DNA of 64,000 bases, taken from positions 719,806-783,805 of the forward strand of contig OZ251486.1 of assembly GCA_965242705.1 (NCBI GenBank), read 5' to 3'. Within the stretch, counting starts at the first letter, position 1, and the number at the start of each line of letters is the position of its first letter. This document shows positions 1-64,000 of the stretch, piece by piece. The stretch is from Bryobacterales bacterium (GTDB taxonomy: Bacteria; Acidobacteriota; Terriglobia; Bryobacterales; UBA6623). The notes below the pieces were generated by a model. That model searched no databases, had not been told where the DNA came from, and worked only from the letters and a program-made list of their open reading frames with translations. Both the position numbers and the translations under genes were made by a program.

Positions 1-8
1 CCGGCTGC

Positions 9-1136
9 ATGTCGCGCCACCGGGAGCCCGAATCGGGCGCGGACGCCCCCGCCGCGCTCGACGTCCACGCGAAACGCGGCGCGCGCGCTGGCCGCGTCGA
101 GTTGGCCGACGGCAAAGACCCTTGGGAGTACTGTTACGAGCACGGCTTTGCCGACCCGCTGCCGGTCGTGCCGCCGACTGCTGAGCGGGTCGAGCGAATG
201 ATCGCGGCGGCCGGCCTGCCGCCCGAAGATATCGTTGCCCGCGTGCCGCCGAATTTCGGCGCGGCGACGGTTGAGAAAATCGCCGCCAACGCGGTCATGG
301 CCGGCTGCCGGCCGGAGATGATGCGCGTACTCATTCCGCTGACGCGCGCCCTGTGCGACGAGCGGCTCGATATCCACGGCGTGCAGGGAACGACGCATTT
401 CGCCGCGCCGCTGGTCGTCGTCAACGGCCCCGTGCGCGGGCGCCTCGGCTTCGCCTCGGGCAGCAACGTCTTCTCGAACACGGCGCGCGCGAACTCGACG
501 CTCGGACGGGCAGCGCAGCTTGCGCTGCGCAATCTGGGCGGGGCCGTTCCCGGCGAAATCGACATGTCCACTCTGGGCAACCCTGGCAAATTCAGCTACG
601 TCATCGCCGAAAACGAGGAAGCCAGCCCGTGGGCGCCACTGTGCGCCGACTTCGGCATCGACCCCGCGCGAAGCGCGCTGACGCTGTATTGCTGCGAGCC
701 GCCGCGGGGTATCAGCGAGCATGCCGCGCGCGCCGCCGCCGTGCTGCTGCGCGCGTTCTGCCCCGTGCTGGCCAATCTCTGGAGCCGCCGCGTCTGCCGC
801 GCGCCGGAGGCGCTGGTGGTCATCGGCCCCGAGCACGCCGCGACGCTCAAACGCAGCGGCTTCACCAAAAACGACGTCATCGATTATCTCTACGAGAACA
901 CCGGCATCCCGCTGCACGAATACGACGGCGACGGCGGCGAAGGCGTAAAGGCGGCAGAGCGCTACGAGGAGTGCCTTATCCGCGGCGTGCGCTGCTATCG
1001 GAAATTCAACGGCCCGGAATCGATTCGCATCATGGTTGCGGGGGGCCCGGCGGGGAAATTTTCGGCCGTGCTCGGTTCCTGGCAGACGGGCCGGCGCGGC
1101 AGTCAGATGGTCTGTTATCCGATCGACGACGAATAG
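9..1136 (+). CDS. conserved hypothetical protein (375 aa, 11 Cys), immediately upstream of the selenoprotein candidate
   Basis: Long ORF with non-repetitive, host-like composition. It stops at TAG 1134-1136, and a GGAAGG lies a few nt before the next ATG at 1152. I recognise no named family motif. The frame is open to the window edge, so the true start may lie upstream. Confidence 0.6.
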   Translation: MSRHREPESGADAPAALDVHAKRGARAGRVELADGKDPWEYCYEHGFADPLPVVPPTAERVERMIAAAGLPPEDIVARVPPNFGAATVEKIAANAVMAGCRPEMMRVLIPLTRALCDERLDIHGVQGTTHFAAPLVVVNGPVRGRLGFASGSNVFSNTARANSTLGRAAQLALRNLGGAVPGEIDMSTLGNPGKFSYVIAENEEASPWAPLCADFGIDPARSALTLYCCEPPRGISEHAARAAAVLLRAFCPVLANLWSRRVCRAPEALVVIGPEHAATLKRSGFTKNDVIDYLYENTGIPLHEYDGDGGEGVKAAERYEECLIRGVRCYRKFNGPESIRIMVAGGPAGKFSAVLGSWQTGRRGSQMVCYPIDDE

Positions 1137-1151
1137 GGAAGGAACAAACGC

Positions 1152-1688
1152 ATGGCAACGGTCCTGGTCAATCCACTCGACGAGCAGGCGCGCCCCGAGG
1201 CGAGTCCCGCGCCGCGTCTCGACACGCTGCAGGGCAAACGCCTGGCGCTGCTCGACATCAGCAAGCCAGGCGGCTCGATATTTCTCGATCGCCTGGAGGC
1301 GCTGCTGACCGAACGGTACGGGGCAGCGAGCATCCTGCGAATCGCCAAGCCCACGTTCGCCAAGCCCGCGCCCAGCGAAGTGCTGGCGAAAATCCGCGAG
1401 GCGCAGGTCCATGCGGCGGTCGAAGCGCTGGCCGATTGAGGCTCCTGCACGACGTGCAGTTTGCACGATTCGATACGGCTTGAAGCCATGGGCATCCCGA
1501 CAGCGCCGGTCGCTACCGACGTTTTCCGCACCGCCGCGCGGGCGCAGGCCGCCGGGTTGGGCCGGCCCGATTACGAAGCGGTGTACGTCGCTCATCCGAT
1601 TCAGGATCGAACCGCCGATGAAATCCGGCAGCGGGCGGACGGCGCCGCGTCGGAAATTGTGCGCCGTCTGACCGACGGTTTTGTGTAG
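1152..1688 (+). CDS. selenoprotein candidate (178 aa with UGA=Sec at 1437-1439), motif U-G-S-C-T-T-C, 'UGSC family'-like
   Basis: ORFs 1152..1439 and 1461..1688 share a frame and the only stop between them is TGA 1437-1439. Read-through gives ...VEALAD-U-GSCTTCSLHDSIRLEAMGIPTAP.... The downstream piece has no ATG or RBS of its own. A hairpin lies at SECIS distance. Confidence 0.7.
1450..1472 (+). promoter_or_regulatory. candidate bacterial SECIS hairpin
   Basis: The upper stem CGTGCA (1453-1458) pairs with TGCACG (1462-1467), with loop GTT at 1459-1461 about 20 nt after the UGA. A lower stem CGA/TCG follows a 2-nt bulge. An alternative overlapping hairpin is CTGCAC-GAC-GTGCAG at 1445-1459. 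Judged by eye; not folded. Confidence 0.45.
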
Positions 1689-1731
1689 AATTCAGAGATG
1701 ACGCCTGCCCGCGCAGGAGTCGGAGCTCGGC

Positions 1732-2919
1732 ATGGAAACACCTACGGAAAAACTCCTTCAGCCATTCAAAATCCTGGTCGTGGACGACGAGCCGGACGTC
1801 GAACGTCTCGTGCGCCAACGCATGCGCCGGGACATACGTTCCGGGCGCTACAGCTTCGTTTTCGCCGGCAACGGCATCGAAGCGCTCGACGTGCTGGCGC
1901 AAAGCCAGGACATCGACATGGTGCTCTCGGATATCAACATGCCGCAGATGGACGGCCTCACCTTGCTGGGGCAGATCCCGAGCGTCAACCCCAACATCCG
2001 CGCCGTGATCGTTTCGGCCTATGGGGACATGAAGAACATCCGCACGGCCATGAACCGCGGCGCGTTCGATTTCATCACCAAGCCGATCGACTTCGACGAT
2101 ATGCGCATCACCATCGAGCGGACGCTGCGCAATCTGGCCATCTGGCGCGAAGCTCTTTCGTCGCGCGACAAGCTCGTCGCGCTGGAGAGAGAGCTGGGCA
2201 TCGCCCGGCAGATGCAGTTGTCGATCCTGCCCACGCGATTCCCTGTCGCCGCGGGCTACGAGGTGTTTGCCAACATGCAGCCCGCCCGCGCCGTCGGGGG
2301 CGATTTCTACGACGTGCTGCAACTCGAGGCAGGCCGCATCGGCTTGGCTATCGCCGACGTTTCCGACAAGGGGGTGCCGGCCGCCCTTTTCATGATGTCC
2401 AGCCGTACGCTGCTGCGCGGCGCCGCCATCGGCTGCAGAGACCCCGGAGACGTGTTGAAGGAAGTCAACAACATGCTCGTCTCGAACAACGAGTCGATGA
2501 TGTTCGTAACCGTTTTCTACGCGATTTTCGATCCCGTGAACGGAACCCTCACGTATGCCAACGGCGGCCATAACGAACCGCTTCTCGTCCATGCCGACGG
2601 CAGTTCGGAGCTGCTCCCCCCGACCGGAGGGGTCGCCGCGGGCGTGATGTCCGATTTCCAGTACAATTCCGGGAGCGTGAGGCTGTCCGCCGGCGATGCC
2701 GTCGTGCTCTACACCGACGGAGTGACCGAGGCCATGAACCCCAACGATGAGGAGTACGGCGTCGAACAGCTGCTCCGATTGTTCGCGGAGGGGCCTCGCC
2801 CGAGCGCGAAACAGACGAACGAAGCCGTCTTCCAAGCGGTGAGCGAGTTCGCGGAAGGCACCGCCCAGTCCGACGACATTACCTGCCTGACTCTCCATTA
2901 CAAAGGGGCCGCGGCGTGA
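1732..2919 (+). CDS. response regulator receiver domain fused to a PP2C/SpoIIE serine phosphatase (RsbU-like)
   Basis: N-terminus KILVVDDEPDV...DMVLSDINMPQMDG is a REC domain. The C-terminus has GGDFYDV and IADVSDKGVPAALFMM, which are SpoIIE/PP2C motifs. Confidence 0.9.
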   Translation: METPTEKLLQPFKILVVDDEPDVERLVRQRMRRDIRSGRYSFVFAGNGIEALDVLAQSQDIDMVLSDINMPQMDGLTLLGQIPSVNPNIRAVIVSAYGDMKNIRTAMNRGAFDFITKPIDFDDMRITIERTLRNLAIWREALSSRDKLVALERELGIARQMQLSILPTRFPVAAGYEVFANMQPARAVGGDFYDVLQLEAGRIGLAIADVSDKGVPAALFMMSSRTLLRGAAIGCRDPGDVLKEVNNMLVSNNESMMFVTVFYAIFDPVNGTLTYANGGHNEPLLVHADGSSELLPPTGGVAAGVMSDFQYNSGSVRLSAGDAVVLYTDGVTEAMNPNDEEYGVEQLLRLFAEGPRPSAKQTNEAVFQAVSEFAEGTAQSDDITCLTLHYKGAAA

Positions 2920-3350
2920 GCGAGAAACTGGTTCTGCGCGTCGAACCGCAATTGGCCGCCCTGGAGAAGATCAATGCCGCCGCCGAGGAGTTCGGCCGCG
3001 CGGCGAACTGGTCTGACGATCTTGTCTTCCAGGTCTGTCTGGTTCTTGAAGAGGTCGCGGTCAACATCGTCAAACACGGATACGGCGATGCGCAATCGTC
3101 CGGCAGCCGCGAGGCGATCGAAATCTCCCTGTCGTCGCAACCGGGCAATCTCAAGATCGAGATTACCGACGGCGGCCGAAGCTTCAATCCATTGACGGAA
3201 AGCCCCGAACCCGATCTGGACGCGAAACTCGAAGACAGGCCCATCGGCGGACTGGGCGTATATCTGGTGCGCACCATGATGGACACGATGGACTATCGGC
3301 GCAGCGACGGCAAAAACCATTTGACCTTGACCAAGCGGACGGGCGGATGA
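2916..3350 (+). CDS. anti-sigma regulatory factor type serine kinase (RsbW/SpoIIAB-like, HATPase_c_2)
   Basis: EEVAVNIVKHGYG (N-box-like) and IGGLGVYLVRTMMD (G-box-like). The GTG start overlaps the upstream TGA (GTGA at 2916-2919). Confidence 0.8.
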   Translation: MSEKLVLRVEPQLAALEKINAAAEEFGRAANWSDDLVFQVCLVLEEVAVNIVKHGYGDAQSSGSREAIEISLSSQPGNLKIEITDGGRSFNPLTESPEPDLDAKLEDRPIGGLGVYLVRTMMDTMDYRRSDGKNHLTLTKRTGG

Positions 3351-4522
3351 TGCGCGCGCCGAGACTGTTTCCCATCCTGCTGTTCGCGGCGATCTGCGCG
3401 GCTCTGTCCGCCCGCGCGGCTGACGTGGGGGTTTTCGACGACCGCGTTGTTTTCGGCCAATCCGCGGCGTTCAGCGGTCCCGCCGCGGACCTGGGCAGCG
3501 ACCTCCGACTCGGCATCGAGGCGGCGTTTCAGGAGGCCAACAGGCGCGGCGGCGTCCACGGGCGCAAGATCGAGTTGATTTCTCTCGACGACGCCTACGA
3601 GCCGGAGCTGGCTATTGCCAACACGCGCAAATTGATCGAAGAAGATCGGGTGTTCGCTCTGATTGGCGCCGTCGGCACGCCGACGTCGCGCTCAGCCACG
3701 CCGCTCACCGAGAGCGCGGGCGTGCCCTACATCGCGCCTTTCACCGGCGCGGCCTTTTTGCGCGATGCCCTGCGCTGGAACGTAATCAACCTGCGCGCCT
3801 CGTACGACCAGGAGACCGAAGAAATCGTCGCCCGCCTGACCGGCGACTTGGGCATCGACCGCATCGCCATCCTGTACCAGGACGATTCCTTCGGCCGGGC
3901 AGGCTTGCAAGGCGTCCGCAAGGCGCTCGACCGGCGCAAGATGGAGATGGTGGCCATGGGCTCGTATGTGCGCAACACGACGGCCGTAAAATCGGCGCTG
4001 CTCGATCTGCGCGCCGGGAACCCCCAGGCCGTTGTGCTGATCGGCGCCTACAAGCCGGTCGCGGCGCTGATTTCGTGGGCGCGAACCCTCGATTTCAATC
4101 CTGTTTTCGTAACGATTTCCTTCGTCGGCAGCTACGCGCTGGCCAAAGAGTTGGGCGCCGACGGATACGGCGTTTTCGTGACTCAGGTAGTGCCTTTCCC
4201 AACCGCCGACCTGCCCGTCATCTCCACTTACCGCCGGGCGCTGGCATCCCGCTCGCGCAAATCTTCTCCGGGTTTCGTCTCTCTGGAAGGCTATCTGGCC
4301 GGACGCTTGGCGGTCGTCGGCTTGCAGCGCAGCGGTCGAGAACTGACTCGAGACAGTTTCATCGCCAGTCTGCGCAGCGATGAAACGATCAGCATCAACG
4401 GATTCAGGCTGCGCTACGGCGAAGCGGACAACCAAGGGTCGAATTCCGTCTTTCTCACGATGATCGACGGCAGCGGAAACTATAAACCGATCCGCACCCT
4501 GACGGACGGAATAAAACCGTGA
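3347..4522 (+). CDS. periplasmic substrate-binding protein, type 1 (LivK/branched-chain amino acid binding-like)
   Basis: Signal peptide MMRAPRLFPILLFAAICAALSARA. The core VVFGQSAAFSGPAADLG...LIGAVGTPT is typical of the Peripla_BP_6 family. ATGA overlap with the upstream gene. Confidence 0.8.
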   Translation: MMRAPRLFPILLFAAICAALSARAADVGVFDDRVVFGQSAAFSGPAADLGSDLRLGIEAAFQEANRRGGVHGRKIELISLDDAYEPELAIANTRKLIEEDRVFALIGAVGTPTSRSATPLTESAGVPYIAPFTGAAFLRDALRWNVINLRASYDQETEEIVARLTGDLGIDRIAILYQDDSFGRAGLQGVRKALDRRKMEMVAMGSYVRNTTAVKSALLDLRAGNPQAVVLIGAYKPVAALISWARTLDFNPVFVTISFVGSYALAKELGADGYGVFVTQVVPFPTADLPVISTYRRALASRSRKSSPGFVSLEGYLAGRLAVVGLQRSGRELTRDSFIASLRSDETISINGFRLRYGEADNQGSNSVFLTMIDGSGNYKPIRTLTDGIKP

Positions 4523-6783
4523 TCGATCTATTCCATCGCTTGGCGCAGGCCGGCAAGCGCATCGCCGGACAACATCTGTTGAAGCGCCTGCTGCAAGCGG
4601 GCCGGAGCATCGCCGAGCACCCCCTGCTGAAACGTCTGCTGCAGGCGCGTCAACGCATCGCCGGGCAGCTCTATCTCGGGCTGGGCGGGGCGGTCGCGGT
4701 CACCGTGGGCGCCAGTCTGGTCGCCTGGATATCGTTCAACCGCATGGGCGACGCCCAGAGCGAAGTGAACGAGGGCAGCGTTCCGGAAATGGCCGCCGCG
4801 TTCGGAATCACGCAGCAAATCGGCGCGCTGGTGGCCGCGGCTCCGCGCCTGACGACCGCCGCCACACCGCAAGAACTCGCCGAGGTCACCGCAGAAATCG
4901 GAGCGGAGCGGAGCGCCTTCGAAGACCGCCTCGATGAGCTGGTGCATGGCGGCGAAGACCAGGAATCGCAGCGTTTCACGCGCATCATCGCCGAAAGCCG
5001 GGCGCTGATTCTGAACATCGACTCCATTGAAGACTCGGTCACGGAACGCTTCAATCTGGCCGCCCGCAGCGAAACCTTGCGCGCCGAGCTGGGGCAGTTG
5101 CAACTCGCCCTGGAAGAGATCATGGTCCCTTCCATCGACAATCAGTTCTTCTATGCCATGACCGGCTACCGCGACCTCGGCGAGCAGCCTGCTCCGCGCG
5201 GACTGCATTTCCGCGAAGACCAAGTCAACCGCTACCGCCACATGACCGAGTTGCACGCCGACGCCACCATTGCCACGCAACTCATGACCAGCGCCTTCAA
5301 CCTTTCGGACCTGCTCCTGCTCGAGCCATTGCGGGAACGTTTCGAAGCGGCCGTAGGCAGGATTGAGCGGCGCCTTGCGGCTCTCGACGGGACCCGGGCG
5401 TCAAAGGAAACCGCCCCGAAATTCGACCGTCTGATCGAACTGTGCCTCGGCGATGAGGGAGGGTTCGCTCTGCGCACGCAGGAACTCGAGCTTGCCGAGC
5501 AGCAACGCAATCTGCTTGCGCGCAATCGGGAACTCGCGCTCTATCTCGTCCTCGGGGTCGAAAGTCTCGTCAGCGCCGCGCGCGGGAACGCGGATGCGGC
5601 AACGCAGGCGTCCGCCGAAGCGATCCAGACCGGACGGGTCCTCCTGCTCGTGCTGAACGGGGTCAGCATCGTCGGCGCAGTGCTGATCGCCTGGTTGTTC
5701 ATCGGCCGAGTCCTGCTGCGCCGTCTCGACCTGCTCTCGGGCTGGATGCGCCGCATGGCCGGGGGCGACCTGCATGCCAAGGTCGAGATCGGAGGGCGCG
5801 ACGAAGTCGCGGACATGGCCGCGGCACTCGAAATCTTTCGCCGTCAGGCGCTGGAGGCCCAACGCCTGAACCTTGTCGAAAAACTGGCCGAAGAACTGCG
5901 CGGCAAGAACGACGAGCTCGAGTCCGTGCTGACCGATCTACGCCGCGCCCAGGATCAGATCGTCACGCAGGAAAAACTGGCGGCGCTCGGCGAGCTCACC
6001 GCCGGCGTGGCCCACGAAATCAAGAACCCGCTGAACTTCGTGAAAAACTTCTCCGAGGTATCCGGCGAGCTGATCGAAGAATTGCAGGAGACGCTGCAGC
6101 AAGGAGAAGAGCAGTTGACCGACGATCAGCGCGAGGAAGTTCGCGAGATCTGCACGGACCTGACCGAAAACCTCAACTGCATCCGCGAACACGGCGACCG
6201 CGCCAACCGCATCGTCCACGACATGCTCATGATGGGCCGCGACTCGGGCAACCGCATGGAAGTCGATATCAACACCCTGATCAAAGACAATGCGCTGCTC
6301 GCCTTCCACAGCGCGCGGGCGACCGATTCGAATTTCATCCTCGATATTCAGGAAGACTTCGACCCGCAGGTGGGCATGGTCGAAGTCGTTCCGCAGGAAA
6401 TCGGCCGCGTCGTCCTCAACATGGTCAGCAACTCCTGCCACGCCACCGACGAGAAGCGACAGGCCGTGGACGGTAATGAGCCTTATTCGCCCGTGCTGCG
6501 GCTGACAACCAAGCGCACCGAAGAAGGCCGCGTCGAAATCAGCGTCCGCGACAATGGAAACGGCATTCCCGCCGAAGCCATCGACAAGATATTCAACCCG
6601 TTCTTCACGACGAAACCGACGGATCGGGGCACAGGGCTCGGGCTTTCGATGTCCAACGACATCGTGCGCAAGCACGGCGGGAACATCCGCGTCAAGTCCG
6701 AGCCCGGCAGCTTCACCGAAATGACGATCGATTTGCCCGCGAAGGCTCCCGATGCGGAAGCTCCCGCGGCGGAGCAGGCTTAA
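4519..6783 (+). CDS. sensor histidine kinase with two TM segments, a large periplasmic region and a HAMP domain
   Basis: H-box AHEIKNPLNF. ATPase motifs DNGNGIP and GTGLGLS. A HAMP-like segment (RRMAGGDLHAKVEIGGRDEVADMAAALE) follows the second hydrophobic stretch. The GTG start overlaps the upstream TGA. Confidence 0.9.
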   Translation: MIDLFHRLAQAGKRIAGQHLLKRLLQAGRSIAEHPLLKRLLQARQRIAGQLYLGLGGAVAVTVGASLVAWISFNRMGDAQSEVNEGSVPEMAAAFGITQQIGALVAAAPRLTTAATPQELAEVTAEIGAERSAFEDRLDELVHGGEDQESQRFTRIIAESRALILNIDSIEDSVTERFNLAARSETLRAELGQLQLALEEIMVPSIDNQFFYAMTGYRDLGEQPAPRGLHFREDQVNRYRHMTELHADATIATQLMTSAFNLSDLLLLEPLRERFEAAVGRIERRLAALDGTRASKETAPKFDRLIELCLGDEGGFALRTQELELAEQQRNLLARNRELALYLVLGVESLVSAARGNADAATQASAEAIQTGRVLLLVLNGVSIVGAVLIAWLFIGRVLLRRLDLLSGWMRRMAGGDLHAKVEIGGRDEVADMAAALEIFRRQALEAQRLNLVEKLAEELRGKNDELESVLTDLRRAQDQIVTQEKLAALGELTAGVAHEIKNPLNFVKNFSEVSGELIEELQETLQQGEEQLTDDQREEVREICTDLTENLNCIREHGDRANRIVHDMLMMGRDSGNRMEVDINTLIKDNALLAFHSARATDSNFILDIQEDFDPQVGMVEVVPQEIGRVVLNMVSNSCHATDEKRQAVDGNEPYSPVLRLTTKRTEEGRVEISVRDNGNGIPAEAIDKIFNPFFTTKPTDRGTGLGLSMSNDIVRKHGGNIRVKSEPGSFTEMTIDLPAKAPDAEAPAAEQA
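4528..4671 (+). repeat. three imperfect tandem 48-bp (16-aa) repeats encoding the kinase N-terminus
   Basis: The units are LFHRLAQAGKRIAGQH / LLKRLLQAGRSIAEHP / LLKRLLQARQRIAGQL, directly before the first TM segment. Confidence 0.8.
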
Positions 6784-7118
6784 CCGCCGGCCGCAGCGAG
6801 CGCTTCTTCCCTGGAGGAATGGATCGCAATGATCTTGTCGAAGCCGCTGATCTCGAAAACGGCTCGAACCGTATCGGTGAGCGAGCAGATGGCGAACGCC
6901 GCGTCGCGGTTCTGCAGCTTCTTGGCGATCACCAGGAGAGCCCGAAGGCCGGCGCTACTGATATAAGAGAGCTCTTCGAAATCGATCACGACAGCGCTGT
7001 CGCTCTCGCTGATCGCGGCCTTCATGGCCTTTTCGAACTCGCGCGCATTAGCCCCGTCGATGCGGGACCAAGCTTTCGCCACCAGCACGCCGTCCGTTCG
7101 TTCGGTATTGATTTCCAT
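6780..7118 (-). CDS. STAS-domain anti-sigma-factor antagonist (RsbV/SpoIIAA-like)
   Basis: 112 aa with DFEELSYISSAGLRALL, the phosphorylatable Ser motif. AGGAGG lies 6 nt upstream of ATG 7118. The longer track ORF (to 7484) is an N-terminal over-extension. Confidence 0.85.
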   Translation of the reverse strand: MEINTERTDGVLVAKAWSRIDGANAREFEKAMKAAISESDSAVVIDFEELSYISSAGLRALLVIAKKLQNRDAAFAICSLTDTVRAVFEISGFDKIIAIHSSREEALAAAGG

Positions 7119-7375
7119 TTCTTTCCTCCTCATTGCTCGTCCTCGCGGACAAGCCCCGAGAAACTTTGATGCGTAAAGCTGAATTGTAGCCGAAGCGTAC
7201 CGAAATATTCTACACCTTTCGGCAAGCCGCGCGAAAAAGCAAACTTTTTGAGACGAGCCCGCGGCGCATCCGGCCCCGCGCGCAGGGTGATACAATGGCG
7301 TAACGCTGGCGTTTGGCGGCGCGGCCATTGGGTATGAACGGTTGTCGGCGGTCCATATTCGACCGTTTTGCCACG

Positions 7376-8731
7376 ATGTGCGCCGGCGCAACCGCAAAAT
7401 TCGCCGGCCGGCTGGGCGCGGTTCTGCTGTGCGCAGTCTCTGCGGGGCTCGCCGGCGGCCTGCCCCAAGCCGCCGACGAGACAACCTCGAAAAACAAGGT
7501 TCGGCAATACCTCGACAAAGCGACGCCAGGATTTCTGTCGCTCTCGGGCGAATTTCGCGTCCGCTTCGAGAGCCGTCAGGGCCTGGGCTACCGGGCGGGA
7601 ATCAACGACAGTTACAACTTGGTGCGCACCCGCGTCAATATCGGCGTCAAGCCGGCGCCGCGGCTGCGCTTCTTCTTTCAGGGCCAGGACGCCCGCGCCC
7701 CGGGCATCCGCGCAGGGCTGCCCAACATCGGGGTCTTTCGCGACACATTCGACGTTCGCCAAGCTTACGTCCGGATCGGCGGCGACGAATCTCCGATCAA
7801 CCTGACCGTCGGACGGCAGTTGCTGCTCCTCGGCGACCAGCGCTTGGTCGGGGCGCTCGATTGGGCCAATACCTCGCGGGAGTTCGATGCCGTCAAGCTG
7901 CAAATCCAGGGCGGCGGCGCCAAGCTCACCGTTTTCTCGGCCTCGGTCGTGCAGAGCGACCCCGGCCGCAGAATCAACCAATCCGCCGAGGGCAACAACC
8001 TGCACGGCCTCTACGCCGCGGTCGAGAACGTCGTCCCCGGCTCAACGCTCGAACCCTACCTGCTGTGGCAGACGATACCCTCGGTCGTCAACGAATTGGG
8101 ACTGCGCGGCGATCTCGATCGCTATACCGGCGGCGTGCGCCTGTGGGGCAAAGGGATCGGCCCTTGGGACTATAACGCGGCTCTGGTCAGACAATGGGGC
8201 GATGCGGCGGGCGCAGAGATCGGCGCCTGGGGTTTCTACACGGAACTCGGCTACACGCTCGATGCGCCCGGCAAACCCCGGTTCTATGCCGAATATACGT
8301 TCGGCTCGGGCGATGCGGACCCCGCGGACGGCAAGGTCGGCGGCTTTGTCGATCTCTTTCCGACGGCGCATCTGTGGTACGGCTACAACGATCTCGTGGG
8401 CTGGCGGAATATCAAGAACCTGCGCTTGGGGGTTCAGTTCCAACCGTGCGCCAAGCTCGGCCTGCGCTTCGATTACCACTCTTTCCATCTTGCCGACCGC
8501 AACGACGGGCTGTACAACGTCGCCGGCCGGCTGACCGCGGCGGCCCCGTCCGGCGGCGCCGCCGACACCAGGATCGGCGATGAGTTCAACGCCACGTTCA
8601 CGATTCCGCTGACATCCGTGCTCACCTTGGGCGGCGGCAGCGGCTACATGATTCCCGGTCCGTTCCTCAAGGCCAATACGCCGGGGAACGGCAACACGTT
8701 TTCGTTTCTCTTCTTTACCTACAAGTTCTGA
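7376..8731 (+). CDS. outer-membrane beta-barrel porin, alginate-export (AlgE-like) family
   Basis: Signal peptide from M22 of the ORF. FRVRFESRQG...VRTRVNIG...DVRQAYVRIG...GRQLLLLGDQRLVGALDWANTSREFDAVKL matches my recollection of the alginate_exp domain. C-terminal FFTYKF. Confidence 0.7.
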   Translation: MCAGATAKFAGRLGAVLLCAVSAGLAGGLPQAADETTSKNKVRQYLDKATPGFLSLSGEFRVRFESRQGLGYRAGINDSYNLVRTRVNIGVKPAPRLRFFFQGQDARAPGIRAGLPNIGVFRDTFDVRQAYVRIGGDESPINLTVGRQLLLLGDQRLVGALDWANTSREFDAVKLQIQGGGAKLTVFSASVVQSDPGRRINQSAEGNNLHGLYAAVENVVPGSTLEPYLLWQTIPSVVNELGLRGDLDRYTGGVRLWGKGIGPWDYNAALVRQWGDAAGAEIGAWGFYTELGYTLDAPGKPRFYAEYTFGSGDADPADGKVGGFVDLFPTAHLWYGYNDLVGWRNIKNLRLGVQFQPCAKLGLRFDYHSFHLADRNDGLYNVAGRLTAAAPSGGAADTRIGDEFNATFTIPLTSVLTLGGGSGYMIPGPFLKANTPGNGNTFSFLFFTYKF

Positions 8732-8801
8732 AAGGCTGCTCCGCCGCACTGAAAACCCGTCTTGCAGCGGTGGAACCCGGCATCCGCGTCCGGCAAACCC
8801 T

Positions 8802-9608
8802 TTGCTAGAATTGAATTTCAGCCCGCCGGCGATGCTCTCTGCGATCCCAGTCAATTCGAAAATTTCATCCAGGGAATTTGCCGCGCAATGCCGCGGCGAA
8901 ATGATTCCGCTGAACCGCTGGCTGTCTTATTTTTCGATTGTCCCGCTGGACGACAGCGACCTGCAAAGGCTCGTTTACGATCCCGCTTCAGCCATGCCCG
9001 CAAAGCTCGCGGAGATTACGCCGCAACTGCGCCTCGTCTTCGTGCCGTTTCTGGAAAAACCGGCCGGCGGCAATGGGGATGAACCCGAGGGGCCGATCAT
9101 TTCCTTCCATGTTCCGGCCAAAGTCGGGCGGGTGCTCTCCGGGCACTTCGACGTCGACGGCGAGACCTTCATCTTCCTTTCGGTCCACGACGAAGAGGTC
9201 ATCGATGCGCATCACGTTCTCTACCGCAAGCTGGCCGAGCTGATCGTCGCCCGCGCGGGCAAGACCTGGTTCGAACCCTTCCACGATCTGGTGCGCGAGG
9301 AAATCCGCGAGGATATCCACGGCGAAATCGACGAACGCGCGTGGCGGCTGAAAAACGAATTGCTGCGCAAGCAGAAGGATACGCGCCGCGAGACCAAGCT
9401 GCTGGCCATGTACCGCCGGCAGGCGCTGGAAGACACGTTGATCCTCTACCTTCACGGCTTGTGCTGCGATATCGATGTCTCCGGCGGCCCCAAATACTTG
9501 GCCAGCGGACGCATCCGCAAGCGGCTGCTGCTGCTGAAGGAGTTTCTGCCGCCGCCCGGCGACGTCGCCCTGTTTCCGGAAGATCTGCCCGCGGCCGTGG
9601 AAGAGTGA
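8802..9608 (+). CDS. hypothetical protein
   Basis: Codon-biased ORF with no recognisable motif. The start is uncertain: TTG 8802, ATG 8832 or ATG about 8901. Its TGA overlaps the GTG of the next gene (GTGA at 9605-9608). Confidence 0.5.
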   Translation: MLELNFSPPAMLSAIPVNSKISSREFAAQCRGEMIPLNRWLSYFSIVPLDDSDLQRLVYDPASAMPAKLAEITPQLRLVFVPFLEKPAGGNGDEPEGPIISFHVPAKVGRVLSGHFDVDGETFIFLSVHDEEVIDAHHVLYRKLAELIVARAGKTWFEPFHDLVREEIREDIHGEIDERAWRLKNELLRKQKDTRRETKLLAMYRRQALEDTLILYLHGLCCDIDVSGGPKYLASGRIRKRLLLLKEFLPPPGDVALFPEDLPAAVEE

Positions 9609-10636
9609 CGCTGCCCGCCATCACCGACGAGAAGCAACTCGACGGCGTTCTCTCGACTCCCGGCCCCGCCGAGACCGCGCTGATGCAACGGCTGCAGGGC
9701 GATATTCTCGTCCTCGGCGCCGGCGGCAAGATGGGTCCCACGCTCGCGCGGCTGGCCAGGCGGGCGGCGGATGCAGCCCCCTCTCCCAGAAGAGTCATCG
9801 CTGTTTCCCGCTTCTCCGATCCAGCAGTCCGCCGCAAGCTCGCATCGTGGAGCGTCGAAACCATCCGCGCGGACCTGCTCGATCGCGAAGCCGTGAATGC
9901 GCTTCCCGACGCCCCGAACGTGGTTTTCATGGCGGGCCGGAAATTCGGTACCGCCGGCAACCGCGCGATGACCTGGGCCGTCAACACCGTCGCCCCGGCG
10001 CTCGCCGCGGAAAAATTCCGCGAGTCCCGCATAGTCGTCTTTTCAACCGGCAACGTTTACCCGCTGAGCGCGGTTGACGGCGGCGGCCCCGATGAGGAAT
10101 CCCCCGTCGGGCCGGTCGGCGAGTACGCACAATCGGCGCTCGCGCGCGAGCGGATGTTCGAGTATTTTTCGCGGCGCAACGGCTCGCCGGTTGCCGTGGC
10201 GCGCCTCAACTACGCCGTCGAGTTGCGCTACGGCGTTCTGCGCGATATCGGCGACAAGGTGTTTCACGGCCGTCCGGTGCATCTTGCCATGGGCTGGGTC
10301 AACGCAATCTGGCAGCGTGACGCGAACGCGGTCGCCTTGCGTTTGCTCGAGCATTGCGCTTCGCCGCCCTTCGTGCTGAACGTGACCGGCCCGGAAACGC
10401 TCTCGGTGCGCAGTCTCGCGCAGCGATTCGCCCAACGCTTTGGGGTCGAAGCGCGTTTCGCGGGGAAGGAAAGCCGCACGGCGCTGCTCAGCAACGCAGG
10501 GCGGTTGGCCGCGTTGCTCGGGCGGCCCGAAACCGCAATCGACGAAGCGGTCGATCGGGTTGCCGACTGGATTCGCTCGGGCGGAACGACTCTCGGCAAA
10601 CCTACGCACTTCGAGGAACGCAGCGGCGATTTCTAG
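9605..10636 (+). CDS. NAD(P)-dependent epimerase/dehydratase family oxidoreductase
   Basis: Rossmann motif ILVLGAGGKMGPTLARLA near the N-terminus and a typical SDR-extended length of 343 aa. The track ORF from 9341 is an over-extension. Confidence 0.75.
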   Translation: MTLPAITDEKQLDGVLSTPGPAETALMQRLQGDILVLGAGGKMGPTLARLARRAADAAPSPRRVIAVSRFSDPAVRRKLASWSVETIRADLLDREAVNALPDAPNVVFMAGRKFGTAGNRAMTWAVNTVAPALAAEKFRESRIVVFSTGNVYPLSAVDGGGPDEESPVGPVGEYAQSALARERMFEYFSRRNGSPVAVARLNYAVELRYGVLRDIGDKVFHGRPVHLAMGWVNAIWQRDANAVALRLLEHCASPPFVLNVTGPETLSVRSLAQRFAQRFGVEARFAGKESRTALLSNAGRLAALLGRPETAIDEAVDRVADWIRSGGTTLGKPTHFEERSGDF

Positions 10637-10875
10637 GCCGCGCTGCGGGATTGTCGCCACGTTCCGCGGCCTACGGCGAGTGGGAGGCAAGGAAAGCTTT
10701 GAACAAATCCGGTCGATTTTCGACTGTGAGAAGTCGAAACAAGTGAAAATTGACGAACATCGGTAAACATCTTTGCATGAAGCTTTCATGTCTTTCGGGG
10801 CTGAACTCCTGCCCGGCAGCAGCCGGCCGGCCCGCTTCTCCTGCCTGCTTGTTCAGAGTTTTCAGAGGCGGCGGG

Positions 10876-11439
10876 TCAGGGCTGGTTGGCTTGGCCGGCG
10901 ACGGAGGCGCGGCAGCGTTGGGCTTCGCCGTGCGCGATGCGCAGCGACGTTTCGAGCCCGACGGCCAGTTGGCGCATGTACCCCTTGAGCGAGGCGATGT
11001 TGCCCACGTTGCGGCCGCGGGCGGAATCCAGCAGATCGGCGACCGCGCCGTTGTAGTAGTTGCGCGCTCCGGCAGCTATTGAGCCGAGCAGCGAATCCGC
11101 GCGGTCGAGCCACAGGAACGTATCGACGGCGTAGGAAAGCCGCTCCGGCTCGCGGCTCAGCGACTGGGCCGAAAGCGCCGCGTTTTCCAGGTCGGCGCGC
11201 AGCGTTGCGAGTTGCTCGATGTATGCCTCGGGAGCGCCGTTTTGCAGCCATTCTTCGGGCCGCAGTTCGGCGAGCAATTTCTGTCCGGTGGCGGCATTCT
11301 TGACGATATCCTCGGCCATTTCGCGGATCTCCCAGGAAGGGGGCGTTCCTTCGTCCTGCGCCGCGCCGATTACCGGAAAAATAAGCGCCGCGCCGACCGC
11401 AAGCCGCACCTTCGACCGAATCGTCATTCTGTAATTCAT
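10876..11439 (-). CDS. hypothetical secreted protein
   Basis: N-terminal signal-like segment VRLAVGAALIFPVIGAAQ, helical Ala/Leu-rich body, no family motif recognised. Confidence 0.55.
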   Translation of the reverse strand: MNYRMTIRSKVRLAVGAALIFPVIGAAQDEGTPPSWEIREMAEDIVKNAATGQKLLAELRPEEWLQNGAPEAYIEQLATLRADLENAALSAQSLSREPERLSYAVDTFLWLDRADSLLGSIAAGARNYYNGAVADLLDSARGRNVGNIASLKGYMRQLAVGLETSLRIAHGEAQRCRASVAGQANQP

Positions 11440-11492
11440 GGTACTCGAGATCGGCGGCGCGTCCCCGTTCGCGGGTTTATCATGAAAAGGCC

Positions 11493-14400
11493 ATGCCGCA
11501 ATCTGGTTTTTGCACCGCCGTGCTGTTCCTGAGCCTCGGCGGGGCTTACGCGCAATCGCCGGAACAGATCGAGTTCTTCGAAAGGAATATCCGTCCGCTC
11601 CTGGCCGAGAAGTGCTACGCCTGCCACGGCGCCGACGCGGCGGCGATGGGCGGTCTTCGGCTCGACTCCAGGGCGGGGGTGCGTCAAGGCGGCAGCCGCG
11701 GCCCCGCCGTCGCGCCGTCCGACCCGGAAGGCAGTCTTTTGATCCGGGCGGTGCGCTACCGTTCCCTCGATCTGCGCATGCCCCCCTCGGGGAAATTGGC
11801 CGACGACGAGATCGCCGATCTCGAGGCTTGGGTGCGCATGGGCGCGCCCGACCCGCGCGGAGGCGGGCAGCCCGAGCAGGCGCCGCAAGAAGAAATCGAC
11901 CTGGAGAGCGGCCGCCGGTTCTGGTCGTTCCAGCCGGTCCGCGACCCCGAGCCGCCGGCGGCGCCCGGCGCGGCGCGCTCGGCGATCGACCGCTTTATCC
12001 TGGCCAAGCTCGCCGCCGAGGGGCTGCGCCCCGCCGCCGAGGCCGACCGCCGCACTCTGCTGCGCCGCGTCACGTTCGATCTGACCGGCCTGCCGCCGAC
12101 GCCGGAAGAAATCGACGCCTTTCTGGCGGACGCGTCGCCGCGGGCGTACGAAAAAGTCGTTGAGCGGCTTCTGGCTTCGCCGCACTACGGCGAGCGCTGG
12201 GGGCGCCATTGGCTCGACCTGGTGCGCTGGGCGGAAACGAACGGACACGAGTTCGACAACAACAAGCTCGACGCTTGGCGCTACCGCGACTATGTAATCG
12301 ACGCATTCAATTCCGATTTGCCCTACGACCGATTTCTCAAGGAGCAGATTGCCGGCGATCTGATGCCCCAACGCTTGGCGGCCGGCGGCGCCCATGCCGT
12401 CAACCCGATCGCCAGCGGCGTTTTCTGGCTTTGGGAAGTGCTCAATTCCCCAACCGATTCGGTCAAGGCCAGAGCCGACCAGATCGACAATCAGATCGAC
12501 GTGATCGCCAAGGCCTCCCAAGGGCTGACCGTCGCCTGCGCGCGCTGCCACGACCACAAATTCGACCCGATTCCGACGGCGGACTACTACTCGTTGTTCG
12601 GCATTTTCCAATCGACGCACATGAGCGAACGGTGCATCGATTCGCCGCAGCGCGCCTCGCGCATTCAGGCCGCCGACAGGATGATTGGCGACATCCAGAA
12701 GGACGTGCGCAGCCATCTGCAGCCTGCGCTCAAGCGCCTTGCGGCAACCGCGGCCGCGCGCTATCTGGCCGCGGCGCCCATGATCGTCTCCAGAGACGCA
12801 TACCCCGAAGCGCGGGTCGGCGTGTGCCCCGTTCCGACCGCCGCCGAGGACGAGGAACCGCGGACGCCGCTTGCCGCGCGGCCTGCCGCGTCAGCCGAGG
12901 CCGCGCCCGGCAGCCCGGAAGCCATGGCCGCCGAGATACAGTACGCGCTGACCGAGCCGAGCCATCCGCTGTTCCTTTTCGCCAGGGTGACCGAGCCCGG
13001 CTCGCCCGATTTCGCCGGCCGTCTCGACCACATGCGACGGGAAATGCGCGAATGGGCCGCCAAGTCCGACCCCGAACACCCGCTATGGGCCGAGCGAGGC
13101 GACGAGATATATGAGGACTTCGAGGCCGGCTACGCCAAGTGGCAGGTATCGGGTGCGGCTTTCGGCGCGGAGCCGGCGCGCTTCGTTCCGCCCAATCTGA
13201 ATCTTGCCGGGCACGCCGGCCAAGCGCTGGCGAGCTCGTTCGGCAACGGCGCGGATACTCTTGTCGGCACGTTGACCACCGAAAAATTCCGCATGCCCGC
13301 GCGCTTCGTTCACGTCAGAATGGCCGGCTCCGAGTACAGCCCGCGAGACAAGGAGAACGCGAAAATCCGCTTCACCGTCGTCGCCGACGAGCACAAATCC
13401 GGCCATGCGACGGCCGACGGCAGCGGCCGCCTGCAATGGCGGAGCATCGCCATGACGAAGGAGTACGACCGTATCTGCTATCTCGAAATCGTTGACCGCG
13501 ACCGCCGCGGCTCGGCGGCCGTAGATCGGATCGTTTTCTCGGAAAGATGCGACCCGCCGCCGATCGCCGGCAAGCCGGATGAGCGCATCCTGGCCTTCCT
13601 CGAAAGCGGAGACATCCGCTCGCCGGCAGACCTCGCGCGGGCCTACCAGCGGCTCGCCGAGGAGTTGGCCGCGGCGAAAGAACGCACGCCCGCCGACGAA
13701 GCATTGCTCGCCTCGCTGCTCGGCTTGCGGCGCCTCGAAGATACGGCGGTTGCCCTCGACGAGCTCGAGACCCGTTGGATCGAGGAAATGTTTTCTTTCC
13801 GTACCCGCGCGGTGGAAAGTATCCCGCTGTCGGCCTTCGCCATGACCAGCATGGACTACAAGCCCGCCGACTCGCCGATCCACGTCCGCGGCAACCACAA
13901 GAACCCGGGCGAAATCGCCCCGCGCCGGTTTCTGCAAGTCGTTTCCGGCGGTGACCGCAAGCCGTTCGCCAACGGGTCGGGACGGCTTGAGCTTGCCGAG
14001 CGAATCGCAAGCGCCGACAATCCGCTCACGGCGCGGGTCATGGTCAACCGCGTCTGGAAACACCATTTCGGCAAGGGCATCGTCGCCACCCCCGACAATT
14101 TCGGCAAGACGGGCGCGCGGCCTACTCATCCCGACTTGCTCGACCATTTGGCAACCCGTTTCATGAGAAGCGGCTGGTCGATCAAAGACTTGCAGCGGGC
14201 AATCGTCCTTTCGAGCACGTACCGGCAGAGCAGCGCGGCGTCCGCCGAGGCGCGGCGGCGCGACCCGGCGAACCGCCGGCTTTCGCACATGCCGGTGCGC
14301 CGGCTGGAAGCCGAAGCGATCCGCGATGCGGTGCTGGCCGTGGCCGGCACGCTCGACCGCAGGGTCGGCGGGCCGAGCGTCATGCCCCACATCAGCGAAT

Positions 14401-14849
14401 TCCAGGATGGGCGCGGCAAGCCCAAGCCGGGCGGGCCGCTCGACGGCAAGGGGCGCCGCAGCGTGTACATCCAGGTGCGGCGCAATTTCCTGACGCCGCT
14501 CCTGCTCGCCTTCGACTACCCGCTGCCGATTTCGACAATCGGACAGCGCGGCGTTTCCGCCGTGCCTTCGCAGGCGCTGATGCTGCTCAACAACGAGTTC
14601 GTCAACGTCCAGGCGGCGCGCTGGGCGCAAAGGGAGATCGAAACCCACGACCGCGCGGAAGATCGTATCGGCGACATGTACTTGAGGGCGTTCGCGCGCA
14701 AGCCGTTGGCGGAAGAAACGGCGCGCATCCGCGGATTCCTTGCCGAGCAGGGCCGCGCCCGCGGCGTTTCCGGCGCGAACGACCCGCGGGTCTGGACCGA
14801 TCTCGCCCATGCCCTGTTCAATACGTCCGAGTTCATCTTTATCCGTTAG
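11493..14849 (+). CDS. PSCyt1/PSCyt2/PSD1 (DUF1549/DUF1553) cytochrome-c domain protein
   Basis: Signal peptide, then FFERNIRPLLAEKCYACHG (heme CxxCH). The middle has HYGERWGRHWLDLVRWAETNGHEFD (DUF1549). The C-terminal part has NRVWKHHFGKGIV (DUF1553). Confidence 0.85.
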   Translation: MPQSGFCTAVLFLSLGGAYAQSPEQIEFFERNIRPLLAEKCYACHGADAAAMGGLRLDSRAGVRQGGSRGPAVAPSDPEGSLLIRAVRYRSLDLRMPPSGKLADDEIADLEAWVRMGAPDPRGGGQPEQAPQEEIDLESGRRFWSFQPVRDPEPPAAPGAARSAIDRFILAKLAAEGLRPAAEADRRTLLRRVTFDLTGLPPTPEEIDAFLADASPRAYEKVVERLLASPHYGERWGRHWLDLVRWAETNGHEFDNNKLDAWRYRDYVIDAFNSDLPYDRFLKEQIAGDLMPQRLAAGGAHAVNPIASGVFWLWEVLNSPTDSVKARADQIDNQIDVIAKASQGLTVACARCHDHKFDPIPTADYYSLFGIFQSTHMSERCIDSPQRASRIQAADRMIGDIQKDVRSHLQPALKRLAATAAARYLAAAPMIVSRDAYPEARVGVCPVPTAAEDEEPRTPLAARPAASAEAAPGSPEAMAAEIQYALTEPSHPLFLFARVTEPGSPDFAGRLDHMRREMREWAAKSDPEHPLWAERGDEIYEDFEAGYAKWQVSGAAFGAEPARFVPPNLNLAGHAGQALASSFGNGADTLVGTLTTEKFRMPARFVHVRMAGSEYSPRDKENAKIRFTVVADEHKSGHATADGSGRLQWRSIAMTKEYDRICYLEIVDRDRRGSAAVDRIVFSERCDPPPIAGKPDERILAFLESGDIRSPADLARAYQRLAEELAAAKERTPADEALLASLLGLRRLEDTAVALDELETRWIEEMFSFRTRAVESIPLSAFAMTSMDYKPADSPIHVRGNHKNPGEIAPRRFLQVVSGGDRKPFANGSGRLELAERIASADNPLTARVMVNRVWKHHFGKGIVATPDNFGKTGARPTHPDLLDHLATRFMRSGWSIKDLQRAIVLSSTYRQSSAASAEARRRDPANRRLSHMPVRRLEAEAIRDAVLAVAGTLDRRVGGPSVMPHISEFQDGRGKPKPGGPLDGKGRRSVYIQVRRNFLTPLLLAFDYPLPISTIGQRGVSAVPSQALMLLNNEFVNVQAARWAQREIETHDRAEDRIGDMYLRAFARKPLAEETARIRGFLAEQGRARGVSGANDPRVWTDLAHALFNTSEFIFIR

Positions 14850-14888
14850 ACTTGTAACGGCGCGCATCCTGCGCAGCGAGAATCGCAC

Positions 14889-15749
14889 ATGTTCCTCCGC
14901 ATGATTTTCCTCGCCGTTCCGGCCGCCGCGGCCGCATTCGCCGGCGAACCGCTCAATCGCCTTACCGAAGCTGAAAAGCTCGCCGGTTGGCAATTGCTTT
15001 TCGACGGCGAGACGACCGCCGGTTGGGAGGGTTTCAACAACACGCCTTTCCCCGCCCAGTCGTGGGCCGTCGATGACGGCGCGCTGCGTACGCTCGCCGA
15101 CCGTTCCGGCGGCGACCTCGTCACCGTCAGTCAGTTCGAAAACTTCGCTCTCGTTTTCGAGTGGAAGCTGGTCAAGGGCGGCAACAGCGGCGTCAAATAC
15201 CTGGTGCAGAAAGCGTGGGCGGGGCCCGGCTACCGTCCGCACCTGAGCCGCGAACGCAAGGCGCGGGCGCTATTGGGCGCGACCGGCCCCGAATACCAGT
15301 TGCTCGACGACTCCGTGCTGAATCGGAAAAAGAAAGGCTGGGAGTATTCGAGCTGCGGGTCTCTCTACCTGCTCTACAAACCCGGCCCCGACAAGCAGGT
15401 CAACCCGCCGGGGCAATGGAACCGCTCGCGCATCGTCGTCCGGGGAACGCACGGCGAACACTGGCTCAACGGCAGGAAGCTGCTCGAATACGAGTTCAAC
15501 TCGCCCGAGATGTTCGCCCGCGTCGAGCAAACCAAGTTCAAGCGTGTGCCGGGTTTTGGCTTCAAGGGCGAGGGGCACATTGCCCTGACCCATCACAATC
15601 ATCCCGTCTGGTACCGCAATATCAAGGTGCGGCCGCTGGAAGGCCCGCGCGCGGCGGACTATCTGCCCGGGCGGCTTTTCGACCCCGACGGACTGATTCC
15701 GCCGCCGCCGAGGCCGCTGCCCCAACCGGGCGACCCGACCGCGCGATAA
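14889..15749 (+). CDS. DUF1080 (3-keto-disaccharide hydrolase-like) family protein
   Basis: Signal peptide. WQLLFDGETTAGWEGF, FENFALVFEWKLVKGGNSGVKY and GHIALTHHNHPVWYRNIKV are hallmark DUF1080 strings. Confidence 0.85.
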   Translation: MFLRMIFLAVPAAAAAFAGEPLNRLTEAEKLAGWQLLFDGETTAGWEGFNNTPFPAQSWAVDDGALRTLADRSGGDLVTVSQFENFALVFEWKLVKGGNSGVKYLVQKAWAGPGYRPHLSRERKARALLGATGPEYQLLDDSVLNRKKKGWEYSSCGSLYLLYKPGPDKQVNPPGQWNRSRIVVRGTHGEHWLNGRKLLEYEFNSPEMFARVEQTKFKRVPGFGFKGEGHIALTHHNHPVWYRNIKVRPLEGPRAADYLPGRLFDPDGLIPPPPRPLPQPGDPTAR

Positions 15750-15768
15750 GCGCTCGGAAGAACGCGCG

Positions 15769-16830
15769 ATGAGGAAACGATTGGCGGCGCCGGCGCTGCT
15801 GGTCTTGGCCGCGGGGCTGCCGGGCGCGGCGCAGCGCCCGGCGCCGAATCCCTACGGCGCGGGGGGAGCATGGGGCAAGTTGCCCGCGGGGCGTTCGTGG
15901 GGATCCACTAGCGCAGTCTATCCCCACCGCGCCCCGGACGGTTCGCTGACCGGAAAAATCTGGGTTGCCGAGCGCTGCGCGGGGAGCCATTGTCGGGAAA
16001 GCGGGCTGGACCCGATCCTGCTGTTCGACGCCGACGGAAACCTCATGCGCAGTTTCGGCGCGGAGATGTTCATCTGGCCGCACGGCATCTTCGCCGATCA
16101 TGAAGGCAATGTTTGGGTCGCCGACGCCGTCGATACGAATTGCGAGACGGGCCGCGAAAACGGCAAAGGCCACCAGGTCCACAAGTTCAGCCCCGACGGC
16201 AAGCTGCTGATGAGCCTCGGCGCGGCGGGCAAGCCCGGCGAGGACGAACGGACGTTCCGCTGCCCTGCCGACGTGCTGGTATCGCCGGACGGCCGTATCT
16301 TTGTCGCCGACGGACACAATCACGGCCATGGCGGCAACAACCGCATCGTCAAGTTCACCGGCGGCGGCAAATTCGCCGCCGCTTGGGGCAGGGCGGGAGA
16401 CGGGCCGGGGGAGTTCCGCGGCCTGCACGCCCTGGCCATGGACTCGCAAGGCCGCATTTTCGCGGGCGACCGCGCGAACCGCAGGATCCAGATTATGGAT
16501 CAGGACGGCAATCACTTGGCCGCCTGGACGCAGTTCGGTTCGCCGAGCGGAATATATATCGACGAGAACGACACGATCTACGTCGCGGATTCCGACTCGG
16601 GGTACGACCCCGACGGAAGCGGTTCGCCGCGCAACCCGGGTTTCGATCGCGGCATCTACATCGGCGACGCGCGGACGGGGAAAGTCGAGGCGTTCATCCC
16701 CGACCCGAAACCCGACCTGCGCAAGGTCACCAGCGGAGCCGAGGGCGTCGCCGCCTACGGCAACCGCGTCTTCGGCGCGCAGGTCGGCGGTTCGCGGGGC
16801 GTGCTGCTGTACTTGAAAACTGGGCGGTAA
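15769..16830 (+). CDS. NHL-repeat beta-propeller protein (peptidyl-alpha-hydroxyglycine lyase-like)
   Basis: Repeated units such as PHGIFADHEGNVWVAD, PADVLVSPDGRIFVADG, LHALAMDSQGRIFAGD and PSGIYIDENDTIYVADS, plus a signal peptide. Confidence 0.8.
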   Translation: MRKRLAAPALLVLAAGLPGAAQRPAPNPYGAGGAWGKLPAGRSWGSTSAVYPHRAPDGSLTGKIWVAERCAGSHCRESGLDPILLFDADGNLMRSFGAEMFIWPHGIFADHEGNVWVADAVDTNCETGRENGKGHQVHKFSPDGKLLMSLGAAGKPGEDERTFRCPADVLVSPDGRIFVADGHNHGHGGNNRIVKFTGGGKFAAAWGRAGDGPGEFRGLHALAMDSQGRIFAGDRANRRIQIMDQDGNHLAAWTQFGSPSGIYIDENDTIYVADSDSGYDPDGSGSPRNPGFDRGIYIGDARTGKVEAFIPDPKPDLRKVTSGAEGVAAYGNRVFGAQVGGSRGVLLYLKTGR

Positions 16831-16916
16831 GCCGGGGCGGCTTTAGCGATCATGCCGCGCATACCAGGAGCCGGCCGGGAATTACGCGAATCCCCATTGC
16901 AGCGACTTGGGCGCAG

Positions 16917-18152
16917 CTAGAATCCGATACGGGCGCTCCGTTTGTCGGACGCACTTCCTTTGTCCCGCATGTTTTTGATGGCCCGCGAAATCGCAAGCCC
17001 TGCCGACGAAACCACCAATACTTCCGATGGTATATCCGCTTCGAGCAGCGAGGATCGATCTTCTTCGATTGCAACGACAATCATGCGCCGCGCGTTCTTT
17101 GTCTTTGCGGCCTTCAGTAAGGCGGCTGCTGCCTGTCTCAACGTCTCCCCATGCCTCTGCACGCGGATCGGAATCGGCGCTCCCTCGTATGTTTCCGTCA
17201 GGAAAGCGTCAATTCCGTTGTTTCTTTGAACCGGTATGTGCGGACTACCGGCAAGCACCGAGAGCGCATCTACGTTTGCATTTCTGTATGACTCGGCGCC
17301 TTTTTTCATAAGACCGGACTCGGTTTTCACAGGATCGGTCAGCCTGCGGCGCGCAAGTTTTACGGCCTCCTCGGAAACATCTATGCCCTTGGCAAGCCTG
17401 CCGAGCAGCCCAGCGGCAACGAGAGTTGTTCCGCTGCCGCAGAACGGGTCGAGCACCACGTCGCCTTCGTCGGTTACAAGACGGACGATCCGTTCCAGAA
17501 GCAACACGGGTTTCTGTGTCGGGTATCCGATCCTTTCTTTTGCTTTGGGATTTAGAAAGGGAATTTCCCATACATCGCTTAGCGGAACGCCGCGTTTGCT
17601 TCCGGCATATAATATCTTTCCGTCGCGGTCTCGGGCATACACCGATTTATTGGCGGCGTCTCGGCTGCGCCGCTGCAAAATCTGATCCACGTTGGTAGTT
17701 GGAGAGTAGTCGGTCAGAATCGTGTTGAATTTGAAATCGCGGCTCTTGGAATAAAAAAGGATTGTTTGATGGGCGGGGAGAAGTTTCCGGGCGGAATTTG
17801 ACCACCGTTTGTAGCTCCAAATGATTTCCGACTGGAAGTTTCCTACGCCGAATATATCGTCAAGAATAGATCTGGCTACATGGGAGACTGTTCTGTCGCA
17901 GTGAAAAAAAATGGAGGCGGTCGATTTGAGTATCCGGTGCAGTTCAACTATGCGTTCACTCAGGAAAAGGCTGTAATGCGAAAGCGATTCCCATCGGTCT
18001 TCGAAAGAAAATTCCATTGTTCGGTCCCGCGTTGTCAAACTCTGCTTGCGTTGCGTAAAAAACGGCGGGTCGAGATAGACCAGATCGACCGTAGCGTCCG
18101 CCCATCGGCGAAGGATATCCAAACAATCCCCGTGATGTACTTCAGTGTCCAT
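16917..18152 (-). CDS. site-specific DNA methyltransferase, beta-class amino-MTase (probably N6-adenine), with a 140-aa C-terminal extension
   Basis: Motif IV LVYLDPPFF comes before motif I VVLDPFCGSGTT, which is the beta-class order. I prefer the MDTEVHHGDC start at 18152 to the track start at 18206. Low-GC gene (26/60 G+C at 17701-17760). Confidence 0.9.
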   Translation of the reverse strand: MDTEVHHGDCLDILRRWADATVDLVYLDPPFFTQRKQSLTTRDRTMEFSFEDRWESLSHYSLFLSERIVELHRILKSTASIFFHCDRTVSHVARSILDDIFGVGNFQSEIIWSYKRWSNSARKLLPAHQTILFYSKSRDFKFNTILTDYSPTTNVDQILQRRSRDAANKSVYARDRDGKILYAGSKRGVPLSDVWEIPFLNPKAKERIGYPTQKPVLLLERIVRLVTDEGDVVLDPFCGSGTTLVAAGLLGRLAKGIDVSEEAVKLARRRLTDPVKTESGLMKKGAESYRNANVDALSVLAGSPHIPVQRNNGIDAFLTETYEGAPIPIRVQRHGETLRQAAAALLKAAKTKNARRMIVVAIEEDRSSLLEADIPSEVLVVSSAGLAISRAIKNMRDKGSASDKRSARIGF

Positions 18153-18774
18153 AGTGTTTTGTATTTTCTTCAGCCAATTCCTTGAAAATGGAGAGAAGAT
18201 CGACATCTGTTCGATCTTTCACAAAGCGCCATGCGGCATCCCCAATATGATACTCTCCGCCGATCCCCTCGTATAACGTTTGAAGCGTCTGCTGTATGCG
18301 GATTGCCTGCTGCCGATTGGGGTAGTAGAACATGATTCGAATCGGATGGAATCCAGCGTTTTTGACCACTTTGAGCCGGGTGTGCTCCTTGGTGATATGG
18401 TCGCCGTCGGTTGTGGCGTCCCGCCACTTGATTTCGATAGCTTCCGATTGTAGGACACAGTCGATTTCAAACGTTTTCGGACGCCGACCTTCCGTATTGG
18501 GTATTCGTTGGGAAGCGGCCTGCGGATACTTCGCTTTGAAGCAAATTTTGACTGATTCTTCGATGAAGGAACCCGCGTACTTGTAGAGGAAACGCCCCTT
18601 GTTCTGGTAAATGTCGATAAGTTCACCCTCGCGGTCGGTGATGCCGAGGACTTTGTAAATCAGGTAATGCGACGTGTCATCGGACTTCATTTTTGCAACC
18701 CGCGCATCGACTTTTTCCTTGAGTTCGGAGGCGTACTGCGTGGAGAGCGCTTTGATTCGATCCGAAACGTTCAT
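18142..18774 (-). CDS. putative type II restriction endonuclease (PD-(D/E)xK-like)
   Basis: It sits directly upstream of the MTase and overlaps it by 11 nt. Candidate catalytic string is FEIDCVLQSEAIEIKWRD (D-x8-E-x-K). Low GC. I prefer the start at MNVSDRI (18774) to 18936. Confidence 0.55.
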   Translation of the reverse strand: MNVSDRIKALSTQYASELKEKVDARVAKMKSDDTSHYLIYKVLGITDREGELIDIYQNKGRFLYKYAGSFIEESVKICFKAKYPQAASQRIPNTEGRRPKTFEIDCVLQSEAIEIKWRDATTDGDHITKEHTRLKVVKNAGFHPIRIMFYYPNRQQAIRIQQTLQTLYEGIGGEYHIGDAAWRFVKDRTDVDLLSIFKELAEENTKHYGH

Positions 18775-18961
18775 GGCTTGCGGCAGGGACTGTTTACCGC
18801 CCGTGGATAGTGTACCGCGGCCGAGTATCGATGGTTTCGGCGCAGCAGGACAGTTGGTTTGGGGCGGTTGGTCATTGGCTTGGGATAGAGTTGGCGATGC
18901 CCGGCGCTTTTCCGACATGCGCGCCAACTTCGGCATGCCGTCCGGCGCCTGTACGATCCTC

Positions 18962-19051
18962 TGGCGGAGAGGGAGGGATTCGAACCCTCGTTAGAGTTTC
19001 CCCTAAACACGCTTTCCAAGCGTGCGCCTTCAGCCGCTCGGCCACCTCTCC
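18962..19051 (-). tRNA. tRNA-Ser (anticodon GGA)
   Basis: The reverse complement reads GGAGAGGTGGCCGAGCGGCTGAAGGCG-CACGC-TTGGAAA-GCGTG, then a long variable arm, GAGGGTTCGAATCCCTC, CCTCTCCGCCA. The cloverleaf is complete and CCA is encoded. Confidence 0.92.
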
Positions 19052-19060
19052 GCAGGGCGC

Positions 19061-19078
19061 GGCGCCCGCGCGGGCGCC
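19061..19078. repeat. perfect 18-bp GC palindrome GGCGCCCGCGCGGGCGCC
   Basis: Self-complementary by inspection. It lies 10 nt upstream of the tRNA-Ser 5' end, in the divergent region before the redoxin gene. Confidence 0.8.
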
Positions 19079-19151
19079 ATGTGCGCGGCAACACTTATTG
19101 TAGCGCCTCGCGTACCGGGAAGGGCGCTCCATGCGTCATAATGGTGGACTT

Positions 19152-20192
19152 ATGAGAATCCTGCTGCGTTCCGCCCTGCTGCTGGGCGCTTCCTCCATGC
19201 CTTTCGTTGCGGCGGAGTTGCCGACCGGCCCCGATGCGGGCGAAACGATCCCCGCGTTCGAAGCGGTCGATCAGACCGGCGCGAAACGAACCTTCGAGAA
19301 CCTCGCCGGGCCGAACGGCTTGCTGCTGCTCTTCTACCGCTCGGCCGACTGGTGACCGTTCTGCAAAGGCCAACTAGTTCAGTTGGAGCGCAAGCGCGAA
19401 GACTTCGCGGCCAAAGGCGTCAACGTCGCCGCTCTCAGCCACGACAACGTCGAGATCCTCAAGCACTTCGCCGCCAGAACGGGCATCGGCTACCCGCTGC
19501 TCTCCGACCCCGATTCCGCGGTCATCCGCGCGTTCGGCATCCTCAACGAGACGGTTCCCGAAACCCATCGGTTTTTCGGCGTGCCGGTTCCCGGCGAGTA
19601 TCTCATCGGCCCCGACAGGGTTGTCCGCGAAAAGTATTTCGAAGACAACTACCGCGACCGGTTTACCGCCGGCCGGGTGCTCGTGCGAACGCTGGATGCC
19701 GAAGCCGGCGCCGCTCGGCAAACGGCGGAAACAGCGCATCTGCGGATCGTTTCCTGGGCAAGCGACGCGGCTGTCCGCGGCGGCAACCGGTTTTCATTGG
19801 CGCTCGACATCGACTTGAAGCCCAAAATGCACGTCTATGCGCCGCGGGTCGAGGGCTATATCCCAATCGATTGGCAGATCGAAGACGCCGCCGGCGTAAC
19901 CCGTTACGACGTCGAGTATCCCGCATCGAAAGCGCTGCATCTGCCCGCCATCGGCGAAACGGTTCCCGTTTATGAAGGTTCGTTCCGGCTGCTGACCGAC
20001 GTGATGATCGGGCAGCCCAACGAGATCGAGCACTTGCTCGACGCAGACGGCCGTCTGACGCTGCGCGGGTCTCTCAAATACCAGGCCTGCGACGACAAGA
20101 TCTGTTACTTGCCGGAGTCCGTGCCGCTGGAGTGGACGCTGGATTTCGAGCAGCACGACCGCCAACGGGCGCCGGAAGCGCTGCGGCGCTAA
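19152..20192 (+). CDS. exported selenoprotein candidate: redoxin/peroxiredoxin-like domain with W-U-P-F-C fused to a DsbD-N-terminal-like domain (UGA=Sec at 19353-19355)
   Basis: ORFs 19131..19355 and 19383..20192 share a frame, joined only by TGA. Read-through gives LLLFYRSADW-U-PFCKGQLVQLE, where TGA sits at the first Cys of a WCxxC thioredoxin-fold motif. The C-terminus has KYQACDDKICYLPE. Signal peptide MRILLRSALLLGASSMPFVAAE. Confidence 0.75.
19370..19386 (+). promoter_or_regulatory. candidate bacterial SECIS hairpin
   Basis: CCAACT-AGTTC-AGTTGG is a perfect 6-bp stem. The 5-nt loop contains GU and lies 21-25 nt after the UGA. Not folded computationally. Confidence 0.4.
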
Positions 20193-21550
20193 GACTCCCG
20201 GCCGGCAATCGCCGCCGCGGCGGCCCGGGCGCGGCGAATGCAATCGGGAATGCCGACCCCGTCGTAGCCGTTGCCGCCCAGATGGAGGCCGGGAAGACGT
20301 TTCAATATCTCGTCGATTTTGGCCAACCGCGAGGCGTGCCCCACGGCGTAAAGCGCCATGGATTGCGGCATGCGGTTGACGCGGCAGGCAATCGGCTCGG
20401 CCCGGAAACGCATCAGGGCGCTCAACTCCGCGTGCGCCGTTTTCCGCACTGTTTCGTCGTCGGCCTGCATCAACTCATCCGCCGCCGCGCCGGTGAAAAA
20501 CGCCCGCAGCAGCGTTGCCTCGTCCGACGTTCGGCCGTCGAATTTCGTCTCCACCCAAGTACAGGCCGCAAGGGAGCGTCGTTCGGCGCGCGGAACGAGC
20601 AGGCCGAAGCCGTCCAGCGGATGGTTGAAGCCGCGCCGCCGATAAACCAGTCCGCCGACGATCGAGGAATTGTAGGGGATGCCGTCGAGAGTTTCGGCCA
20701 GTTCGCCGGAAGCTCGCCGAAGCAGTTTCGCCGCTTCGTGCGCCGGGACCGCGGCCGCCGCGTGCTCCGCCTCGATAGCGCCGTCTTCGAGCCGCACCCT
20801 CCAGCCGCCGCCGGTCCGCTCGATTTCGACAGCGCGCCCGCGCACGAAACGGCAGCTCGGAGCAATCGCCTTGCGCAGCGCATCGACCAGGGTTTCCAGC
20901 CCGTCTTTCAGCGTCAGGAACAGCGGCTCGCCGGTATTTGCCGTTCGGTTTTTCAGCGCGCCGCGCACGATGCTGCCGCGGCGCCTCTCGTATTCCACCA
21001 GCGCAGGCAGCACGGAATCGACCGACAACTGTTCGGGCGCGCCGCCGTACACCCCGGCGAGCAGAGGTTGAGCGAGGCGCTCGTTCCATTCCCCGCCGAA
21101 ATGATCGCGCACGAACGCGGCGACCGAACGGTCGGGGTATTGCGCGGGACGGCGAAACCATTCCAGCCCCATGCGCAGCTTCACGCCGATGCCGAACAGC
21201 CGCGAGGCCATCACGGCCGTCGGTTTCGCCGGCGCCAGGAACTGCATGCCGTCCGGCATGGGAATCAACTCGCCGCGGCGCGCGATGTAGGTCTTGCGGC
21301 GGTTGTCGTTCGAGCCGATAATCTGTTCCGCCAAGCCGAGTTCGCGCGCCAGGTCGAGCGCCCACGGCTTGCGCGCGAGCCAACTGTCCGGACCCGCTTC
21401 GAGCAGGCAGCCGCTTACGCGGTCGGTGCGGATCACGCCCCCCAGCCGCGCCTCGGCTTCGATCAGAACGGACGGAATGCCCTCGCGGCCGAGGTAATAC
21501 GCCGCCGCAAGCCCCGATATGCCTCCGCCGATAATGGCGACCGGTTTCAT
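20189..21550 (-). CDS. hemY: protoporphyrinogen/coproporphyrinogen oxidase (HemY type, FAD)
   Basis: MKPVAIIGGGISGLAAAYYL dinucleotide-binding N-terminus, 453 aa, and an ATGA-type overlap with hemE upstream. Confidence 0.85.
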   Translation of the reverse strand: MKPVAIIGGGISGLAAAYYLGREGIPSVLIEAEARLGGVIRTDRVSGCLLEAGPDSWLARKPWALDLARELGLAEQIIGSNDNRRKTYIARRGELIPMPDGMQFLAPAKPTAVMASRLFGIGVKLRMGLEWFRRPAQYPDRSVAAFVRDHFGGEWNERLAQPLLAGVYGGAPEQLSVDSVLPALVEYERRRGSIVRGALKNRTANTGEPLFLTLKDGLETLVDALRKAIAPSCRFVRGRAVEIERTGGGWRVRLEDGAIEAEHAAAAVPAHEAAKLLRRASGELAETLDGIPYNSSIVGGLVYRRRGFNHPLDGFGLLVPRAERRSLAACTWVETKFDGRTSDEATLLRAFFTGAAADELMQADDETVRKTAHAELSALMRFRAEPIACRVNRMPQSMALYAVGHASRLAKIDEILKRLPGLHLGGNGYDGVGIPDCIRRARAAAAAIAGRES

Positions 21551-22581
21551 GCCGCGTTCGTCGGCTGGTAATCGCGCACCATCCGCACGACCGCCTTCAC
21601 GTTCTCAACCGGCGTTTGCGGAATGATGCCGTGCCCCAGATTGAAAATGTGCCCCGGGCGCCCGTTTGCCTGCGCCAGGACGGCCTCCGCCTTGCGGCGC
21701 AACTCGGGCAGCGGAGCGAGCAAGGCGATAGGGTCGAGGTTGCCCTGAACGGCGGCCTCTTCGCCGGCTCGGCGCCATGCCTCGTCCAGCCGGACCCGCC
21801 AATCGAGGCCCAGCACGTCCCCGCCCGCGGCGTGAAACAATTCCAGAAAGGCGCCGTTCCCGGTTCCGAAATGGATGACGGGCACGGAAGTCGATTGAAT
21901 CTGCCGGATCAGCATCTCGGAATAGGGCCGCGCGAACCTCTCGTAATCATCGGGCGAAAGCGCGCCGACCCAACTGTCGAATATCTGGATCGCGGCGGCC
22001 CCGTTGAGCACCTGCGACGCCGCGAAAGGCGTCACGACCTGGACGATTTTTTCCATCAGGGCTTGCCAAGCCGCCGGCTCGCGCCACATCAGTTCTTTGG
22101 TCGCCGCGTAATTGCGGGAGCCGCCGCCTTCGATCATGTAGCTGGCCAAGGTAAACGGAGCGCCGACGAAACCGATGATCGGCACGCGGTCCGACAGGCT
22201 TTTCCTGACCAGCGCAACCGCCTCGCCGACATAGCCCAGATCGGCGGCGTTCGTTGCGGAAAGCCGCGCGGCGCCGGCCAACGACCGCACCGGGTTTGCG
22301 ATCCTCGGCCCGTCGCCTTGCACGAACTCCAGATCGAGTCCCATCGGCTCGAGCGGCAGCAGAAGATCGGCGAAGATAATCGCCGCATCCACGTCCAGCG
22401 CCTCGACCGGCTGTTGCGTCACCTCGCAGGCAAGCCGAGGCGTTTTGCATATCTCCAGAATCGAATGGCTCGCGCGGATTTTGCGGTACTCCGGCATGTA
22501 GCGGCCGGCCTGACGCATGAACCACACCGGCGTTCGATCGACGGGTTCCCCGCGGCATGCCCGAATGAAGCGGGACAGCAT
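21547..22581 (-). CDS. hemE: uroporphyrinogen decarboxylase
   Basis: N-terminal RTPVWFMRQAGRYMPEYR signature, 344 aa. Confidence 0.92.
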   Translation of the reverse strand: MLSRFIRACRGEPVDRTPVWFMRQAGRYMPEYRKIRASHSILEICKTPRLACEVTQQPVEALDVDAAIIFADLLLPLEPMGLDLEFVQGDGPRIANPVRSLAGAARLSATNAADLGYVGEAVALVRKSLSDRVPIIGFVGAPFTLASYMIEGGGSRNYAATKELMWREPAAWQALMEKIVQVVTPFAASQVLNGAAAIQIFDSWVGALSPDDYERFARPYSEMLIRQIQSTSVPVIHFGTGNGAFLELFHAAGGDVLGLDWRVRLDEAWRRAGEEAAVQGNLDPIALLAPLPELRRKAEAVLAQANGRPGHIFNLGHGIIPQTPVENVKAVVRMVRDYQPTNAA

Positions 22582-22629
22582 TCGCTTGAATATACCAATA
22601 CGGAACGTAACCGTCTGAAGGAAGGCGAC

Positions 22630-23775
22630 TTACAGCAAAAAACCGGGCGGGAGCGCGGCAGCGGACGGCGGACCCGCGGGCAGGGGAACGCCCTGGCGGC
22701 TCAGAAAATCTCTGAACCGCTCCAACAGCGGCGGCGCGGGCTCGCGTTCAGGCTTCGGCGGCGGCTCCATGCGCTCGATGCTGGGCAGCGCGGGGACCGC
22801 CGCCGGTTCCTCGCCGACGCGGTAAACCCGGTTGCCGACATGCGCGTACATTCGCGCGAACAGGCGTTCACCCTTCGAAATCAGAATCGAGAACCCGGGT
22901 CCCGTTCCATGCCGGGTTTCCACCTCCGGCGTCACTTCGATCGGCAGATATCCTTTCAATCCGGTTTCCAGCTTGATCGTGGCGTAGGCGCGGCGGCTCT
23001 GCCTCCACTGAAAGACTCTGAGCCGGTCGAAGTCTTGCGGCTGGTTGGGGCGCGAGGCCTGGACCCAGAGCCAAGTCTTTCGGTTTTCACCGGTTTCCGG
23101 GTCATGCACTTCGCCGATCTGGAAGTAAGAGACGATCCGGCGGCCTTCCGCGTACTGGGCAATCTCGAGGGGAATCCCCGAATACGTGCGGTCGGCCAGC
23201 AGCCAGCCGAGGTATCCGTTGGCGAGGCGCACGAGGCTCCAGTCGTCGCGCTCCGCCGGTTCCGGCAGGCGCTCGTTGGGGCCGGGCCTGTGCGGCAGCC
23301 GCGCCACCAGTTGCCGGCGAAGCACCTCCACGCCCTCGTCCTTGCGCAACTGGTACAGCGTCGGCGACCAGCGGTACGGCTCGACGTGAACGTTCAACGT
23401 GTCCATCGCATGCACTCGGCCCTGGCCGGCGAAGTCCGCGGCTTGCCGCTTCAACGACTCCATGCCGCGGCGCGTCTCAGGGTCGATCAACATCGATTGC
23501 GGCGCCCAGCCCTTGCGTCCGTCCGGGGTGCGCACGCGCACGAATGCGCGCCGGCTTTCGACGATTTCCAGCGGCGTGCCGAAGTCGAGCGCGGCGACCG
23601 TCGGCGCGGACGGCGTCAGATCGGCCGTCAACTCGACGCCGTTGCGGGCGAAATGCGGTTCCGGGGGCGCCTCCGTCGCCGTCTGCGCCGCGCATCCGCT
23701 CCAAAGCGCGGCAGCCAGCGCGGCGGCAGCCGCGGCCCGGCGCGCCGAGATCTTGAAAAACATATCCGTCGTCAC
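22630..23775 (-). CDS. hypothetical lipoprotein
   Basis: AAALAAALWSGCAAQ is a lipobox-like signal. The body has beta-rich SH3-like segments and no firm family call. The start is GTG 23775 or ATG 23763. Confidence 0.6.
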   Translation of the reverse strand: MTTDMFFKISARRAAAAAALAAALWSGCAAQTATEAPPEPHFARNGVELTADLTPSAPTVAALDFGTPLEIVESRRAFVRVRTPDGRKGWAPQSMLIDPETRRGMESLKRQAADFAGQGRVHAMDTLNVHVEPYRWSPTLYQLRKDEGVEVLRRQLVARLPHRPGPNERLPEPAERDDWSLVRLANGYLGWLLADRTYSGIPLEIAQYAEGRRIVSYFQIGEVHDPETGENRKTWLWVQASRPNQPQDFDRLRVFQWRQSRRAYATIKLETGLKGYLPIEVTPEVETRHGTGPGFSILISKGERLFARMYAHVGNRVYRVGEEPAAVPALPSIERMEPPPKPEREPAPPLLERFRDFLSRQGVPLPAGPPSAAALPPGFLL

Positions 23776-23783
23776 CGGGTTGC

Positions 23784-23798
23784 GGGGGGGGGGGGGGG
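23784..23798. repeat. homopolymeric G15 tract (C15 on the minus strand)
   Basis: Counted directly: 7 G at 23784-23790 plus 8 G at 23791-23798. The tract starts 9 nt upstream of the GTG of the lipoprotein gene. Confidence 0.95.
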
Positions 23799-24049
23799 CT
23801 CGACATACATGTTCAGCGCGGGCACAACCTCAAACAATCGTTTTCTCGCGGCTCTTCACTTGAGAATCCAACAAATCGGACGAACGCCGAACTCGTATGT
23901 AATCTTTACTATACAGTGTCATCATGAAGAAAGTAAGCGCGGCTGAAAAATAAGCCCGTCGGCCTCGGGCTGCGCTGAAAAAAGCGGTTTTGCCGGCGTC
24001 TCCGCCAAGATCCGCCGCGCAGTTTCCAAAACTCTACAATCAAGGGTTC

Positions 24050-25831
24050 ATGCGCGCGGGAATCGACACGGGCGGCACGTTTACCGACTTCGTTTTCTGG
24101 GACGGCGAACGCATCGTCACGCGCAAGGTCCGCTCGACGCCCGACGACCCCGCGCGCGCCATTTTCGAAGGCCTGGCCGCCGTCCGGCCGCGGGAGATCG
24201 TTCACGGCTCCACCGCGGCGACGAACGCCCTGTTGGAGCGTAAAGGCGCGAAGACCGCCTTCGTCGCCACGGAAGGCTTCGAGGACATCCTCGACTTGGC
24301 GCGCCAGAACCGCCCTCATCTCTACGACTGGTTTTCGCCCGGCCGGCCGCGGCTCGTCTCCGACGAATCGAAATTCGGCGTGGCGGAGCGCATGCTCCAT
24401 GACGGCACGGTGCGGAAACCTTTGACCGAGGCGGCGCTGCGCGCGCTCGCGGACGCGCTGGCGAACGCCGAATCGGTCGCGGTCTGCCTGCTGCACAGCT
24501 ACGCCAACGCCGAGCACGAAGCGCGCATCGGCAAAGCCTTGCGCGCGGCCGGCCTGCGCGTCTCGCTTTCGAGCGAGATACTCCCCGAATACCGGGAATA
24601 CGAGCGCGCCTCGACCACGGTCGTGAACGCCTACGTTTCGCCTCTGATGGCGGGCTACATCGAGCGTCTGTCCCGCGGACTCGATGGAACCCGGCTGCGC
24701 ATCTTCCAGTCCAACGGCGGCTCCATCGGCGCCGGCGAAGCCTCGCGCCAAGCCGTGCGCACGATCCTGTCCGGGCCGGCGGGAGGGTTGGTCGGCGCGG
24801 CCGCGGCTGCCAAGTCTCTCGGCATCGACCGTTTCATCAGCTTCGACATGGGCGGCACGTCCACCGATGTCTCGCTCTACGACGGCGCGGCCGGCTATAC
24901 CACGGAAGCCGAACCGGCCGGTTTCCCCGTGCGCGTGCCGATGCTCGACATTTACACCGTCGGCGCCGGCGGCGGCTCGATCGCCTATTTCGACGACGCG
25001 GGGGCGCTGCGGGTCGGTCCGCAATCGGCAGGCGCCTCGCCGGGGCCGGTCTGCTACGGCGCGGGAGAAAAGCTGACCGTGACCGACGCCAACCTGCTGC
25101 TGGGGCGCATCGACCCCGAAACGTTCCTCGACGGCGCGATGCCGTTGGACGTCGAGCGGACGCGGCGTTACGCGCGGGATACCGGCGCCGCCGAGCGAGA
25201 GCTCGCCGAGGCCGTCGTCGCCGGGGCGAACTCCAACATGGAACGGGCTATCCGCGCCATCTCGATCGAGCGCGGACACGACCCCCGCGAGTACGTGTTG
25301 GTCAGCTTCGGCGGCGCGGGGGCGCTGCATGCATGCGACTTGGCCGACCGCCTGGAAATGCGCAAAGTCGTCGTCCCGGCCCATGCCGGCGTGCTTTCGG
25401 CCCTGGGCATGCTGGTTGCGGACTGCGTCCGCGATTATTCGCAAAGCGTGTTGACCGACGATCCTGCGCGGGTCTTCCCCATCCTCGAAAAATGCGCCCG
25501 CCGCGACCTCGCCGAACAGGGTTTCGCCGATTGCATTCTGCTCCGCAGCATCGACCTGCGTTACAAGGGGCAATCGTTCGAGATCAATCTGCCGGCCGAC
25601 CGTATCGGCGATTTCGACGAGCGCCACCGGCGCCGCTTCGGTTACCGCCATGAAAATTGCGAAGTCGAGGCGGTCACCGCGCGGGTGCAGGCCGTCGGCC
25701 GCCTGCCGGAAGAAGACCGCCTCGACCTCGCGGCTCCTGCCGAGATACCGACGTTCACCAGCGTTTACGTCCCGCCCGGGTGGCGGCGCGCGGACGATGT
25801 GGCGGGCAACGCCGTTCTCGTTCGCGAGTAA
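24050..25831 (+). CDS. hydantoinase/oxoprolinase family protein (HyuA-like)
   Basis: MRAGIDTGGTFTDFV N-terminus, later FDMGGTSTDV and GAGGGSIA. The track ORF start at 23990 is over-extended. Confidence 0.85.
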   Translation: MRAGIDTGGTFTDFVFWDGERIVTRKVRSTPDDPARAIFEGLAAVRPREIVHGSTAATNALLERKGAKTAFVATEGFEDILDLARQNRPHLYDWFSPGRPRLVSDESKFGVAERMLHDGTVRKPLTEAALRALADALANAESVAVCLLHSYANAEHEARIGKALRAAGLRVSLSSEILPEYREYERASTTVVNAYVSPLMAGYIERLSRGLDGTRLRIFQSNGGSIGAGEASRQAVRTILSGPAGGLVGAAAAAKSLGIDRFISFDMGGTSTDVSLYDGAAGYTTEAEPAGFPVRVPMLDIYTVGAGGGSIAYFDDAGALRVGPQSAGASPGPVCYGAGEKLTVTDANLLLGRIDPETFLDGAMPLDVERTRRYARDTGAAERELAEAVVAGANSNMERAIRAISIERGHDPREYVLVSFGGAGALHACDLADRLEMRKVVVPAHAGVLSALGMLVADCVRDYSQSVLTDDPARVFPILEKCARRDLAEQGFADCILLRSIDLRYKGQSFEINLPADRIGDFDERHRRRFGYRHENCEVEAVTARVQAVGRLPEEDRLDLAAPAEIPTFTSVYVPPGWRRADDVAGNAVLVRE

Positions 25832-25880
25832 CCGCCCGTCGGCGCGGCGGCCCTGTATTCCGCGTTACTCTGGAACCGTG

Positions 25881-26690
25881 ATGCTCGACCGGATGCTTGC
25901 TTGCGCCTTGCTCGGGGCCGCGGCCTGGGGTTGCGGCGGAGCGGAGCCGCCGCCGTCCTTCCCGCGAAACCCTCTCGCCGACTTTGAGCTTGTCGATCTC
26001 TCCCACGCCTACGACGACACGACGATTTTCTGGCCGACCGGCAAGCCGTTCCGCCACGAGCGCACCGCCTGGGGCGTCTCCGACGGCGGCTACTGGCACA
26101 GTTCCTACGACTTCGCTTTGAGCGAGCACGCGGGCACGCACCTCGATGCGCCGATTCACTTCGCCGAGGGCAAGCCGACGGTCGGCGAGATTCCGCTGGA
26201 GCGGCTCGCCGGCCCGGCCTTCGCGATCGACGTTGCCGACCGCTGCGCGCGCGACCCCGATTACGCGGCGGCGGCCGCGGATTTCGAAGCCTTCGAGTCG
26301 AGGCACGGGCGCATCCCCGAAGGGGCCGTCGTGCTGGTGCGCACCGGTTGGGGCAGCCGTTGGCCCGACGTCAAGCGTTACATGGGCGACGACACGCCGG
26401 GCCGAGCCGACAACCTGCATTTCCCCGGCGTCTCGCCGGAAGCGGCCCGCCTGCTCGTTGCGCGCGGGGTCGGCGCCGTCGGCATCGATACGGCAAGCCT
26501 CGACCCGGGAACGTCCGCGGACTTTCCGACCCACCGCATTCTGGCCGCCGCCGGCATACCGGGACTCGAAAACGTAGCGAACCTCGACGCGCTGCCGGCC
26601 GCGGGGGCGGCCGTCATCGCCCTGCCGATGAAAATCGGCAAGGGTTCCGGGGCTCCTTGCCGTATTGCCGCGCTGCTGCCGAAGTCCTGA
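25881..26690 (+). CDS. cyclase family protein (kynurenine formamidase-like), lipoprotein
   Basis: LVDLSHAYDD...HAGTHLDAPIHF matches the cyclase/arylformamidase HxGTHxDxPxH motif. LLGAAAWGC is a lipobox. Confidence 0.8.
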   Translation: MLDRMLACALLGAAAWGCGGAEPPPSFPRNPLADFELVDLSHAYDDTTIFWPTGKPFRHERTAWGVSDGGYWHSSYDFALSEHAGTHLDAPIHFAEGKPTVGEIPLERLAGPAFAIDVADRCARDPDYAAAAADFEAFESRHGRIPEGAVVLVRTGWGSRWPDVKRYMGDDTPGRADNLHFPGVSPEAARLLVARGVGAVGIDTASLDPGTSADFPTHRILAAAGIPGLENVANLDALPAAGAAVIALPMKIGKGSGAPCRIAALLPKS

Positions 26691-26868
26691 GCGGGTCAGG
26701 CGGCCGCCGAAACCCAGACCGGATGCGGGTTTCAGCAGCAGCTTGTTCGAGACGTTGGAGGGCAGCGTCGTCAGCAGCATGAACGACATGTCTTTTGCCG
26801 GGTCGGCCCAGGCCGGCTTACTCGTCGCGCCGCTGCGCCAAAACGTCTCGGTCGACCCGCAGCTTCGG

Positions 26869-28104
26869 TTACGCGGCGGTACCGCCGCCGCCGGCGGCCT
26901 CGACCGCGCGCAGCAGCCGCATCGTATTGCCGCCGAGGATTTTCTCGATATCGCCGCCGCTGAAGCCGCGCCGGGCCAACCCGTCCGCGAGATTGGGGAT
27001 TTTCGAAATGTCTTCCATGCCCTCGGGCAACTCGTCGTTGACGCCGTCGAAATCCGACCCCATGCCGACGGCTTCGACGCCGCCGACGTTGACCGCGTGC
27101 TCGAAGTGGTCGAGCAACACCGCCAGCGGCGTCCGGCCGATCGCGGCCAGCTTGGCCGCCGAGCGAGCGCGAATCGCCTCGGCGGCCGCGGCCGGGTCGG
27201 ACTTGTGCCTGCGGCGGATGTCGGCTTCGCTCTCGTTGACGCGGCTCCAGGCGCTGCTGCGCGCGGCGTAATCGTCGTCGAGAAAAGCGTTGTAGTAGTT
27301 GATATGCATCACGCCGCCTTGCTCGGCCAGCGCGCGAATCATCGCGTCGGTCATGTTGCGCGGATGCTGCGCCAACGCACGGGCCGACGAATGCGAGGCC
27401 GTGACCGGCGTCCGGGACGCCTCCATGACGTCGAAAAAGGTCTTGTCCGAAACGTGGGAGATATCGATCATCATCCCCAGCCGATTCATTTCCGCTGCAA
27501 TCTCGCGCCCGAACTCGTTGAGACCCTTGTTTGTCCCGCTCCCCGACGACCCGGCCCAGGCCGTATCGCGGCTGTGCGTCAGCGTCAAATAGCGGCAGCC
27601 CAAGCGGTAGAACTCGCGCAGCGCGTCGAGCGAACCGTTGAGCATGTGGCCGCCTTCGACCCCCATCAGGACGGCGATTTTGCCCGACTGCTTGGCGCGC
27701 TCGATATCGGCCGCGGACGTGGCGGGCAGCAGGTCGTCGGGGAAACGCGCGGTCTCGCTGCGCACCATCTCGATCATCTCGAAAGCCTTGTCCGCAGCTT
27801 CGGGTTCCGTATTGCTGAAGGCGCTGGTGTAGATCGAAAAGAAAACCCCCGTCACGCCGCCCTTGCGCATGCGGGGAATATCGACCTGCGCGTAATCGTG
27901 CTCGACGCCGAGGTCGTAATCCTCGGCCATCATCACCGTCGGGGTGTCGCAGTGCAAGTCCAGGACGTACGACCGGCCGAGGACATCCGTTTCGTCCCCG
28001 CTGTCCGCGGCGGCTTCCGGGTTTGTTTCTTCGGGCGCGCGCGAACCGCAGGCAAGCGCGGCCCCGGCGAGACTCGCGGCCCATTCGCGGCGCGTCGGAT
28101 GCAT
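26869..28104 (-). CDS. membrane dipeptidase (peptidase M19)
   Basis: VLDLHCDTP..., HVSD and other M19 strings. N-terminal signal GAALACGS from the Met at 28104. Confidence 0.85.
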   Translation of the reverse strand: MHPTRREWAASLAGAALACGSRAPEETNPEAAADSGDETDVLGRSYVLDLHCDTPTVMMAEDYDLGVEHDYAQVDIPRMRKGGVTGVFFSIYTSAFSNTEPEAADKAFEMIEMVRSETARFPDDLLPATSAADIERAKQSGKIAVLMGVEGGHMLNGSLDALREFYRLGCRYLTLTHSRDTAWAGSSGSGTNKGLNEFGREIAAEMNRLGMMIDISHVSDKTFFDVMEASRTPVTASHSSARALAQHPRNMTDAMIRALAEQGGVMHINYYNAFLDDDYAARSSAWSRVNESEADIRRRHKSDPAAAAEAIRARSAAKLAAIGRTPLAVLLDHFEHAVNVGGVEAVGMGSDFDGVNDELPEGMEDISKIPNLADGLARRGFSGGDIEKILGGNTMRLLRAVEAAGGGGTAA

Positions 28105-28283
28105 ACGGCCATTATATCGGCAGGGGGCAAGCGAAAAGCCGCCGCCAATCGGCGAAACCCGCGGCGAGTTTGCGATCAGGCGGTGCCGGAGCAAGCGGCC
28201 GCCCTGCCCGCGGCGCCGGCGCGATACCGACCATCAGGCTGTGGCGGAAGCGCAATAGAGGGGCGCAGCGGCCCATCTTTCCA

Positions 28284-28325
28284 CGAAAACGGAACCGCCC
28301 GCCCCCGGAACTCGGGAGCGGGCGG
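28284..28325 (-). terminator. rho-independent terminator candidate for the TonB receptor gene
   Basis: CCGCCCGC (28295-28302) pairs with GCGGGCGG (28318-28325), with an inner CCCG/CGGG stem. On the minus strand it is followed by TTCCGTTTTCG. It lies 27 nt past the stop at 28352. Confidence 0.6.
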
Positions 28326-28351
28326 GTTGAAGGTTGCCTTGCGCAGGCCGG

Positions 28352-31300
28352 CTAAAAGATGAACTTGATGCCGAGCTGCAGATTGCGCGGGGTGCTGGCG
28401 CTGCTGATGATGCCGTAGTTGGCATTGCCGACGCGAGTATTCGGAGCGCCGAACTGCGGCGTGTTGGTGAAGTTGAACGCCTCGAAGCGGAACTGCGCCG
28501 AGTACTTTTCGCCGAACTGGAAGCTCTTGTAAGCCGAGAAGTCCCATTGCGCTCTGCCGGGAATGCGCAGGATGCCCTTGCCCGCGTTGCCGAAGGCCAA
28601 GGGTTGGTTGGGCGCCAAGGCCGCCGCGTTCCACCACTGGCTGGGGTCCGGGTTGTCAAGGTGAACATTCTGGCCGGCGACGACATCCGGACGGTCGAGG
28701 TGATTGAGATCGTTGATATTCGAACGGCTCGCGCCCTGGACGCCCGGCGTGGCGGGAGTCCCGCCCATCAAGGTGACGATGCTGCCGATCGACCAGCCGC
28801 CGAGCAGCGTCCGCTTGACGCCGGTGGCCTGCTTGAGGAAGGGCAATTCGTAAACGATGCTGCCGATCAGGCGGTGGCGGATGTCCTGCGGCGACGGGCC
28901 GCGCTCGTGGCTCAGATCGAGAACGTCCTTGACGATGCGCGCGTTCTCGCCGGGCGCGCCGCCGGAGCCCGGGATCGAGCGCCAGTCGCCGATGGCGTGC
29001 GACCACGTGTAGGAAACGATGTAGGTCATGCCCTGCGAGTAGCGTTTCTCGAGCTTGGTCTGCAAACCGTGGTAGAGCGAGTTCCAGCGGAACGAGTGCA
29101 TGTTGGAGCGGCCCAGAGTGATGCAGGAGCTGGGCACACCCATCGACTTCGCAGACTCGGTGCATTGTCCGTTCGGGTCGCTGCCCGGGTACGGCACGTC
29201 GCCGCGGGCTGCGGTAGGCACGAACGCCGTGCGCCACGGGCGCCGCTCGTTGATGCCGCCCGTCGGAGGAATCATCTTCTGCGTATAAGGGTCCCACACC
29301 GCTTCGCCCGGCCGCGGCACGTTCTCGTCCCAGCGACCCATCATGTGGTTCATCTTGTTGCCGAAGTAGCCGATCTCCCAGAGCGTATCGCCGGGCAGCG
29401 AGTACTGGACGTTGAAGTTCCAGTTCTGCGCCATCGGCCAGTCGGGGGCCGGCTCCCAGCCCGACATCTCGACCGCCGAGGCGTTCGCCGCGCTGATCGT
29501 GTCCGGCGGCATGCCCTTCTGGAACGGGAACTGCGCGGGATTGTTCGGAGCAGCGGACAAGCCCACCTTGAAGTGGAAGGGCGGTTGGGTTTCCTTGTAC
29601 TCGCCACCGCCGGTGTTCGAGAACGTGCCGTAGAAGATGCCGTAGGCCAAGCGGAACACGGTCTTGTCGTTGAACCTGTAGGCGATGCCCAAGCGCGGTC
29701 CGAAGTTGGTCGTGTCCGGCTCGGTCAGGCGGCGCGGAACGCCGTCCAGGCCGGCGATCTTGATCTCTCCCGGCGAGCCGCGCGGCCCGGGGTCGAAGTA
29801 GCCGATGCCGTCGCGGGTTTCCAGGAACGGCGGGTTGTACTCGTAACGCACGCCGAGGTTGAGGGTCAGCTTGTCGTTGACCTTCCAGTCGTCTTGCACG
29901 TAGAAGTGCTGGTAGGGCGAGCGCATATTCATGTAGATCGTGTCCGAGCCGCGGATGCCGTTGGCGGTGCCCAGCAGGAAGTCGGCGAAGCCGTCGCCGC
30001 CCGATCCTCCCACGGGCGCGCTGCGCGTGTAGTTCCGCGGGAAGGCCATCCTGCCCAGAGCCAACTGCGGGTTGACGATGCCGGTCTGCATGAAGAAAAT
30101 CTGCGCGCCGAATTTGACGGCGTGGTCGCCCTTCGTCCAGGTGTTATCGACCGAAACCTGCCGCGTCTGCGACTGAATCAGGTTGGGCGCCCAGTTGGAG
30201 TTTCCGAGAGCTTGGTAACCGCCGACTTCGAGAATGGCGAGGCCGCGCAGGTTCTCGTCGAACCCGGGCAGGCCGATCTCCTTGTTGATGTTGCCGGGAA
30301 CGTCGTCGTGGATTTCGGCGTCGGTGTCGAGATAGTTCCAGCCGAGGCGGACGTTTGAAATCAACGCCGGGCTCCAGACGCGGTTCCAGCCGAACACCGT
30401 GTTGTTGCTGGTTACGTCGAGGGAGTTGCCGCCGGGAACGAGTGAGCCGAATTGGGTGGCCGGCAGACGGGGGGTGCTTCCGCGATTCTGCTGCTGACTG
30501 CTCCAGCGCGCGAACAGATTGTCTTTGTCCGACAGGTTGTGGTCCCAACGGATGTCCCACTTGCTGAAGTCCTGGTTGCGGGGCGTCTGGTGGGTAATGT
30601 TTCGGGTCAGGCTGTCATTATCCGGGTTGGGATAAAAATCCCTGGCGATATTCGAAATCGGGTCGAACCGCGCGGCCGGGATGATCTGATTGGCAAAAGG
30701 CTGCCGCTCATTGGCAACGGCGCCCTCGGCGGTAAACGGATCGTAGATCGTGTTGGAGAGCTGGGAAAAGTCGCCTTGCCGCATGAGCGCCGTCGGAATC
30801 GTCGATACGAACGTCGAAGTCTCGCGGATGTCGGTCAACTCCATGTCGCCGAAGAGGAACGACTTGTTGCGCTTGATCGGGCCGCCGACGGCGAAGCCGT
30901 ACTGCTTGCGGCCGAACTGCGCCTTCTCGCCGGGCGCGAAGTAGGGTTTGGCGTCCATGACCTCGTCGCGCATGAAGAAAAAGCCCGTGCCGTGCAGGTC
31001 GTTGGTGCCCGACTTGATGGCCAGCGAGACGATGCCGGAAGACGACTTGCCGTATTCGGCGGAGAAGCCGTTGGTGATGACCTTGAACTCGGCCACGGCA
31101 TCGACCGAGGGTTTGACGGTTTCCTTCTGCGCGCCCTGCGAGGCGATGGACTGGTTGTTGTTGTCCATGCCGTCGATCATGAAGTTGATTTCGGTGCCGC
31201 GCTGGCCGCCGATGGAAATGCCCTGGCCGCGGGAGACCACCGTGCCCGCCGAGATCACGGCGAGTTGCAGGTAGTCGCGCCCGTTGAGCGGCAGATCGAC

Positions 31301-31738
31301 GATCTGGCGGTTTTCGATGACCGTGCCGGCCGAAGCCTCGGTGGTTTGCAGCAGCGGCGCGGAGGCCTCGACCTCGATGACCTCGGTCACCGCGCCGACT
31401 TCGAGGGCGACGTTCAATTCGCGAACGTCGCCGATGGACAGGGTGATGCCCGACCCGGAGTAGGCCTTGAAACCGTCGGCCTCGACGACGACGATGTAGT
31501 TGCCGATTCGCAGCGGATTCGAGCGGTAGTTGCCGCTTTCGTTGGTTTCCGACGTATAGACGGTGCCCGTCTCAACGTGGTTGAAGGTCACGGTCACGCC
31601 CGGAATGACGGCGCCCGTGGTGTCCGAAACCGTGCCCACGATCAGCGCCGTGTCGGCCTGCTGCGCCGGGGCGAACGGAGCCGCCGCAAGCAACAGGGCA
31701 AGCGCTGCGAGCAGGCAGCGGAATTGCGATTTTTTCAT
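28352..31738 (-). CDS. TonB-dependent receptor with N-terminal carboxypeptidase-regulatory-like domain
   Basis: Signal peptide MKKSQFRCLLAALALLLAAAPFAPAQ. GTVSDTTGAVIPGVTVTF...GNYRS is CarboxypepD_reg-like. The plug and barrel end in LQLGIKFIF. Confidence 0.88.
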   Translation of the reverse strand: MKKSQFRCLLAALALLLAAAPFAPAQQADTALIVGTVSDTTGAVIPGVTVTFNHVETGTVYTSETNESGNYRSNPLRIGNYIVVVEADGFKAYSGSGITLSIGDVRELNVALEVGAVTEVIEVEASAPLLQTTEASAGTVIENRQIVDLPLNGRDYLQLAVISAGTVVSRGQGISIGGQRGTEINFMIDGMDNNNQSIASQGAQKETVKPSVDAVAEFKVITNGFSAEYGKSSSGIVSLAIKSGTNDLHGTGFFFMRDEVMDAKPYFAPGEKAQFGRKQYGFAVGGPIKRNKSFLFGDMELTDIRETSTFVSTIPTALMRQGDFSQLSNTIYDPFTAEGAVANERQPFANQIIPAARFDPISNIARDFYPNPDNDSLTRNITHQTPRNQDFSKWDIRWDHNLSDKDNLFARWSSQQQNRGSTPRLPATQFGSLVPGGNSLDVTSNNTVFGWNRVWSPALISNVRLGWNYLDTDAEIHDDVPGNINKEIGLPGFDENLRGLAILEVGGYQALGNSNWAPNLIQSQTRQVSVDNTWTKGDHAVKFGAQIFFMQTGIVNPQLALGRMAFPRNYTRSAPVGGSGGDGFADFLLGTANGIRGSDTIYMNMRSPYQHFYVQDDWKVNDKLTLNLGVRYEYNPPFLETRDGIGYFDPGPRGSPGEIKIAGLDGVPRRLTEPDTTNFGPRLGIAYRFNDKTVFRLAYGIFYGTFSNTGGGEYKETQPPFHFKVGLSAAPNNPAQFPFQKGMPPDTISAANASAVEMSGWEPAPDWPMAQNWNFNVQYSLPGDTLWEIGYFGNKMNHMMGRWDENVPRPGEAVWDPYTQKMIPPTGGINERRPWRTAFVPTAARGDVPYPGSDPNGQCTESAKSMGVPSSCITLGRSNMHSFRWNSLYHGLQTKLEKRYSQGMTYIVSYTWSHAIGDWRSIPGSGGAPGENARIVKDVLDLSHERGPSPQDIRHRLIGSIVYELPFLKQATGVKRTLLGGWSIGSIVTLMGGTPATPGVQGASRSNINDLNHLDRPDVVAGQNVHLDNPDPSQWWNAAALAPNQPLAFGNAGKGILRIPGRAQWDFSAYKSFQFGEKYSAQFRFEAFNFTNTPQFGAPNTRVGNANYGIISSASTPRNLQLGIKFIF

Positions 31739-31960
31739 CGGTAAAGTCTCCTCCTCAAAACGCTGTCGGGGAGGCGTTCGAGCTCCTTCGCAAGTGAAGA
31801 AACGGACTCGAAACAACCTGCGGGCTTCCCATCCCGCACCCCAACAAGCTCACTCGAAGAACAATGGAACACATTGCCCGTCCGCTTGTCAACGCCTTCG
31901 CCGAAATTTTTTTTGGCGAGGACATTTTGCTGCGCCGGAGCAGGCCGCCGGCGGCGGAAG

Positions 31961-32245
31961 CTACGCCGCGCTTTTTGCAGCCCGTTTGCGCGCCTGGGCC
32001 GAGTCGTACGCCGCCTGCATGCGCAGCCATGTTTCGGCGGTTGACCACCCTTGCCGTTCGAGTTTTGCAGCCAGCGCCGGAGATATCCCCGTCTCCCGAT
32101 CGAGCAGGCGCAAGAGAGAACTGCGCGTTACGCCCAACTTTTCAGCCGCTTCAGCGGCGCTCAGCGAAACGTCGCCGAGGATGTCGCGGACAATTCCGCC
32201 GGGATGCGGCGGGTTGGCCATTGGGCCGATTTTTTCGATGCTCAT
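31961..32245 (-). CDS. higA: HigA-family antitoxin (XRE HTH)
   Basis: PPHPGGIVRDILGDVSLSAAEAAEKLGVTRSSLLRLL...WLRMQAAYD is the canonical HigA/VapI layout. Confidence 0.85.
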   Translation of the reverse strand: MSIEKIGPMANPPHPGGIVRDILGDVSLSAAEAAEKLGVTRSSLLRLLDRETGISPALAAKLERQGWSTAETWLRMQAAYDSAQARKRAAKSAA

Positions 32246-32263
32246 GTTTCGCTTGCCTCTTTT

Positions 32264-32545
32264 CTAATGGTAGTCGGTCAACTCCACATCGTAGGCGTCT
32301 CCGTTTTTGAAGCGGAACACGATACGCCAATTGCCGGAGATGCGGACGCTCCAAGAACCGGCTCTCTTCCCCTTCAATGAGTGCAGTCGATATCCGGGAA
32401 CCGACATGGCTTTCAGGTCAGTAGCGGAGTTCAACAGCAGTAGAATCTTCGCGACTCGATCTGCAAGGGGTTGGGGAACGCGCCGCTTGTCGTCCAACTC
32501 AAAAAATCGTTGCAGCCAACGCTGCTTGAAGCTGCGTATCGCCAA
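32264..32545 (-). CDS. higB: HigB toxin (RelE/ParE superfamily, plasmid maintenance killer)
   Basis: (M)AIRSFKQRWLQRFFELDDKRR...YRLHSLKGKRAGSWSVRISGNWRIVFRFKNGDAYDVELTDYH. Probable TTG start at 32545, giving 93 aa. The track ORF to 32686 is over-extended. Confidence 0.8.
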   Translation of the reverse strand: MAIRSFKQRWLQRFFELDDKRRVPQPLADRVAKILLLLNSATDLKAMSVPGYRLHSLKGKRAGSWSVRISGNWRIVFRFKNGDAYDVELTDYH

Positions 32546-32585
32546 CCGAAATTCATAGCACGGCCGCGGCTCGGCGTGTCCGGCA

Positions 32586-32681
32586 TCGGAGCGCCTCGGT
32601 TGGAGCACAGCCGAACACTGGCTGCGCCTGCAAGCGAATTTCGATCTCGCGCAAGCGCGGCAGAAGCAAGCCGCAGCCTGA
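32586..32681 (+). pseudogene. degenerate C-terminal fragment of a second HigA-like antitoxin, inverted relative to higBA
   Basis: The plus frame reads SERLGWSTAEHWLRLQANFDLAQARQKQAAA* and parallels the intact HigA tail ERQGWSTAETWLRMQAAYDSAQARKRAAKSAA. No HTH part or start codon is present. Confidence 0.5.
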
Positions 32682-32746
32682 AACAACGACGGGCGGACGG
32701 GTTGCCGCGCCGAGATTGCCCGCCGCTTGCCGTGCTTGGCGGTCCC

Positions 32747-32995
32747 TTATGGAAAGAAGACCAGCTTGGCCAACAAAGCGAATATCACGGGGAGAAAGGT
32801 GAAAGCCGCGAATTTGAGCACCGCAATATCCTGTTTCAACTCGGCGACATCCTGCTTGGTGGCCATATCGGCGATATCATGCTTGGCGGCCATATCCCGC
32901 GCCGCGGGTATCGCCGCCGCGGCGGCCCTGGCCTGCTCTTTGGGAGCGCCGGCGCTCACAAGCGCTTCGTAAACTTCGCTGACCATCAAGCCCAT
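32747..32995 (-). CDS. small tail-anchored coiled-coil protein, DUF1640-like
   Basis: EALVSAGAPKEQARAAA...ATKQDVAELKQDIAVLK followed by a hydrophobic C-terminus, which resembles the DUF1640 pattern as I recall it. The start is uncertain. Confidence 0.5.
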   Translation of the reverse strand: MGLMVSEVYEALVSAGAPKEQARAAAAAIPAARDMAAKHDIADMATKQDVAELKQDIAVLKFAAFTFLPVIFALLAKLVFFP

Positions 32996-33047
32996 GATTT
33001 TATCCCAGCGCATAAAATCGGAGCAACGCAACGCGCCGGCCGCGCCG

Positions 33048-34082
33048 CTACAGGCGGACGACTTCGCCTTTGCCGGCCGATTCGTAAACCGCCTCCACGA
33101 CGGCGAGCGTCTTCAAATAGTCGTCCCCCGTGCTCTCGAAAGGCTCGCCGCTCAGCAGGCAGTCGATGAAATGCCGCTGCAAAGCGTACACGCAATCGCC
33201 GGCGAAACCCCTGTTCCCGCGAGAATAGGCGATGTCCGCGGCGGGCCGGCCCAGCGGCTTGAGCCGCAGATTCGCTTCCGTATCCAACTCCAGGGAGCCG
33301 CCCGCGGCGTCGATGCGCATCCGCCCGAAGGTGTAGCGCGGGTCTGCCGCCTCGACCTCGTTGTAGCGGTTGGCGTCGAGGGTCGCCGTCGCCCCGTTCT
33401 CGAACTTGAGGAAAACCTGCCCGGCGTCCTCGCCCCGGATGGCCGGGTTCAGCCGCCGCAAATGGGCGTAAACTTCGCGCGCATCGCCCAGCAGGTAGCG
33501 GAACACGTCGATGAAGTGGACGCCCGTTTCGTAGATCAGCAGCCGGGGATACGAGCGGAAGAAGGGCTGCCGGGAAAGATAAGCCTCGCGGCCCCAGCCG
33601 TCGCCGGTCCTCAGGCAGAAATGGACGTGGGTGAATTCGCCGATCGTTCCTTCGCGCTGCACCGCCTTGATGCGCCGATACCAGGGCTGCCGGCGAAAAT
33701 TTTCGTGAACCATGAAGCGCACTCCGCGCGTTGCCTCGACGATCCGCCGGCTCGCGGCAAGCGTGGGCGCGAGCGGTTTCTGGCAAACGACGTGGACGCC
33801 CCGCTCGGCGGCGTAGGCGCAAATCTCGGCGTGGGTCTCGGGAGGCGTGACGATATCGACGAAGTCCGGCCGCTCGCGGTCGATCATCTCGCGCCAATCG
33901 GCGTAGTAGCGCGCGATGCCGTAGGCGGCCATCTTCTCGCGCGCCTTGCTTTCGGTGCGGTTGTGAACGGCGGTCAAGGCGACTTCGGGAATCCGCGTCC
34001 AGGCCTCGTAGTGGAAATCGGAAAAATAGCCGGCCCCGACGGCAACCGCCTTGAACGGCGCGCGCATGGTTTTGACAGGCAT
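33048..34082 (-). CDS. Gfo/Idh/MocA family oxidoreductase
   Basis: FKAVAVGAGYFSDFHYEAW N-terminal Rossmann segment, 344 aa, typical family architecture. Confidence 0.8.
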   Translation of the reverse strand: MPVKTMRAPFKAVAVGAGYFSDFHYEAWTRIPEVALTAVHNRTESKAREKMAAYGIARYYADWREMIDRERPDFVDIVTPPETHAEICAYAAERGVHVVCQKPLAPTLAASRRIVEATRGVRFMVHENFRRQPWYRRIKAVQREGTIGEFTHVHFCLRTGDGWGREAYLSRQPFFRSYPRLLIYETGVHFIDVFRYLLGDAREVYAHLRRLNPAIRGEDAGQVFLKFENGATATLDANRYNEVEAADPRYTFGRMRIDAAGGSLELDTEANLRLKPLGRPAADIAYSRGNRGFAGDCVYALQRHFIDCLLSGEPFESTGDDYLKTLAVVEAVYESAGKGEVVRL

Positions 34083-34673
34083 ATTCCCGCTATGGTAGCC
34101 TTCGGTTTGGGCGGAGCCCGCCCGGGAAATTTATTGGAGGGCATCAACCATGCGCGAAGGCGGCGCCGGCGTCTGAATACGGGCGTTACAGGCTTCGCAG
34201 CGGTGCATGATACCGTCGCCGCTTTCATTGGCGTTGCCGTCAGCATAGTTCTCGCTGCCCGCCGGTTGAGACGCCAACGCAAGCTCGCTGCTCAACGCGC
34301 AGCGCTGGACCTCATCTCCAGATTCGAGATACGCAACCAGCGTTGGGTGGAGCTTCGATAACGAATTCGTTGCTCTGCGCAGCAAAAACGACTTGGGGCC
34401 GCTTGCGAATGCCTCAAGGAGGCTATACCCGTGCTTGGAACGACGCCCGCGCGTTTGTAGCTGACATGCGGCAGATGCGAAAGAATTCTAATCTTTTCAA
34501 GCATTTCGAGGAATTAGCCAAGAAATGGAACAACGAGAGGCGGCGTAGAGAATCCCAGTCGTAAAGACCGCCCCAACCCGGGTATTTCGATACAACGGTG
34601 CGGCCGCACGGTTTTCGAAGTCCGCGTTGCGCCGCGGCGCGCGCAGATACTACATTGTCAGGAACCGCCCGGC

Positions 34674-35471
34674 ATGGAATTCGCCCGCATCGACGACGTC
34701 GTGCTCAGCTTTCGACGGGACGGCCCGCGCGCGGCGCCGGCGCTCGTCTTCGCGAACTCGCTGGGAACCGATTACCGCATCTGGGACGATACGGTCGAAG
34801 CGCTGGGCGGCCGCTTCCATGCCGTGCGTTACGACAAGCGCGGCCACGGCCTATCGAGTTGGCCCGCCGCGGAAGCCTGCACGATCGCCGACCACGCCGC
34901 AGACTTGGCGGGACTGCTCGACCTGCTGGGCATCGAGCGGGCCGTCGTGTGCGGCCTTTCGATTGGAGGAATGATCGCGCAGCAGCTTGCCGCGGACCGT
35001 CCCGGCCTCGTGCGCGCGTTGATTTTGTGCGGCACGGCGGCGGCAATCGGTCCGCCGGAAATCTGGGATGCGCGCATCCGTCAGGTGCGCGAGACGGGAC
35101 TCGCGCCGCCGGCGGAGACGATCCTCGAACGCTGGTTCGGCGCAACCTACCGCCGCCGCCATGCGCAACAGTTGGCGGGCTGGGCGGCCATGTTGAGCCG
35201 CGTCCCGCCGGAAGGCTATATCGGCTCGTGCGCGGCCCTGCGCGACGCCGACCTGACCGCCTCGACGGCGGGGCTGCGCATACCGGCGATGTGCGTTTGC
35301 GGCTCGGAGGACACGCCCACTCCGCCGCACGCGGTCCGTTCGCTGGCGGCTCTGATCCCCGGCGCGCGCTTCGAGACGATCGAGGGCGCCGGCCATCTCT
35401 CATGCATCGAAAACCCCGCCGATCTCGCGGGTCTCATCGCCGACTTCGCGGAGGAACACAACCTTGTCTGA
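34674..35471 (+). CDS. pcaD: 3-oxoadipate enol-lactonase
   Basis: Alpha/beta hydrolase (VFANSLGTDYRIWD, GLSIGG nucleophile elbow), directly coupled to pcaC. Confidence 0.85.
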   Translation: MEFARIDDVVLSFRRDGPRAAPALVFANSLGTDYRIWDDTVEALGGRFHAVRYDKRGHGLSSWPAAEACTIADHAADLAGLLDLLGIERAVVCGLSIGGMIAQQLAADRPGLVRALILCGTAAAIGPPEIWDARIRQVRETGLAPPAETILERWFGATYRRRHAQQLAGWAAMLSRVPPEGYIGSCAALRDADLTASTAGLRIPAMCVCGSEDTPTPPHAVRSLAALIPGARFETIEGAGHLSCIENPADLAGLIADFAEEHNLV

Positions 35472-35865
35472 CGACCGATTCGCCAAAGGCATGAAAGTCC
35501 GCCGCGAAGTGCTCGGCGACGCCCGCGTGGATCGCGCCCAAGCGCGCACGACGGACTTCGACGAAGCATTCCAGCGCTACATTACGGAATCGGCTTGGGG
35601 CGCCGTCTGGGATCGCCCCAATCTCGACCGGCGAACGCGCAGCCTGATCACCATCGCGCTGCTGGGCGCGCTGGGCTGCCGCGAAGAGTTGCAGATGCAC
35701 GTCCGCGCCGCGCGCAACACGGGCGCCTCGCCGCAAGAGACGGCCGAAGCGCTGTTGCACGTCGCGGTCTATGCCGGCGTCCCGGCAGCCAACCGGGCTT
35801 TCGCCGCGGCCAAAGAAGTTTACGAAGAGATGGGGATACCTACCCGCGAAGGCGGCGCGCCATGA
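35464..35865 (+). CDS. pcaC: 4-carboxymuconolactone decarboxylase
   Basis: GMKVRREVLGDARVDRA...ESAWGAVWDRPNLDRRTRSLITIA is the CMD family signature. TTG start with an 8-nt overlap with pcaD. Confidence 0.85.
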   Translation: MSDDRFAKGMKVRREVLGDARVDRAQARTTDFDEAFQRYITESAWGAVWDRPNLDRRTRSLITIALLGALGCREELQMHVRAARNTGASPQETAEALLHVAVYAGVPAANRAFAAAKEVYEEMGIPTREGGAP

Positions 35866-36584
35866 GCACAGACGAGCAAGCCGCCGAGAAAATCGGCCCC
35901 CGCGATTGGGCGATCCATCCGCCTTATCTCTATCTGCCCTACCGCTCGACGGAGTTCCGCGCGCCGAGCAAGCCGCTGGTTCCGGCGGCGCAAACGATCT
36001 CGGAACTGACGGCCCCCGTTTTCGGCGAAAGCGCAATCGGCGCGCTGGACAACGATCTCACCCGAAACGCCGCCAAACACGGCGAAGCGCTGGGCGAGCG
36101 CATCGTCGTCAGCGGGCGCGTGCTGGAAGAAAACGGCCGCCCCGTGCGCGGCGCGCTGATGGAAATCTGGCAGGCCAACGCGGCCGGGCGCTACCTGCAC
36201 GTCAACGACGGGCGCGATGCGCCGCTCGACCCCAACTTCCACGGCGCGGGGCGCTGCCTGACCGACGATGACGGCGCCTACAGCTTTACGACCATCCGCC
36301 CGGGCGCCTACCCGTGGCGGAACCACCCGAACGCCTGGCGGCCGGCGCACATCCACTTTTCGTTGTTCGGCAATGCCTTCGCCGCCCGGCTGGTGACGCA
36401 GATGTACTTCCCCGGCGACCCACTGCACGCTGCGGACCCCGTGCTGCACTGCGTGCGGGACGAAGCCGCCCGGCAGCGGCTCGCGGCGCGTTTCTCGATG
36501 GAGAAAACAGAGCCGGAGCGGGCGTTGGGCTTCGAGTTCGACATCGTATTGCGCGGGCCGCGAGCCACGCCGCTGGAAAGCTGA
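35862..36584 (+). CDS. pcaH: protocatechuate 3,4-dioxygenase beta subunit
   Basis: IWQANAAGRY...RPAHIHFSLFG. ATGA overlap with the pcaC stop. The track ORF from 35595 is over-extended. Confidence 0.9.
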   Translation: MSTDEQAAEKIGPRDWAIHPPYLYLPYRSTEFRAPSKPLVPAAQTISELTAPVFGESAIGALDNDLTRNAAKHGEALGERIVVSGRVLEENGRPVRGALMEIWQANAAGRYLHVNDGRDAPLDPNFHGAGRCLTDDDGAYSFTTIRPGAYPWRNHPNAWRPAHIHFSLFGNAFAARLVTQMYFPGDPLHAADPVLHCVRDEAARQRLAARFSMEKTEPERALGFEFDIVLRGPRATPLES

Positions 36585-36588
36585 AACC

Positions 36589-37152
36589 ATGCTCAAGCAA
36601 ACGCCGTCGCAGACCGTCGGCCCTTTCTTCGCCGTCGCTCTGACGCCCGAAGACAGCGGATTCCAGCCCATCGCCGGCCGCGAATTGGCCGGCGGCGAGA
36701 CGCCCGGCGAGCGCATTCGCATCGAAGGCCGCGTACTCGACGGCCGCGGCGAGCCCGTCTCCGATGCGGTGATCGACCTCTGGCAGGCCGACTGCAAGGG
36801 CCGCTACCCGCGCGGCTCGGACGGCGGGGGGGCGTTCAGCGGTTTCGGCCGCTGCGCCGCGGACGCCGAGGGCAAGTTCCATTTCCTTACCGTGAAGCCC
36901 GGCCGGGTCGATGCTTTGCAGGCGCCCCATGCCGTGCTTGCGGTCTTTGCCCGCGGCCTGCCCAGCCATCTCTTCACGCGCATCTATTTTTCCGACGAGC
37001 CGGGCAACGCAACCGACCCCGTATTGTCAAGCGTCGATGCCGCAAGACGCGGGACACTGATAGGGCGGCGGCGCGAGACGCCGGGCGGCGCCGCATACCG
37101 CTTCGATATCCGCCTGCAGGGCGGCGCAGAGACGGTATTCTTCGACGTCTGA
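36589..37152 (+). CDS. pcaG: protocatechuate 3,4-dioxygenase alpha subunit
   Basis: MLKQTPSQTVGPFF N-terminus and DLWQADCKGRY, 4 nt after pcaH. Confidence 0.9.
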   Translation: MLKQTPSQTVGPFFAVALTPEDSGFQPIAGRELAGGETPGERIRIEGRVLDGRGEPVSDAVIDLWQADCKGRYPRGSDGGGAFSGFGRCAADAEGKFHFLTVKPGRVDALQAPHAVLAVFARGLPSHLFTRIYFSDEPGNATDPVLSSVDAARRGTLIGRRRETPGGAAYRFDIRLQGGAETVFFDV

Positions 37153-37260
37153 AGAGCGAGACGCCGATTTGCCGGACGGCGCCGGAGACACCGTGACCCA
37201 GCCTTTTGCAGAAAACTTTCGCGGAAAGCCGGCGGCGGCCGCGCCTCGCGGGGGCGGCGC

Positions 37261-38583
37261 ATGACTTCGGCTCCGTTCGGTTCGCGCCTGCTCGACGGCC
37301 TGCTCTCCGATGCGGAGACGAGCGCCTTGTTCACGGATCGGGCCGCGCTGGAAGCCATGCTGCAATTCGAGGCCGCCCTGGCGCGGGCCGAGGAGCGTTG
37401 CGGCGTGATCCCGCCGGGCTGCGCCGAGGCCGCCGCCGCCGCCGCGCGCGCTCTGGAGCCGGATATGGCCGTCCTCGCCGCGGCCGTCCGCCGGGACGGG
37501 CATCCGGTAACGGCGCTGGTGCGGCAACTGCGCGCCGCGGCGGGGCCGTTGGGGCAATACGTCCATTGGGGCGCGACTTCCCAGGACGCGGTCGACAGCG
37601 CGTTGGTCATCCGCCTGCGCGAGGCTCTGGCCGGCCTTGACGCGCGGCTGGAGAAAACCATCGCTCTGCTCTCGCAACATGCCGAGGCGCACCGCGCAAC
37701 GGTCATGGCCGGGCGCACCCGTTGGCGGCAGGCCGTGCCGATTTCCTTCGGACTGAAAGTCGCCGGATGGGCCGCGCCGCTCAAGCGCCACCGACGGCGC
37801 CTCGCCGAGTTGCGCCCGCGCCTGCTCGTCGTGCAGTTCGGCGGCGCCGCGGGCGCCCTCGCGGCGCTCGGCAACCGCGGGATCGCCGTAAGCGAAGCCC
37901 TGGCGAAGGAACTCGACCTCGGCCTGCCGCCGATGCCCTGGCATACCCAGCGCGACTCCTTCGGCGAGGCGGCCGCCTGGCTTGCCTTGGTGACGGCCTC
38001 GACCGGCAAAATCGGCCGCGACCTTGCGCTGCTGGCTCAAGACGAGATTGCCGAGGCGGACGACGGCAGCGGCGGCGGTTCGAGCACGATGCCCCAGAAG
38101 TCCAACCCCGTGCTCAGCGAAATCCTCGTCACGGCGGCGACGGTGAACGCCGGGCTGTCGGCGTCGATGCAACAGGCGGCGCTGCAGGAACACGAGCGGG
38201 GAGGCGCGGGCTGGACCGCCGAATGGCTGCTGCTGCCGCAAATGACGATCCTAGCCGGAACCGCCCTGCGCCATGCCGCAACCATTGCCGGCGCACTCGA
38301 CGTCCGCGTGGAAAAGATGCGGCGCAATATCGAAGCAGCGGGCGGGCTGCTGCTCGCCGAGGCCTCGGCATACGCGCTGGCCGCGCACATGCCGCTCGAA
38401 AAGGCGCAGGCGCTCGTTTCCCAGGCCTGCCGCGAAGCCTCGGCCTCGGGACGCGGCCTGATCGAAGTCTTGCGGGCTTCGTGCGCCGCCCCCGTCGATT
38501 GGGGCCGCCTGCGCGACCCGGTCAACTCTCTCGGCTCCGCGGACGCATTCATCAGCCGCGTACTCGAAGCGGAGGATCGATGA
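37261..38583 (+). CDS. pcaB: 3-carboxy-cis,cis-muconate cycloisomerase
   Basis: Fumarate-lyase superfamily signature GSSTMPQKSNP, in pca context. Confidence 0.88.
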   Translation: MTSAPFGSRLLDGLLSDAETSALFTDRAALEAMLQFEAALARAEERCGVIPPGCAEAAAAAARALEPDMAVLAAAVRRDGHPVTALVRQLRAAAGPLGQYVHWGATSQDAVDSALVIRLREALAGLDARLEKTIALLSQHAEAHRATVMAGRTRWRQAVPISFGLKVAGWAAPLKRHRRRLAELRPRLLVVQFGGAAGALAALGNRGIAVSEALAKELDLGLPPMPWHTQRDSFGEAAAWLALVTASTGKIGRDLALLAQDEIAEADDGSGGGSSTMPQKSNPVLSEILVTAATVNAGLSASMQQAALQEHERGGAGWTAEWLLLPQMTILAGTALRHAATIAGALDVRVEKMRRNIEAAGGLLLAEASAYALAAHMPLEKAQALVSQACREASASGRGLIEVLRASCAAPVDWGRLRDPVNSLGSADAFISRVLEAEDR

Positions 38584-39431
38584 AGCTGCTCAGCTACACG
38601 CGCGACGGCCGGCAGGGCTACGGCGCCTGCGTTCGCGGGGGCGTCGTCGATCTCGGCTCCCGCTTCGGCGAGCGCCTGCCGAGTCTGGCAGCGGCTCTTC
38701 GCGCCGGCGCGCTCGACGATCTCCGCGAACGGGCCGCGGCGCACGGCCCGGATTTCAGCCTCGACGATATCCGGCTGCTGCCGCCGGTTCTCGACCCCGG
38801 CCGCGTCGTCTGCATCGGCCTCAACTACAAGACCCATATCGAGGAAACGGGCCGCACCCTGCCCGCGTATCCGGCGCTGTTCGTCCGCCATCCCGATTCC
38901 CACGTCGGGCACGGCGAGGCGATGATTCGGCCCAAGGAATCGGAGCAATACGATTACGAGGGCGAGTTGGCGTTCGTCATCGGCAGGCCGGGACGCCGCA
39001 TCCCGCCCGAGCGCGCCTTCGACCACGTCGCGGGCTACAGTTGCTACAACGACGGCTCCATTCGCGACTTCCAGGCGCACACCCACCAGTTCACGCCGGG
39101 AAAGAATTTCTGGCGCTCGGGCGCGTTCGGCCCTTGGCTCGTCACCGCCGACGAGATACCCGACCCGGGCGCGCTGACGCTCGAAACGCGCCTCAACGGC
39201 CGCGTCATGCAGCGCGCGCCCACTTGCGATCTGTTGTTCGACGTCCCCTATCTGATTCACTATCTCTCGGTCGTCTTCCCGCTGCATCCCGGCGACGTCG
39301 TTTCCACCGGCACGACAGGGGGAGTGGGCAAGGCGCGCAAGCCTCCGGTCTTCATGAAAGCCGGAGACCGGGTCGAGGTCGAGATTTCGGGAATCGGGGT
39401 GCTCGCCAACCCGATCGAAGACGAGCGGTAA
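38580..39431 (+). CDS. fumarylacetoacetate hydrolase (FAH) family protein
   Basis: VCIGLNYKTHIEE...YEGELAFVIGR...GDVVSTGTTGGVG. ATGA overlap with the pcaB stop. Confidence 0.85.
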   Translation: MKLLSYTRDGRQGYGACVRGGVVDLGSRFGERLPSLAAALRAGALDDLRERAAAHGPDFSLDDIRLLPPVLDPGRVVCIGLNYKTHIEETGRTLPAYPALFVRHPDSHVGHGEAMIRPKESEQYDYEGELAFVIGRPGRRIPPERAFDHVAGYSCYNDGSIRDFQAHTHQFTPGKNFWRSGAFGPWLVTADEIPDPGALTLETRLNGRVMQRAPTCDLLFDVPYLIHYLSVVFPLHPGDVVSTGTTGGVGKARKPPVFMKAGDRVEVEISGIGVLANPIEDER

Positions 39432-39533
39432 CGGCCCGCGGCAAAAGCCGCTTCCGCGGCGGACGCGCCGCCGGCCTTGCCGCCCCCGATGAAACTCCGC
39501 GCCTGAAAATGCCACAATGGAGCGTTTTCGAAA

Positions 39534-41240
39534 ATGTCCGCGGCCGAACACTGGCAAGCCATCGCCGAGTTGACCGCTCCAGGTCAAGACTACGAAATCG
39601 TCGAGCAAACCGTTCGCGGCGGGCAGGTCTGCCGTGTTTTCAGGAACGCGCCCGGCAGTCTGGTCGATCTGCTGACCGCCTCGGAACAGTGGGGCGAGTT
39701 GATTTACCTGCGCTACCGCGGCGAGGAGTACAGCTTCAACGAGGTTCGCCGCCGAACCGCCGCGCTCGCCCGCTTCCTGCGCGAGCGGCTCGGCGTCGGA
39801 CGCGGCGACCGCGTCGCGGTCTGCATGCGCAATTACCCCGAGTGGGCTATCTCGTTCTTCGCCCCGATCTCGCTCGGCGCGGTAAGCGTCGCCTTCAACG
39901 GCTGGTGGAGCGGCGAGGAAATCGAATACGGGCTCAAGGACAGCGGCGCCAAGGCGCTGCTCATCGACGAGGAGCGGCTGCAGAGGATCGAGCGCCGTTT
40001 GCCCGACCTGGGCGTCCCGGCGGTCGCCGTCAGAACGCCGCGGCGGCCGACCGAGCGCATCGCGGTTTTCGACGAAGCGATCGCGCAGTCCGGCGAATGC
40101 CCGTTGCCCGCGGTCGAATGCGACCCCGACGACGACGCCATGATGCTCTACACGTCGGGCTCGACCGGACGCCCGAAAGGGGCGGCCTCCACGCACCGCA
40201 ACGCCATCCATGCGCTGATGTCGTGGGAACTCGAAGGCCGCGCAGCGAGCAAGCTGGCCAACGTCGCGCCGCCGGTCGAGCCGACCGAAGTGCAGTATCG
40301 GATGCTGGTTTCGATCCCGTTCTTCCACGTCACCGCAAGCCACGTCTGCCTGCTCGGCGGCCTGCGCGCCGGGCGCCGACTTACGCTGATGCATAAATGG
40401 GACGTCGGGGAAGCTCTCGATACCATCGAGCGGGAAAAGATTACGCATTTCACATCCGTGCCGACCATCACCGGCGACCTCATCCGCGCCGCGCGGGAAC
40501 AGGGGCGGGCGCTGCCCAGCCTGCTCGGCATCGGCGGCGGAGGCGCGCACCGCCCGGCTCAGCAGGTGCTCGAAACCGTCGAAGTGCTGGAAAACGCTAT
40601 GCCCGGCACCGGCTGGGGCATGACCGAGACCAACGCAATCGGCACTCTCATCCGCAATCAGAATTATCTGCAGCGGCCCAACAGCAGCGGCCGCTGCTCC
40701 GCCGTGCTCGACATGCGTTTCGTCGGACCCGACGGCAAAGACGTCCCCAGAGGCGAGCCCGGCGAGGTGTGGATTCGCGGCGCGTCGGTTATTCGCGGCT
40801 ATTGGAACAAGCCCGAATCCACGGCGCGGGCTTTCGAAAACGGTTGGCTCAAAACCGGCGACATCGCCTATATCGACGAAGAGGATTTCGTGTTCTTCGT
40901 TGACCGCATCAAGGATATCGTCATCCGCGGCGGCGAGAACATCAGTTGCGGCTCCGTCGAAGACGCGCTCTACAAATGCGCCGGGGTGGCCGAAGCCGCG
41001 GCCGTTGGCCTGCCCGACGAAAGGCTGGGCGAAGACTTGGCGGCGGTGGTCGTACCCGAACCCGATGCTCGGTTATGCGCCGCGGAGCTTCAGGAAGAGT
41101 TGAAAAAACACTTGGCCGGCTTCGAAGTGCCGAGCCGCATCTATTTTCGCAAGGAACCGTTGCCGCGCATCGCCTCGGGCAAGTTCGCCAAACGCCAAAT
41201 CCGGGACGAGATCGCCGGCCGCAAGGCTTCAGCCAAGTGA
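39534..41240 (+). CDS. AMP-dependent acyl-CoA synthetase/ligase (class I adenylate-forming)
   Basis: MLYTSGSTGRPKGA (A3 motif), GWGMTET, GWLKTGDIAY and RIKDIVIRGGENI. Confidence 0.88.
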   Translation: MSAAEHWQAIAELTAPGQDYEIVEQTVRGGQVCRVFRNAPGSLVDLLTASEQWGELIYLRYRGEEYSFNEVRRRTAALARFLRERLGVGRGDRVAVCMRNYPEWAISFFAPISLGAVSVAFNGWWSGEEIEYGLKDSGAKALLIDEERLQRIERRLPDLGVPAVAVRTPRRPTERIAVFDEAIAQSGECPLPAVECDPDDDAMMLYTSGSTGRPKGAASTHRNAIHALMSWELEGRAASKLANVAPPVEPTEVQYRMLVSIPFFHVTASHVCLLGGLRAGRRLTLMHKWDVGEALDTIEREKITHFTSVPTITGDLIRAAREQGRALPSLLGIGGGGAHRPAQQVLETVEVLENAMPGTGWGMTETNAIGTLIRNQNYLQRPNSSGRCSAVLDMRFVGPDGKDVPRGEPGEVWIRGASVIRGYWNKPESTARAFENGWLKTGDIAYIDEEDFVFFVDRIKDIVIRGGENISCGSVEDALYKCAGVAEAAAVGLPDERLGEDLAAVVVPEPDARLCAAELQEELKKHLAGFEVPSRIYFRKEPLPRIASGKFAKRQIRDEIAGRKASAK

Positions 41241-41424
41241 ACGTAGGCATGCATTAGGCGAACAATCCCGGCATGAAGCTCTTTCTGCCGCACGGGGCGA
41301 ATCCCTACCGACGGCAGCCGGCCGCCTACACCTCGCCTGCTTGTTCCAACCTTACTTGGCTGCCTGCGGGACCTTACATCGCCTTTGGAATCGCAAAACC
41401 GGGTCTTGAGCCGCGCCGCCCGCG

Positions 41425-42855
41425 CTACCAGATGCCGATGAGTTTCCACCAGGCCGCGCCGGCCGTACACCAGACGAGCAGGTTCCAGAGCGAAACCAGG
41501 AAACCCACGCGCCACCAGTCGGCGAAGCTCACGTAGCCCTGCGAAAAGAAAATCGGCGACGGCACGGTGCCGTAATGCGTCAGCCCGGCGGAGAGGTTGG
41601 CCAGGCAGGCGAACAGGAACACGGCCAAACCCGTCGGGGCGCCGCGCGCCAGCAGCAAGAGCAGAAACGGCGGCAGCATGGTCAACATGTGCATGGTGAT
41701 GCTGGCCAACCCGTAGTGCGCGTAGAAATAGACCAGCAGCACGACGGCCAGCAGCGGCAGCCAGCGCATCTCGCCCAGCATCCCGCCGACGGCGTCTGCG
41801 AAGGCGGACGGCGCCCCCGCGTCGGTCAGGGCGTTGCCCAGGGCGATGACGCCTCCGTACCAGATGAAGATGTCCCAGAGGGAAGCCTGCCCGACGACGT
41901 CGTTCCAGCGCAGTACGCCGCTGACGAGCAGCACCGCCGCCCCCGCGAGCGAAGCCGCGGCCACCGGGATCGAATGAACGGTCGAGGTGATCCACAGACT
42001 GCAAACGCCGGCGAAAACGCCGACGGTGATCCACTGCCTGCGGCCCATGGCGCCCATCTTGGCGATCTCTTCCGCGGCGAACTCCGTGGCGCGGGGCGTG
42101 TGCCGGATTTCCGGGGGAAGCAGGCGGGAGACGATCCAGACGAGTCCGGCGATGCTCACCAACCCGGGCACGATGCCGGCCAGCGCCCACCGCGCCCACG
42201 ACAATTCGTAGCCGGCGAGGGATTTCACCGCGTCGGCGGCGATGAAGTTGCCCGCCTGCCCGGTCAGGAACATCGCGCTGGCGACGACTTCGCCCTGATA
42301 GACCGCGGCCATCAGAAAGGTTCCCAGCAATCCCGCGGTCTTGGCCGGCAACGAGCCGTAAAGCTCCGCGAGGCTGCGCGTGATCGGCATGATGACGCCG
42401 CCCGCGCGGGACGTGTTCGAGGGAATCATGGTCGCCAGGGTCACGTCGCTCAAGATCAGCGCGTAGGCGATGCCGTTCGAACGCGAACCGAAATGCCGCA
42501 CGAACCAGAGGGCGATGCGCCGCGCCAGACCGGTTTCGATCAAAGCGCGGGCGATCAACAGAGCGCCGACGACGAGCCAGACGGCGGGAGCCCCGTAGCC
42601 TGAAACCGCTTGTTCGATCGTCAGCGCGCCCGATAACGCCGCGGCGGTCAGACTCAGCAGAACGACCGCGCCGCCGGACATCGGCCGCAGCGCCAGCCCG
42701 GCAATCGCCGAGGAAAAAACCGCCAGCAGACGCCACCCTTCCGGGGCGACGCTCTGCGGGCGCGGAACCAGCAGATAAACGGCAAGCCCGAACAGGGCGG
42801 CGGCGCCCAGACGCTTGAGATCGGGGCGCTCGTCCGCGCCCGCCGATTGTGGCAT
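41425..42855 (-). CDS. DASS-family (SLC13-like) anion/dicarboxylate transporter
   Basis: 476-aa polytopic protein with SNTSRAGGVIMPI and GLTHYGT hairpin-type motifs. The rest of the 911-aa track ORF is antisense to the next gene. Confidence 0.8.
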   Translation of the reverse strand: MPQSAGADERPDLKRLGAAALFGLAVYLLVPRPQSVAPEGWRLLAVFSSAIAGLALRPMSGGAVVLLSLTAAALSGALTIEQAVSGYGAPAVWLVVGALLIARALIETGLARRIALWFVRHFGSRSNGIAYALILSDVTLATMIPSNTSRAGGVIMPITRSLAELYGSLPAKTAGLLGTFLMAAVYQGEVVASAMFLTGQAGNFIAADAVKSLAGYELSWARWALAGIVPGLVSIAGLVWIVSRLLPPEIRHTPRATEFAAEEIAKMGAMGRRQWITVGVFAGVCSLWITSTVHSIPVAAASLAGAAVLLVSGVLRWNDVVGQASLWDIFIWYGGVIALGNALTDAGAPSAFADAVGGMLGEMRWLPLLAVVLLVYFYAHYGLASITMHMLTMLPPFLLLLLARGAPTGLAVFLFACLANLSAGLTHYGTVPSPIFFSQGYVSFADWWRVGFLVSLWNLLVWCTAGAAWWKLIGIW

Positions 42856-42915
42856 GAACGGGTATTGTAGCGGCTCCGTAACCGCCCCCCCGCGGGCTTC
42901 TACAATAGTTGGGAC

Positions 42916-44211
42916 ATGATGCGAATACTCCCGTTCTTGCTCGCAACCATCGTTCTGCACGCCGAGGACTGGCCGCAATGGCGCGGCAAAGACCGGCTGG
43001 GGGTCTGGAACGAAACCGGCATTCTGCAGAAATTCCCGGAGGGCGGACCGCGGCGCGTCTGGACGGCGCCCATCGCCAACGGCTACGCCGGCCCGTCCGT
43101 CGCGAACGGCCGCGTGTTCGTCACCGACTACCGCCGAGGAGAGGGCCGCGGCGGAACCGAACGGGTTCTCTGCCTCGACGAGAGCACGGGCAAGCTGCTG
43201 TGGCAAAAGGAATGGGCCGTCGATTACAGCGGCCTGCAGTACAGTCTCGGCCCGCGGGCCACGCCGACCGCGGACGGCGAGCGGGTTTACGTCCTCGGAG
43301 CAATGGGCGATTTGTTGTGCCTGCGCGCGGCGGACGGCGAGGAAATCTGGCGCCGCGATTACCGCAGCGATTACGACGCCGAGCTGCCGACCTGGGGTTT
43401 CGTCGCCGCCCCGCTGGTCGATGGGCCGCGGCTGATTGCGCTGGTCGGCGGCTCGCCGGACGCAAAAGTCGTTGCCTTCGACAAGATGACCGGCCAGGAA
43501 ATCTGGCGGGCGCTCGACGCTTCTTCGGAGCCGGGCTACGATCCCCCGATTATTTTCGAGGCGGGCGGAGTCAGGCAGTTGATCGTCTGGCATCCGACCG
43601 ACGTGGCCTCGCTGAACCCCGCAACCGGGCAGGTTTACTGGCGGCAGCCTTTCAAGATTCAGGCCGGCCTGACCGTGGCGACCCCGGTTTTGAGCAAGCA
43701 CGGCCTGTTGGTTTCGGCCTTCTACAACGGCTCGCGCATGTACCGGCTGCTCGAAGACCGTCCGGCGGCCGAGTTGATCTGGAAGGGCGGCAGCGACAGC
43801 GAAATCGACACCGACGGCCTGCACTCGCTGGTGACGACGCCGGTAGCCGCAGGCGATTACATCTACGGCATCGGCAGTTACGGACACCTGCGCTGCCTCG
43901 ACGCCCGCAGCGGCAAGCGCGTTTGGGAAAGCCTCGCGCTGACCGAAGAAAACGCCCGCTGGGCTTCGGGGCAAATCGTGCGCAACGGCGACCGCTACTT
44001 CATCAACAACGACCGCGGCGACCTGATCATCGCCCGGTTCAGCCCGCAAGGTTACGAGGAAATCGACCGCGCGCGGGTGATGGAAGCGACGAACCCGCTG
44101 AGGCGGCGCCGGGAATTGGGCGCCGTGCATTGGACGCATCCGGCCTACGCCAACCGGCACATGATTATCCGCAACGACAACGAAATCGTGCGTTTCTCGC
44201 TCGAAGAATAG
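42916..44211 (+). CDS. PQQ-like beta-propeller repeat protein (secreted)
   Basis: Signal peptide, then DWPQWRGKDRLGVW and repeated ...ANGRVFVTD / GERVYVLG / GDYIYGIG blades. Confidence 0.8.
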   Translation: MMRILPFLLATIVLHAEDWPQWRGKDRLGVWNETGILQKFPEGGPRRVWTAPIANGYAGPSVANGRVFVTDYRRGEGRGGTERVLCLDESTGKLLWQKEWAVDYSGLQYSLGPRATPTADGERVYVLGAMGDLLCLRAADGEEIWRRDYRSDYDAELPTWGFVAAPLVDGPRLIALVGGSPDAKVVAFDKMTGQEIWRALDASSEPGYDPPIIFEAGGVRQLIVWHPTDVASLNPATGQVYWRQPFKIQAGLTVATPVLSKHGLLVSAFYNGSRMYRLLEDRPAAELIWKGGSDSEIDTDGLHSLVTTPVAAGDYIYGIGSYGHLRCLDARSGKRVWESLALTEENARWASGQIVRNGDRYFINNDRGDLIIARFSPQGYEEIDRARVMEATNPLRRRRELGAVHWTHPAYANRHMIIRNDNEIVRFSLEE

Positions 44212-44221
44212 ACGCGCGGCG

Positions 44222-45163
44222 CTACGCCGCGAAGCGGCGCTTGCGGGCTTCGTCGAGGGCTACGGCGGCGATGATGATGGCGCCGATGATCGCCTGCTGC
44301 CAGTAGGGGTTGACGCCGAGCAGGTCGCTGCCGTTCGCCAACAGCCCCATGATGAATGCGCCGATCAGCGTGCCGATGACCGTGCCCTCGCCTCCGGTCA
44401 GGCTGCCTCCGCCGATGACGACGGCGGCGATGACCTGAAGCTCGTAGGCGACGCCGGCCGTGGGCTGTCCGGTCATCAGCCGCGAAGTCTCGATCATGGC
44501 CGCCAGGCCGGTCAACATGCCGCTGATGGCATAGATTGCGATTTTGTAACGGCCGACCGGAATGCCGGCGTAAACCGCGGCTTCCTCGTTGCTGCCAATG
44601 GCGTAGGTATAGCGCCCGAGCTTGGTGGAATGCAGCGCCGCATGCACGATTGCGGCGCAGACGACGAGCACGATCAAGACGAACGGCGCCGGGCCGACGG
44701 TCCCTTCGCCGAGAAAGCTGTGCTCCTTGGGCAGCCCGACCACGGGCAGGCCGTCGGTAACGACGAGCGTCAGGCCGCGCACGATGCCCATCGCGCCCAG
44801 CGTCACGATGAACGGCGGGATTTTCAGGCCGGTAATCATGAAGCCGTTGAAGAACCCCCAGGCAAAGCCGGAAAACACTCCGGCGGCGATGCCCAGCAGC
44901 ACCGATCCGCTGCCGACCATGGTCATCGTGCCGATGACGCCGGCGAAGGCCAGAATCGAACCGACCGACAAGTCGATTCCGCCGGAAACGATAACCAGAG
45001 TCATGCCCAGCGCCATGATGTTGATCACCGCCGTTTGCCGCACGACGCTCGACAGGTTGGTCGCCGTCAGGAAATACGGCGAGGCGATCGACAGGATGAG
45101 GAAAAGCGCAATGAGGCTGAAAAAGGGCAGCAGCCGCTGCAGCATTCCGCTTTGGAATTTCAT
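44222..45163 (-). CDS. sugar ABC transporter permease (RbsC/AraH-like)
   Basis: Multi-TM protein with GGIDLSVGS and the typical RbsC-type layout. Start at MKFQSGML. Confidence 0.85.
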   Translation of the reverse strand: MKFQSGMLQRLLPFFSLIALFLILSIASPYFLTATNLSSVVRQTAVINIMALGMTLVIVSGGIDLSVGSILAFAGVIGTMTMVGSGSVLLGIAAGVFSGFAWGFFNGFMITGLKIPPFIVTLGAMGIVRGLTLVVTDGLPVVGLPKEHSFLGEGTVGPAPFVLIVLVVCAAIVHAALHSTKLGRYTYAIGSNEEAAVYAGIPVGRYKIAIYAISGMLTGLAAMIETSRLMTGQPTAGVAYELQVIAAVVIGGGSLTGGEGTVIGTLIGAFIMGLLANGSDLLGVNPYWQQAIIGAIIIAAVALDEARKRRFAA

Positions 45164-45179
45164 TTCGTATTCCTTGACC

Positions 45180-46634
45180 TTACGCGCCCACCGCCGCATG
45201 ATGCATGATTTCCTGCTGCGTCGTCTCGCGGGGAAGCTCGGCAACGACGGCGCCGTTGCGCATGACCAGGATGCGGTCGGCGACCTGCAGCAACTCGGGC
45301 AGTTCCGAGCTGACCATCAGCAGCGCCTTGCCTTCGGCGGCCATTTCCTCCATCAAGCGAAAGACCTCCGCTTTGGCGCCGACGTCGATGCCGCGGGTGG
45401 GTTCGTCGAAAAGCACTACGCCGGTATCGCGGAACAGCCATTTGGCGATGACGACCTTCTGCTGGTTGCCGCCGCTGAGTTGACGCGCCCGCTGCCGGAT
45501 CGATCCGGCGCGTATGCGCAGACGCGCGCGGTAGCTCTCGGCGACCTTTTCCTCCGCTGCGGATTGAACCATCCCGGCGGAGCAAACCGCATCGAGATTG
45601 GCCATGGTGACGTTGGCGCGTATCGGCAGATCGAGAGCCAACCCGGTTTGCTGCCGGTCTTCGGTAACCAGAGCGACGCCGGCGGCCACCGCGCCGCGCG
45701 GCGAATCGATCGTCCGTTTCTCTCCATCGACCTCGATCGAACCCTCGTGCGCCGGCGTGACGCCGAAAAGCGTCCGGCACAACTCGGTGCGGCCGGCGCC
45801 CATCAACCCGGCGACGCCGACGATCTCGCCGGCGCGGATCTCGAACTGCGCGCCGGGCAGATCGACCTTGAGCTTGACCTTGCCCGGCGCAAGCCTGCCG
45901 CGCTCGTAAATCGCCGAGACTTCGCGCCCCACCATGTGATGCACAATCTCTTGTGTCGAGATCTCCGCGCGCGGGCAGGAATGCACGGTTTCGCCGTCGC
46001 GCAGGATGGTGACGCGATCGGCGATTTCGTCCAGCTCGACCAGGCGGTGCGTGATGTAGATGATGCCCTTGCCGCGGGCGCGCAATTGGCGGACGATCTC
46101 GAACACCTCGACAGTCTCCGCCTCGGAAAGCGAAGACGTAGGCTCGTCGAAGATCAACAGCGAGGCGTCGCTGCGCAGCGCGCGGACAATCTCGACGAGC
46201 TGCTTTTGCGCCGGACTCAGCATTTCCACGCGGCGGCCGGCTTCGAGAGGGAAGCGGTGCTCGTCGATCAACCGCTCGGTTTCCTCTTCCATCGCCCGGC
46301 GGTCGGCCAGCGGCCCGCGCAGGATTTCGTGTCCGAGAAACACGTTTTCGGCAACGGTCAGGTGCGGCGCCAGCAGCGATTCCTGATGCACCATGGCAAT
46401 GCCGGCGCGGTGGGCCTCGGCGGGTCTGGCGAAATCGACCGCCTCGCCCTGAAAACGCATCTCTCCCCCGTCGCGGCGATGCATGCCGGCGACGATTTTC
46501 ATCAACGTCGATTTTCCCGCTCCGTTTTCACCGACCAGCGCGTGAACCTGCCCCGGCTCGACGCGCATGTCCCCGCGCACAAGCGCATGAACGCCGCCGA
46601 ACGATTTGCGAATGCCGCTTGATTCGAGAAGCAC
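45180..46634 (-). CDS. sugar ABC transporter ATP-binding protein (duplicated ATPase, RbsA-like)
   Basis: GENGAGKST Walker A, LSPAQKQLVEIVRAL and LSGGNQQKVVIAKWL signatures, two NBDs. Confidence 0.88.
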   Translation of the reverse strand: MLLESSGIRKSFGGVHALVRGDMRVEPGQVHALVGENGAGKSTLMKIVAGMHRRDGGEMRFQGEAVDFARPAEAHRAGIAMVHQESLLAPHLTVAENVFLGHEILRGPLADRRAMEEETERLIDEHRFPLEAGRRVEMLSPAQKQLVEIVRALRSDASLLIFDEPTSSLSEAETVEVFEIVRQLRARGKGIIYITHRLVELDEIADRVTILRDGETVHSCPRAEISTQEIVHHMVGREVSAIYERGRLAPGKVKLKVDLPGAQFEIRAGEIVGVAGLMGAGRTELCRTLFGVTPAHEGSIEVDGEKRTIDSPRGAVAAGVALVTEDRQQTGLALDLPIRANVTMANLDAVCSAGMVQSAAEEKVAESYRARLRIRAGSIRQRARQLSGGNQQKVVIAKWLFRDTGVVLFDEPTRGIDVGAKAEVFRLMEEMAAEGKALLMVSSELPELLQVADRILVMRNGAVVAELPRETTQQEIMHHAAVGA

Positions 46635-46640
46635 GAGGCG

Positions 46641-48089
46641 TTATGGCGATCGGGGGCGGGGAACGGCGGGGCCGCGGCGCACGCGCGGGTTCCGCCCTTG
46701 TACTTTAACAACCAAGCGGTCGGGCATCGTCCCGGCGGGCGCTTTGGAATCGTAGGTTACGGCGTACAGCGAGGCGAGATCGGCGGCCAAGCGGTCGGCC
46801 GCTTCTTCCGCTCCGCCGGGTTTGAGATCGATGGAGCGTCCGCCCGAGAGCTTCGCCAGGCGTTCGAAGTCCTTGCAGTCGCCGCCCACGGAATAGAACG
46901 TTACGCCGCTCCGCGCCAACACTTCGACCGCGCCGGCGATCTCTTTGTCGGGAACGCGCGTCATGCAGTTGAAGCCGCCGACCGCGTTGACAACGACGAC
47001 GGCGTTTTTTTTGCCGAGATCGTCAAGCTCGAACGCCTTGTGCGCCAGCACGGTTGCCGCCAACAATTCGCTGATGCTCTCCGATCGAGCGGCGGCCGCA
47101 TACGCCTGCCGCAGTTTGCCGCGGTCGATCGAGGCCTTGGAAAGCACTCTCGCGAATCCTCCCTCGGCCTGCATCAGGGCGATGCGGTCGGCGTCGCGAA
47201 CGCGGGCAATCAACCTCTGCAGGAACGCACGGACGCGGCGCGGCGCCGGCCCGCCAAAGCCCTGCTGGGGGAGCCGCTGAAAGATCAAAACGACGTTGAC
47301 CCCGGCCCCGCCCGGCTGCACTTCGATAACGGGGCGGGGCTCCCCGTTTTCGACGACCGCGGCGCCGGCGGGCCAGGCGCCGGCGGCTTGAGGATTCTCA
47401 CGGAGCGAAACCATGACGCGGCGCCGGCCGGCCGGCCCCGCTCGGTTTTGCTGAGCCCGCAGCGCGCGCAGGATCGGGCGGGCAAGCTCAAGCGGCATCG
47501 GCCTGCCCCATTGGAAATTGTGCTCGGGCAGATAATCCTTGACGGCAATCCGACCAGGCGAGAAAGCCTGAATTTCGATCGTCCCTGCGCGGCCCTTCTC
47601 GGTCTCGATGCGAAACCCCTTCGAGGAATCGGTTGCCTGCCGATAGCCGCTGCCGGCAGGCAGCGACAAGGCGCCGGGCGGCTCCTCGCTTTTGACGAAT
47701 AGAGCCGTCGTGCGAATCGGAATCTCCATGGCGACCCCGCCCGTACCGGTTTCGACCAGGACGGAAACGGCGTTTCCGTTGATCGTGACGTTCCCCGAAA
47801 TCGTCTTGATCGAAATCGGCCAGCCGTAAGGGACGCGGGCGAACAGGTCGATCGCGGCCAGGTCCGGGGGAAACACGTCGATGAAGTACGTTTCGCCGGT
47901 TTTCTCGACGCGAACGTCTTCTTTCGTGATCGGCCTGCCGGGCGATTGGGCGTTCACGTCGATGCTCTCGCCGGGAACGATGACGATATGCACGCCGCCT
48001 TCCGGGTTCTCGATCGCCAGCGTTTCGCCCTCGGCGGCATCGAAACCGGCAACGATCAGACCGGCAAAGGCGATCTCGGCAACGCGCAT
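46641..48089 (-). CDS. hypothetical protein with a C-terminal VWA-like domain (acidobacterial VWFA-related type)
   Basis: The C-terminal half (VNVVLIFQ...VVVVNAVGG...VTFYSVGG) resembles a VWA fold without a clear DxSxS MIDAS. The N-terminal half is beta-rich. The family call is from memory only. Confidence 0.5.
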   Translation of the reverse strand: MRVAEIAFAGLIVAGFDAAEGETLAIENPEGGVHIVIVPGESIDVNAQSPGRPITKEDVRVEKTGETYFIDVFPPDLAAIDLFARVPYGWPISIKTISGNVTINGNAVSVLVETGTGGVAMEIPIRTTALFVKSEEPPGALSLPAGSGYRQATDSSKGFRIETEKGRAGTIEIQAFSPGRIAVKDYLPEHNFQWGRPMPLELARPILRALRAQQNRAGPAGRRRVMVSLRENPQAAGAWPAGAAVVENGEPRPVIEVQPGGAGVNVVLIFQRLPQQGFGGPAPRRVRAFLQRLIARVRDADRIALMQAEGGFARVLSKASIDRGKLRQAYAAAARSESISELLAATVLAHKAFELDDLGKKNAVVVVNAVGGFNCMTRVPDKEIAGAVEVLARSGVTFYSVGGDCKDFERLAKLSGGRSIDLKPGGAEEAADRLAADLASLYAVTYDSKAPAGTMPDRLVVKVQGRNPRVRRGPAVPRPRSP

Positions 48090-48144
48090 CTTTTTCTTCG
48101 AGTAGAGCACAACGGCATTCCGAGCGGCCCGCGCCCCCGCGCAA

Positions 48145-49263
48145 TCAGGGCAGCAACTCCAGCAGGCGGTCGATTTCCGCGCTCGTGTTGTAAACATGGG
48201 GCGCGATGCGGATGCGCCCCATGCGCAAAGAGGTCGAAATCCGATTTTCGTAGAGCATTCTTACCGTTTTCGCCGAGTCGATGCCCTGCTTGCGAATCGA
48301 GACGATTCCCGAGCCGGCCGCGCGGCTGCGCTCGGCGGCGGCCGCATAGCCCTTGCTCAAAGCGCCCGCAAGCAAGCGCTCGACGAGCGCATGGATGCGC
48401 CCGGCCGCCGCTTCGGAGCCAATCGCGTTCAGGAACTCGAGCGAAGCCCTCATGCCGGCGCAGCCCGCCGAATTCAGCGTGCCGCATTCGTAGCGTCCGG
48501 CGTCGGGCCGCAAGCCCCTGTCGAGACAATAGTCTTCGTAGCCCTGCACGTTGCTCCAGCCGAACTCCATCGGCTCCACGTCGTCCATGAAATCCCTGTC
48601 GATGTAGAAAACGCCGCAGCCCTCGGGGCCGAGCAGCCACTTGTGCGCCGAAGCCGACAGCGCATGGATTCCCGCCTGCTTGACGTCGATCGGAAAAGCG
48701 CCCATCCCCTGCACGGCATCGACCACGAAAAGGCACCGCCGCCGCCGGCATATCTCGCCGACCGCCCGCAAATCGAGGCGGAAACCGGTAAGAAAATGGA
48801 CGTAGCTCAGCGCCAGCAGGCGCGCCCCGGCGCAGGCTTCGTCAATCCGCTCGAGGTCGAGCGCGCCGCCGGCGAGCGTCAACCCGCGCAAGCGGACGCC
48901 GCGCCGCGCTTGCAGCTCCCGCCAGGGCAGAAAATTCGATGGAAAATCTTCTTCCATGCAAACGACGATATCGCCCGGTTTCCAGTCCAGGCCGTTGGCC
49001 GCGATCGACAAGCCCTCGGACGTATTCTTGACGATGGCGATCTCGTCCGGCGCGCAACCGATCGTCTCGGCCGCCGCCGCGCGCAGCCCCCGGTAATCTT
49101 CACTCCAACCCGGAAACCCGTGAACGCCCTGCGCGGCAACGCCGGCAATCTGCGCCCGCATCGCTTCCGCCGCACATTTCGGCAGCGGCGAGACCGCGGC
49201 ATGATTGAGATAAATGTAATTTTCCGTAACCGGAAACTGTTCTCTGAGCGTCAAAACGTTCAT
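48145..49263 (-). CDS. class V aminotransferase-fold PLP enzyme (cysteine desulfurase / selenocysteine lyase-like family)
   Basis: IYLNHAAVSPLP... and the SAHKWLLGPEGCGVFY lysine motif. Confidence 0.8.
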   Translation of the reverse strand: MNVLTLREQFPVTENYIYLNHAAVSPLPKCAAEAMRAQIAGVAAQGVHGFPGWSEDYRGLRAAAAETIGCAPDEIAIVKNTSEGLSIAANGLDWKPGDIVVCMEEDFPSNFLPWRELQARRGVRLRGLTLAGGALDLERIDEACAGARLLALSYVHFLTGFRLDLRAVGEICRRRRCLFVVDAVQGMGAFPIDVKQAGIHALSASAHKWLLGPEGCGVFYIDRDFMDDVEPMEFGWSNVQGYEDYCLDRGLRPDAGRYECGTLNSAGCAGMRASLEFLNAIGSEAAAGRIHALVERLLAGALSKGYAAAAERSRAAGSGIVSIRKQGIDSAKTVRMLYENRISTSLRMGRIRIAPHVYNTSAEIDRLLELLP

Positions 49264-49379
49264 CGTCGTATGCAACCGCACGGGACAGCCCCGCCCCGCC
49301 GGGCTCAAGGGCCGTCCACCGGCGCTATACTAATCATGCGGGATTGGAGCCGCGAAATTCGCTGGAGGATTCGACAGTC

Positions 49380-50405
49380 ATGATTAGCCGCAACCGAACG
49401 TTGGCCGCTCTGCTTGCTCTTGCGCTTGTCGTTCCCGCCGGCGCGCTTGCCAACGAGGAGAAACGCAGCGCCCAGAAACGCGACCCGAAAAACAAGAAGG
49501 AAGACGTCGAAGCCATCGGTGAGCGCAACGTCGGCAAGGGCGTCAACTTCTATTCGCTCGAAAAGGAGATCGCCCTCGGCAAGAGCATGGCCAACGATAT
49601 CGAGCGCCACGCCAAAATTGTCGATGATCCGGTGATCGCCGAGTACGTCAACCGCGTCGGGCAGAATCTGGTGCGCAACTCCGACGCCAGGGTTCCGTTC
49701 ACCATCAAGCTAATCGACAGCGAGGTCGTCAACGCGTTCGCCCTGCCCGGCGGGTTCTTCTACGTTCACAGCGGCCTGATGCTGCGCGCCGAAAGCGAAT
49801 CGGAACTAGCCGGCGTGATGGCGCACGAAATCGCCCACGTCGCCGCGCGCCACGGAACGCGCCAAGCCACAAAAGGCCAACTGGTCAACTTCGCCACGAT
49901 TCCGCTGCTCTTCATCGGCGGATGGACCGGGTTCGGCATTCGCCAAGCGGCCGGCTTCGCCATTCCCATGGGCTTCCTGAAGTTCTCCCGCGGCATGGAA
50001 TCCGAAGCCGATTTCCTGGGCGTGCAGTACCTCTACAAGGCCGGCTACGACCCCACTTCGGTCATCGATTTCTTCGAAAAGATGCTGGCCGACGAGAAAC
50101 GCCGGCCCGGCACGATGTCGAAACTTTTCTCAAGCCACCCGCCGCACGGCTCGCGCATCAGGAAAAGTCAAAAGACGATCGACGAACTCCTGCCCAGCAA
50201 GCCGGAATACGTGGTGACTACCTCGGAATTTCTGCAGGTCAAAGACCGCCTCAGCCAATTGACGGCGCACCGCAAGGACAAGAAGGAAGACCCCAACCGG
50301 CCGCGTCTGCGCCGCACCAGCGCCGGCGGAACGATCTCCACGGAAGACATCGACGTCGAAACCGAGGAAGAGGAAGACGAGCGGCCGACGCTGAAACGGC
50401 GTTAA
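49380..50405 (+). CDS. M48 family metallopeptidase (BepA/YfgC-like), secreted
   Basis: AGVMAHEIAHVAARH is an HExxH motif. Signal peptide and an acidic C-terminal tail. Confidence 0.85.
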   Translation: MISRNRTLAALLALALVVPAGALANEEKRSAQKRDPKNKKEDVEAIGERNVGKGVNFYSLEKEIALGKSMANDIERHAKIVDDPVIAEYVNRVGQNLVRNSDARVPFTIKLIDSEVVNAFALPGGFFYVHSGLMLRAESESELAGVMAHEIAHVAARHGTRQATKGQLVNFATIPLLFIGGWTGFGIRQAAGFAIPMGFLKFSRGMESEADFLGVQYLYKAGYDPTSVIDFFEKMLADEKRRPGTMSKLFSSHPPHGSRIRKSQKTIDELLPSKPEYVVTTSEFLQVKDRLSQLTAHRKDKKEDPNRPRLRRTSAGGTISTEDIDVETEEEEDERPTLKRR

Positions 50406-50413
50406 CCGGGCAT

Positions 50414-50659
50414 CTATTCGCGAATAGCGACGGCGAACTCCTCGATGACCGGGTTCGCCAGCACGTCCGAGGCGATCCTGACGGCCTGCGCCTGCGCCTC
50501 CTCGCGGTTGAGTCCCTCGGCAAGCTCGATCTCGAAGTACTTGCCCTGACGCACGTCGCGCACCGCATCGTAACCCTGACTGTTGAGCGCCGCGGAAATC
50601 GTGCGGCCCTGCGGGTCGAGGACGGTCTTCTTGAGCGCAACGTGGACAATCGCCTTCAT
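50414..50659 (-). CDS. purS: phosphoribosylformylglycinamidine synthase subunit PurS
   Basis: 81 aa; MKAIVHVALKKTVLDPQGRTI...GKYFEIEL is the classic PurS sequence. Confidence 0.88.
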   Translation of the reverse strand: MKAIVHVALKKTVLDPQGRTISAALNSQGYDAVRDVRQGKYFEIELAEGLNREEAQAQAVRIASDVLANPVIEEFAVAIRE

Positions 50660-50731
50660 CCCTCCAGTTTAGCCGCGCAAGGCCGGCGGCCGCCCGCATG
50701 CGCCGCCTCCGGCGGGGCGCTCTCGGCGCCG

Positions 50732-52105
50732 CTACTTTCCGATGCAGAAGGTCGAGAAGATGTTGTCCAGAATATCGTCCAGCGTGGTCGCTCCGGTGAT
50801 CCCGTCGAGCGCTTGCAGCGCCTCGTAAAGGTCGAGCAGCAGCATCTCATGCGGTACGCGCCCGCGCACCGCCTTTTCCCCTCGGTCCAACGCCTGCATG
50901 GACTGGCGCAGCAACGCTTCCTGACGGATATTCGTGACGAAGGTTCCGTCATCGGCGGCATCCGGTCCCGGCAGCGCGGCCCCGCGAATCCGGCGGCGCA
51001 GCGCCTCGATGCCTTCCCCTGTTTTCGCCGAAACGCGGAGCAGCGGCTCGTCCGTTTCGAGCCGCGCGGGCAGGTCCGCCTTGTTGCCGACCGGCAGGGT
51101 CTCGCAGGCCCGGCCGGCGCGGCTGCGCAACTCGCCGTCCGCCGGGTGGAGCGGCTGCGACAAATCGAAAACGACCAGCGCCAGATCCGCTTCCTGCATA
51201 GCCTGCCGCGACCGCTCGACCCCCTCGGCCTCAATCGCATCGCCGGTTGCGTGAATGCCGGCCGTATCCACCAATTCGACCGGAATGCCCTCGAAAGACG
51301 CCGTTTCGTTGATGGCGTCGCGCGTCGTGCCCGCCGTCGGCGAAGTGATGGCGCGGTCTCTTTGCAGCAAGCGGTTGAACAGGCTCGATTTGCCGACATT
51401 GGGGCGCCCCACGATGGCCAGCTTGAAGCCGGAGCGCACGACTTTGCCGAACCGGAAGCCTTCCGCAAGCCGCGCAATGCCCTCCCTGACGGGGGCCAGA
51501 CGTTCCAGGATATGGTTGTCCGAAGCGACATCGACGTCGTCTTCGGCGAAATCGATTCCGGCCTCGAGCAGCGCAATGCAATCGACGAGTCGTTTCTTGA
51601 GCGGACGTATCTGCCGCGAGAGCGCTCCTTCGACTTGGCGGACGGCAACGCGCGCCTGATAGAGCGTTGCCGCATCGATCAGATCGCGGACGGCCTCCGC
51701 CTGCACAAGGTCGATCCGGCCGTTGAGGTACGCCCGGCGGGTGAACTCGCCCGGTTCGGCAAGCCGCGCGCCCAATTCCACGGACCGCTCGACGACGAAG
51801 CGCACAACCGGCAGCGAGCCGTGGCAGGCAATTTCGGCGACGTCTTCGCCCGTATAGCTGTTGGGTTTCTTGAAAAACGTGACGAGCGCCCGATCGACCG
51901 CGCGGCCGTCGGCATCGACGATCTTGCCGGACGCGGCCGTTCGCGGCGCGAGTCTCACCGACGGGGCAAGCAACGCCGCAACCGCGGCCGCCCGCGGCCC
52001 GGAAATACGCACGACCGCAATGCCGCCGCGGCCCGGCGGCGTGGACAGCGCGGCGATGGTGTCGCCGCTTCCCGCGGCGTCCGGGTTGGCGTCGATCGGA
52101 GGCAA
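50732..52105 (-). CDS. mnmE: tRNA uridine-5-carboxymethylaminomethyl modification GTPase
   Basis: GRPNVGKSSLFN G1 motif, DTAG, and C-terminal FCIGK. Confidence 0.92.
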   Translation of the reverse strand: MPPIDANPDAAGSGDTIAALSTPPGRGGIAVVRISGPRAAAVAALLAPSVRLAPRTAASGKIVDADGRAVDRALVTFFKKPNSYTGEDVAEIACHGSLPVVRFVVERSVELGARLAEPGEFTRRAYLNGRIDLVQAEAVRDLIDAATLYQARVAVRQVEGALSRQIRPLKKRLVDCIALLEAGIDFAEDDVDVASDNHILERLAPVREGIARLAEGFRFGKVVRSGFKLAIVGRPNVGKSSLFNRLLQRDRAITSPTAGTTRDAINETASFEGIPVELVDTAGIHATGDAIEAEGVERSRQAMQEADLALVVFDLSQPLHPADGELRSRAGRACETLPVGNKADLPARLETDEPLLRVSAKTGEGIEALRRRIRGAALPGPDAADDGTFVTNIRQEALLRQSMQALDRGEKAVRGRVPHEMLLLDLYEALQALDGITGATTLDDILDNIFSTFCIGK

Positions 52106-52140
52106 GGCTGACGGCCCGGCGGAGCCGGTTCCTCGGCGGG

Positions 52141-52650
52141 TTACTTCGGCTCCGACCCCTTCGGATAAACGACGGCGTAGCGTCGCGGAGGAACGCCCTC
52201 CGACCGCGTCGTCACGGCGTCGCGGCCGCGCAGCGCAATGTGAATGATGCGCCGCTCCCGCGAGGTCATCGGCCCGAACTCGAACGGGCGTCCGCTCGCC
52301 GCCGCCTGTTCCGCCGCGGCTTCGGCGCTGAGCCGCAACTCGTCGATGCGCAGCAGGCGGTAGTCGTTCGCGTCGAAAACGATGCGGTAGCGGTCTTCAT
52401 GGGGTATGCGCAGCGCTTCGAGCGTCAATTGCTCCAGAGCAAGCAGCAATTCGCCCCGCTGGTTGAGCAGCAACTCGACGTCATCCCCTGAGAAGTCCAC
52501 GGCGATATCCGGGCTGATGAACGCCGACTTCTCCTTGACCTCGTAAATGTCGTACTCGAGATCGAAATCCGCGGCGTCCAGCACGGGTTCGAGAAAACCC
52601 TCGATCTTCGGCGCCAGAGCGTCAACGGTCCATTTCATCGACGACATCAC
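52141..52650 (-). CDS. jag: Jag/KhpB-like RNA-binding protein (KH + R3H)
   Basis: C-terminal R3H region SRERRIIHIAL, positioned between yidC and mnmE. Confidence 0.8.
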   Translation of the reverse strand: MMSSMKWTVDALAPKIEGFLEPVLDAADFDLEYDIYEVKEKSAFISPDIAVDFSGDDVELLLNQRGELLLALEQLTLEALRIPHEDRYRIVFDANDYRLLRIDELRLSAEAAAEQAAASGRPFEFGPMTSRERRIIHIALRGRDAVTTRSEGVPPRRYAVVYPKGSEPK

Positions 52651-52684
52651 GAACGGGAAACGACGCCGATGCAGCAGGAAAAAT

Positions 52685-54421
52685 TCATTGCTTTTTCTTC
52701 CTCTTGCCGCGGCGGGCCGGCTGCTCCAGCTTGATCTCCTCCACGGGCAATCGATTCAGAAAATACTGCTGTCCCACGCCGACAACGTTGCTGGTGAGCC
52801 AGTATAGCACCAGTCCCGCCTGGAACTGGTAGAAGATGAAGCCGAACATCAGCGGCATCAGCTTCATCACCTTCGCCTGCGTCGGGTCGGCGGTCGGCGT
52901 CGGGGTCAGCGCCTGCGACCAGAACTGGGTGGCGACCATGGCCAGGGGCAGGATGCGGATGGCCAAAGTCTCCGGAGCCGCCAGATCGGTAACCCAAAGC
53001 CAATCGGCATGACGCATTTCAATGGCCACCGTCAACAGCTTGTAGAAGGCGAAGAAAAAGGGCATCTGCAACAGCATCGGCAAACAGCCGCCCATCGGGT
53101 TCACGCCGTATTTCTTGTAAACCGCCTGAAGCTCCTCGGTCTGCTTGGCCTTTTTCGGGTCGCGCATCGACAGGCCCTTGTACTTGTCGTTGATCTGCTT
53201 GATCAGCGGCTGCACCTTCTGCATCCGTTTCATCGACTTGCTGCTCTTGTACTTCAGGGGGAACAGCAGGAAGTTGATGAAGACGGTGACGACGACGATG
53301 CTCCAGCCCCAGTTCGGCGTGACGTTGCCGTAAACCCAGCGCAGCATGGCGAAGATCGGTTCGGCCAGGAAGGCGAAGAAACCGAAATCGACGACCATGC
53401 GCAGCGCGGGACCCACGCGCTCGACGGCGGCCAGCTCTTGCAGGCTCTTCGGCCCTACGTAGAAATCGAAACGGTTGCGGTCCGCGCCGCCGAACGCGGC
53501 GGAAGCGAACAACTGCTCCCCGCCCTCTTCGCCGCCCGCCGGAACGATCTCGACGGCGCCGGTCTCGAGATCGATCTCCGCGCCCTCCGGCGGAATGGCG
53601 GCGGCGGCGAAAAACAGATCGGCGATGCCGACGAATGCGTACCGGCCGGAGTTGGCCAACCGCTCGTCCTCGGCGTCACCCGCATCGTTGCGCACAAGCT
53701 CCCCATTGTCGAAATAGAACGTCTGGCTGTGGGCGTAGTCCTGCACCTGAGCGGTGTCGCCGAAACCGCCCCCCCATTCGACCAGGTGACGCCGCGGGCG
53801 CCCGTTCTCGAGCACCTCCGTCTCGACGCCGACGACGTAACCTTCTTTCCGAAATTCGAAGGTCTTGCGGATGCTGAGGCCGTTTTCGGCAAACTCGAAT
53901 TGCAGCGTCGCGGGAGCTTTCCTGACGGCCGGGCCTTCATTGAACGTGAACAGCGCATCGTCCGCCCCGGCAATCGCCTCGCCGCCGGGCTCGACGAGAC
54001 GGAACGGCCTGCCGAAACGCTCCGCGCCTTGCCCATGCACCAGATCGAGAGGCTGATTCAACGAGTCTTCGTAGTCCGTGAGCGTCCAGCCGAGAGCCGC
54101 GGCGCCGCGATTGGTGAACGCAACCGTGAACGTGTCGGTCTCGACCGTGACCTGCCGCTCGCTCTCCGCCCGGACGGCCGCCCCCGGCGCTTCATCCGCG
54201 GGCGAAACGGCGTCCGGCGGCGGCTCCCGCCGCGTTTCGCGCCCGCGCTCCCCTTCCGGCGAAGATTCGCCGACTTGCGCCGATTCCGCTGCCGCGGGAG
54301 GGTCGGGAGGAACAGGGCGCGGCGCCAGATAGATGTAGATGCCCATCACCACGGCCGAAAGCACAGCGGCCTTGAGCATCTGGCGCTGGATGAATTGATC
54401 TTCCGATTTCGGCTCAGGCAT
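52685..54421 (-). CDS. yidC: membrane protein insertase YidC
   Basis: GWSIVVVTVFINFLLFPL, GCLPMLLQMPFFFAFY and C-terminal basic tail, 578 aa. Confidence 0.92.
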   Translation of the reverse strand: MPEPKSEDQFIQRQMLKAAVLSAVVMGIYIYLAPRPVPPDPPAAAESAQVGESSPEGERGRETRREPPPDAVSPADEAPGAAVRAESERQVTVETDTFTVAFTNRGAAALGWTLTDYEDSLNQPLDLVHGQGAERFGRPFRLVEPGGEAIAGADDALFTFNEGPAVRKAPATLQFEFAENGLSIRKTFEFRKEGYVVGVETEVLENGRPRRHLVEWGGGFGDTAQVQDYAHSQTFYFDNGELVRNDAGDAEDERLANSGRYAFVGIADLFFAAAAIPPEGAEIDLETGAVEIVPAGGEEGGEQLFASAAFGGADRNRFDFYVGPKSLQELAAVERVGPALRMVVDFGFFAFLAEPIFAMLRWVYGNVTPNWGWSIVVVTVFINFLLFPLKYKSSKSMKRMQKVQPLIKQINDKYKGLSMRDPKKAKQTEELQAVYKKYGVNPMGGCLPMLLQMPFFFAFYKLLTVAIEMRHADWLWVTDLAAPETLAIRILPLAMVATQFWSQALTPTPTADPTQAKVMKLMPLMFGFIFYQFQAGLVLYWLTSNVVGVGQQYFLNRLPVEEIKLEQPARRGKRKKKQ

Positions 54422-54737
54422 CGTGCAATGGGCTGTCGGGAACCGGGTCGATTCCGCCGGGAGAAAACGGGCGGCAGCGCAGCAGCCGCTTGATCGCCAG
54501 CAGCAGGCCGCGGCGCGCGCCGTGGCGCTCTACCGCTTCGCGGGCATACGCCGAGCAAGTCGGGTAAAACTTGCACGCGGAAGGAAACAAAGGCGACAGC
54601 GCGGTCTTGTAGAGCAGCAGCAGCGTCACCGCGGCGCGCTGCCAGGCGCTCTGCGCCCGGCCGTCTCGATTCGCGGCCGCCGACCTCGGCTCACTTGCGC
54701 AGCGCTCGTCGGACGGCGTACGGCAACAGACGGACAA
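54414..54737 (-). CDS. yidD: membrane protein insertion efficiency factor YidD
   Basis: YKTALSPLFPSACKFYPTCSAYAREAVERHG...RCRPFSPGGIDPVP. The start is uncertain: ATG 54737 overlaps rnpA, and an internal GTG is possible. Confidence 0.8.
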   Translation of the reverse strand: MSVCCRTPSDERCASEPRSAAANRDGRAQSAWQRAAVTLLLLYKTALSPLFPSACKFYPTCSAYAREAVERHGARRGLLLAIKRLLRCRPFSPGGIDPVPDSPLHDA

Positions 54738-55128
54738 GTTCAGCCTCTACTTCCGCGCCGCTTCGGCCGACAATCGCCCGCCGCGCATGCAGCACGACTT
54801 CCAGGCCGGCGGGAAAAAGCTCCCAGTGCTTGCGCGCCGCCTCGCGCAACAGCCGCTTCGCCCTGTTGCGGACAACGGCGCCGCCGACCTTGCGCGTAAC
54901 CGTAATGCCCACCCGGGCAGGCGCATCGTCTTCCGCGGCGCGGATGAATACCGTGAACAGGCTGCACGCTGACCTGGAACCTTCATGATAGACCTTCTGG
55001 AAACGGGATCGGCGCAGAATGCGCCGCGATGCGGGGAATCGTTGCGCGTTTCGCTCAACAATCTTCCGCTCGGCGCTATTCGTCGCTGACCGTGAGTCGT
55101 TTGCGGCCTTTTGCACGGCGGGCCGCAA
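54691..55128 (-). CDS. rnpA: ribonuclease P protein component
   Basis: [12 protein letters not shown]...[24 protein letters not shown]. The only canonical start (ATG 55128) overlaps rpmH by 53 nt, so the start is uncertain. Confidence 0.8.
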
Positions 55129-55222
55129 GTATCCGGCGGCCTCCCGGAGTCTTCATGCGCGCGCGGAAGCCATGTTTCTTCACGCGCTTGCGCCGATTGG
55201 GTTGAAACGTTCTCTTGGGCAT
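55076..55222 (-). CDS. rpmH: 50S ribosomal protein L34
   Basis: Not in the ORF track (48 aa). A hand translation of the minus strand gives [48 protein letters not shown]. Confidence 0.93.
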
Positions 55223-55297
55223 GCGAACCCTTTTTTCGGCGGCCGCGCAAAACGCAGACGCCTCCTCCTCCGAAGTACGACCTTCAGTTTAGCACAG

Positions 55298-55762
55298 TCA
55301 GCCCCTTTTCTTTTGCCGGATCAAGCCTTCGAGTTCTTTCAGGAATTCTTTTTCGTCCTGGAAGTCGCGGTACACCGAGGCGAAACGCACGTACGCCACC
55401 TTGTCGATCGCTTGCAGCCTGGCCATCAGCAGCTCGCCGATTTTCGCCGTGGGGCATTCGCGGTCCGGAGACTCCATCGCCATCGTCTCGGCGGCGTTGA
55501 CGATGCGCTGCAAGTCGCCCATGGAAATCGAGCGTTTCTCGACGGCCTTCAAGAGGCCGTTGAGCACTTTCTGCCTCTCGAATTTCTCGCGGCGGCCGTC
55601 TTTCTTGACGACCATGTATGGTATCTCGTCGGTCCGCTCATAGGTCGTAAAGCGGCGGTTGCAGTTGGGACAGTGGCGCCTGCGGCGAATCGCATTGCCC
55701 TCCTTGCTTTCGCGGGAGTCAATGACTTTATGATCGGGATAATCGCAGAACGGACAGGTCAC
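55298..55762 (-). CDS. nrdR: transcriptional repressor NrdR
   Basis: Zinc ribbon CPFC...CPNC plus an ATP-cone, 154 aa. The GTG start overlaps the upstream TGA. Confidence 0.92.
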   Translation of the reverse strand: MTCPFCDYPDHKVIDSRESKEGNAIRRRRHCPNCNRRFTTYERTDEIPYMVVKKDGRREKFERQKVLNGLLKAVEKRSISMGDLQRIVNAAETMAMESPDRECPTAKIGELLMARLQAIDKVAYVRFASVYRDFQDEKEFLKELEGLIRQKKRG

Positions 55763-56814
55763 GACACAGAGGAACGGGTCTCGTTCTCCGATTCTAGTTG
55801 ACGCAAAGCGCGCAGCGAAAGCCCTTGGCGCGCAAGCAGCGCGAGCGCCAGAGGCGCCGCCAGCATGAACGTCGTCAACCAGATCACGATCGCCGTAACC
55901 GCAGCCGGCTCTTCATCGACCCCGAACAGGCCGGTCAACGCCGCCACGGCGGCGACCTGAATGCCGCCGCCGATGCCGGGGGCCTGCACGACCGAACCGG
56001 CCATCAGCAGCCCCATGAACGCGGAAATCTGCAAGACGCCGAAAGAGCGGTCAGGCAGACAGCCGCGCAGCATGCAATCGAATGCCAGCCATATCACCAG
56101 CCACATCACGACGCTCGCCGCGAGTACTCGAGCGGCACTCGCAAAGCCGCGCAGCCCCTGCAACCCTTCGCCGAATCGAGCGAGCATGACGCCCAGTTTG
56201 TCCCGAAACTTCTCCGACAGCGGCTGCGCCAAGCGCAGCGCCCCAAGCCGAAACCGGTCGAAGAACGGCGGCAGAATGAAAAGAGCGGCGAATACCGCCG
56301 CGGACGCGCCAAGCATCGCCCGCCCCGCGCTCCGCGCCCACGCGGCAAGCTCCAGGTCGGCGGCCCGCTGCAGCGAAACGAAAGCGCTGCCGGCCAGAAC
56401 GAGAACGATCGACAGATCGAGGAACCGCTCTACGAACCAGATGGATATCTGCCCCGCGACCGGGACGCCGGTCCGCCGGGCAACGAGATAGGGCCGAACG
56501 AACTCGCCTGCCCGGCCAAGCAGGGCGACGGCGCCGAAACCGATCACGGTCGCGGAAAATACTTCCGCAAAGCGCGCGTTCCTCCGGATCGGACTCATCA
56601 GGCGCACCCAACGGGCCGCCCGCAGCGCATGCGCGGAAAACACGCAGCAGACGGAAGCCAGCAGCCAGCCCCATTGAAGCTGCCGGAAGCTTGCCGCGAA
56701 CGCGCCCCACTCGAAAGCCCGCCATTGGGGGCTGCGCATGACCGCCCAACAAACCGCCGCGGCCGCGGCAGCGGCCAAAATCCGGCCCTTCCAGCGGCTT
56801 TTGGGAGACGACAT
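55759..56814 (-). CDS. flippase-like (lysylphosphatidylglycerol synthase TM region / UPF0104) membrane protein
   Basis: About 8 TM segments in a 351-aa protein with the layout of the TIGR00374-type family. No catalytic domain is attached. Confidence 0.65.
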   Translation of the reverse strand: MSSPKSRWKGRILAAAAAAAVCWAVMRSPQWRAFEWGAFAASFRQLQWGWLLASVCCVFSAHALRAARWVRLMSPIRRNARFAEVFSATVIGFGAVALLGRAGEFVRPYLVARRTGVPVAGQISIWFVERFLDLSIVLVLAGSAFVSLQRAADLELAAWARSAGRAMLGASAAVFAALFILPPFFDRFRLGALRLAQPLSEKFRDKLGVMLARFGEGLQGLRGFASAARVLAASVVMWLVIWLAFDCMLRGCLPDRSFGVLQISAFMGLLMAGSVVQAPGIGGGIQVAAVAALTGLFGVDEEPAAVTAIVIWLTTFMLAAPLALALLARQGLSLRALRQLESENETRSSVS

Positions 56815-56958
56815 AGAGATGCCGCCGGCGCGCGTACCGACGGCTTGGCTTCAAAGTCAAGCATAGCGCCCATGCCGTGCTCACGGACATTTCCGACCGA
56901 ATCCGAAATTTTCCCGGTCCGCGTGTGAACTTTCCCACGTCGCCGCCGTTACTATTTC

Positions 56959-57633
56959 ATGGAAAGTGGTAGAACGATGGCTGTTGACGCAATGTCCGAA
57001 GTCTGGGGGAAATTGTGGGGCGCCGCGCCGCGGGCCGAGGGCTCCCAAGCGGCGTTGAAGCAACGCATGGAGCGCGACGCCCAATGGGTGGCCGAGTGCC
57101 TCGACGGAGACGACAGAGCCTGGGAACGCCTCGTCCGCGAGCACACCCGGTTGGTTTACGCGGCCTGCTACCGCTTTACCGGTGACGCCGAAACCGCCCG
57201 CGACCTGACCCAGGAAGTTTTTATCCGCGTGTTCCGCGGCCTCCACGCCTACGACCCGAAAGCCGGCGGGTTCCGCACGTGGCTGATGCGCCTGACGCGC
57301 AATCTGCTGATCGACGACTACCGCAGAAACAAGAAGCACCGCCTCGCCGACCCGCTCGAAGACAAGCCGGCAGTGCTCGAACAGCGATCGGGAATCGGCA
57401 GCCGGGCCGACAACACGCTGCGGGCGCGTGAAGCGAACGATCTGTTGCAGGCCGCGCTGTCGAAGTTGTCCCCCGACCTTCGCGAGGCGGTCATCCTGCG
57501 CGACATCCAGGAAATGGAATACCGCGAAATCGCGGCGACGCTCGGCGTTGCGGAAGGAACCGTGAAATCGCGCATCAGCAGAGGGCGCCGCGAGTTCGCC
57601 AGGCAACTGCGCGCGTTGGGGTACGAAGCATGA
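56959..57633 (+). CDS. ECF-type RNA polymerase sigma-70 factor
   Basis: Region 2 DLTQEVFIRVF...FRTWLMRLTRNLLIDDYRR and region 4 EMEYREIAATLGVAEGTVKSRISRGR. The start is uncertain. Confidence 0.88.
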   Translation: MESGRTMAVDAMSEVWGKLWGAAPRAEGSQAALKQRMERDAQWVAECLDGDDRAWERLVREHTRLVYAACYRFTGDAETARDLTQEVFIRVFRGLHAYDPKAGGFRTWLMRLTRNLLIDDYRRNKKHRLADPLEDKPAVLEQRSGIGSRADNTLRAREANDLLQAALSKLSPDLREAVILRDIQEMEYREIAATLGVAEGTVKSRISRGRREFARQLRALGYEA

Positions 57634-58211
57634 CCGGGGGCGCCGCAAAGTGCCGAGGCTGCGAAGCGCAGCTTTGCGCCTATATCGACGATGCGCTGAG
57701 CTTCGACGAGCGCCGCGCCGTCGAAGAGCACCTGCTGGAATGCCCCGCCTGCGCCGCCTTCCATGCCGATGCGGAAGCCGCCGCCCGGACGCTGCGCCGC
57801 GCCCCCGCGGTCGAGGCCCCCGCCTCGCTCGTCGCCGCCGTCATCCACGACACCATCGGATACGCCGGAAGCGCGCCGCTCGCCGCCGGCTCGCCGCAAG
57901 ACAACCGGGCGGCGAGGTTCTTCAGACCGCTGTTCGGCCCCATCCTGCAGCCGCGCTTCACCATGAGCATGGCCGCCGCGGCGCTGTCGTTTTCGATGTT
58001 GACCTTCCAGGCGCGCAACATCTGGCAGGGGCGGCAAGACGGCGAATTTTCCGCGGCCGCCGTTGCCGCAAGCATCGAGTCGAAAATCAAGGCCGTGAGC
58101 AACGACGCCGCCGAATTCTACGACGCCGTCCTGACGGTGTACAAGCTGCAAACCGACTTCATGGAACAACCCGGCCCAGAGCCGCAACAGGAGGGCGCCG
58201 ATGAGCGGTAG
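57630..58211 (+). CDS. anti-sigma factor (zf-HC2)
   Basis: CRGCEAQLCAYIDDAL...HLLECPACAAF putative zinc-finger motif. ATGA-type overlap with the sigma gene. Confidence 0.8.
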   Translation: MTGGAAKCRGCEAQLCAYIDDALSFDERRAVEEHLLECPACAAFHADAEAAARTLRRAPAVEAPASLVAAVIHDTIGYAGSAPLAAGSPQDNRAARFFRPLFGPILQPRFTMSMAAAALSFSMLTFQARNIWQGRQDGEFSAAAVAASIESKIKAVSNDAAEFYDAVLTVYKLQTDFMEQPGPEPQQEGADER

Positions 58212-58893
58212 CGCGGCGCCGGCGCTCCCCGAGTCGGGATTCTGCCGGCAATGCGGCGCCGCTCTGACCGCCGAAACCCGCCGAGTGCGGCAGGGCGTTC
58301 CCTACTGCCGCGATTGTTTCGCGAAATTGCCCGGCGCGGCCGGGTCCGCCGCGGCGCCATCCCGTCCCCCCGTCCTCGACGAGGCGCCTTCCGCCTTGCT
58401 GGCCTTTCTGCTCGGCATCGTCCCGGGACTGGGCGCGGTTTACAACGGCCAGTACGTCAAGGGACTCATCCACGTGCTGATGTTCGGCAGCCTGTTGACG
58501 GTAGTCGTCGAAGGAAAAGTCCAGGAACTGTACGGCTTGCTCGTGCCGTTGATGGTTTTTCTGATTTTGTATCAGCCGTTCGAAGCCGTGCGCACCGCCC
58601 GCACGCTCCAGCGCGGCGAGCCGGTCAGCGAGTTCTCCGGCGTCGTCGAATTGCTCTTCGGCGGCGCGCCGAGCATGGCCGGCAGCGTGGCCTGGATCGT
58701 CCTCGGCGTCGTTTTCCTGCTCCATGCGCTCGGCATCTGGGCGCTCGCCGAAGTACTGCCCTTCTGGCCGTTGCTGGTGATTGCCTTCGGCGCCTGGAGG
58801 CTGTTCCGCGCCGTACTTCCGAAACACCGCGCGCCGGACGAAGCGGCCGACCGGACCGCGCGCGCCTTGCCCCGCGGCGAACCGAGCGAATAG
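58201..58893 (+). CDS. zinc-ribbon membrane protein (4 predicted TM segments), third gene of the sigma/anti-sigma unit
   Basis: N-terminal CRQCG...CRDCF, then LGIVPGLGAVYNGQYVKG and further hydrophobic helices. It overlaps the anti-sigma gene by 11 nt. Confidence 0.65.
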   Translation: MSGSAAPALPESGFCRQCGAALTAETRRVRQGVPYCRDCFAKLPGAAGSAAAPSRPPVLDEAPSALLAFLLGIVPGLGAVYNGQYVKGLIHVLMFGSLLTVVVEGKVQELYGLLVPLMVFLILYQPFEAVRTARTLQRGEPVSEFSGVVELLFGGAPSMAGSVAWIVLGVVFLLHALGIWALAEVLPFWPLLVIAFGAWRLFRAVLPKHRAPDEAADRTARALPRGEPSE

Positions 58894-58945
58894 ACGCCGT
58901 CGGCCGTCAGTCCGCCGCATGTGCGCGCGCCGTTTCGCCGGCGAA

Positions 58946-59021
58946 TGGTGGGCCCTGTAGGATTCGAACCTACGACCGGCGGATTATGAGTCCGCAGCTC
59001 TAACCGCTGAGCTAAGGGCCC
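58946..59021 (-). tRNA. tRNA with CAT anticodon (Met, or Ile2 if lysidinylated)
   Basis: The reverse complement reads GGGCCCT-TA-GCTC-AGCGGTTA-GAGC-T-GCGGA-CTCATAA-TCCGC-CGGTC-GTAGG-TTCGAAT-CCTAC-AGGGCCC-A-CCA. Confidence 0.9.
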
Positions 59022-59120
59022 ACTATGGCCGTATCTACTATTCACTATCCATGATCGGCTACCATGAGGCAAGGCTCCGCGGCCGCGCGCCGGCCGGCGG
59101 CTCGACAAGGGGAAATTGAA

Positions 59121-59504
59121 ATGGCTTTCGGTTCGAGATACGCGGGCTTCGCGCACGCCGCGCTGCGCATCATGATGGGCTTCCTGCTCATCCCCCACGG
59201 CGCGCAGAAACTCTTCGGCGTCCTGGGCAAGGAAGCGAATTGGAGCTTCAGTCTCCACGCCCTGGCCGGCCCGATCGAGTTTTTCGGCGGCCTCTTGATC
59301 CTGATCGGCCTCTGGACCCGCCCCGCCTCTTTCATCTGCTCGGGCACGATGGCCGCCGCCTACTGGATGGCGCATGGACACCGCAGCTTCCTGCCCATCA
59401 TGAACAGAGGCGAGCTCGCCGTCATCTTCTGCTTCGTGCTGCTCTTTCTCTGGGCCAACGGCCCCGGCCCATTTTCCATCGACGGCAAAACCGGGCGCAA
59501 GTAG
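59121..59504 (+). CDS. DoxX family membrane protein
   Basis: LRIMMGFLLIPHGAQKLFG and further TM helices. I prefer the Met at 59121 to the track start at 59064. Confidence 0.75.
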   Translation: MAFGSRYAGFAHAALRIMMGFLLIPHGAQKLFGVLGKEANWSFSLHALAGPIEFFGGLLILIGLWTRPASFICSGTMAAAYWMAHGHRSFLPIMNRGELAVIFCFVLLFLWANGPGPFSIDGKTGRK

Positions 59505-59522
59505 GCGCGCGCGGGTTCCCCC

Positions 59523-60764
59523 ATGTCATCGCCCGCCCCCTTGTCCGCCGCCGACGCAACGGCGCACAATCTGCCCGACGCCCTCGGACGCTTCGGCGCA
59601 TACGGCGGCCGCTATGTGCCGGAAATCCTGACCGCGCCGCTCGACCGACTCGAGGCGCATTACCGCGAGAGCAGAAACAACCCGGCTTTCCATGCGGAAA
59701 TGGACGAGTTGCTGCGGCGGTTCGCCGGCCGGGCCACGCCGCTCTACTACGCCAAGCGCCTGAGCGAACATCTGGGCGGCGCCGAGATCTACCTCAAGCG
59801 CGAAGACCTGCTGCATACCGGGGCGCACAAGATCAACAACTGCCTCGGACAAGCCATCCTCGCCCGCCGCATGGGCAAAAGCCGCATCATCGCCGAAACC
59901 GGAGCCGGACAGCACGGCGTCGCCGCGGCGACGGTCTGCGCCCTGTTCGGCCTGCCCTGTACGGTTTACATGGGCGCGGAAGATATGCGCCGCCAAGCGC
60001 TCAATGTCTTTCGCATGCGGCTGCTGGGCGCCGAGGTGCGCGGCGTCGATACCGGCAGCCGCACGCTCAAGGACGCCATCTCCGAGGCCATGCGCGATTG
60101 GGCAGCCAATTTCGAGACGACTCATTACCTGCTCGGCTCGGCGCTGGGACCGCATCCCTACCCGATGATGGTGCGCGATTTTCAGTCCGTGATCGGCATC
60201 GAGGCGCGGCAGCAGTTCCTCGACGCCTCCAACGGCAAGCCGCCCCACCTGCTGATTGCCTGCGTCGGCGGAGGCAGCAACGCCATCGGCCTGTTCCATC
60301 CCTTCCTCGGCGATGCATCCGTGCGCATGGTCGGCGTCGAGGCCGGCGGCCGCGGCGCGGGACTGGGCGAACACGCCGCCCGTTTCTCCGGCGGCCTGCC
60401 GGGCGTGCTGCAGGGTACGCGCAGCTACGTCCTGCAGGACGACGACGGCCAAATCGCGCCCACGCATTCGGTTTCCGCTGGCCTCGATTACGCCTCGATA
60501 GGCCCCGAGCACGCTTGGCTGCGCGACCTGGGCCGCGTCGAATACACCTCTTGCAGCGACGGCGAAGCCATCGAAGCGGCGCAGACGCTGTCGCGGCTCG
60601 AAGGCATCATTCCCGCCCTCGAATCCGCCCACGCCGTCGCCGAGGCGATCAATCGCGCCCCCGGAGCCAAAGGGCAGGCGTTCATCGTCAATCTCTCCGG
60701 ACGCGGCGACAAAGACATCGGCATCTTCCGCGAGAACATGCCGGAACTCGACGCCGCGGACTGA
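59523..60764 (+). CDS. trpB: tryptophan synthase beta chain
   Basis: [19 protein letters not shown]-lysine motif, GGGSNAIG, 413 aa. No trpA is adjacent. Confidence 0.92.
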
Positions 60765-60827
60765 CGCCGCCGCCGACCCAAACCAAACGGCCGGCCAACC
60801 CGAATCGACTGTCCGCTCGAAGCCGGA

Positions 60828-62285
60828 TCACCGCCCGCCCGCGGCCGCGGCAAGCCGTTTGCGTCGTTCGAGCAGGCCGCGCTCGAAAAGCACCGGAAAC
60901 TTCGCGGCGGCGTCCGGCAAGAGAAACGCCTCGGGCAATCGCGCAAGCTGCGCCCGCAGCCGCGTGCGCGATTCCTCCAGAGGAACGGGCGGAGCCGCCG
61001 GAACCCCGCGGCGCAGCGCCGGCGCAAGCAGGTTTTCGTATGGCCGATCCGTATCGATGCGCTCGTCCGACGCGCCCGCTTCGGGGTCCGTTCCCCGCCA
61101 AGCGCCGCGGGGCGGCTGCAACTCGTCGTAGATCAGATCGAAATCCAGGCGCGTTCCGCGGAAGTACCGCCGGACTTGCAGCATTCCGGGGGGCGATTGC
61201 TTTGCGCCGTCCTCCGAACGCTTGACCCGTCCCCGCCACCCGCCGTCCTCGCCGCGCAGCGCGGAGAGCTTGTACACCCCGCCCAACGCGCCTTCGCCGC
61301 CGCCGCTCGCCAGGCGCGTGCCGACTCCCCATGTGTCGATGCGCGCGCCCCGCGACTTGAGCGCGGCGATGCGCCGCTCGTCCAGATCGTTCGAGGCGAC
61401 AACCGCCGCCTTGCCCAGGCCCGCCTCGTCCAGCAGGCGGCGGGCTTCAATCGAAAGCGCGGCCAGATCGCCCGAATCGAGACGAACGCCGACCAGATCA
61501 TGACCCCGCTCGCGAAGTTTTTTCGCCGCCGCAACCGCGTTTCTGAGTCCCTCGCGGGTATCGTAGGTATCCACCAGAAACACGCAGTTGTTGGGCATCG
61601 CGCGGGCGTAAGCGTCGAAGGCTTCCCGCTCGCTGTCGAAGGCCGTCACCCAACTGTGCGCGTGCGTGCCTCGAACGGGAATGCCGTAGAGCTTGCCGGC
61701 AACGACGTTCGAGGTCGCCGCGCAGCCGCCGATGTAGGCGGCCCGGCTCGCGCTCAACCCTCCGTCCAGTCCCTGCGCGCGCCGCAGGCCGAACTCCAGC
61801 ACCGGGTCGCCGTCCGCAGCCAGGCAAATCCTCGCGGCCTTCGTCGCAATCAGCGTCTGAAAGTTGACGATGTTGAGCCACGCCGTCTCGATCAATTGAC
61901 ATTGCAGCAGCGGCCCGCGCACGCGCGCCAGCGGCTCCTGGGCGAAGACGAGCGTTCCTTCCGCCGCGGCGTCGATATCGCAGCGAAACTCGAGCGCCGC
62001 CAGATAACGCAGGAATTCGCCGGAGAACAGCGGTTTGCCGTCCGTTCCCGTCAGCGCCGCCAGATATTCCCGGTCGTCGGCGCCGATGCGGAACTCGCGC
62101 AGCCACTCGACGGCCGCCGCCAATCCCGCGGCAACCGCAAACGCGCCGCCGAAGGGCGCCCGTCGAAAGTAGTGATGGAAAACGGCTTCCCGCTCGGCGA
62201 TCCCCTCGCGCCAATAGCCGTAGGCCATCGTCAGTTGATAGAGATCGGCGGCCAATGCGAGCGAGCGGCCGTATGGAGCGGGCAT
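60828..62285 (-). CDS. pncB: nicotinate phosphoribosyltransferase
   Basis: [16 protein letters not shown]-terminus and GVRLDSGD, 485 aa. Confidence 0.88.
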
Positions 62286-62297
62286 CTGCAGAGGAGG

Positions 62298-63065
62298 TCA
62301 GCCCCGGTTGCGTTCCCAGATCAAGCGCAACCCTTCCAGCGTCAGGTAATCGTCCACGACCTGGATGTATGCGGAAGCCGGAGCCAGCGTCTCCGCCTGA
62401 CCGCCCGTTGCGACGACGCGCACGCCCGGCCCCAACTGCGCGGTCATCTTTTCGAGAATGCCGTCGATCATGCCCAACATGCCGTAGTAAAGGCCGGATT
62501 GCAGCCCGGCTGCGGTATTCGAGCCGATCACGCCGTCGGGCTTGCGCAACTCGACTTGCGGCAGCCGCGCCGCGCGCCGAAACAGCGCCTCGGAAGAAAT
62601 GCCGATGCCCGGACAGATGGCGCCGCCCAGGTATTCCCGCCGCGCGGAAATGGCGTCCAGCGTGATCGCCGTACCGAAATCGACCGCGACGCAAGGGCAG
62701 CCGTATTTTTCCGCCGCGGCCGCGGCGTTCACGATGCGGTCCGCGCCCACTTCCTCCGGATAATCGACGTTGACGGCGATTCCCGTCGGCGTATTCGAGT
62801 CGACGTGCAGCGGGCGCAGTCCCAGATGGCGCGCGGCCATGCCTTCGACCGCGGCGCCCGCCTGGGGAACCACCGAGGCTGCGATCATGCCGTCCACCTT
62901 GGCTATGTCGAGCGAATCGAGCGCGAAAAGATTGCGAAAAAGCACGCCCCAGCCGTCGATGGTCTGGGCGGAATCCGTCTTGAGCCGCCAATCCGCCACC
63001 CGCTCGGCGCCGTCGAACAGCCCCAGCGTCAGATTCGTGTTGCCGATGTCAACCGCCAGCAGCAT
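62298..63065 (-). CDS. coaX: type III pantothenate kinase
   Basis: MLLAVDIGNTNLTLGLF and DFGTA motifs. An alternative start at 63086 is possible. Confidence 0.9.
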   Translation of the reverse strand: MLLAVDIGNTNLTLGLFDGAERVADWRLKTDSAQTIDGWGVLFRNLFALDSLDIAKVDGMIAASVVPQAGAAVEGMAARHLGLRPLHVDSNTPTGIAVNVDYPEEVGADRIVNAAAAAEKYGCPCVAVDFGTAITLDAISARREYLGGAICPGIGISSEALFRRAARLPQVELRKPDGVIGSNTAAGLQSGLYYGMLGMIDGILEKMTAQLGPGVRVVATGGQAETLAPASAYIQVVDDYLTLEGLRLIWERNRG

Positions 63066-63912
63066 CGCCCCGCCGTTCCGTTTCATCGAGACGCACGCTG
63101 CCGGCCAGTACCGGCTCGACCCGTCCGGCGTCGTCTCTCAACAAAAGCATACCGTTCGCGTCGAGTCCGGCGGTAACGCCGCGGCGGTCCGCCGCGCCGC
63201 CGCCGCTGCCGGTCACCGTCACCCGCCGGCCCGAAACGTAGCTCGAAGCCTTGACGAACGCTTCGAGTATGGGTTCTTTGCCCCGCTCCAGATAGATTTC
63301 GTAATAGTCGCGCAGCGCATCCAGCAGCGGCTGCAAAACGTCGCCGGCCTCGTAGCGGAGCCCCGTCTCCAGCAGCAGCGAAGTCGCCGAATCGGCCAGG
63401 TCGGCGCCGAACCGCCGGTAGTTCAAATTGAGTCCGATGCCGACGACGGCATGCGCAACGCGTTCTTCCTGCGTCTCCATTTCGACCAGGATGCCCGCGC
63501 ACTTCCGTCCGCGGATCATGATGTCGTTCGGCCAGCGGATATCGCAGTCGAGTCCCGTCAGGGCGTACACGGCCTCGGCGGCGCCCAGGCCGGCAACGAG
63601 CGTGAGCAGCGGAGCCGCTCCTGGAGCTGCATCCGGACGCAGCACGAGCGAAAGATATAGTCCGCCGCCCGGCTCGGACAACCAACGCCTGCCCAACCGT
63701 CCGCGCCCGGCCGTCTGCCGCGCGGCGGTCACCACCGTACCCTCGGGGCAGCCCCGCCGCGCAAGCTCCGCCGCCTCGCGCATCGTCGTGTCCGTAACCT
63801 CGAAATGGTAGGCCGGCTTGCCGAATCGGCGGCGCAACGGGAGCTTCCCTTGAAACAGCGCGCGCTCGACCCGCGCCGTCAATCTATTGTAAGGAGTTGC
63901 AGGAAGCTGCAA
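63049..63912 (-). CDS. birA: biotin-[acetyl-CoA-carboxylase] ligase
   Basis: TAGRGRLGRRWLSEPGGGLYLS signature. It overlaps coaX, a common birA-coaX arrangement. Confidence 0.88.
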   Translation of the reverse strand: MQLPATPYNRLTARVERALFQGKLPLRRRFGKPAYHFEVTDTTMREAAELARRGCPEGTVVTAARQTAGRGRLGRRWLSEPGGGLYLSLVLRPDAAPGAAPLLTLVAGLGAAEAVYALTGLDCDIRWPNDIMIRGRKCAGILVEMETQEERVAHAVVGIGLNLNYRRFGADLADSATSLLLETGLRYEAGDVLQPLLDALRDYYEIYLERGKEPILEAFVKASSYVSGRRVTVTGSGGGAADRRGVTAGLDANGMLLLRDDAGRVEPVLAGSVRLDETERRGDAAGG

Positions 63913-64000
63913 GGCGCGCCGTGACCGCGGAATTCATCGACCATCCGACCAACCGGGGGTTCGCCGTCCGCGGTATGCTCCACCCTCCCCGCGGCGGCGG

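Follow-up and report, generated by a model that had tools for sequence, protein, structure and literature searches.

The first two genes of the 64,000-nucleotide stretch of Bryobacterales DNA analysed here (the window) encode a selenoprotein of the UGSC family and, directly upstream of it, a larger protein that comparative evidence supports as its dedicated functional partner. Because the two are almost always adjacent or fused in other genomes, and because the larger protein carries a thioredoxin-like domain, the pair looks like a single selenium-dependent redox enzyme. We consider it probable that the two genes together specify one modular, thioredoxin-driven oxidoreductase dependent on selenocysteine (Sec). 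The features on which this reading draws are as follows.

1..1136, plus strand: 3′ part of a gene of about 523 codons (375 codons plus stop, with the PGC codons at 1-8), delimited from homologues and contig L161
1137..1151, plus strand: 15-nt intergenic spacer with a Shine-Dalgarno-like GGAAGG at 1137-1142, read from the sequence
1152..1688, plus strand: UGSC-family selenoprotein gene, 178 codons including Sec, motif D-U-G-S-C-T-T-C (PF24696, NF041046)
1437..1439, plus strand: in-frame TGA as selenocysteine, followed by GSC; the sole in-frame TGA in 1152..1688
1451..1469, plus strand: SECIS hairpin with a 6-bp stem, its GUU apical loop lying 20-22 nt past the UGA
1663..1689, plus strand: terminator-like hairpin (1663-1679) with a T-rich tail, in overlap with the 3′ end of the UGSC gene; a weak consensus match

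The downstream gene encodes a UGSC selenoprotein

The gene at 1152..1688 encodes a bona fide UGSC-family selenoprotein. Its product matches PF24696 with an E-value of 3.4e-49 (167.7 bits against a cut-off of 25) and NF041046 with 149 bits against a cut-off of 125; a UGSC profile search against PDB sequences returned no match. TGA occupies the homologous position in 72/72 adjacent UGSC genes from genome loci, and in a metagenome sample, picked independently of the codon at the Sec position, 79 sequences have TGA and one has TGC. Such near-exclusive use of Sec suggests that selenium chemistry is essential to UGSC, as in the Grd/Prd enzymes. The SECIS stem runs from C17-G31 to A22-U26 within the 48-nt segment beginning at the UGA, as judged by folding. 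In an alignment of 45 sequences, 92% of cells are paired and columns 21 and 27 undergo a compensatory switch from GC to CG in 18 sequences; the covariation score was reached by 0/500 shuffles.

A contrary reading takes the TGA as a true stop between two small ORFs (1152-1439 and 1461-1688) and the neighbourhood as incidental operon packing, in keeping with the split that gene callers make at this codon and with the finding of no tRNA-Sec or sel genes among the window genes checked. For selD, selA and selB, none of which occurs among the 10 size-suitable ORFs, that absence is uninformative, the window being a 64-kb piece. The comparative data refute this reading, which we regard as wholly implausible: protein conservation is carried past the TGA in more than 150 loci, the TGA is retained in 72/72 and 79/80 cases, the hairpin shows compensatory changes, Cys-containing read-through fusions occur, and linkage to the upstream gene extends across phyla, with reversed order and fusions.

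The upstream gene extends beyond the window and begins with a thioredoxin-like domain

A preliminary description of this DNA had read an ORF at 9..1136 (plus strand) as a Cys-rich protein of 375 aa. The ORF is present, but its apparent length and its ATG at 9 result from where the window is cut: there is no in-frame stop upstream of that ATG (positions 3-8 are GGC TGC), homologues of 520-540 aa read ...KPGC-[M/V/F]-SRH... uninterrupted across the Met at position 9, and on contig L161, with 96.8% DNA identity, the gene starts at 284 while window position 1 corresponds to position 720. By this alignment, window position 1 lies 436 nt into a 523-codon gene. Of the roughly 523 aa of the protein, the window encodes the last 375 and includes the end of a conserved linker motif, PGC-x-S-R-H, and the entire partner domain; about 145 codons for the thioredoxin-like N-terminus precede the window start. 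The 11 cysteines reported for the 375 residues, including those of LYCCEPP, were confirmed by count, and the spacing in EECLIRGVRCY was corrected from C-x7-C to C-x6-C (CLIRGVRC). As a hallmark of the protein, these cysteine motifs fail: the CC pair, like most of the cysteines, is lineage-specific, and Cys100 (AANAVMAGC) alone is nearly invariant throughout the partner family.

The N-terminus of the full-length protein is a TlpA/ResA-like thioredoxin-fold domain with a CxxC motif. We assessed it on a 96%-identical homologue outside the window, P0001 (the domain is also seen in L161), where the active site is of the CPxC type (CPAC, in the context E-T-D-C-P-x-C). Foldseek placed 3gl3, 4nmu and ResA at the top (E ~4e-7), a profile search reached ResA at 3e-14, and the domain matches DsbE/ResA/StoA structures and profiles in general. 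Homologues of 520-540 aa carry a PF08534/PF00578 domain at this end and are named 'peroxiredoxin' (JGI) or 'TlpA disulfide reductase' in source databases. We rejected the peroxiredoxin identity: the motif is CxxC and not P-x-x-x-T/S-x-x-C, the best matches are thiol-disulfide reductases, and Prx/BCP entries fall far lower in the profile ranking, at E 3e-4 or worse.

The same observations bear on whether the pair could be a peroxiredoxin-like enzyme for peroxide or disulfide detoxification, with UGSC as a selenium peroxidatic centre. The homologue names and the N-terminal AhpC-TSA/Redoxin matches would fit such a role, as would the frequency of Prx- and Trx-like antioxidants among bacterial selenoproteins (PMC2398784, PMC13188914). 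We nonetheless judge it improbable, given an N-terminal CPxC whose best matches are DsbE/ResA/StoA reductases over peroxiredoxins, and a UGSC protein that has no similarity to thioredoxin-fold profiles (0.3%). The thioredoxin domain is, moreover, missing altogether from many members, and the conserved, unrelated domain of about 350 aa, together with tandem paralogous pairs, suggests substrate specificity and not generic peroxide removal.

Where the thioredoxin domain is present, it is tracked by the third Cys of the Sec motif: a Trx-fused partner accompanies 50/53 UGSCTTC motifs and 0/95 UGSCTSW motifs, a correlation confounded by phylogeny and by the SECIS stem, since the Cys/Trp codon pairs with a Leu/Val codon. 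The linker Cys (PGC-x-S-R/K) persists in homologues as little as about 35% identical. No Trx or TrxR gene was found near the fusion-less systems. Bug/TctC-type binding proteins lie nearby in 20/59 UGSCTSW-type loci, a weak hint only, because such proteins are extremely common in Burkholderiales.

UGSC and its partner are linked across phyla

In the window the genes form a tight two-gene unit, as had been proposed, with GGAAGG 9 nt before the ATG at 1152 and no terminator-like hairpin found in the 1137-1151 spacer. The hairpin at 1663..1689 may mark the end of the unit; terminator-like sites in the region are no more numerous than in shuffles. The next gene, at 1732..2919, encodes a receiver and SpoIIE-type protein and lies outside the unit, in line with the earlier reading: only the closest relatives, L001 and L161, keep it in synteny, and the other loci lack it.

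Lack of synteny in other genomes had been named beforehand as a finding that would refute the partnership; synteny proved strong. UGSC adjoins the partner on the same strand in 74/77 assessable partner-centred genome loci, drawn from several phyla, and the partner adjoins UGSC in 62/80 UGSC-centred metagenome loci, the remaining 18 being mostly interrupted by contig ends. Three genes for Trx-fused partners (L015, L018 and L032) have no adjacent UGSC. The linkage persists across phyla and includes loci with reversed gene order. Single polypeptides join the two proteins in the order UGSC-partner (L059, P0160 and P0174) and in the order partner-UGSC (P0126), and pairs are duplicated in tandem as units. 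P0160 and P0174 are natural forms with Cys in place of Sec. In P0219 the fusion joins the partner with a TrxB-like Pyr_redox_2 domain bearing a CAVC motif. Apart from UGSC and the partner themselves, no neighbour is conserved across the loci examined. The claim that the larger protein works with UGSC is strengthened by these adjacency counts and by the fusions in both orders.

To call the pair undescribed, as was done at first, is too strong, since UGSC is curated (PF24696, NF041046) and a UGSC fusion was reported in 2008. That paper, by Zhang and Gladyshev, describes one fusion of UGSC with a domain termed 'Unknown_1' (PMC2398784), which is probably the same as the partner domain here.

Searches link the partner domain to no known function or fold

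Neither as a single sequence nor in profile form did the 375-aa partner domain find a family in Pfam, NCBIfam or the PDB, and 26 diverse partner domains gave no Pfam match at E<=5, PF09338 included. The statement that no motif places the upstream protein in a known family therefore holds for its C-terminal domain and lapses for the full-length protein, whose TlpA/ResA-type CxxC domain lies outside the window. The family is large, with 4,773 clusters at 50% identity (E<=1e-3). Many Glu, His, Asn, Arg and Thr residues are conserved, and E201, E203, H276, R167 and N94 (numbered on the window ORF) would make up a conserved polar pocket. Cys100, the only nearly invariant Cys, is replaced by Ala in one fused member, L074. 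The sole match was local, over 40 residues, and aligned a GG-x-G-K-x-S loop with the phosphate-binding loop of HisF (E 2e-5 for engineered HisF and ~1 for wild-type HisF); the loop resembles a phosphate- or carboxylate-binding loop.

Structure prediction and Foldseek comparison, suggested in the preliminary description, were run on the upstream protein and recognised the thioredoxin domain, to which all matches of the full-length model belonged. A model of the C-terminal domain alone (pLDDT 84.7, pTM 0.85) had no significant match in the PDB, the best reaching E 5e-3 with a TM-score of ~0.2. Class I fumarate hydratase, the 'Toblerone' cyclic amide hydrolases and DUF1185 were rejected as fold relatives because of TM-scores of ~0.2 and rmsd values of 13-18 Å. 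Self-processing at MAG|C, of the Ntn or pyruvoyl type, was set aside because in the model two helices flank the Cys, which one member replaces by Ala.

These features raise the alternative that UGSC is a dedicated selenium redox switch or activator, akin to a private thioredoxin, that reduces or regulates Cys100 of a partner whose own reaction is not a redox one (hydrolysis, isomerisation or a lyase reaction). The nearly invariant Cys and the conserved Glu, His, Asn, Arg and Thr residues are of the kind usual in enzyme active sites generally, the weak fold resemblances point to hydratases and cyclic-amide hydrolases and not to redox enzymes, and linkage and fusions are equally compatible with this arrangement. 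Yet those fold matches fall short of significance, at least one fused member does without Cys100, and near-exclusive Sec (79:1) would be unusual for a purely regulatory thiol switch. The stacking of TrxR, Trx and UGSC modules likewise resembles an electron-supply chain for turnover. On these grounds we think the switch unlikely, though less so than a detoxifying enzyme.

A moderate, possible resemblance of UGSC to selenoprotein B of the GrdB/PrdB type

At the level of sequence profiles, UGSC is moderately similar to GrdB/PrdB-type selenoprotein B. Aligned by hhalign with 15 GOS PrdB-like sequences, it gave a probability of 69.5%, which is below the usual confidence level, with an E-value of 4e-5 over 100 columns and Sec aligned on Sec, against 0.1-0.3% for controls (reversed PrdB, the thioredoxin domain and the partner domain). 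UGSC against the thioredoxin domain was negative at 0.3%, as was the partner against the PrdB region at 0.1%. PF07355 did not match UGSC at E<=1. NCBIfam models for GrdF, GrdH and GrdB matched at E 0.006-0.1 with scores far below their cut-offs, and GrdB-type models were the only weak extra NCBIfam matches to recur for UGSC. The earlier label 'GrdB-like' thus retains moderate backing from the profile alignment, while no cut-off of a GrdB/PrdB model is reached. The partner showed no similarity to GrdE/PrdA and no match to PF09338, and a pyruvoyl-forming site is not evident in it.

A proposed model of the pair as one enzyme

In the modular oxidoreductase that we favour, UGSC and its partner would act as a complex with UGSC as the redox centre, its Sec-x-x-Cys(-x-x-Cys) loop lying at the end of a β-strand and apparently built like the Sec loop of GrdB/PrdB. 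The partner domain would most likely form the substrate-binding or catalytic pocket, a role proposed by analogy because no relative with a known function or fold was detected for the domain. A candidate substrate that is small and anionic is suggested by the domain's conserved polar residues and its GG-x-G-K-x-S loop. After each turnover the TlpA/ResA-like CPxC domain may re-reduce the selenenyl-sulfide, probably by way of the third Cys of UGSCTTC and the linker Cys (PGC-x-S-R/K), with electrons ultimately coming from NAD(P)H through thioredoxin reductase.

A more specific version, which we offer tentatively and hold to be doubtful in its full form, is that UGSC and its partner are a counterpart, widespread and for the most part aerobic, to the clostridial selenoenzymes of the glycine- and proline-reductase type. 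The partner, with its unclassified fold, would bind a small carboxylate or phosphate, the UGSC selenol would attack and reduce or cleave it, and a fused or free thioredoxin system would recycle the selenenyl-sulfide. If true, this would give a function to a highly abundant orphan selenoprotein family of soil and freshwater metagenomes.

In environmental metagenomes, UGSC ranks with the most abundant selenoprotein families of bacteria. It is not free-standing: together with a large family of uncharacterised domains it makes up a near-obligate module, often a fusion, to which thioredoxin-like and thioredoxin-reductase-like domains are connected in various ways, and an orphan family therefore turns into a defined, testable system. 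Annotation needs correcting on both sides, as gene callers break UGSC genes in two at the TGA and partners are named 'peroxiredoxin' or 'TlpA' from the small N-terminal domain alone.

Comparison with known systems

The gene at 1152-1688 belongs fully to the UGSC family, scoring above both model cut-offs and having D-U-G-S-C, an in-frame TGA and a SECIS element; its subtype has the third Cys (UGSCTTC) that tracks a thioredoxin-fused partner. The literature records the family as abundant in aquatic metagenomes (Zhang and Gladyshev 2007/2008; PMC1976440, PMC2398784), and reviews from 2007 to 2026 list its function as unknown (PMC1976440, PMC2398784, PMC13188914). Whereas the literature treats UGSC as a stand-alone protein with a 'likely Trx-like fold', we find it as half of a near-obligate pair or fusion, and profile comparison relates it moderately to GrdB/PrdB (69.5% probability) and not to thioredoxin (0.3%).

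The N-terminal domain of the partner is like TlpA, ResA and DsbE (CcmG) in its CPxC motif, in TM-scores of 0.7-0.8 over the target length and in profile E-values down to 3e-14. Proteins of that group are periplasmic or anchored to the membrane, with roles in cytochrome c maturation or sporulation. The domain described here, in contrast, has no signal peptide or anchor on inspection of its N-terminus and continues, in one fusion, into a domain of about 375 aa that looks cytoplasmic.

In the Grd and Prd systems, a Sec module is paired with a larger, substrate-binding pyruvoyl subunit (GrdE/PrdA), coupled to thioredoxin and nearly always reliant on Sec. UGSC appears to share with GrdB/PrdB a Sec-x-x-Cys loop after a β-strand, then a helix and a 'G-I-(P/S)-T-V' strand, the PrdB layout being read from GOS PrdB-like sequences. 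Both have a small Sec module beside a separate, larger, substrate-specific protein (for the UGSC partner, a role assigned by analogy), both use Sec almost exclusively, and both would draw reducing power from a thioredoxin system, as we propose for UGSC. They differ in size and layout, UGSC having about 178 aa, PrdB about 240 aa and GrdB about 435 aa, and no GrdA-like second selenoprotein accompanies UGSC. Their hosts differ as well: Grd and Prd belong to amino-acid-fermenting anaerobes, whereas UGSC is found mostly in aerobic soil and freshwater bacteria (Acidobacteriota, Burkholderiales).

Gene anatomy and true extent of the partner

The two-gene unit comprises the following features:

9–1136, forward strand: partner open reading frame (ORF), 375 residues in the window
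Between 1136 and 1152: intergenic spacer of 15 nt, with GGAAGG at 1137–1142
1152–1688, forward strand: UGSC frame, with a single in-frame TGA at 1437–1439, then GSC TTC
1663–1679: weak terminator-like hairpin, GCCGTC-TGACC-GACGGT, then TTTTGTGT, to 1689; it overlaps the last UGSC codons and lies 43 nt 5′ of the next ATG

With Cys substituted for Sec, frame 1152–1688 matched PF24696 (E = 3.4e-49) and NF041046 (149 bits; cut-off, 125), and on these profiles clearly encodes a UGSC-family (seleno)protein. A scan of the intergenic gap found no terminator-like site between the genes, in keeping with the preliminary description; the weak one lies instead at the UGSC 3′ end.

No stop codon occurs 5′ of the ATG at position 9 in the window sequence. 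A search of 5.8 billion proteins with the partner returned 4,712 matches; of the best 120, nearly all are 520–540 aa long with Redoxin/AhpC-TSA N-terminal domains, and the query aligns solely with their C-terminal part. The closest match, P0001 (96% identical), continues through the position-9 Met (...PPAKPGC-M-SRHREPESGA...), a residue replaced by Val or Phe in other homologues. Its contig, L161, shares 96.8% DNA identity with the window; window position 1 corresponds to L161 position 720 and the partner gene starts at 284, and therefore the real gene has ~523 codons and begins 436 nt upstream of the window. The 375-aa protein first described is a window-edge artefact, the C-terminal part of the product of this longer gene. 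Its 11 cysteines were counted correctly, but the spacing given as C-x7-C is C-x6-C.

The N-terminal domain missing from the window carries a CPxC motif. In P0001 it resembles the thiol-disulfide reductases DsbE, ResA and StoA (AlphaFold2, pLDDT 87; TM-score 0.7–0.8 on target), with a profile match to ResA at 3e-14, and inspection found no signal peptide. A linker motif, (K/R)PGC-x-S-(R/K)-x-x-E/D-P, sits between the thioredoxin (Trx) and partner domains (window 1–20; L161 700–740), and window bases 1–8 are the codons of its Pro-Gly-Cys. The linker Cys is kept in all Trx-fused proteins, even at ~35–40% identity, giving these members an extra invariant Cys.

The earlier statement that no motif could be placed in a known family thus fails for the full protein but holds for the C-terminal domain. 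The window protein and 26 diverse members had no Pfam or NCBIfam match to this domain, and the sole PDB sequence match is a local one of 40 residues, between the GG-x-G-K-x-S loop and the phosphate-binding loop of HisF. Modelled by itself (pLDDT 84.7, pTM 0.85), the domain gave no significant PDB fold match (best E 5e-3, TM ~0.2). At 50% identity the family comprises 4,773 clusters (E ≤ 1e-3) or 3,032 clusters (E ≤ 1e-10). Its conserved motifs are mainly polar and glycine-rich: DGLPvvPPT, AANAVMAGC, QxTTH, NGP, RANxTxGRA, AENExxSPW, PEH and GGxxGKxS. Cys100 is the only near-invariant Cys, and one member has Ala there; the CC pair stressed previously and the remaining cysteines are lineage-specific. 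Some proteins of ~715 aa, P0130 among them, carry two partner domains in tandem.

Linkage of the partner domain to UGSC

We sampled partner loci at one genome per species (540 confirmed, 80 read), mainly from Acidobacteriota, with Gemmatimonadota, Chloroflexota, Binatia-like, Burkholderiales, Methylomirabilota and Rokubacteria also represented. A same-strand UGSC gene adjoins the partner in 74 of the 80; three are not assessable at contig ends, and three (L015, L018 and L032, all Trx-partner genes) truly lack an adjacent UGSC gene, which may lie elsewhere in those genomes. In L015 the product of the next gene is 234 aa long and bears a Tat-like signal, and in L032 a convergent 425-aa ORF follows, by eye sugar-phosphate nucleotidyltransferase-like. 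Starting from UGSC in metagenomes (594 loci confirmed, 80 read), a partner domain adjoins in 62/80, and in ~14 of the other 18 the contig is cut within ~150 nt of the UGSC gene. Gene order depends on lineage: the partner precedes UGSC in the Trx-fused type and follows it in the Burkholderiales type.

Single-polypeptide fusions occur in both orders: L059, L075 and one Methylomirabilota gene share one order, as do the Cys forms P0160 and P0174, and P0126 has the opposite order. Adjacency and fusion of this kind classically mark components of a single machine, and support the partnership proposed for the upstream protein.

Five metagenome loci contain two same-strand UGSC genes. Each copy adjoins a partner domain in L121, L137, L146 and L151, suggesting paralogues that differ in specificity; L091 has one copy with no partner domain alongside. 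The only convergent pair of UGSC-like genes, at 628–1140 (+) and 1326–1448 (−), was seen in L139, a short contig on which no partner domain is visible.

No other conserved neighbour was found at the loci read. Downstream in the window lies a signalling cluster with overlapping start and stop codons, its functions assigned by eye from translation:

1732–2919: receiver and SpoIIE-type phosphatase
2916–3350: small anti-sigma/HATPase-like protein
3347–4522: periplasmic binding protein
4519–6783: histidine kinase

It recurs only in the two closest relatives, L001 and L161. Elsewhere in the window, a 666-aa ORF of high GC3 (44622–46619, +) had no Pfam match at E ≤ 1e-5.

Selenocysteine decoding

The Sec position is TGA in all 72 adjacent UGSC genes from genome loci, and in a metagenome sample chosen by a pattern that does not cover the Sec codon it is TGA in 79 and TGC in one. 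A hairpin with a G-U-N apical loop lies 14 nt 3′ of the UGA (window 1451–1469). Across 45 sequences, 92% of cells are paired, with GC-to-CG compensation in 18; the covariation score was matched by none of 500 shuffles and by no slid register. From codon and covariation alike, we regard Sec decoding as real. That the genes adjoin by chance, or that the TGA is a genuine stop, is effectively refuted and exceedingly improbable. The 64-kb window showed no tRNA-Sec, and 10 of its ORFs of fitting size included no sel gene; a piece of this length is too small to bear on the Sec machinery.

In the alignment, the SECIS stem pairs TGC (Cys) with TTG (Leu) in the UGSCTTC-S-L type, and TGG (Trp) with GTC (Val) in the UGSCTSW-S-V type; protein motif and RNA structure therefore co-evolve. 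The partner is Trx-fused in 50/53 cases with U-GSC-TTC and in 0/95 with U-GSC-TSW. Sec motif thus co-varies with architecture, a correlation that is partly phylogenetic and also tied to the SECIS stem through this codon pairing.

Public gene calls cut the UGSC gene at the TGA into 95-aa and 66-aa products (L161 1871–2407; window 1152–1688) and, going by the N-terminal domain only, label the partner 'peroxiredoxin' or 'TlpA', a systematic annotation error.

Proposed function and relation to known systems

The best-supported reading, which we hold with some confidence, is a modular Sec-dependent oxidoreductase. UGSC would provide the selenol/thiol redox centre and the partner's C-terminal domain the substrate site, while the fused CPxC domain would use thioredoxin-system electrons to recycle that centre. 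In P0219 (695 aa), the partner C-terminus is joined to a CAVC-bearing, TrxB-like pyridine-nucleotide disulfide oxidoreductase. It seems unlikely that UGSC serves a non-redox enzyme as its dedicated redox switch, and a role of the system in peroxide or disulfide detoxification is unlikelier still. For the oxidoreductase, the polar, glycine-rich motifs weakly hint at a small anionic substrate, as do the Bug/TctC carboxylate-binding proteins often found nearby in Burkholderiales (20/59 loci).

We found no published description of the near-obligate pairing, the fusions to thioredoxin or TrxR, the correlation of Sec motif with architecture, or the profile resemblance to GrdB/PrdB. The claim of an undescribed pair nevertheless goes too far: the UGSC family is already known, and the 2008 GOS paper (PMC2398784) mentions a UGSC/'Unknown_1' fusion in which 'Unknown_1' is probably the partner domain. 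Among hundreds of members, the pair in the window is an ordinary one.

GrdB-type models, from selenoprotein B of glycine reductase, were the only recurrent weak extra matches of UGSC proteins (E 0.006–0.1). Against a PrdB-like profile built from 15 sequences in the GOS supplement (PMC2398784), the UGSC profile aligned by hhalign at 69.5% probability (E 4e-5, 100 columns, Sec on Sec); reversed PrdB, thioredoxin-domain and partner-domain controls gave 0.1–0.3%. UGSC probably represents the Sec module of selenoprotein B in minimal form. The GrdB-like label has moderate support in this sense, but UGSC falls below that family's own thresholds and is not a member, and the partner has no similarity to GrdE or PrdA, the substrate-binding pyruvoyl partners. 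The system would resemble these reductases in outline. As a whole it would count as an uncharacterised variant of Sec-dependent reductases.

What the first reader, a model, noticed from the sequence alone, without database searches (positions are those of the whole stretch)
1152..1688. A single in-frame TGA joins two called ORFs into a 178-aa U-x-x-C-x-x-C selenoprotein candidate
**Seen in sequence**
- ORFs 1152..1439 and 1461..1688 are in the same frame. The only stop between them is TGA at 1437-1439.
- The seven codons between the TGA and the second ORF's TTG read GSCTTCS, so read-through gives ...AVEALAD-U-GSCTTC-SLHDSIRLEAMGIPTAPVATDVF...
- The distal piece has no ATG or Shine-Dalgarno of its own.
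- A hairpin sits just downstream: a 6-bp perfect stem CGTGCA/TGCACG with loop GUU about 20 nt after the UGA, extendable by 3 bp across a 2-nt bulge. This is the position and general shape expected for a bacterial SECIS.

**From memory of families**
- U-x-x-C-x-x-C followed by ...E-x-x-GIP... resembles the Sec site of glycine/D-proline reductase B-type selenoproteins (as I recall, GrdB ...UGTCTRCGATMVKEIERAGIP...).
- I believe 'UGSC family (seleno)protein' is an existing but functionally uncharacterised family label.

**Inference**
- No grd or prd genes flank it, so this would be a GrdB-Sec-domain-like redox protein operating in an unknown context.
Basis: partly seen in the sequence, partly recalled or inferred. 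Interest (0 to 1): 0.8.

Follow-up and report, generated by a model that had tools for sequence, protein, structure and literature searches.

The report
Known UGSC selenoprotein, conserved redox partner
The two ORFs are one real selenocysteine-encoding gene of the already catalogued but functionally unknown UGSC family, and it always sits next to an unannotated thioredoxin-linked partner gene, which gives a testable lead to its function.

Summary
ORFs 1152-1439 and 1461-1688 share a frame, separated only by TGA 1437-1439. With U read as C, the 178-aa product matches the curated UGSC models end to end (NCBIfam NF041046 149 bits, cutoff 125; Pfam PF24696 167.7 bits).

All 87 related loci fetched carry TGA at this codon. 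About 90% of full-length family representatives carry Cys there.

The 6-bp hairpin with GUU loop (1453-1467) is nearly invariant, even at synonymous sites.

UGSC has been published since 2007-2008, with unknown function, so this is a new member of a known kind.

Three additions:
- **Partner gene.** The upstream ORF is the edge-truncated end of a ~523-aa protein: a TlpA-like CxxC thioredoxin domain plus a ~375-aa domain with no family. It lies upstream in 76 of 78 evaluable loci, is fused to Cys-form UGSC in at least 11 clusters, and sits beside trxA/trxB in some cultured organisms.
- **Fold.** The UGSC model is flavodoxin-like, not thioredoxin-like.

A second Sec candidate lies at 19353.

The parts
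3..1136 (+). 3' part (377 codons) of the partner gene, cut by the window's left edge. The full protein is about 523 aa: an N-terminal TlpA/ResA-like thioredoxin-fold domain with a CPxC motif (outside the window), a conserved linker motif PGC-x-S-R-H-x-E-P (window 1-35), and a ~375-aa 'domain X' with no known family.
   Evidence: Window bases 1-8 encode ..GC before MSRHREPESG, matching the interior of P0073 (96% identity, 523 aa). Domain X has no Pfam, NCBIfam or PDB-sequence hit. The N-terminal domain of homologs matches Redoxin/AhpC-TSA and folds like DsbE/ResA.
1137..1151 (+). 15-nt intergenic spacer containing the Shine-Dalgarno-like GGAAGGAA (1137-1144), 8 nt before the ATG. This supports an operon junction between the partner and UGSC.
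   Evidence: Read directly from the sequence. The gap between partner and UGSC is -12 to +193 nt in 75 of 76 loci, and there is a 4-nt stop/start overlap in Rhodoplanes roseus.
1152..1688 (+). UGSC-family selenoprotein gene, 178 codons including Sec, ending at TAG 1686-1688.
   Evidence: NF041046 149 bits (cutoff 125), residues 27-174 against profile 1-147 of 147. PF24696 167.7 bits, residues 5-174 against 2-171 of 172. 88% identical ortholog in a Bryobacterales MAG.
1437..1439 (+). UGA selenocysteine codon (residue 96). Redox motif U96-G-S-C99-T-T-C102, with C99 at 1446-1448 and C102 at 1455-1457.
   Evidence: TGA in 88 of 88 sequences. The column is Cys in about 90% of full-length representatives, and the U+3 Cys is nearly invariant.
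1453..1467 (+). SECIS-type hairpin. Stem CGUGCA (1453-1458) pairs with UGCACG (1462-1467). The apical loop is GUU (1459-1461), i.e. +23 to +25 counted from the U of UGA.
   Evidence: The six pairs hold in 81-82 of 82 distinct sequences. Codon entropy is 0, 0, 0, 0.23 and 0.09 bits for the five codons forming it, against 0.56-2.2 bits in flanking conserved-residue codons. It uses rare AGU (3.3% of Ser codons) and UUG (15% of Leu codons); the joint probability is 0.0013. The 23-nt fold has z = -2.45.
1663..1679 (+). Weak terminator-like hairpin with a T-rich tail overlapping the stop codon.
   Evidence: The number of such sites in the region is not above shuffles (3 against 2.9), so this is only suggestive.

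Best explanation
Shown:
- Bases 1152-1688 are one gene for a 178-aa UGSC-family selenoprotein.
- UGA 1437-1439 is positioned to be decoded as selenocysteine with the help of the hairpin at 1453-1467 (6-bp stem, GUU loop, about 20 nt downstream).
- The gene is the distal member of a conserved two-gene cassette. The proximal gene, cut by the window edge, encodes a cytoplasmic TlpA-like CxxC thioredoxin-fold domain fused to an uncharacterised ~375-aa domain X.

Inferred:
- The U-x-x-C centre sits at the N-terminus of a helix in a flavodoxin-like alpha/beta domain. It cycles between selenol/thiol and selenenylsulfide.
- It passes reducing equivalents from a thioredoxin system (fused here, separate trxA/trxB elsewhere) to a reaction carried out on domain X.
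- The logic resembles thioredoxin-dependent selenoprotein-B reductases, to whose Sec region UGSC is probably distantly related.
- The substrate is unknown.
For: Family membership: the curated HMMs span the TGA.

Sec decoding:
- TGA in 88 of 88 sequences from at least four lineages.
- Cys at that column in about 90% of full-length representatives.
- Truncated database entries end at ...ALAD.
- The hairpin is invariant at synonymous sites despite using rare codons.
- A second in-frame TGA in the window (19353) lies in an AhpC/TSA active site with a similarly placed hairpin and a GUU loop core.

Cassette:
- The partner is upstream on the same strand in 76 of 87 loci, and 9 of the other 11 lack enough upstream sequence.
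- These are the only two genes conserved among 32 loci of at least 5 kb.
- Rhodoplanes, Natrinema, Arthrobacter and Roseovarius Cys forms also pair with domain X.
- At least 11 clusters fuse UGSC to domain X.

Thioredoxin link:
- The N-terminal domain is ResA/DsbE-like.
- trxB-trxA-X-UGSC in Arthrobacter, X-UGSC-trxB in Roseovarius, and an NAD(P)/FAD oxidoreductase beside the fusion in Variovorax.

Fold: pLDDT 93.4, five beta-alpha units, with CxxC at a helix N-terminus.

GrdB relation.
Against: - No selA, selB, selD or tRNA-Sec was found in the 64-kb window. The rest of the genome could not be searched.
- The hairpin shows no covariation because it does not vary. Its outer stem is partly forced by the conserved peptide, so Cys-form genes also pair at 3-6 of the 6 positions.
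- The electron-flow order and any catalytic role of domain X are inferred from gene context only.
- Domain X's Cys248 is present in only 12 of 14 diverse members.
- The GrdB-model hits are sub-threshold (best E = 2.6e-5; 0.019 for the window protein). They could be inflated by the Cys-rich motif.
- Pfam GRDB is never hit.
Confidence: 0.85

Rival explanations
1. GrdB-like catalytic subunit. The selenol of UGSC is the nucleophile that attacks a substrate bound on domain X, as GrdB/PrdB Sec attacks the substrate bound on GrdE/PrdA. The resulting selenenylsulfide is then reduced by the thioredoxin-fold domain. The pair would be a two-component thioredoxin-dependent reductase for a small organic substrate.
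For: - UxxCxxC is present in all 88 Sec forms and is the GrdB/F/H signature (PMC6778437, PMC13188914).
- There are recurrent collinear hits to GrdB, GrdF, GrdH and PrdB models (13, 10, 7 and 2 of 24 members).
- The Arthrobacter order trxB-trxA-X-UGSC recalls grd operons that include trxB and trxA (the grd operon layout is from my own knowledge).
- Cys-form loci sit among CoA transferases, lyases, amidohydrolases and TRAP/TTT/MFS transporters.
Against: - Domain X has no detectable similarity to GrdE/PrdA or to any other family.
- No grdA, grdC or prdA gene lies in any locus.
- The third Cys is lost in most Cys forms.
- The hits are weak and may be driven by the motif.
Confidence: 0.3
2. Dedicated redoxin. 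UGSC is simply a specialised disulfide/selenenylsulfide reductant (or oxidant) that recycles a catalytic cysteine of domain X (Cys248 in AVMAGC). It would work in series or in parallel with the fused thioredoxin-fold domain.
For: - The U/CxxC sits at a helix N-terminus.
- In the fusions, UGSC occupies the position taken by the Trx domain in the window's partner.
- Cys248 is conserved in 12 of 14 members. The Trx CxxC and linker Cys148 occur only where UGSC is a separate protein.
Against: - Cys248 is replaced by Ile or Ala in two fusion proteins.
- It is unclear why a Trx domain and UGSC would both be needed.
- The model is not a thioredoxin fold.
Confidence: 0.35
3. Metal, metalloid or chalcogen handling. 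The U-x-x-C-x-x-C cluster binds or traffics a metal or a selenium/sulfur species rather than shuttling electrons.
For: Three closely spaced Sec/Cys residues occur in the Sec subfamily. One fusion (P0282) has a weak NifU-like N-terminal hit, E = 0.008.
Against: The third Cys is not conserved family-wide (W 37, C 34, A 13 ...). No metal transporter or resistance gene is conserved nearby. The recurrent thioredoxin-system linkage points to redox chemistry.
Confidence: 0.08
4. No recoding. TGA terminates translation, giving a 95-aa product. The downstream part is then a separate gene, a pseudogene remnant, or TGA is a sequencing error for TGC.
For: Gene callers cut the family at this codon. No Sec machinery was seen in the window.
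Against: - The same TGA, the same frame and a conserved downstream peptide occur in 88 of 88 independent sequences.
- There is no start codon or Shine-Dalgarno sequence for the distal part.
- Cys-form homologs are continuous.
- Nucleotide-level constraint falls exactly on the hairpin.
- Other genes in the window end in TGA, so TGA is not a general sense codon here.
Confidence: 0.02

Closest known systems
UGSC family (seleno)protein (NCBIfam NF041046, Pfam PF24696; 'UGSC-containing protein' of Zhang and Gladyshev, PMC1976440 and PMC2398784)
   Same: Full-length match above the curated cutoffs. The U-G-S-C motif is at the same column, Sec/Cys alternation is seen among homologs, the size is about 175-185 aa, and there is a coding-region SECIS.
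   Different: Nothing essential differs: it is a member. The literature calls the fold 'likely Trx-like', whereas the AF2 model here is flavodoxin-like. The literature mentions a fusion to 'Unknown_1', but I found no description there of the near-obligate partner gene or the thioredoxin linkage.
Selenoprotein B of glycine/sarcosine/betaine/D-proline reductases (GrdB, GrdF, GrdH, PrdB; TIGR01917, NF040794, NF040795, TIGR01918, TIGR04483; Pfam PF07355)
   Same: A U-x-x-C-x-x-C motif. There are weak collinear profile hits of UGSC residues ~75-175 to roughly the last 100 positions of the B-protein models. Both are genetically linked to a thioredoxin system and partner with a larger second protein.
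   Different: - Scores are far below the family cutoffs (12-20 bits against 65-800).
- PF07355 is never hit.
- UGSC lacks the ~320-aa N-terminal part of GrdB.
- No grdA/C/D/E or prdA genes are present.
- The partner domain X is unrelated to GrdE/PrdA by sequence.
- The hosts are aerobic soil and marine bacteria and haloarchaea, not amino-acid-fermenting anaerobes.
TlpA/ResA/DsbE/CcmG thiol-disulfide oxidoreductases (for the partner's N-terminal domain)
   Same: A thioredoxin fold with CPxC. Foldseek target TM is 0.7-0.8 and profile E-values reach 3e-12.
   Different: There is no signal peptide or membrane anchor, so it is probably cytoplasmic. It is fused to a 375-aa unknown domain, and it is replaced by UGSC itself in some relatives.
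Bacterial SECIS elements such as E. coli fdhF (bSECISearch model of Zhang and Gladyshev 2005; cited from my own knowledge)
   Same: A hairpin inside the ORF immediately after UGA. The apical loop starts 19 nt after the UGA, with G then U as the first loop bases.
   Different: It is very short (6 bp, 3-nt loop) with no bulged U. There is no Rfam model to test against, and no covariation is available.

Membership tests
UGSC family (NF041046 / PF24696) | Whole-protein score above the curated cutoff with full-length coverage | tested here: met
   149 bits against a cutoff of 125, profile 1-147 of 147. Pfam 167.7 bits against 25, profile 2-171 of 172.
UGSC family (NF041046 / PF24696) | U/C-G-S-C motif at the conserved column, with Sec and Cys forms both present in the family | tested here: met
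   D-U-G-S-C in 88 of 88 loci. D-C-G-S-C in about 90% of full-length representatives.
Bacterial selenoprotein gene (Sec decoding) | In-frame UGA aligned with Cys in homologs, with the ORF conserved on both sides | tested here: met
Bacterial selenoprotein gene (Sec decoding) | SECIS hairpin a short distance 3' of UGA with G in the apical loop | tested here: met
   Stem +17 to +22 pairs with +26 to +31, loop GUU. It is intact in 81-82 of 82 sequences, with synonymous-site invariance confined to it. Caveat: the outer stem is partly dictated by the peptide.
Bacterial selenoprotein gene (Sec decoding) | Compensatory base changes supporting the SECIS stem | tested here: inconclusive
   The pairs do not vary. 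The only changes are one G-C to G-U change and one mismatch, both in L007.
Bacterial selenoprotein gene (Sec decoding) | selA, selB, selC (tRNA-Sec) and selD present in the genome | not testable with these tools
   None was found in the 64-kb window. Indirect support comes from a second Sec candidate in the window.
Selenoprotein B (GrdB/GrdF/GrdH/PrdB) | Match to the family model at or above its cutoff (PF07355, TIGR01917, TIGR01918) | tested here: not met
   PF07355 is not hit at E <= 10 by the window protein or by any of 24 members. NCBIfam hits are 11-20 bits against cutoffs of 65-800.
Selenoprotein B (GrdB/GrdF/GrdH/PrdB) | U-x-x-C-x-x-C following Sec | tested here: met
   U-G-S-C-T-[T/S]-C in 88 of 88 Sec forms. 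The motif is defined for GrdB/F/H in PMC6778437 and PMC13188914. The third Cys is variable in Cys forms.
Selenoprotein B (GrdB/GrdF/GrdH/PrdB) | Remote homology of the Sec-bearing region | tested here: inconclusive
Selenoprotein B (GrdB/GrdF/GrdH/PrdB) | Operon with grdA/grdE/grdC/grdD or prdA | tested here: not met
   Only UGSC and the partner are conserved in 32 loci. The partner has no hit to any Grd or Prd family.
Thioredoxin-fold redoxin (as suggested for UGSC in PMC2398784 and PMC13188914) | Thioredoxin fold | tested here: not met
   The AF2 model (pLDDT 93.4) has five consecutive beta-alpha units. The Foldseek top 50 are flavodoxin, TIR, CheY and lumazine synthase, with no thioredoxin-fold protein. 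This rests on a predicted structure of a Cys-form homolog that is 39% identical.

The most novel reading that the evidence does not exclude
UGSC plus domain X, fed by a fused or co-encoded thioredoxin system, is an uncharacterised and very widespread two-component thioredoxin-dependent (seleno)reductase. It would be distantly derived from the Sec module of clostridial selenoprotein-B reductases, but would operate in aerobic soil and marine bacteria and in haloarchaea on an unknown small organic substrate. Domain X would be a new enzyme family.
Probability: 0.3. Interest if true: 0.75.

Novelty: new member of a known kind. Interest (0 to 1): 0.38.

Why it matters
UGSC is one of the most abundant selenoprotein families in environmental metagenomes: 255 Sec genes in GOS, where it is the top family in several non-marine samples (PMC2398784). 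Reviews up to 2026 (PMC13188914) still list it without a function. This particular gene adds nothing new as a selenoprotein call, because annotation pipelines that use NF041046 should name it. The useful part is the context established here:
- a near-obligate partner with an unannotated 375-aa domain (over 4,700 homologs);
- its alternative fusion to either a thioredoxin-fold domain or UGSC itself;
- trxA/trxB linkage in cultured organisms that carry Cys forms;
- a possible distant tie to GrdB.
Together these turn 'unknown function' into a concrete hypothesis that can be tested biochemically in culturable hosts (Rhodoplanes, Arthrobacter, Roseovarius, Natrinema).

Tried and rejected
- **RNA searches.** Folding 1437-1500 alone gave z = -0.11 and was uninformative. 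Rfam and ARAGORN found no tRNA-Sec or SECIS family in the window.
- **Pfam, NCBIfam and PDB sequence searches.** Pfam at E <= 10 gave no GRDB hit for the window protein or for 24 family members. PDB sequence searches for UGSC and for the partner, with single sequences and with profiles, returned only thioredoxin-fold hits to the partner's N-terminus. Relaxed Pfam and NCBIfam scans of seven diverse domain X proteins gave no family.
- The alignment-based metagenome scan failed with A2 and worked with A3. Figure S1 of PMC2398784 (the UGSC/Unknown_1 fusion) is an image, so I could not prove that Unknown_1 is domain X.
- **Third conserved gene.** None was found.
- **SECIS negative control.** Using Cys-form genes as a control was only partly informative, because the peptide itself forces part of the stem.
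- **Other TGA-joined ORF pairs.** For example 34518-35471 / 35472-36584 turned out to be adjacent separate genes, pcaD and pcaH.

Full report
**1. The observation**

ORFs 1152..1439 and 1461..1688 are in the same frame. Translating 1152-1688 gives one internal stop, TGA at 1437-1439, within ...AVEALAD-*-GSCTTCSLHD.... The distal piece begins at a TTG with no Shine-Dalgarno sequence. The proximal ATG at 1152 is preceded by GGAAGGAA.

The hairpin CGUGCA-GUU-UGCACG lies at 1453-1467. An overlapping alternative, CUGCAC-GAC-GUGCAG, lies at 1445-1459. Thermodynamics alone say little: the 64-nt fold has z = -0.11, and the 23-nt hairpin has z = -2.45.

**2. What the gene is**

With Cys substituted for the TGA, the 178-aa protein matches NCBIfam NF041046 'UGSC family (seleno)protein' at 149 bits (curated cutoff 125). 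It matches Pfam PF24696 at 167.7 bits. Both matches run end to end across the TGA.

A word-indexed search returned mostly 97-121-aa proteins that cover the N-terminal 52% and end in ...EALAD. These are gene calls cut at the same TGA.

Seven genomic loci all read D-TGA-GSCT[T/S]C. They come from:
- four Bryobacterales MAGs (88, 84, 69 and 68% identity);
- a Gemmatimonadota MAG;
- a marine TMED88 MAG;
- an alphaproteobacterial MAG.

Eighty metagenome loci do the same, so TGA is found in 88 of 88 sequences.

An exhaustive profile search found 2,881 cluster representatives. In a profile alignment of the best 149 representatives:
- the Sec column is Cys in about 90% of full-length forms;
- the U+3 Cys is nearly invariant;
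- the U+6 position varies (W 37, C 34, A 13, S 7, Y 6, G 6).

The family motif is therefore U/C-x-x-C. The third Cys marks the Sec subfamily. Database entries with G or W at the Sec column (P0001, P0002, P0004) look like translations of TGA under alternative genetic codes.

**3. The SECIS**

Counting the U of UGA as +1, the stem C17-G31 ... A22-U26 is intact in 81-82 of 82 distinct sequences. The loop is G23-U24-U25.

There is no covariation, because nothing varies. The constraint is nevertheless visible at synonymous sites:

| Codon | Usage | Entropy (bits) |
|---|---|---|
| Thr+5 | ACG 82/82 | 0 |
| Cys+6 | TGC 85/85 | 0 |
| Ser+7 | AGT 84/84 | 0 |
| Leu+8 | TTG 78/81 | 0.23 |
| His+9 | CAC 84/85 | 0.09 |
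| Thr+4 (neighbour) | ACA 45, ACG 24, ACC 15, ACT 1 | 1.52 |
| Cys+3 (neighbour) | TGC 74, TGT 11 | 0.56 |
| Ser+2 (neighbour) | five different codons | 1.84 |
| Asp+10 (neighbour) | GAC 56, GAT 29 | 0.93 |

In this window's genes AGT is 3.3% of Ser codons and TTG is 15% of Leu codons. The joint probability of the five-codon series, given the peptide, is 0.0013.

One caveat. The outer stem (xCG-UG paired with CA-CG) follows from the peptide S/T-C...H-D with GC-rich codons. Cys-form genes therefore also pair at 3-6 of the 6 positions, and one haloarchaeal gene forms a 9-bp hairpin. The Sec-specific part is the inner stem plus the GUU loop.

The alternative hairpin at 1445-1459 is also compatible with the sequences. 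It cannot explain the fixation of U24, U25, G27 and C30.

The position (loop starting 19 nt after UGA) and the G-U at the start of the loop fit what I know of bacterial SECIS elements. That comparison comes from my own knowledge and was not tested here.

**4. Sec machinery**

No tRNA-Sec was found in the window. No selA, selB or selD appeared among about 33 window ORFs scanned. The rest of the genome was out of reach.

There is indirect support. A second in-frame TGA at 19353-19355 lies in ...FYRSADW-U-PFC... of a signal-peptide-bearing AhpC/TSA + DsbD_N protein. The AhpC-TSA model scores 90.9 bits and spans the TGA. A 6-bp hairpin follows at +18 to +34 with loop A-GUU-C.

**5.

The '375-aa ORF' at 9..1136 is the 3' part of a gene cut by the window edge. 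Bases 1-8 continue the frame (..GC-MSRHREPESG), matching the interior of P0073 (96% identical, 523 aa).

Full-length homologs number 4,712 at E <= 1e-3 among 8,000 candidates scored. They have this layout:
- an N-terminal Redoxin/AhpC-TSA domain with CP[A/T]C;
- a conserved linker motif, PGC-x-S-R-H-x-E-P;
- a ~375-aa domain X.

Domain X has no Pfam, NCBIfam or PDB-sequence match, even at relaxed thresholds and for seven diverse members.

The AF2 model of P0073 has pLDDT 83.6. Its N-terminal domain superposes on DsbE, ResA, StoA and CcmG with target TM 0.7-0.8.

Evidence that the two genes form a cassette:
- The partner lies immediately upstream on the same strand in 76 of 87 loci. Nine of the remaining 11 have under 600 bp of upstream sequence, and only L041 and L070 truly lack it.
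- Among 32 loci of at least 5 kb, UGSC (32) and the partner (31) are the only conserved genes.
- At least 11 representative clusters (408-657 aa) fuse a Cys-form UGSC domain N-terminally to domain X, with E = 1e-39 to 1e-75. UGSC there takes the place of the Trx domain. This is probably the 'UGSC/Unknown_1 fusion' mentioned in PMC2398784, but that figure is not readable.

Cys-form genes in cultured organisms keep the pairing:

| Organism | Arrangement |
|---|---|
| Rhodoplanes roseus | Trx-like-X (481 aa, 33% identical, CETC) overlapping UGSC by 4 nt |
| Arthrobacter | phosphosulfolactate synthase - trxB - trxA - X - UGSC |
| Roseovarius | X - UGSC - trxB |
| Natrinema, Halorientalis | UGSC - X, among CoA transferase, lyase, DUF6282, amidohydrolase and transporter genes |
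| Variovorax | NAD(P)/FAD oxidoreductase - TctC - UGSC::X fusion |

Domain X keeps an invariant polar set (D197, T205, N242, T277, N310, R315, D333, K342, E349, H424) and a mostly conserved Cys248 (12 of 14). The Trx CxxC and Cys148 exist only in the non-fused architecture.

The downstream genes (a response regulator with a PP2C/SpoIIE domain, and others) are syntenic only in the two closest MAGs.

**6. Fold, and the GrdB question**

The AF2 model of a Cys-form UGSC (P0020, alignment A5) has pLDDT 93.4. It consists of five beta-alpha units, with C-G-S-C at the N-terminus of the helix after strand 3.

Foldseek against PDB returns flavodoxins, TIR, CheY-like and lumazine synthase domains (TM 0.39-0.49). 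No thioredoxin fold appears. The literature's 'likely Trx-like fold' (PMC2398784, PMC13188914) is therefore not supported.

For the GrdB link, the evidence pulls both ways:
- Pfam GRDB is never hit.
- NCBIfam scans at E <= 10 show that, after UGSC_fam, the next five families hit by 24 diverse members are all B-type selenoproteins: GrdB (13 members, best E = 2.6e-5), GrdF (10, 2.3e-4), the GrdB/PrdB superfamily model (8, 7.2e-4), GrdH (7, 4.6e-4) and PrdB (2, 3.3e-3).
- The register is constant. UGSC residue n aligns to profile position about n+250, from residue ~75 up to ~175, against profile 325-420 of 431.
- The window protein hits GrdF (E = 0.019, residues 75-124 against 330-378) and GrdH (E = 0.094).
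- GrdB/F/H are defined by UxxCxxC after Sec (PMC6778437, PMC13188914).

I read this as probable distant homology of the Sec module. It is not family membership, and the scores may be inflated by the three Cys residues.

**7. Mechanism**

Shown:
- one gene with a conserved UGA;
- a constrained hairpin;
- an obligate partner, sometimes fused;
- recurrent thioredoxin-system linkage.

Inferred: electrons pass from NADPH through thioredoxin reductase to a thioredoxin (free or fused), then to the U-x-x-C selenenylsulfide of UGSC and to chemistry on domain X. I cannot tell whether UGSC is the catalytic nucleophile (GrdB-like) or a dedicated reductant of a domain X cysteine.

**8. Verdict**

This is a genuine selenoprotein gene and a new member of a known, curated family whose function is unknown. 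It is ordinary as a selenoprotein call. It is moderately interesting for the cassette and the GrdB lead.

Noticed in passing
window 19149-20192 (+), TGA at 19353-19355, hairpin 19370-19386: A second selenoprotein candidate. It is a signal-peptide-bearing AhpC/TSA peroxiredoxin-like domain with active site W-U-P-F-C, fused to a DsbD_N domain. The AhpC-TSA model (90.9 bits) spans the TGA. A 6-bp hairpin CCAACU/AGUUGG with loop A-GUU-C follows at +18 to +34, resembling the UGSC hairpin.
   Followed up: partly
window 1-1136 (+); P0073 and about 4,700 homologs: The ~375-aa 'domain X' of the partner protein matches no Pfam, NCBIfam or PDB-sequence family, yet it is very widespread. It has invariant motifs DxLPVxPPT, AxNAVxAG[C] and NxxIGRA. 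RefSeq calls standalone copies 'hypothetical protein' and fused copies 'TlpA disulfide reductase family protein'.
   Followed up: partly
L095 (Halorientalis litorea plasmid) about 5190-5240; also L090 and L093: Cys-form UGSC genes of haloarchaea, which I believe lack Sec decoding, form strong hairpins at the position of the bacterial SECIS (9 bp, -11.1 kcal/mol in L095). This is either a by-product of the peptide with GC-rich codons or a fossil SECIS.
   Followed up: no
P0001, P0002, P0004 (ENA metagenome proteins): These full-length database entries carry Gly or Trp at the Sec column (ADGGSC, ADWGSC). They were probably produced by translating TGA under genetic codes 25 or 4, so these selenoproteins are silently mistranslated in public protein sets.
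   Followed up: no
L041 (1218 bp upstream available) and L070 (731 bp upstream): These are the only two evaluable Sec-form loci without a partner gene upstream. A profile search of all six frames found no domain X.
   Followed up: partly
L090, L091, L093, L095 and the P0247 contig: Cys-form UGSC/domain X pairs recur beside phosphosulfolactate synthase, an adenylosuccinate-lyase-family protein, CoA transferase, CoA ester or HMG-CoA lyase, DUF6282, amidohydrolase and TRAP/TTT/MFS transporter genes. This hints at catabolism of a small organic acid or sulfonate.
   Followed up: no
window 1732-6783 (+): Downstream lie a response regulator with a PP2C/SpoIIE phosphatase domain, a 144-aa ORF, a 391-aa ORF and a 754-aa ORF that I took for a histidine kinase without testing it against any family library. 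They are syntenic only with the two closest Bryobacterales MAGs and are not part of the conserved cassette.
   Followed up: partly
window 34518-38583 (+): A protocatechuate branch of the beta-ketoadipate pathway (pcaD, pcaH/G, pcaB). Several of these adjacent genes share a frame and are separated by single TGA stops. They mimic read-through pairs but are separate genes.
   Followed up: yes

What the first reader, a model, noticed from the sequence alone, without database searches (positions are those of the whole stretch)
19131..20192. Exported redoxin with W-U-P-F-C: TGA at the catalytic Cys position of a thioredoxin-fold motif, fused to a DsbD-N-like domain
**Seen in sequence**
- ORFs 19131..19355 and 19383..20192 are in frame and separated only by TGA 19353-19355.
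- Read-through yields GLLLLFYRSADW-U-PFCKGQLVQLERKREDFAAKGVNVAALSHDN...
- The stop therefore falls exactly where AhpC/TSA-redoxin proteins carry the first Cys of WCxxC.
- A perfect 6-bp hairpin (CCAACT-AGUUC-AGUUGG, 19370-19386) places a GU-containing loop 21-25 nt after the UGA.
- The protein starts with a signal peptide. It ends with a domain carrying KYQACDDKICYLPE, the Cys pair context of DsbD-alpha / 'DsbC corrector' type domains.

**Inference**
- A secreted or periplasmic UxxC oxidoreductase physically fused to a DsbD-alpha-like electron-relay domain is an unusual architecture.
- With the first candidate 18 kb away, it implies this organism decodes Sec. An ORF caller splits both genes.
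Basis: partly seen in the sequence, partly recalled or inferred. Interest (0 to 1): 0.75.

Follow-up and report, generated by a model that had tools for sequence, protein, structure and literature searches.

The report
Exported Prx-like selenoprotein fused to DsbD-alpha
This is one gene, not two: the internal TGA almost certainly encodes selenocysteine in the active site of a secreted thiol-redox enzyme that is common in Bryobacterales soil bacteria and is routinely cut short by gene callers.

Summary
The stretch 19131-20192 is a single 353-codon frame interrupted only by TGA 19353-19355. Its product has an AhpC/TSA (Prx-like) domain and a DsbD_N domain.

Evidence that the TGA encodes selenocysteine:
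- In 80 related Acidobacteriota loci plus the window, the codon is TGA in 76 and TGC (Cys) in 5. Both flanks stay conserved down to about 48% identity.
- Of the 19 full-length database homologues aligned, 18 read RSADW-C-PxCK.
- The hairpin at 19370-19386 fits the published bacterial SECIS model and is kept in every TGA locus, with compensatory synonymous changes. All 9 Cys-form loci have lost it.
- The window holds a second selenoprotein gene, UGSC family, with its TGA at 1437-1439. It scores above the NCBIfam cutoff, so the organism very probably decodes Sec.

Classification: Sec occupies the first position of a thioredoxin-type CxxC motif (as in ResA). The Pro, Thr and Arg of true peroxiredoxins are absent. 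This makes it a thiol:disulfide oxidoreductase, not a peroxidase. The C-terminal domain models as a ScsB/DsbD alpha-type fold with an invariant C-x4-C pair.

UxxC Prx-like selenoproteins are already known. The fusion to a DsbD-alpha domain, and its wide spread under systematic mis-annotation, is what is new. The direction of electron flow and the substrates are inferred only.

The parts
19131..20192 (+). Complete selenoprotein coding sequence: 353 codons with Sec at codon 75 and stop TAA at 20190-20192. The true start may instead be the second ATG at 19152 (MRILL...).
   Evidence: Single frame with one internal TGA. tblastn matches in relatives span query residues 1-353 across the TGA. Full-length Cys homologues are 350-370 aa.
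19152..19214 (+). Putative Sec-type signal peptide MRILLRSALLLGASSMPFVAA, with the likely cut before Glu.
   Evidence: Judged by inspection. Hydrophobic N-termini are present in all 19 full-length homologues aligned. No signal-peptide predictor was available.
19239..19631 (+). Prx-like (AhpC/TSA, thioredoxin-fold) domain, residues 37-167.
   Evidence: Pfam PF00578 E 8e-26 and PF08534 E 1.1e-13. PDB profile hits to AhpE, ResA and BCP. The AF2 model of orthologue P0015 has pLDDT 90, and Foldseek finds BcpB/AhpE/ResA at TM about 0.77 normalised to the target.
19353..19355 (+). UGA selenocysteine codon (residue 75).
   Evidence: TGA in 76 of 81 orthologous loci, including the window, and TGC in the other 5. 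Cys at this column in 18 of the 19 full-length homologues aligned.
19353..19364 (+). Redox motif U-P-F-C (UxxC).
   Evidence: Aligns with WCPHCK of ResA. The second Cys aligns with the peroxidatic Cys of AhpE.
19370..19386 (+). Bacterial SECIS hairpin: 6-bp stem (19370-19375 with 19381-19386) and 5-nt loop AGUUC (19376-19380) with an invariant G-U at loop positions 2-3.
   Evidence: 97.6% of cells are paired across 75 distinct sequences. Pair 21:31 is GC 51 / AU 20 / GU 3 and pair 22:30 is CG 73 / UA 2. Pairing collapses to 7-49% when partners are slid. 65 of 76 Sec loci have 6/6 pairs, against 19% of synonymous shuffles, and the 9 Cys loci have 2-4 of 6. The hairpin meets the bSECIS criteria of PMC13188914. 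With the lower stem, 19356-19395 folds at -8.5 kcal/mol.
19782..20117 (+). DsbD-alpha/ScsB-alpha-like immunoglobulin-fold domain, residues 218-329.
   Evidence: Pfam PF11412 E 5.8e-12. The AF2 model of window residues 200-353 has pLDDT 90.3 and is all-beta. The best PDB fold match is 6C29, the ScsB N-terminal periplasmic domain (E 1.6e-4, TM 0.60).
20088..20105 (+). Invariant Cys pair C320-x4-C325 (YQACDDKICYLP).
   Evidence: Y, Q, A, C, D, D, C, Y and P of the YQACDDxxCYxP motif are invariant in alignments A1, A3 and A5.
1152..1688 (+). Supporting feature, not part of the gene: a second selenoprotein gene (UGSC family) with an in-frame TGA at 1437-1439.
   Evidence: NCBIfam NF041046 'UGSC family (seleno)protein', 149 bits against a cutoff of 125, with the TGA at the U of UGSC.

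Best explanation
The stretch 19131-20192 is one gene for an exported selenoprotein. During translation, UGA 19353-19355 is recoded to selenocysteine. The small hairpin 15 nt downstream (19370-19386, loop NGUNN) acts as the bacterial SECIS element that recruits SelB with Sec-tRNA(Sec).

The mature protein has two redox modules. The first is an N-terminal thioredoxin-fold domain of the AhpC/TSA superfamily, with the active site W-U-P-F-C. Sec sits at the position of the attacking Cys of ResA/TlpA/CcmG-type CxxC reductases. The second is a C-terminal immunoglobulin-fold domain of the DsbD-alpha/ScsB-alpha type with an invariant C-x4-C pair.

I propose that it works in the cell envelope as a thiol/selenol:disulfide oxidoreductase of a reductive pathway. 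Reducing equivalents would come from a membrane DsbD/CcdA/ScsB-type transporter and pass between the alpha-like Cys pair and the UxxC site within one polypeptide. They would then be spent on oxidised envelope substrates. Sec would make the exchange steps faster and more resistant to over-oxidation.

Shown: single conserved frame, Sec/Cys pair, conserved covarying SECIS, domain identities, and loss of peroxiredoxin catalytic residues.

Inferred: export, the intramolecular relay, its direction, the electron source, and the substrates. A role in envelope oxidative or chlorine stress is suggested only by relatives, where the gene sits behind an ECF sigma/NrsF pair.
For: - Frame and motif.
- Domains.
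- Truncation in databases: close homologues are 269-276 aa and start just after the TGA, while 350-370-aa homologues carry Cys.
- Codon conservation: TGA in 76 of 81 loci and TGC in 5, with the upstream frame conserved (GLLLLFxRSADW) at 48-87% identity.
- Hairpin: 97.6% paired, with compensatory changes at three pairs. None of 500 shuffles reaches the observed covariation score, and slid controls collapse.
- Synonymous-site test: 85.5% of Sec loci have 6/6 pairs against 19% of synonymous shuffles. The 9 Cys loci have 2-4 of 6, and several of them encode the same QLVQLE peptide.
- bSECIS criteria are met: 5-nt loop, 6-bp stem, G then U at loop positions 2-3, 20-nt spacing, -8.5 kcal/mol.
- UGA is still the main stop codon here, used by 21 of 42 likely genes, so the code is not reassigned.
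- A second curated selenoprotein family (UGSC) has its TGA in the same window.
- Sec aligns with the first Cys of ResA's CxxC.
- The C-domain fold is closest to ScsB-alpha, and its Cys pair is invariant.
- The two-domain model is confident (pLDDT 90, pTM 0.82).
- An ECF sigma plus NrsF lies directly upstream on the same strand in 8 of 9 Cys-form loci and 8 of 76 Sec-form loci. SigF/NrsF systems sense envelope oxidative or chlorine stress (PMC4436054, PMC3511200).
- Envelope Prx-like proteins reduced through DsbD-family alpha domains are established for ScsB -> TlpA -> PprX and for PrxL (PMC3322552).
Against: - No selA, selB, selD or tRNA-Sec was found in the 64-kb window. The protein search was only a crude motif scan, and the rest of the genome could not be searched.
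- No direct evidence exists for selenium incorporation.
- The hairpin is small. Alone it folds at -5.2 to -6.5 kcal/mol, and the region is not more stable than shuffled sequence.
- Rfam has no matching family.
- No CcdA/DsbD/ScsB gene is a conserved neighbour, so the electron source is a guess.
- The window itself lacks the ECF sigma/NrsF linkage.
- I could not obtain model coordinates, so the distance between the two redox centres is unknown.
- The C-domain Cys pair could not be aligned residue by residue to the catalytic Cys of solved DsbD-alpha.
- One full-length homologue (P0087) has Leu at the Sec position. This is unexplained, and its DNA could not be retrieved.
Confidence: 0.9

Rival explanations
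1. Pseudogene or sequencing error: a TGC-to-TGA nonsense change has inactivated an ordinary Cys-type redoxin gene in this organism.
For: A single base separates TGA from TGC, and Cys-form orthologues exist.
Against: The same TGA occurs in 75 other genomes down to about 48% protein identity, with both flanks under protein-level conservation. A dedicated hairpin is co-conserved with TGA and lost with TGC.
Confidence: 0.01
2. Two separate genes: a 74-residue secreted peptide, and a 269-residue protein that initiates at TTG 19383, as gene callers annotate it.
For: Public databases hold hundreds of 269-276-aa models of this kind. An in-frame TTG/GTG start exists just after the TGA.
Against: The downstream product would lack its signal peptide, the first beta-strands of the thioredoxin fold and the whole redox motif. 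The annotated starts differ between loci (MERK..., MQLERK...) and lie inside the conserved hairpin. Full-length Cys homologues are collinear across the junction.
Confidence: 0.03
3. It is a genuine peroxidase. The second Cys (C78, at the peroxiredoxin peroxidatic position) attacks peroxide, and Sec75 acts as the resolving residue. The alpha-like domain recycles the resulting selenylsulfide.
For: C78 aligns with the peroxidatic Cys of AhpE. The second unit of the tandem variant has S-x-x-C, the Ser/Thr-x-x-Cys pattern of peroxiredoxins. A periplasmic peroxiredoxin fed by a DsbD-family protein is known (PprX, PMC3322552). The linkage to an oxidative-stress sigma/anti-sigma pair fits.
Against: Three of the four peroxiredoxin catalytic residues are absent: Pro becomes Ser71, Thr becomes Sec75, and Arg becomes Pro. 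The periplasmic Prx-like protein PrxL, which also lacks these residues, showed no peroxidase activity (PMC3322552).
Confidence: 0.15
4. Reverse relay, a split DsbD. The UxxC thioredoxin-fold domain plays the part of DsbD-gamma. It takes electrons from a CcdA-type membrane protein and hands them to the fused alpha-like domain, which then reduces several envelope partners.
For: In DsbD the order of flow is gamma (thioredoxin fold) to alpha (Ig fold). Free-standing alpha domains working with CcdA plus an exported thioredoxin-like protein have been proposed (PMC3322552). ResA-type proteins take electrons directly from CcdA (established knowledge of Bacillus cytochrome c maturation).
Against: The N-domain belongs to the AhpC/TSA-ResA group, which are typical acceptors, not to the DsbD-gamma family. 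No ccdA neighbour is conserved. Nothing tested here discriminates the direction.
Confidence: 0.3

Closest known systems
Prx-like thiol:disulfide oxidoreductase selenoproteins (PF00578, UxxC/UxxU; Geobacter, Syntrophus, Desulfotalea; the GOS 'Prx-like 1-3' groups)
   Same: AhpC/TSA scaffold. Sec is the first residue of UxxC, at the position where peroxiredoxins have Thr. Cys-containing homologues exist, and the SECIS lies immediately downstream (PMC1794560, PMC2398784, PMC13188914, PMC1914089).
   Different: This family carries a signal peptide and a C-terminal DsbD_N domain. No such fusion appears in the catalogues I read. The GOS 'Prx-like 3 + Unknown_3' fusion has a CxxC in its extra domain, not C-x4-C. 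No curated NCBIfam selenoprotein model reaches its cutoff. Orthology to the type member WP_010940744.1 was not tested.
ResA / TlpA / CcmG extracytoplasmic thiol-disulfide oxidoreductases
   Same: Exported thioredoxin-fold reductases with W-C-x-x-C. The profile alignment places Sec on ResA's first Cys, and the fold matches at TM about 0.72-0.77.
   Different: Those proteins use Cys, are single-domain (membrane-anchored or soluble), and are reduced in trans by CcdA or DsbD. Here the nucleophile is Sec and an alpha-type domain is fused in cis.
DsbD-alpha / ScsB-alpha domains and the ScsB -> TlpA -> PprX / PrxL envelope pathway
   Same: Ig-fold domain with a redox Cys pair near its C-terminal end. 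The best structural match is ScsB-alpha, 6C29, and Pfam DsbD_N matches. These domains exchange electrons with thioredoxin-fold partners, including Prx-like proteins (PMC3322552).
   Different: In DsbD and ScsB the alpha domain is part of a membrane protein (alpha-beta-gamma). Here it is soluble, C-terminal, and fused to its presumed partner. The Cys spacing is C-x4-C. From memory, E. coli DsbD-alpha is C103-x5-C109; this was not verified here.
Peroxiredoxin selenoproteins (TxxU) and canonical peroxiredoxins
   Same: Same superfamily and overall fold. The second Cys occupies the peroxidatic position.
   Different: Sec is at the Thr position, not the peroxidatic one. The conserved Pro, Thr and Arg are absent, so peroxidase chemistry is unlikely.

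Membership tests
Bacterial selenoprotein gene (SelB/SECIS-dependent UGA recoding) | In-frame UGA that aligns with a conserved Cys in homologues (Sec/Cys pair) | tested here: met
   18 of the 19 full-length homologues aligned have Cys at the column. 5 orthologous loci have TGC where 76 have TGA.
Bacterial selenoprotein gene (SelB/SECIS-dependent UGA recoding) | UGA and coding conservation on both sides maintained across species | tested here: met
   tblastn matches span residues about 1-353 in 80 genomes. The upstream peptide GLLLLFxRSADW is conserved.
Bacterial selenoprotein gene (SelB/SECIS-dependent UGA recoding) | bSECIS stem-loop: 3-9 nt loop, 4-16 bp stem, G in the first two loop positions followed by G/U, 16-37 nt from UGA to loop, MFE <= -7.5 kcal/mol (PMC13188914) | tested here: met
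   5-nt loop AGUUC (family NGUNN), 6-bp stem, 20-nt spacing, and -8.5 kcal/mol for 19356-19395. Covariation and loss in Cys forms are shown. The apical hairpin alone reaches only -5.2 to -6.5 kcal/mol.
Bacterial selenoprotein gene (SelB/SECIS-dependent UGA recoding) | Genome encodes selA, selB, selC (tRNA-Sec) and selD | not testable with these tools
   No tRNA-Sec (ARAGORN and Rfam) and no SelA/SelB/SelD-like match in a crude motif scan in the 64-kb window. The rest of the genome is not available. Indirect support: a UGSC family selenoprotein gene with its TGA lies in the same window.
Bacterial selenoprotein gene (SelB/SECIS-dependent UGA recoding) | Selenium physically present in the protein | not testable with these tools
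   Requires 75Se labelling or mass spectrometry.
Prx-like thiol:disulfide oxidoreductase selenoprotein family | PF00578 domain with a UxxC (or UxxU) motif at the Thr-x-x-Cys position of peroxiredoxins | tested here: met
   PF00578 E 8e-26. U-P-F-C, with C78 on the AhpE peroxidatic Cys and U75 three residues before it.
Canonical peroxiredoxin | Catalytic P-x-x-x-T/S-x-x-C motif plus a conserved Arg | tested here: not met
   The motif reads S71-A-D-W-U75-P-F-C78. The AhpE Arg116 column is Pro (GVPVPGEYLI against GIANRGTFVV).
DsbD_N (DsbD-alpha / ScsB-alpha) | Match to PF11412 above the gathering score | tested here: met
   46.1 bits against 25, residues 218-329. Also met in homologues P0009, P0015, P0016 and P0087.
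DsbD_N (DsbD-alpha / ScsB-alpha) | Immunoglobulin-like beta-sandwich fold resembling solved alpha domains | tested here: met
   All-beta model with pLDDT 90.3. The top PDB match is ScsB-alpha 6C29, E 1.6e-4, TM 0.60, 137 columns. E. coli DsbD-alpha itself was not among the top hits.
DsbD_N (DsbD-alpha / ScsB-alpha) | Redox-active Cys pair equivalent to the catalytic pair of DsbD-alpha | tested here: inconclusive
   A C-x4-C pair is invariant.
SelL-related redox protein (NCBIfam NF040769) | Score at or above the curated cutoff (120 bits) | tested here: not met
   51 bits, over residues 39-139 only.

The most novel reading that the evidence does not exclude
The protein would be a self-contained, selenium-dependent 'gamma-alpha' relay that, together with a CcdA-type membrane protein, forms a split DsbD system in Acidobacteriota. 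Sec would be the entry point for electrons into the envelope. This would be the first selenium-dependent general reductive pathway of a bacterial cell envelope, deployed by aerobic soil bacteria and controlled in some lineages by an NrsF-type oxidant sensor.
Probability: 0.2. Interest if true: 0.7.

Novelty: new variant of a known kind. Interest (0 to 1): 0.5.

Why it matters
- Annotation: hundreds of public gene models for this family are truncated to 269-276 aa. They lack the signal peptide and the active site, so any function or localisation inferred from them is wrong. One profile model with Sec at the active site would correct the annotation across Bryobacterales.
- Biology: Bryobacterales, members of the Acidobacteriota, would be spending selenium on an exported thiol-redox enzyme. 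This widens the picture of Sec use beyond anaerobes and marine plankton.
- Mechanism: a natural fusion of a DsbD/ScsB alpha-type domain to its thioredoxin-fold partner is a ready-made system for studying how alpha domains recognise and exchange electrons with partners. The natural Sec and Cys versions also allow a direct comparison of what Sec contributes.

Tried and rejected
- The neighbouring tRNA (18962-19051, minus strand) was checked as a possible tRNA-Sec. It is tRNA-Ser with anticodon GGA.
- Rfam scans found no SECIS or other family at the site, either over the whole window at gathering scores or over 19250-19500 at E <= 10.
- Thermodynamic stability of the post-TGA region is no better than shuffles (z = +0.41), so it was dropped as evidence in favour of comparative tests.
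- The search for a conserved redox partner in 3-kb flanks of 81 loci found no CcdA/DsbD/ScsB. Only housekeeping-looking ORFs recur downstream in about 25 loci; these were identified by eye and not annotated.
- The ECF sigma/NrsF linkage seen in relatives is absent from the window. One unrelated ECF sigma lies at 56929-57630, with no NrsF beside it.
- A crude motif scan for SelA/SelB/SelD in the window found nothing. This is not a real test.
Orthologue P0015 (about 61% identical) was modelled instead.
- PDB sequence searches with the C-terminal domain, both single sequence and profile, found no DsbD-alpha. A fold search was needed.
- The AFDB50 fold library was unavailable.
- DNA for P0087, the homologue with Leu at the Sec position, could not be retrieved.
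- The GOS 'Prx-like 3 + Unknown_3' fusion was considered as a prior description and rejected, because its extra domain has a CxxC and three Cys.
Full report
**1. The observation**

Reading 18900-20400 and translating 19131-20192 gives a single 353-codon frame. Its only internal stop is TGA at 19353-19355, in the context GLLLLFYRSADW*PFCKGQLVQLERKRED. The hairpin CCAACU-AGUUC-AGUUGG is at 19370-19386. With Cys substituted for the stop, Pfam finds AhpC-TSA at residues 37-167 (E 8e-26) and DsbD_N at residues 218-329 (E 5.8e-12, above the gathering score).

On its own, an in-frame TGA is not notable here. The window is 65% GC and contains 157 TGAs flanked by open stretches of at least 40 codons. 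The 68 nt after the TGA also fold no better than shuffled sequence (z = +0.41). The case therefore rests on comparison with relatives.

**2. Homologues and the Sec/Cys pair**

A protein search found 1244 related clusters. The closest (60-99% identity) are nearly all 269-276 aa and cover only the 76-77% of the query that follows the TGA. The full-length hits (about 330-380 aa) are 51-61% identical. In the alignment, 18 of 19 full-length proteins read RSADW-C-PxCK at the TGA column. The short ones begin at M-E-R-K or M-Q-L-E-R-K just downstream.

The best 80 are almost all labelled Bryobacterales or other Acidobacteriota MAGs; three records (L024, L050, L068) carry Actinomycetota-type labels. 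Their tblastn matches run across the stop, covering query residues about 1-353.

Extracting the codon at that column gives TGA in 75 of those loci plus the window, and TGC in 5 (L039, L046, L047, L051, L054). The upstream peptide (GPxGLLLLFxRSADW) is as conserved as the downstream one, down to about 48% overall identity. This excludes a pseudogene, a sequencing error, and two independent genes.

**3. The SECIS element**

Aligning 66 nt from the TGA in all 76 Sec loci needs no gaps. I tested the six pairs at columns 18-23 with 29-34.
- 97.6% of cells form standard pairs. Pairing drops to 7-49% when the 3' partners are slid by 1-3 columns.
- Pair 21:31 is G-C in 51 sequences, A-U in 20 and G-U in 3.
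- Pair 22:30 is C-G in 73 and U-A in 2.
- Pair 18:34 is C-G in 64, U-A in 1 and unpaired in 10.
- None of 500 column shuffles reaches the observed covariation score. RNAalifold independently predicts the inner five pairs.

The changes are synonymous (CAA/CAG Gln, UUG/CUG Leu). I therefore resampled synonymous codons with the family's own usage. Only 19% of resamples give 6/6 pairs, against 85.5% observed, and every Sec locus has at least 5/6. The nine Cys-form loci have only 2-4 of 6 pairs. These are the 5 TGC loci above plus L081-L084, which represent two further genes. Several of them encode the same QLVQLE peptide.

The loop is NGUNN with invariant G25 and U26. The spacing from UGA to the loop is 20 nt. 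The published bacterial SECIS model asks for a 3-9 nt loop, a 4-16 bp stem, a G in the first two loop positions usually followed by G or U, 16-37 nt spacing, and MFE <= -7.5 kcal/mol (PMC13188914). The window element meets each criterion, reaching -8.5 kcal/mol once the short lower stem is included. Rfam has no family for it.

**4. Does the organism decode Sec?**

The adjacent tRNA is tRNA-Ser(GGA), not tRNA-Sec. No SelA/SelB/SelD-like motif was seen in the window, although that scan was crude. The genome outside the window could not be searched.

ORF 1152..1439 ends ...VEALAD-TGA and continues in frame as GSCTTCSLHDS... to 1688. With Cys at the stop it matches NCBIfam NF041046 'UGSC family (seleno)protein' at 149 bits, against a cutoff of 125.

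UGA also remains the commonest stop codon of likely genes here (21 of 42). The genetic code is therefore not reassigned, and the recoding is site-specific.

**5. What kind of enzyme**

A profile search of the PDB aligns the motif with ResA's WCPHCK. Sec falls on the first, attacking Cys. The same search against AhpE places the second Cys (C78) on the peroxidatic Cys and Sec on the Thr of TxxC. The peroxiredoxin catalytic residues are otherwise missing. The Pro position is Ser71, and the Arg (AhpE R116, GIANRGTF) is Pro (GVPVPGEY). This is the pattern the literature calls 'Prx-like thiol:disulfide oxidoreductase'. That family is a recognised, computationally predicted selenoprotein family with UxxC, as opposed to the TxxU of peroxiredoxin selenoproteins (PMC1794560, PMC13188914, PMC1914089).

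An AlphaFold model of the closest full-length Cys orthologue (P0015) is confident (pLDDT 90, pTM 0.82). Foldseek matches only its N-domain, to BcpB, AhpE and ResA.

The window's own C-terminal 154 residues model as an all-beta sandwich (pLDDT 90.3). The best solved match is the N-terminal periplasmic domain of ScsB (6C29; E 1.6e-4, TM 0.60). The pair C320-x4-C325 in YQACDDKxCYLP is invariant. I could not align this pair residue by residue to the catalytic cysteines of a solved alpha domain. I also could not obtain coordinates to measure the distance between the redox centres.

**6. Context**

The window gene stands alone.
- Upstream lie tRNA-Ser and a 2-kb region of lower GC (52.9% against 65%). 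That region holds a DNA methyltransferase-like ORF and an unknown ORF.
- Downstream, the gene converges on and overlaps by 4 nt a protoporphyrinogen oxidase gene, which is followed by hemE.
- Across 81 loci no CcdA/DsbD/ScsB-like neighbour is conserved.

Cys-form loci fetched by exact protein look-up show the gene directly behind an ECF sigma factor and an NrsF-type anti-sigma factor (PF06532) on the same strand. Iterative searches find this pair upstream in 8 of 9 Cys-form loci and 8 of 76 Sec-form loci. It is not found in the window or its nearest relatives.

SigF/NrsF systems respond to envelope oxidative, chlorine or metal stress (PMC4436054, PMC3511200). This hints at a stress-defence role for the family, but it is indirect evidence for the window gene.

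**7. Mechanism proposed**

Shown: one conserved frame, Sec at the nucleophile position of a CxxC-type site, a covarying SECIS, and a fused alpha-type domain with an invariant Cys pair.

Inferred:
- The protein is exported.
- The two redox centres exchange electrons within the chain.
- The reducing power comes from a DsbD/CcdA/ScsB-type membrane transporter.
- The protein reduces oxidised envelope targets.

The precedent is the ScsB -> TlpA -> PprX pathway, together with PrxL, a ScsB-dependent Prx-like protein without peroxidase activity. The same paper proposes that free alpha domains work with CcdA plus an exported thioredoxin-like protein (PMC3322552).

Two directions of flow remain open: alpha to UxxC (a terminal reductase), or UxxC to alpha (a split DsbD 'gamma-alpha' module). 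A true peroxidase role is less likely given the missing catalytic residues, but it is not excluded. The second unit of a tandem four-domain variant (P0009/P0016) has S-x-x-C, the peroxiredoxin-like pattern. The first unit of that variant also has an in-frame TGA with the hairpin (L085).

**8. Novelty and verdict**

UxxC Prx-like selenoproteins have been known since 2005-2006, so the principle is not new. I did not find three things in the catalogues and reviews I searched or among curated NCBIfam models, where the best hit is SelL-related at 51 bits against a 120-bit cutoff:
- this exported architecture with a DsbD/ScsB alpha-type domain;
- its dominance in Bryobacterales;
- its systematic truncation in public annotation. 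One example is P0075, named 'redoxin domain-containing protein', 271 aa.

I rate it a new variant of a known kind. It is well supported as a selenoprotein (about 0.9). The mechanism is plausible but untested. Interest is moderate.

Noticed in passing
window 1152-1688 (+), TGA at 1437-1439: A second selenoprotein gene: UGSC family (seleno)protein, NCBIfam NF041046, 149 bits against a cutoff of 125. The TGA is at the U of UGSC, and the gene is split by ORF calling into 1152..1439 and 1461..1688. The region after its TGA folds into a hairpin (GUGCAG/UUGCAC), but this was not analysed comparatively.
   Followed up: partly
window 16900-19051: A segment of about 2 kb with GC 52.9% (window mean 65%) and low third-position GC. 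It carries an adenine DNA methyltransferase-like ORF (16917-18206, minus strand) and an unknown ORF (18142-18936, minus strand), and directly abuts tRNA-Ser(GGA) at 18962-19051 (minus strand). It looks like a foreign island, possibly a restriction-modification remnant, integrated next to the tRNA.
   Followed up: partly
window 20189-22581 (-): The selenoprotein gene's stop (20190-20192) overlaps by 4 nt the 3' end of a convergent protoporphyrinogen oxidase gene (20189-21550). That gene is followed by uroporphyrinogen decarboxylase hemE (21547-22581). No terminator can fit between the convergent genes.
   Followed up: no
L081-L084, L003, L012, L025, L026, L029, L033, L042, L043, L046, L047, L051, L054 (upstream of the match): An ECF sigma factor plus an NrsF-type anti-sigma factor (PF06532) lies immediately upstream on the same strand in 8 of 9 Cys-form loci, but in only 8 of 76 Sec-form loci. 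The regulatory linkage seems to have been lost in most Sec-form lineages, including the window.
   Followed up: partly
L085:2201-4351 (protein P0009; also P0016): A tandem four-domain variant: Prx-like / DsbD_N / Prx-like / DsbD_N in one chain. The annotated 616-aa protein starts after an in-frame TGA at L085 2477-2479 (FFRSADW*PYCKTQLVELQQ), which has its own hairpin. The second unit has W-S-x-x-C in place of W-U/C-x-x-C.
   Followed up: partly
protein P0087 (ENA contig, 355 aa): A full-length homologue with Leu at the Sec/Cys column (RSADWLPYCKS), otherwise close to Sec-form sequences such as L056. It could be a TGA-to-TTA change, an error, or an inactive copy. Its DNA was not retrievable.
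   Followed up: partly
window 56929-57630 (+): An ECF sigma factor gene related to those linked to the family elsewhere (E 9e-45 in an iterative search), but 37 kb from the selenoprotein gene and with no NrsF homologue beside it.
   Followed up: no
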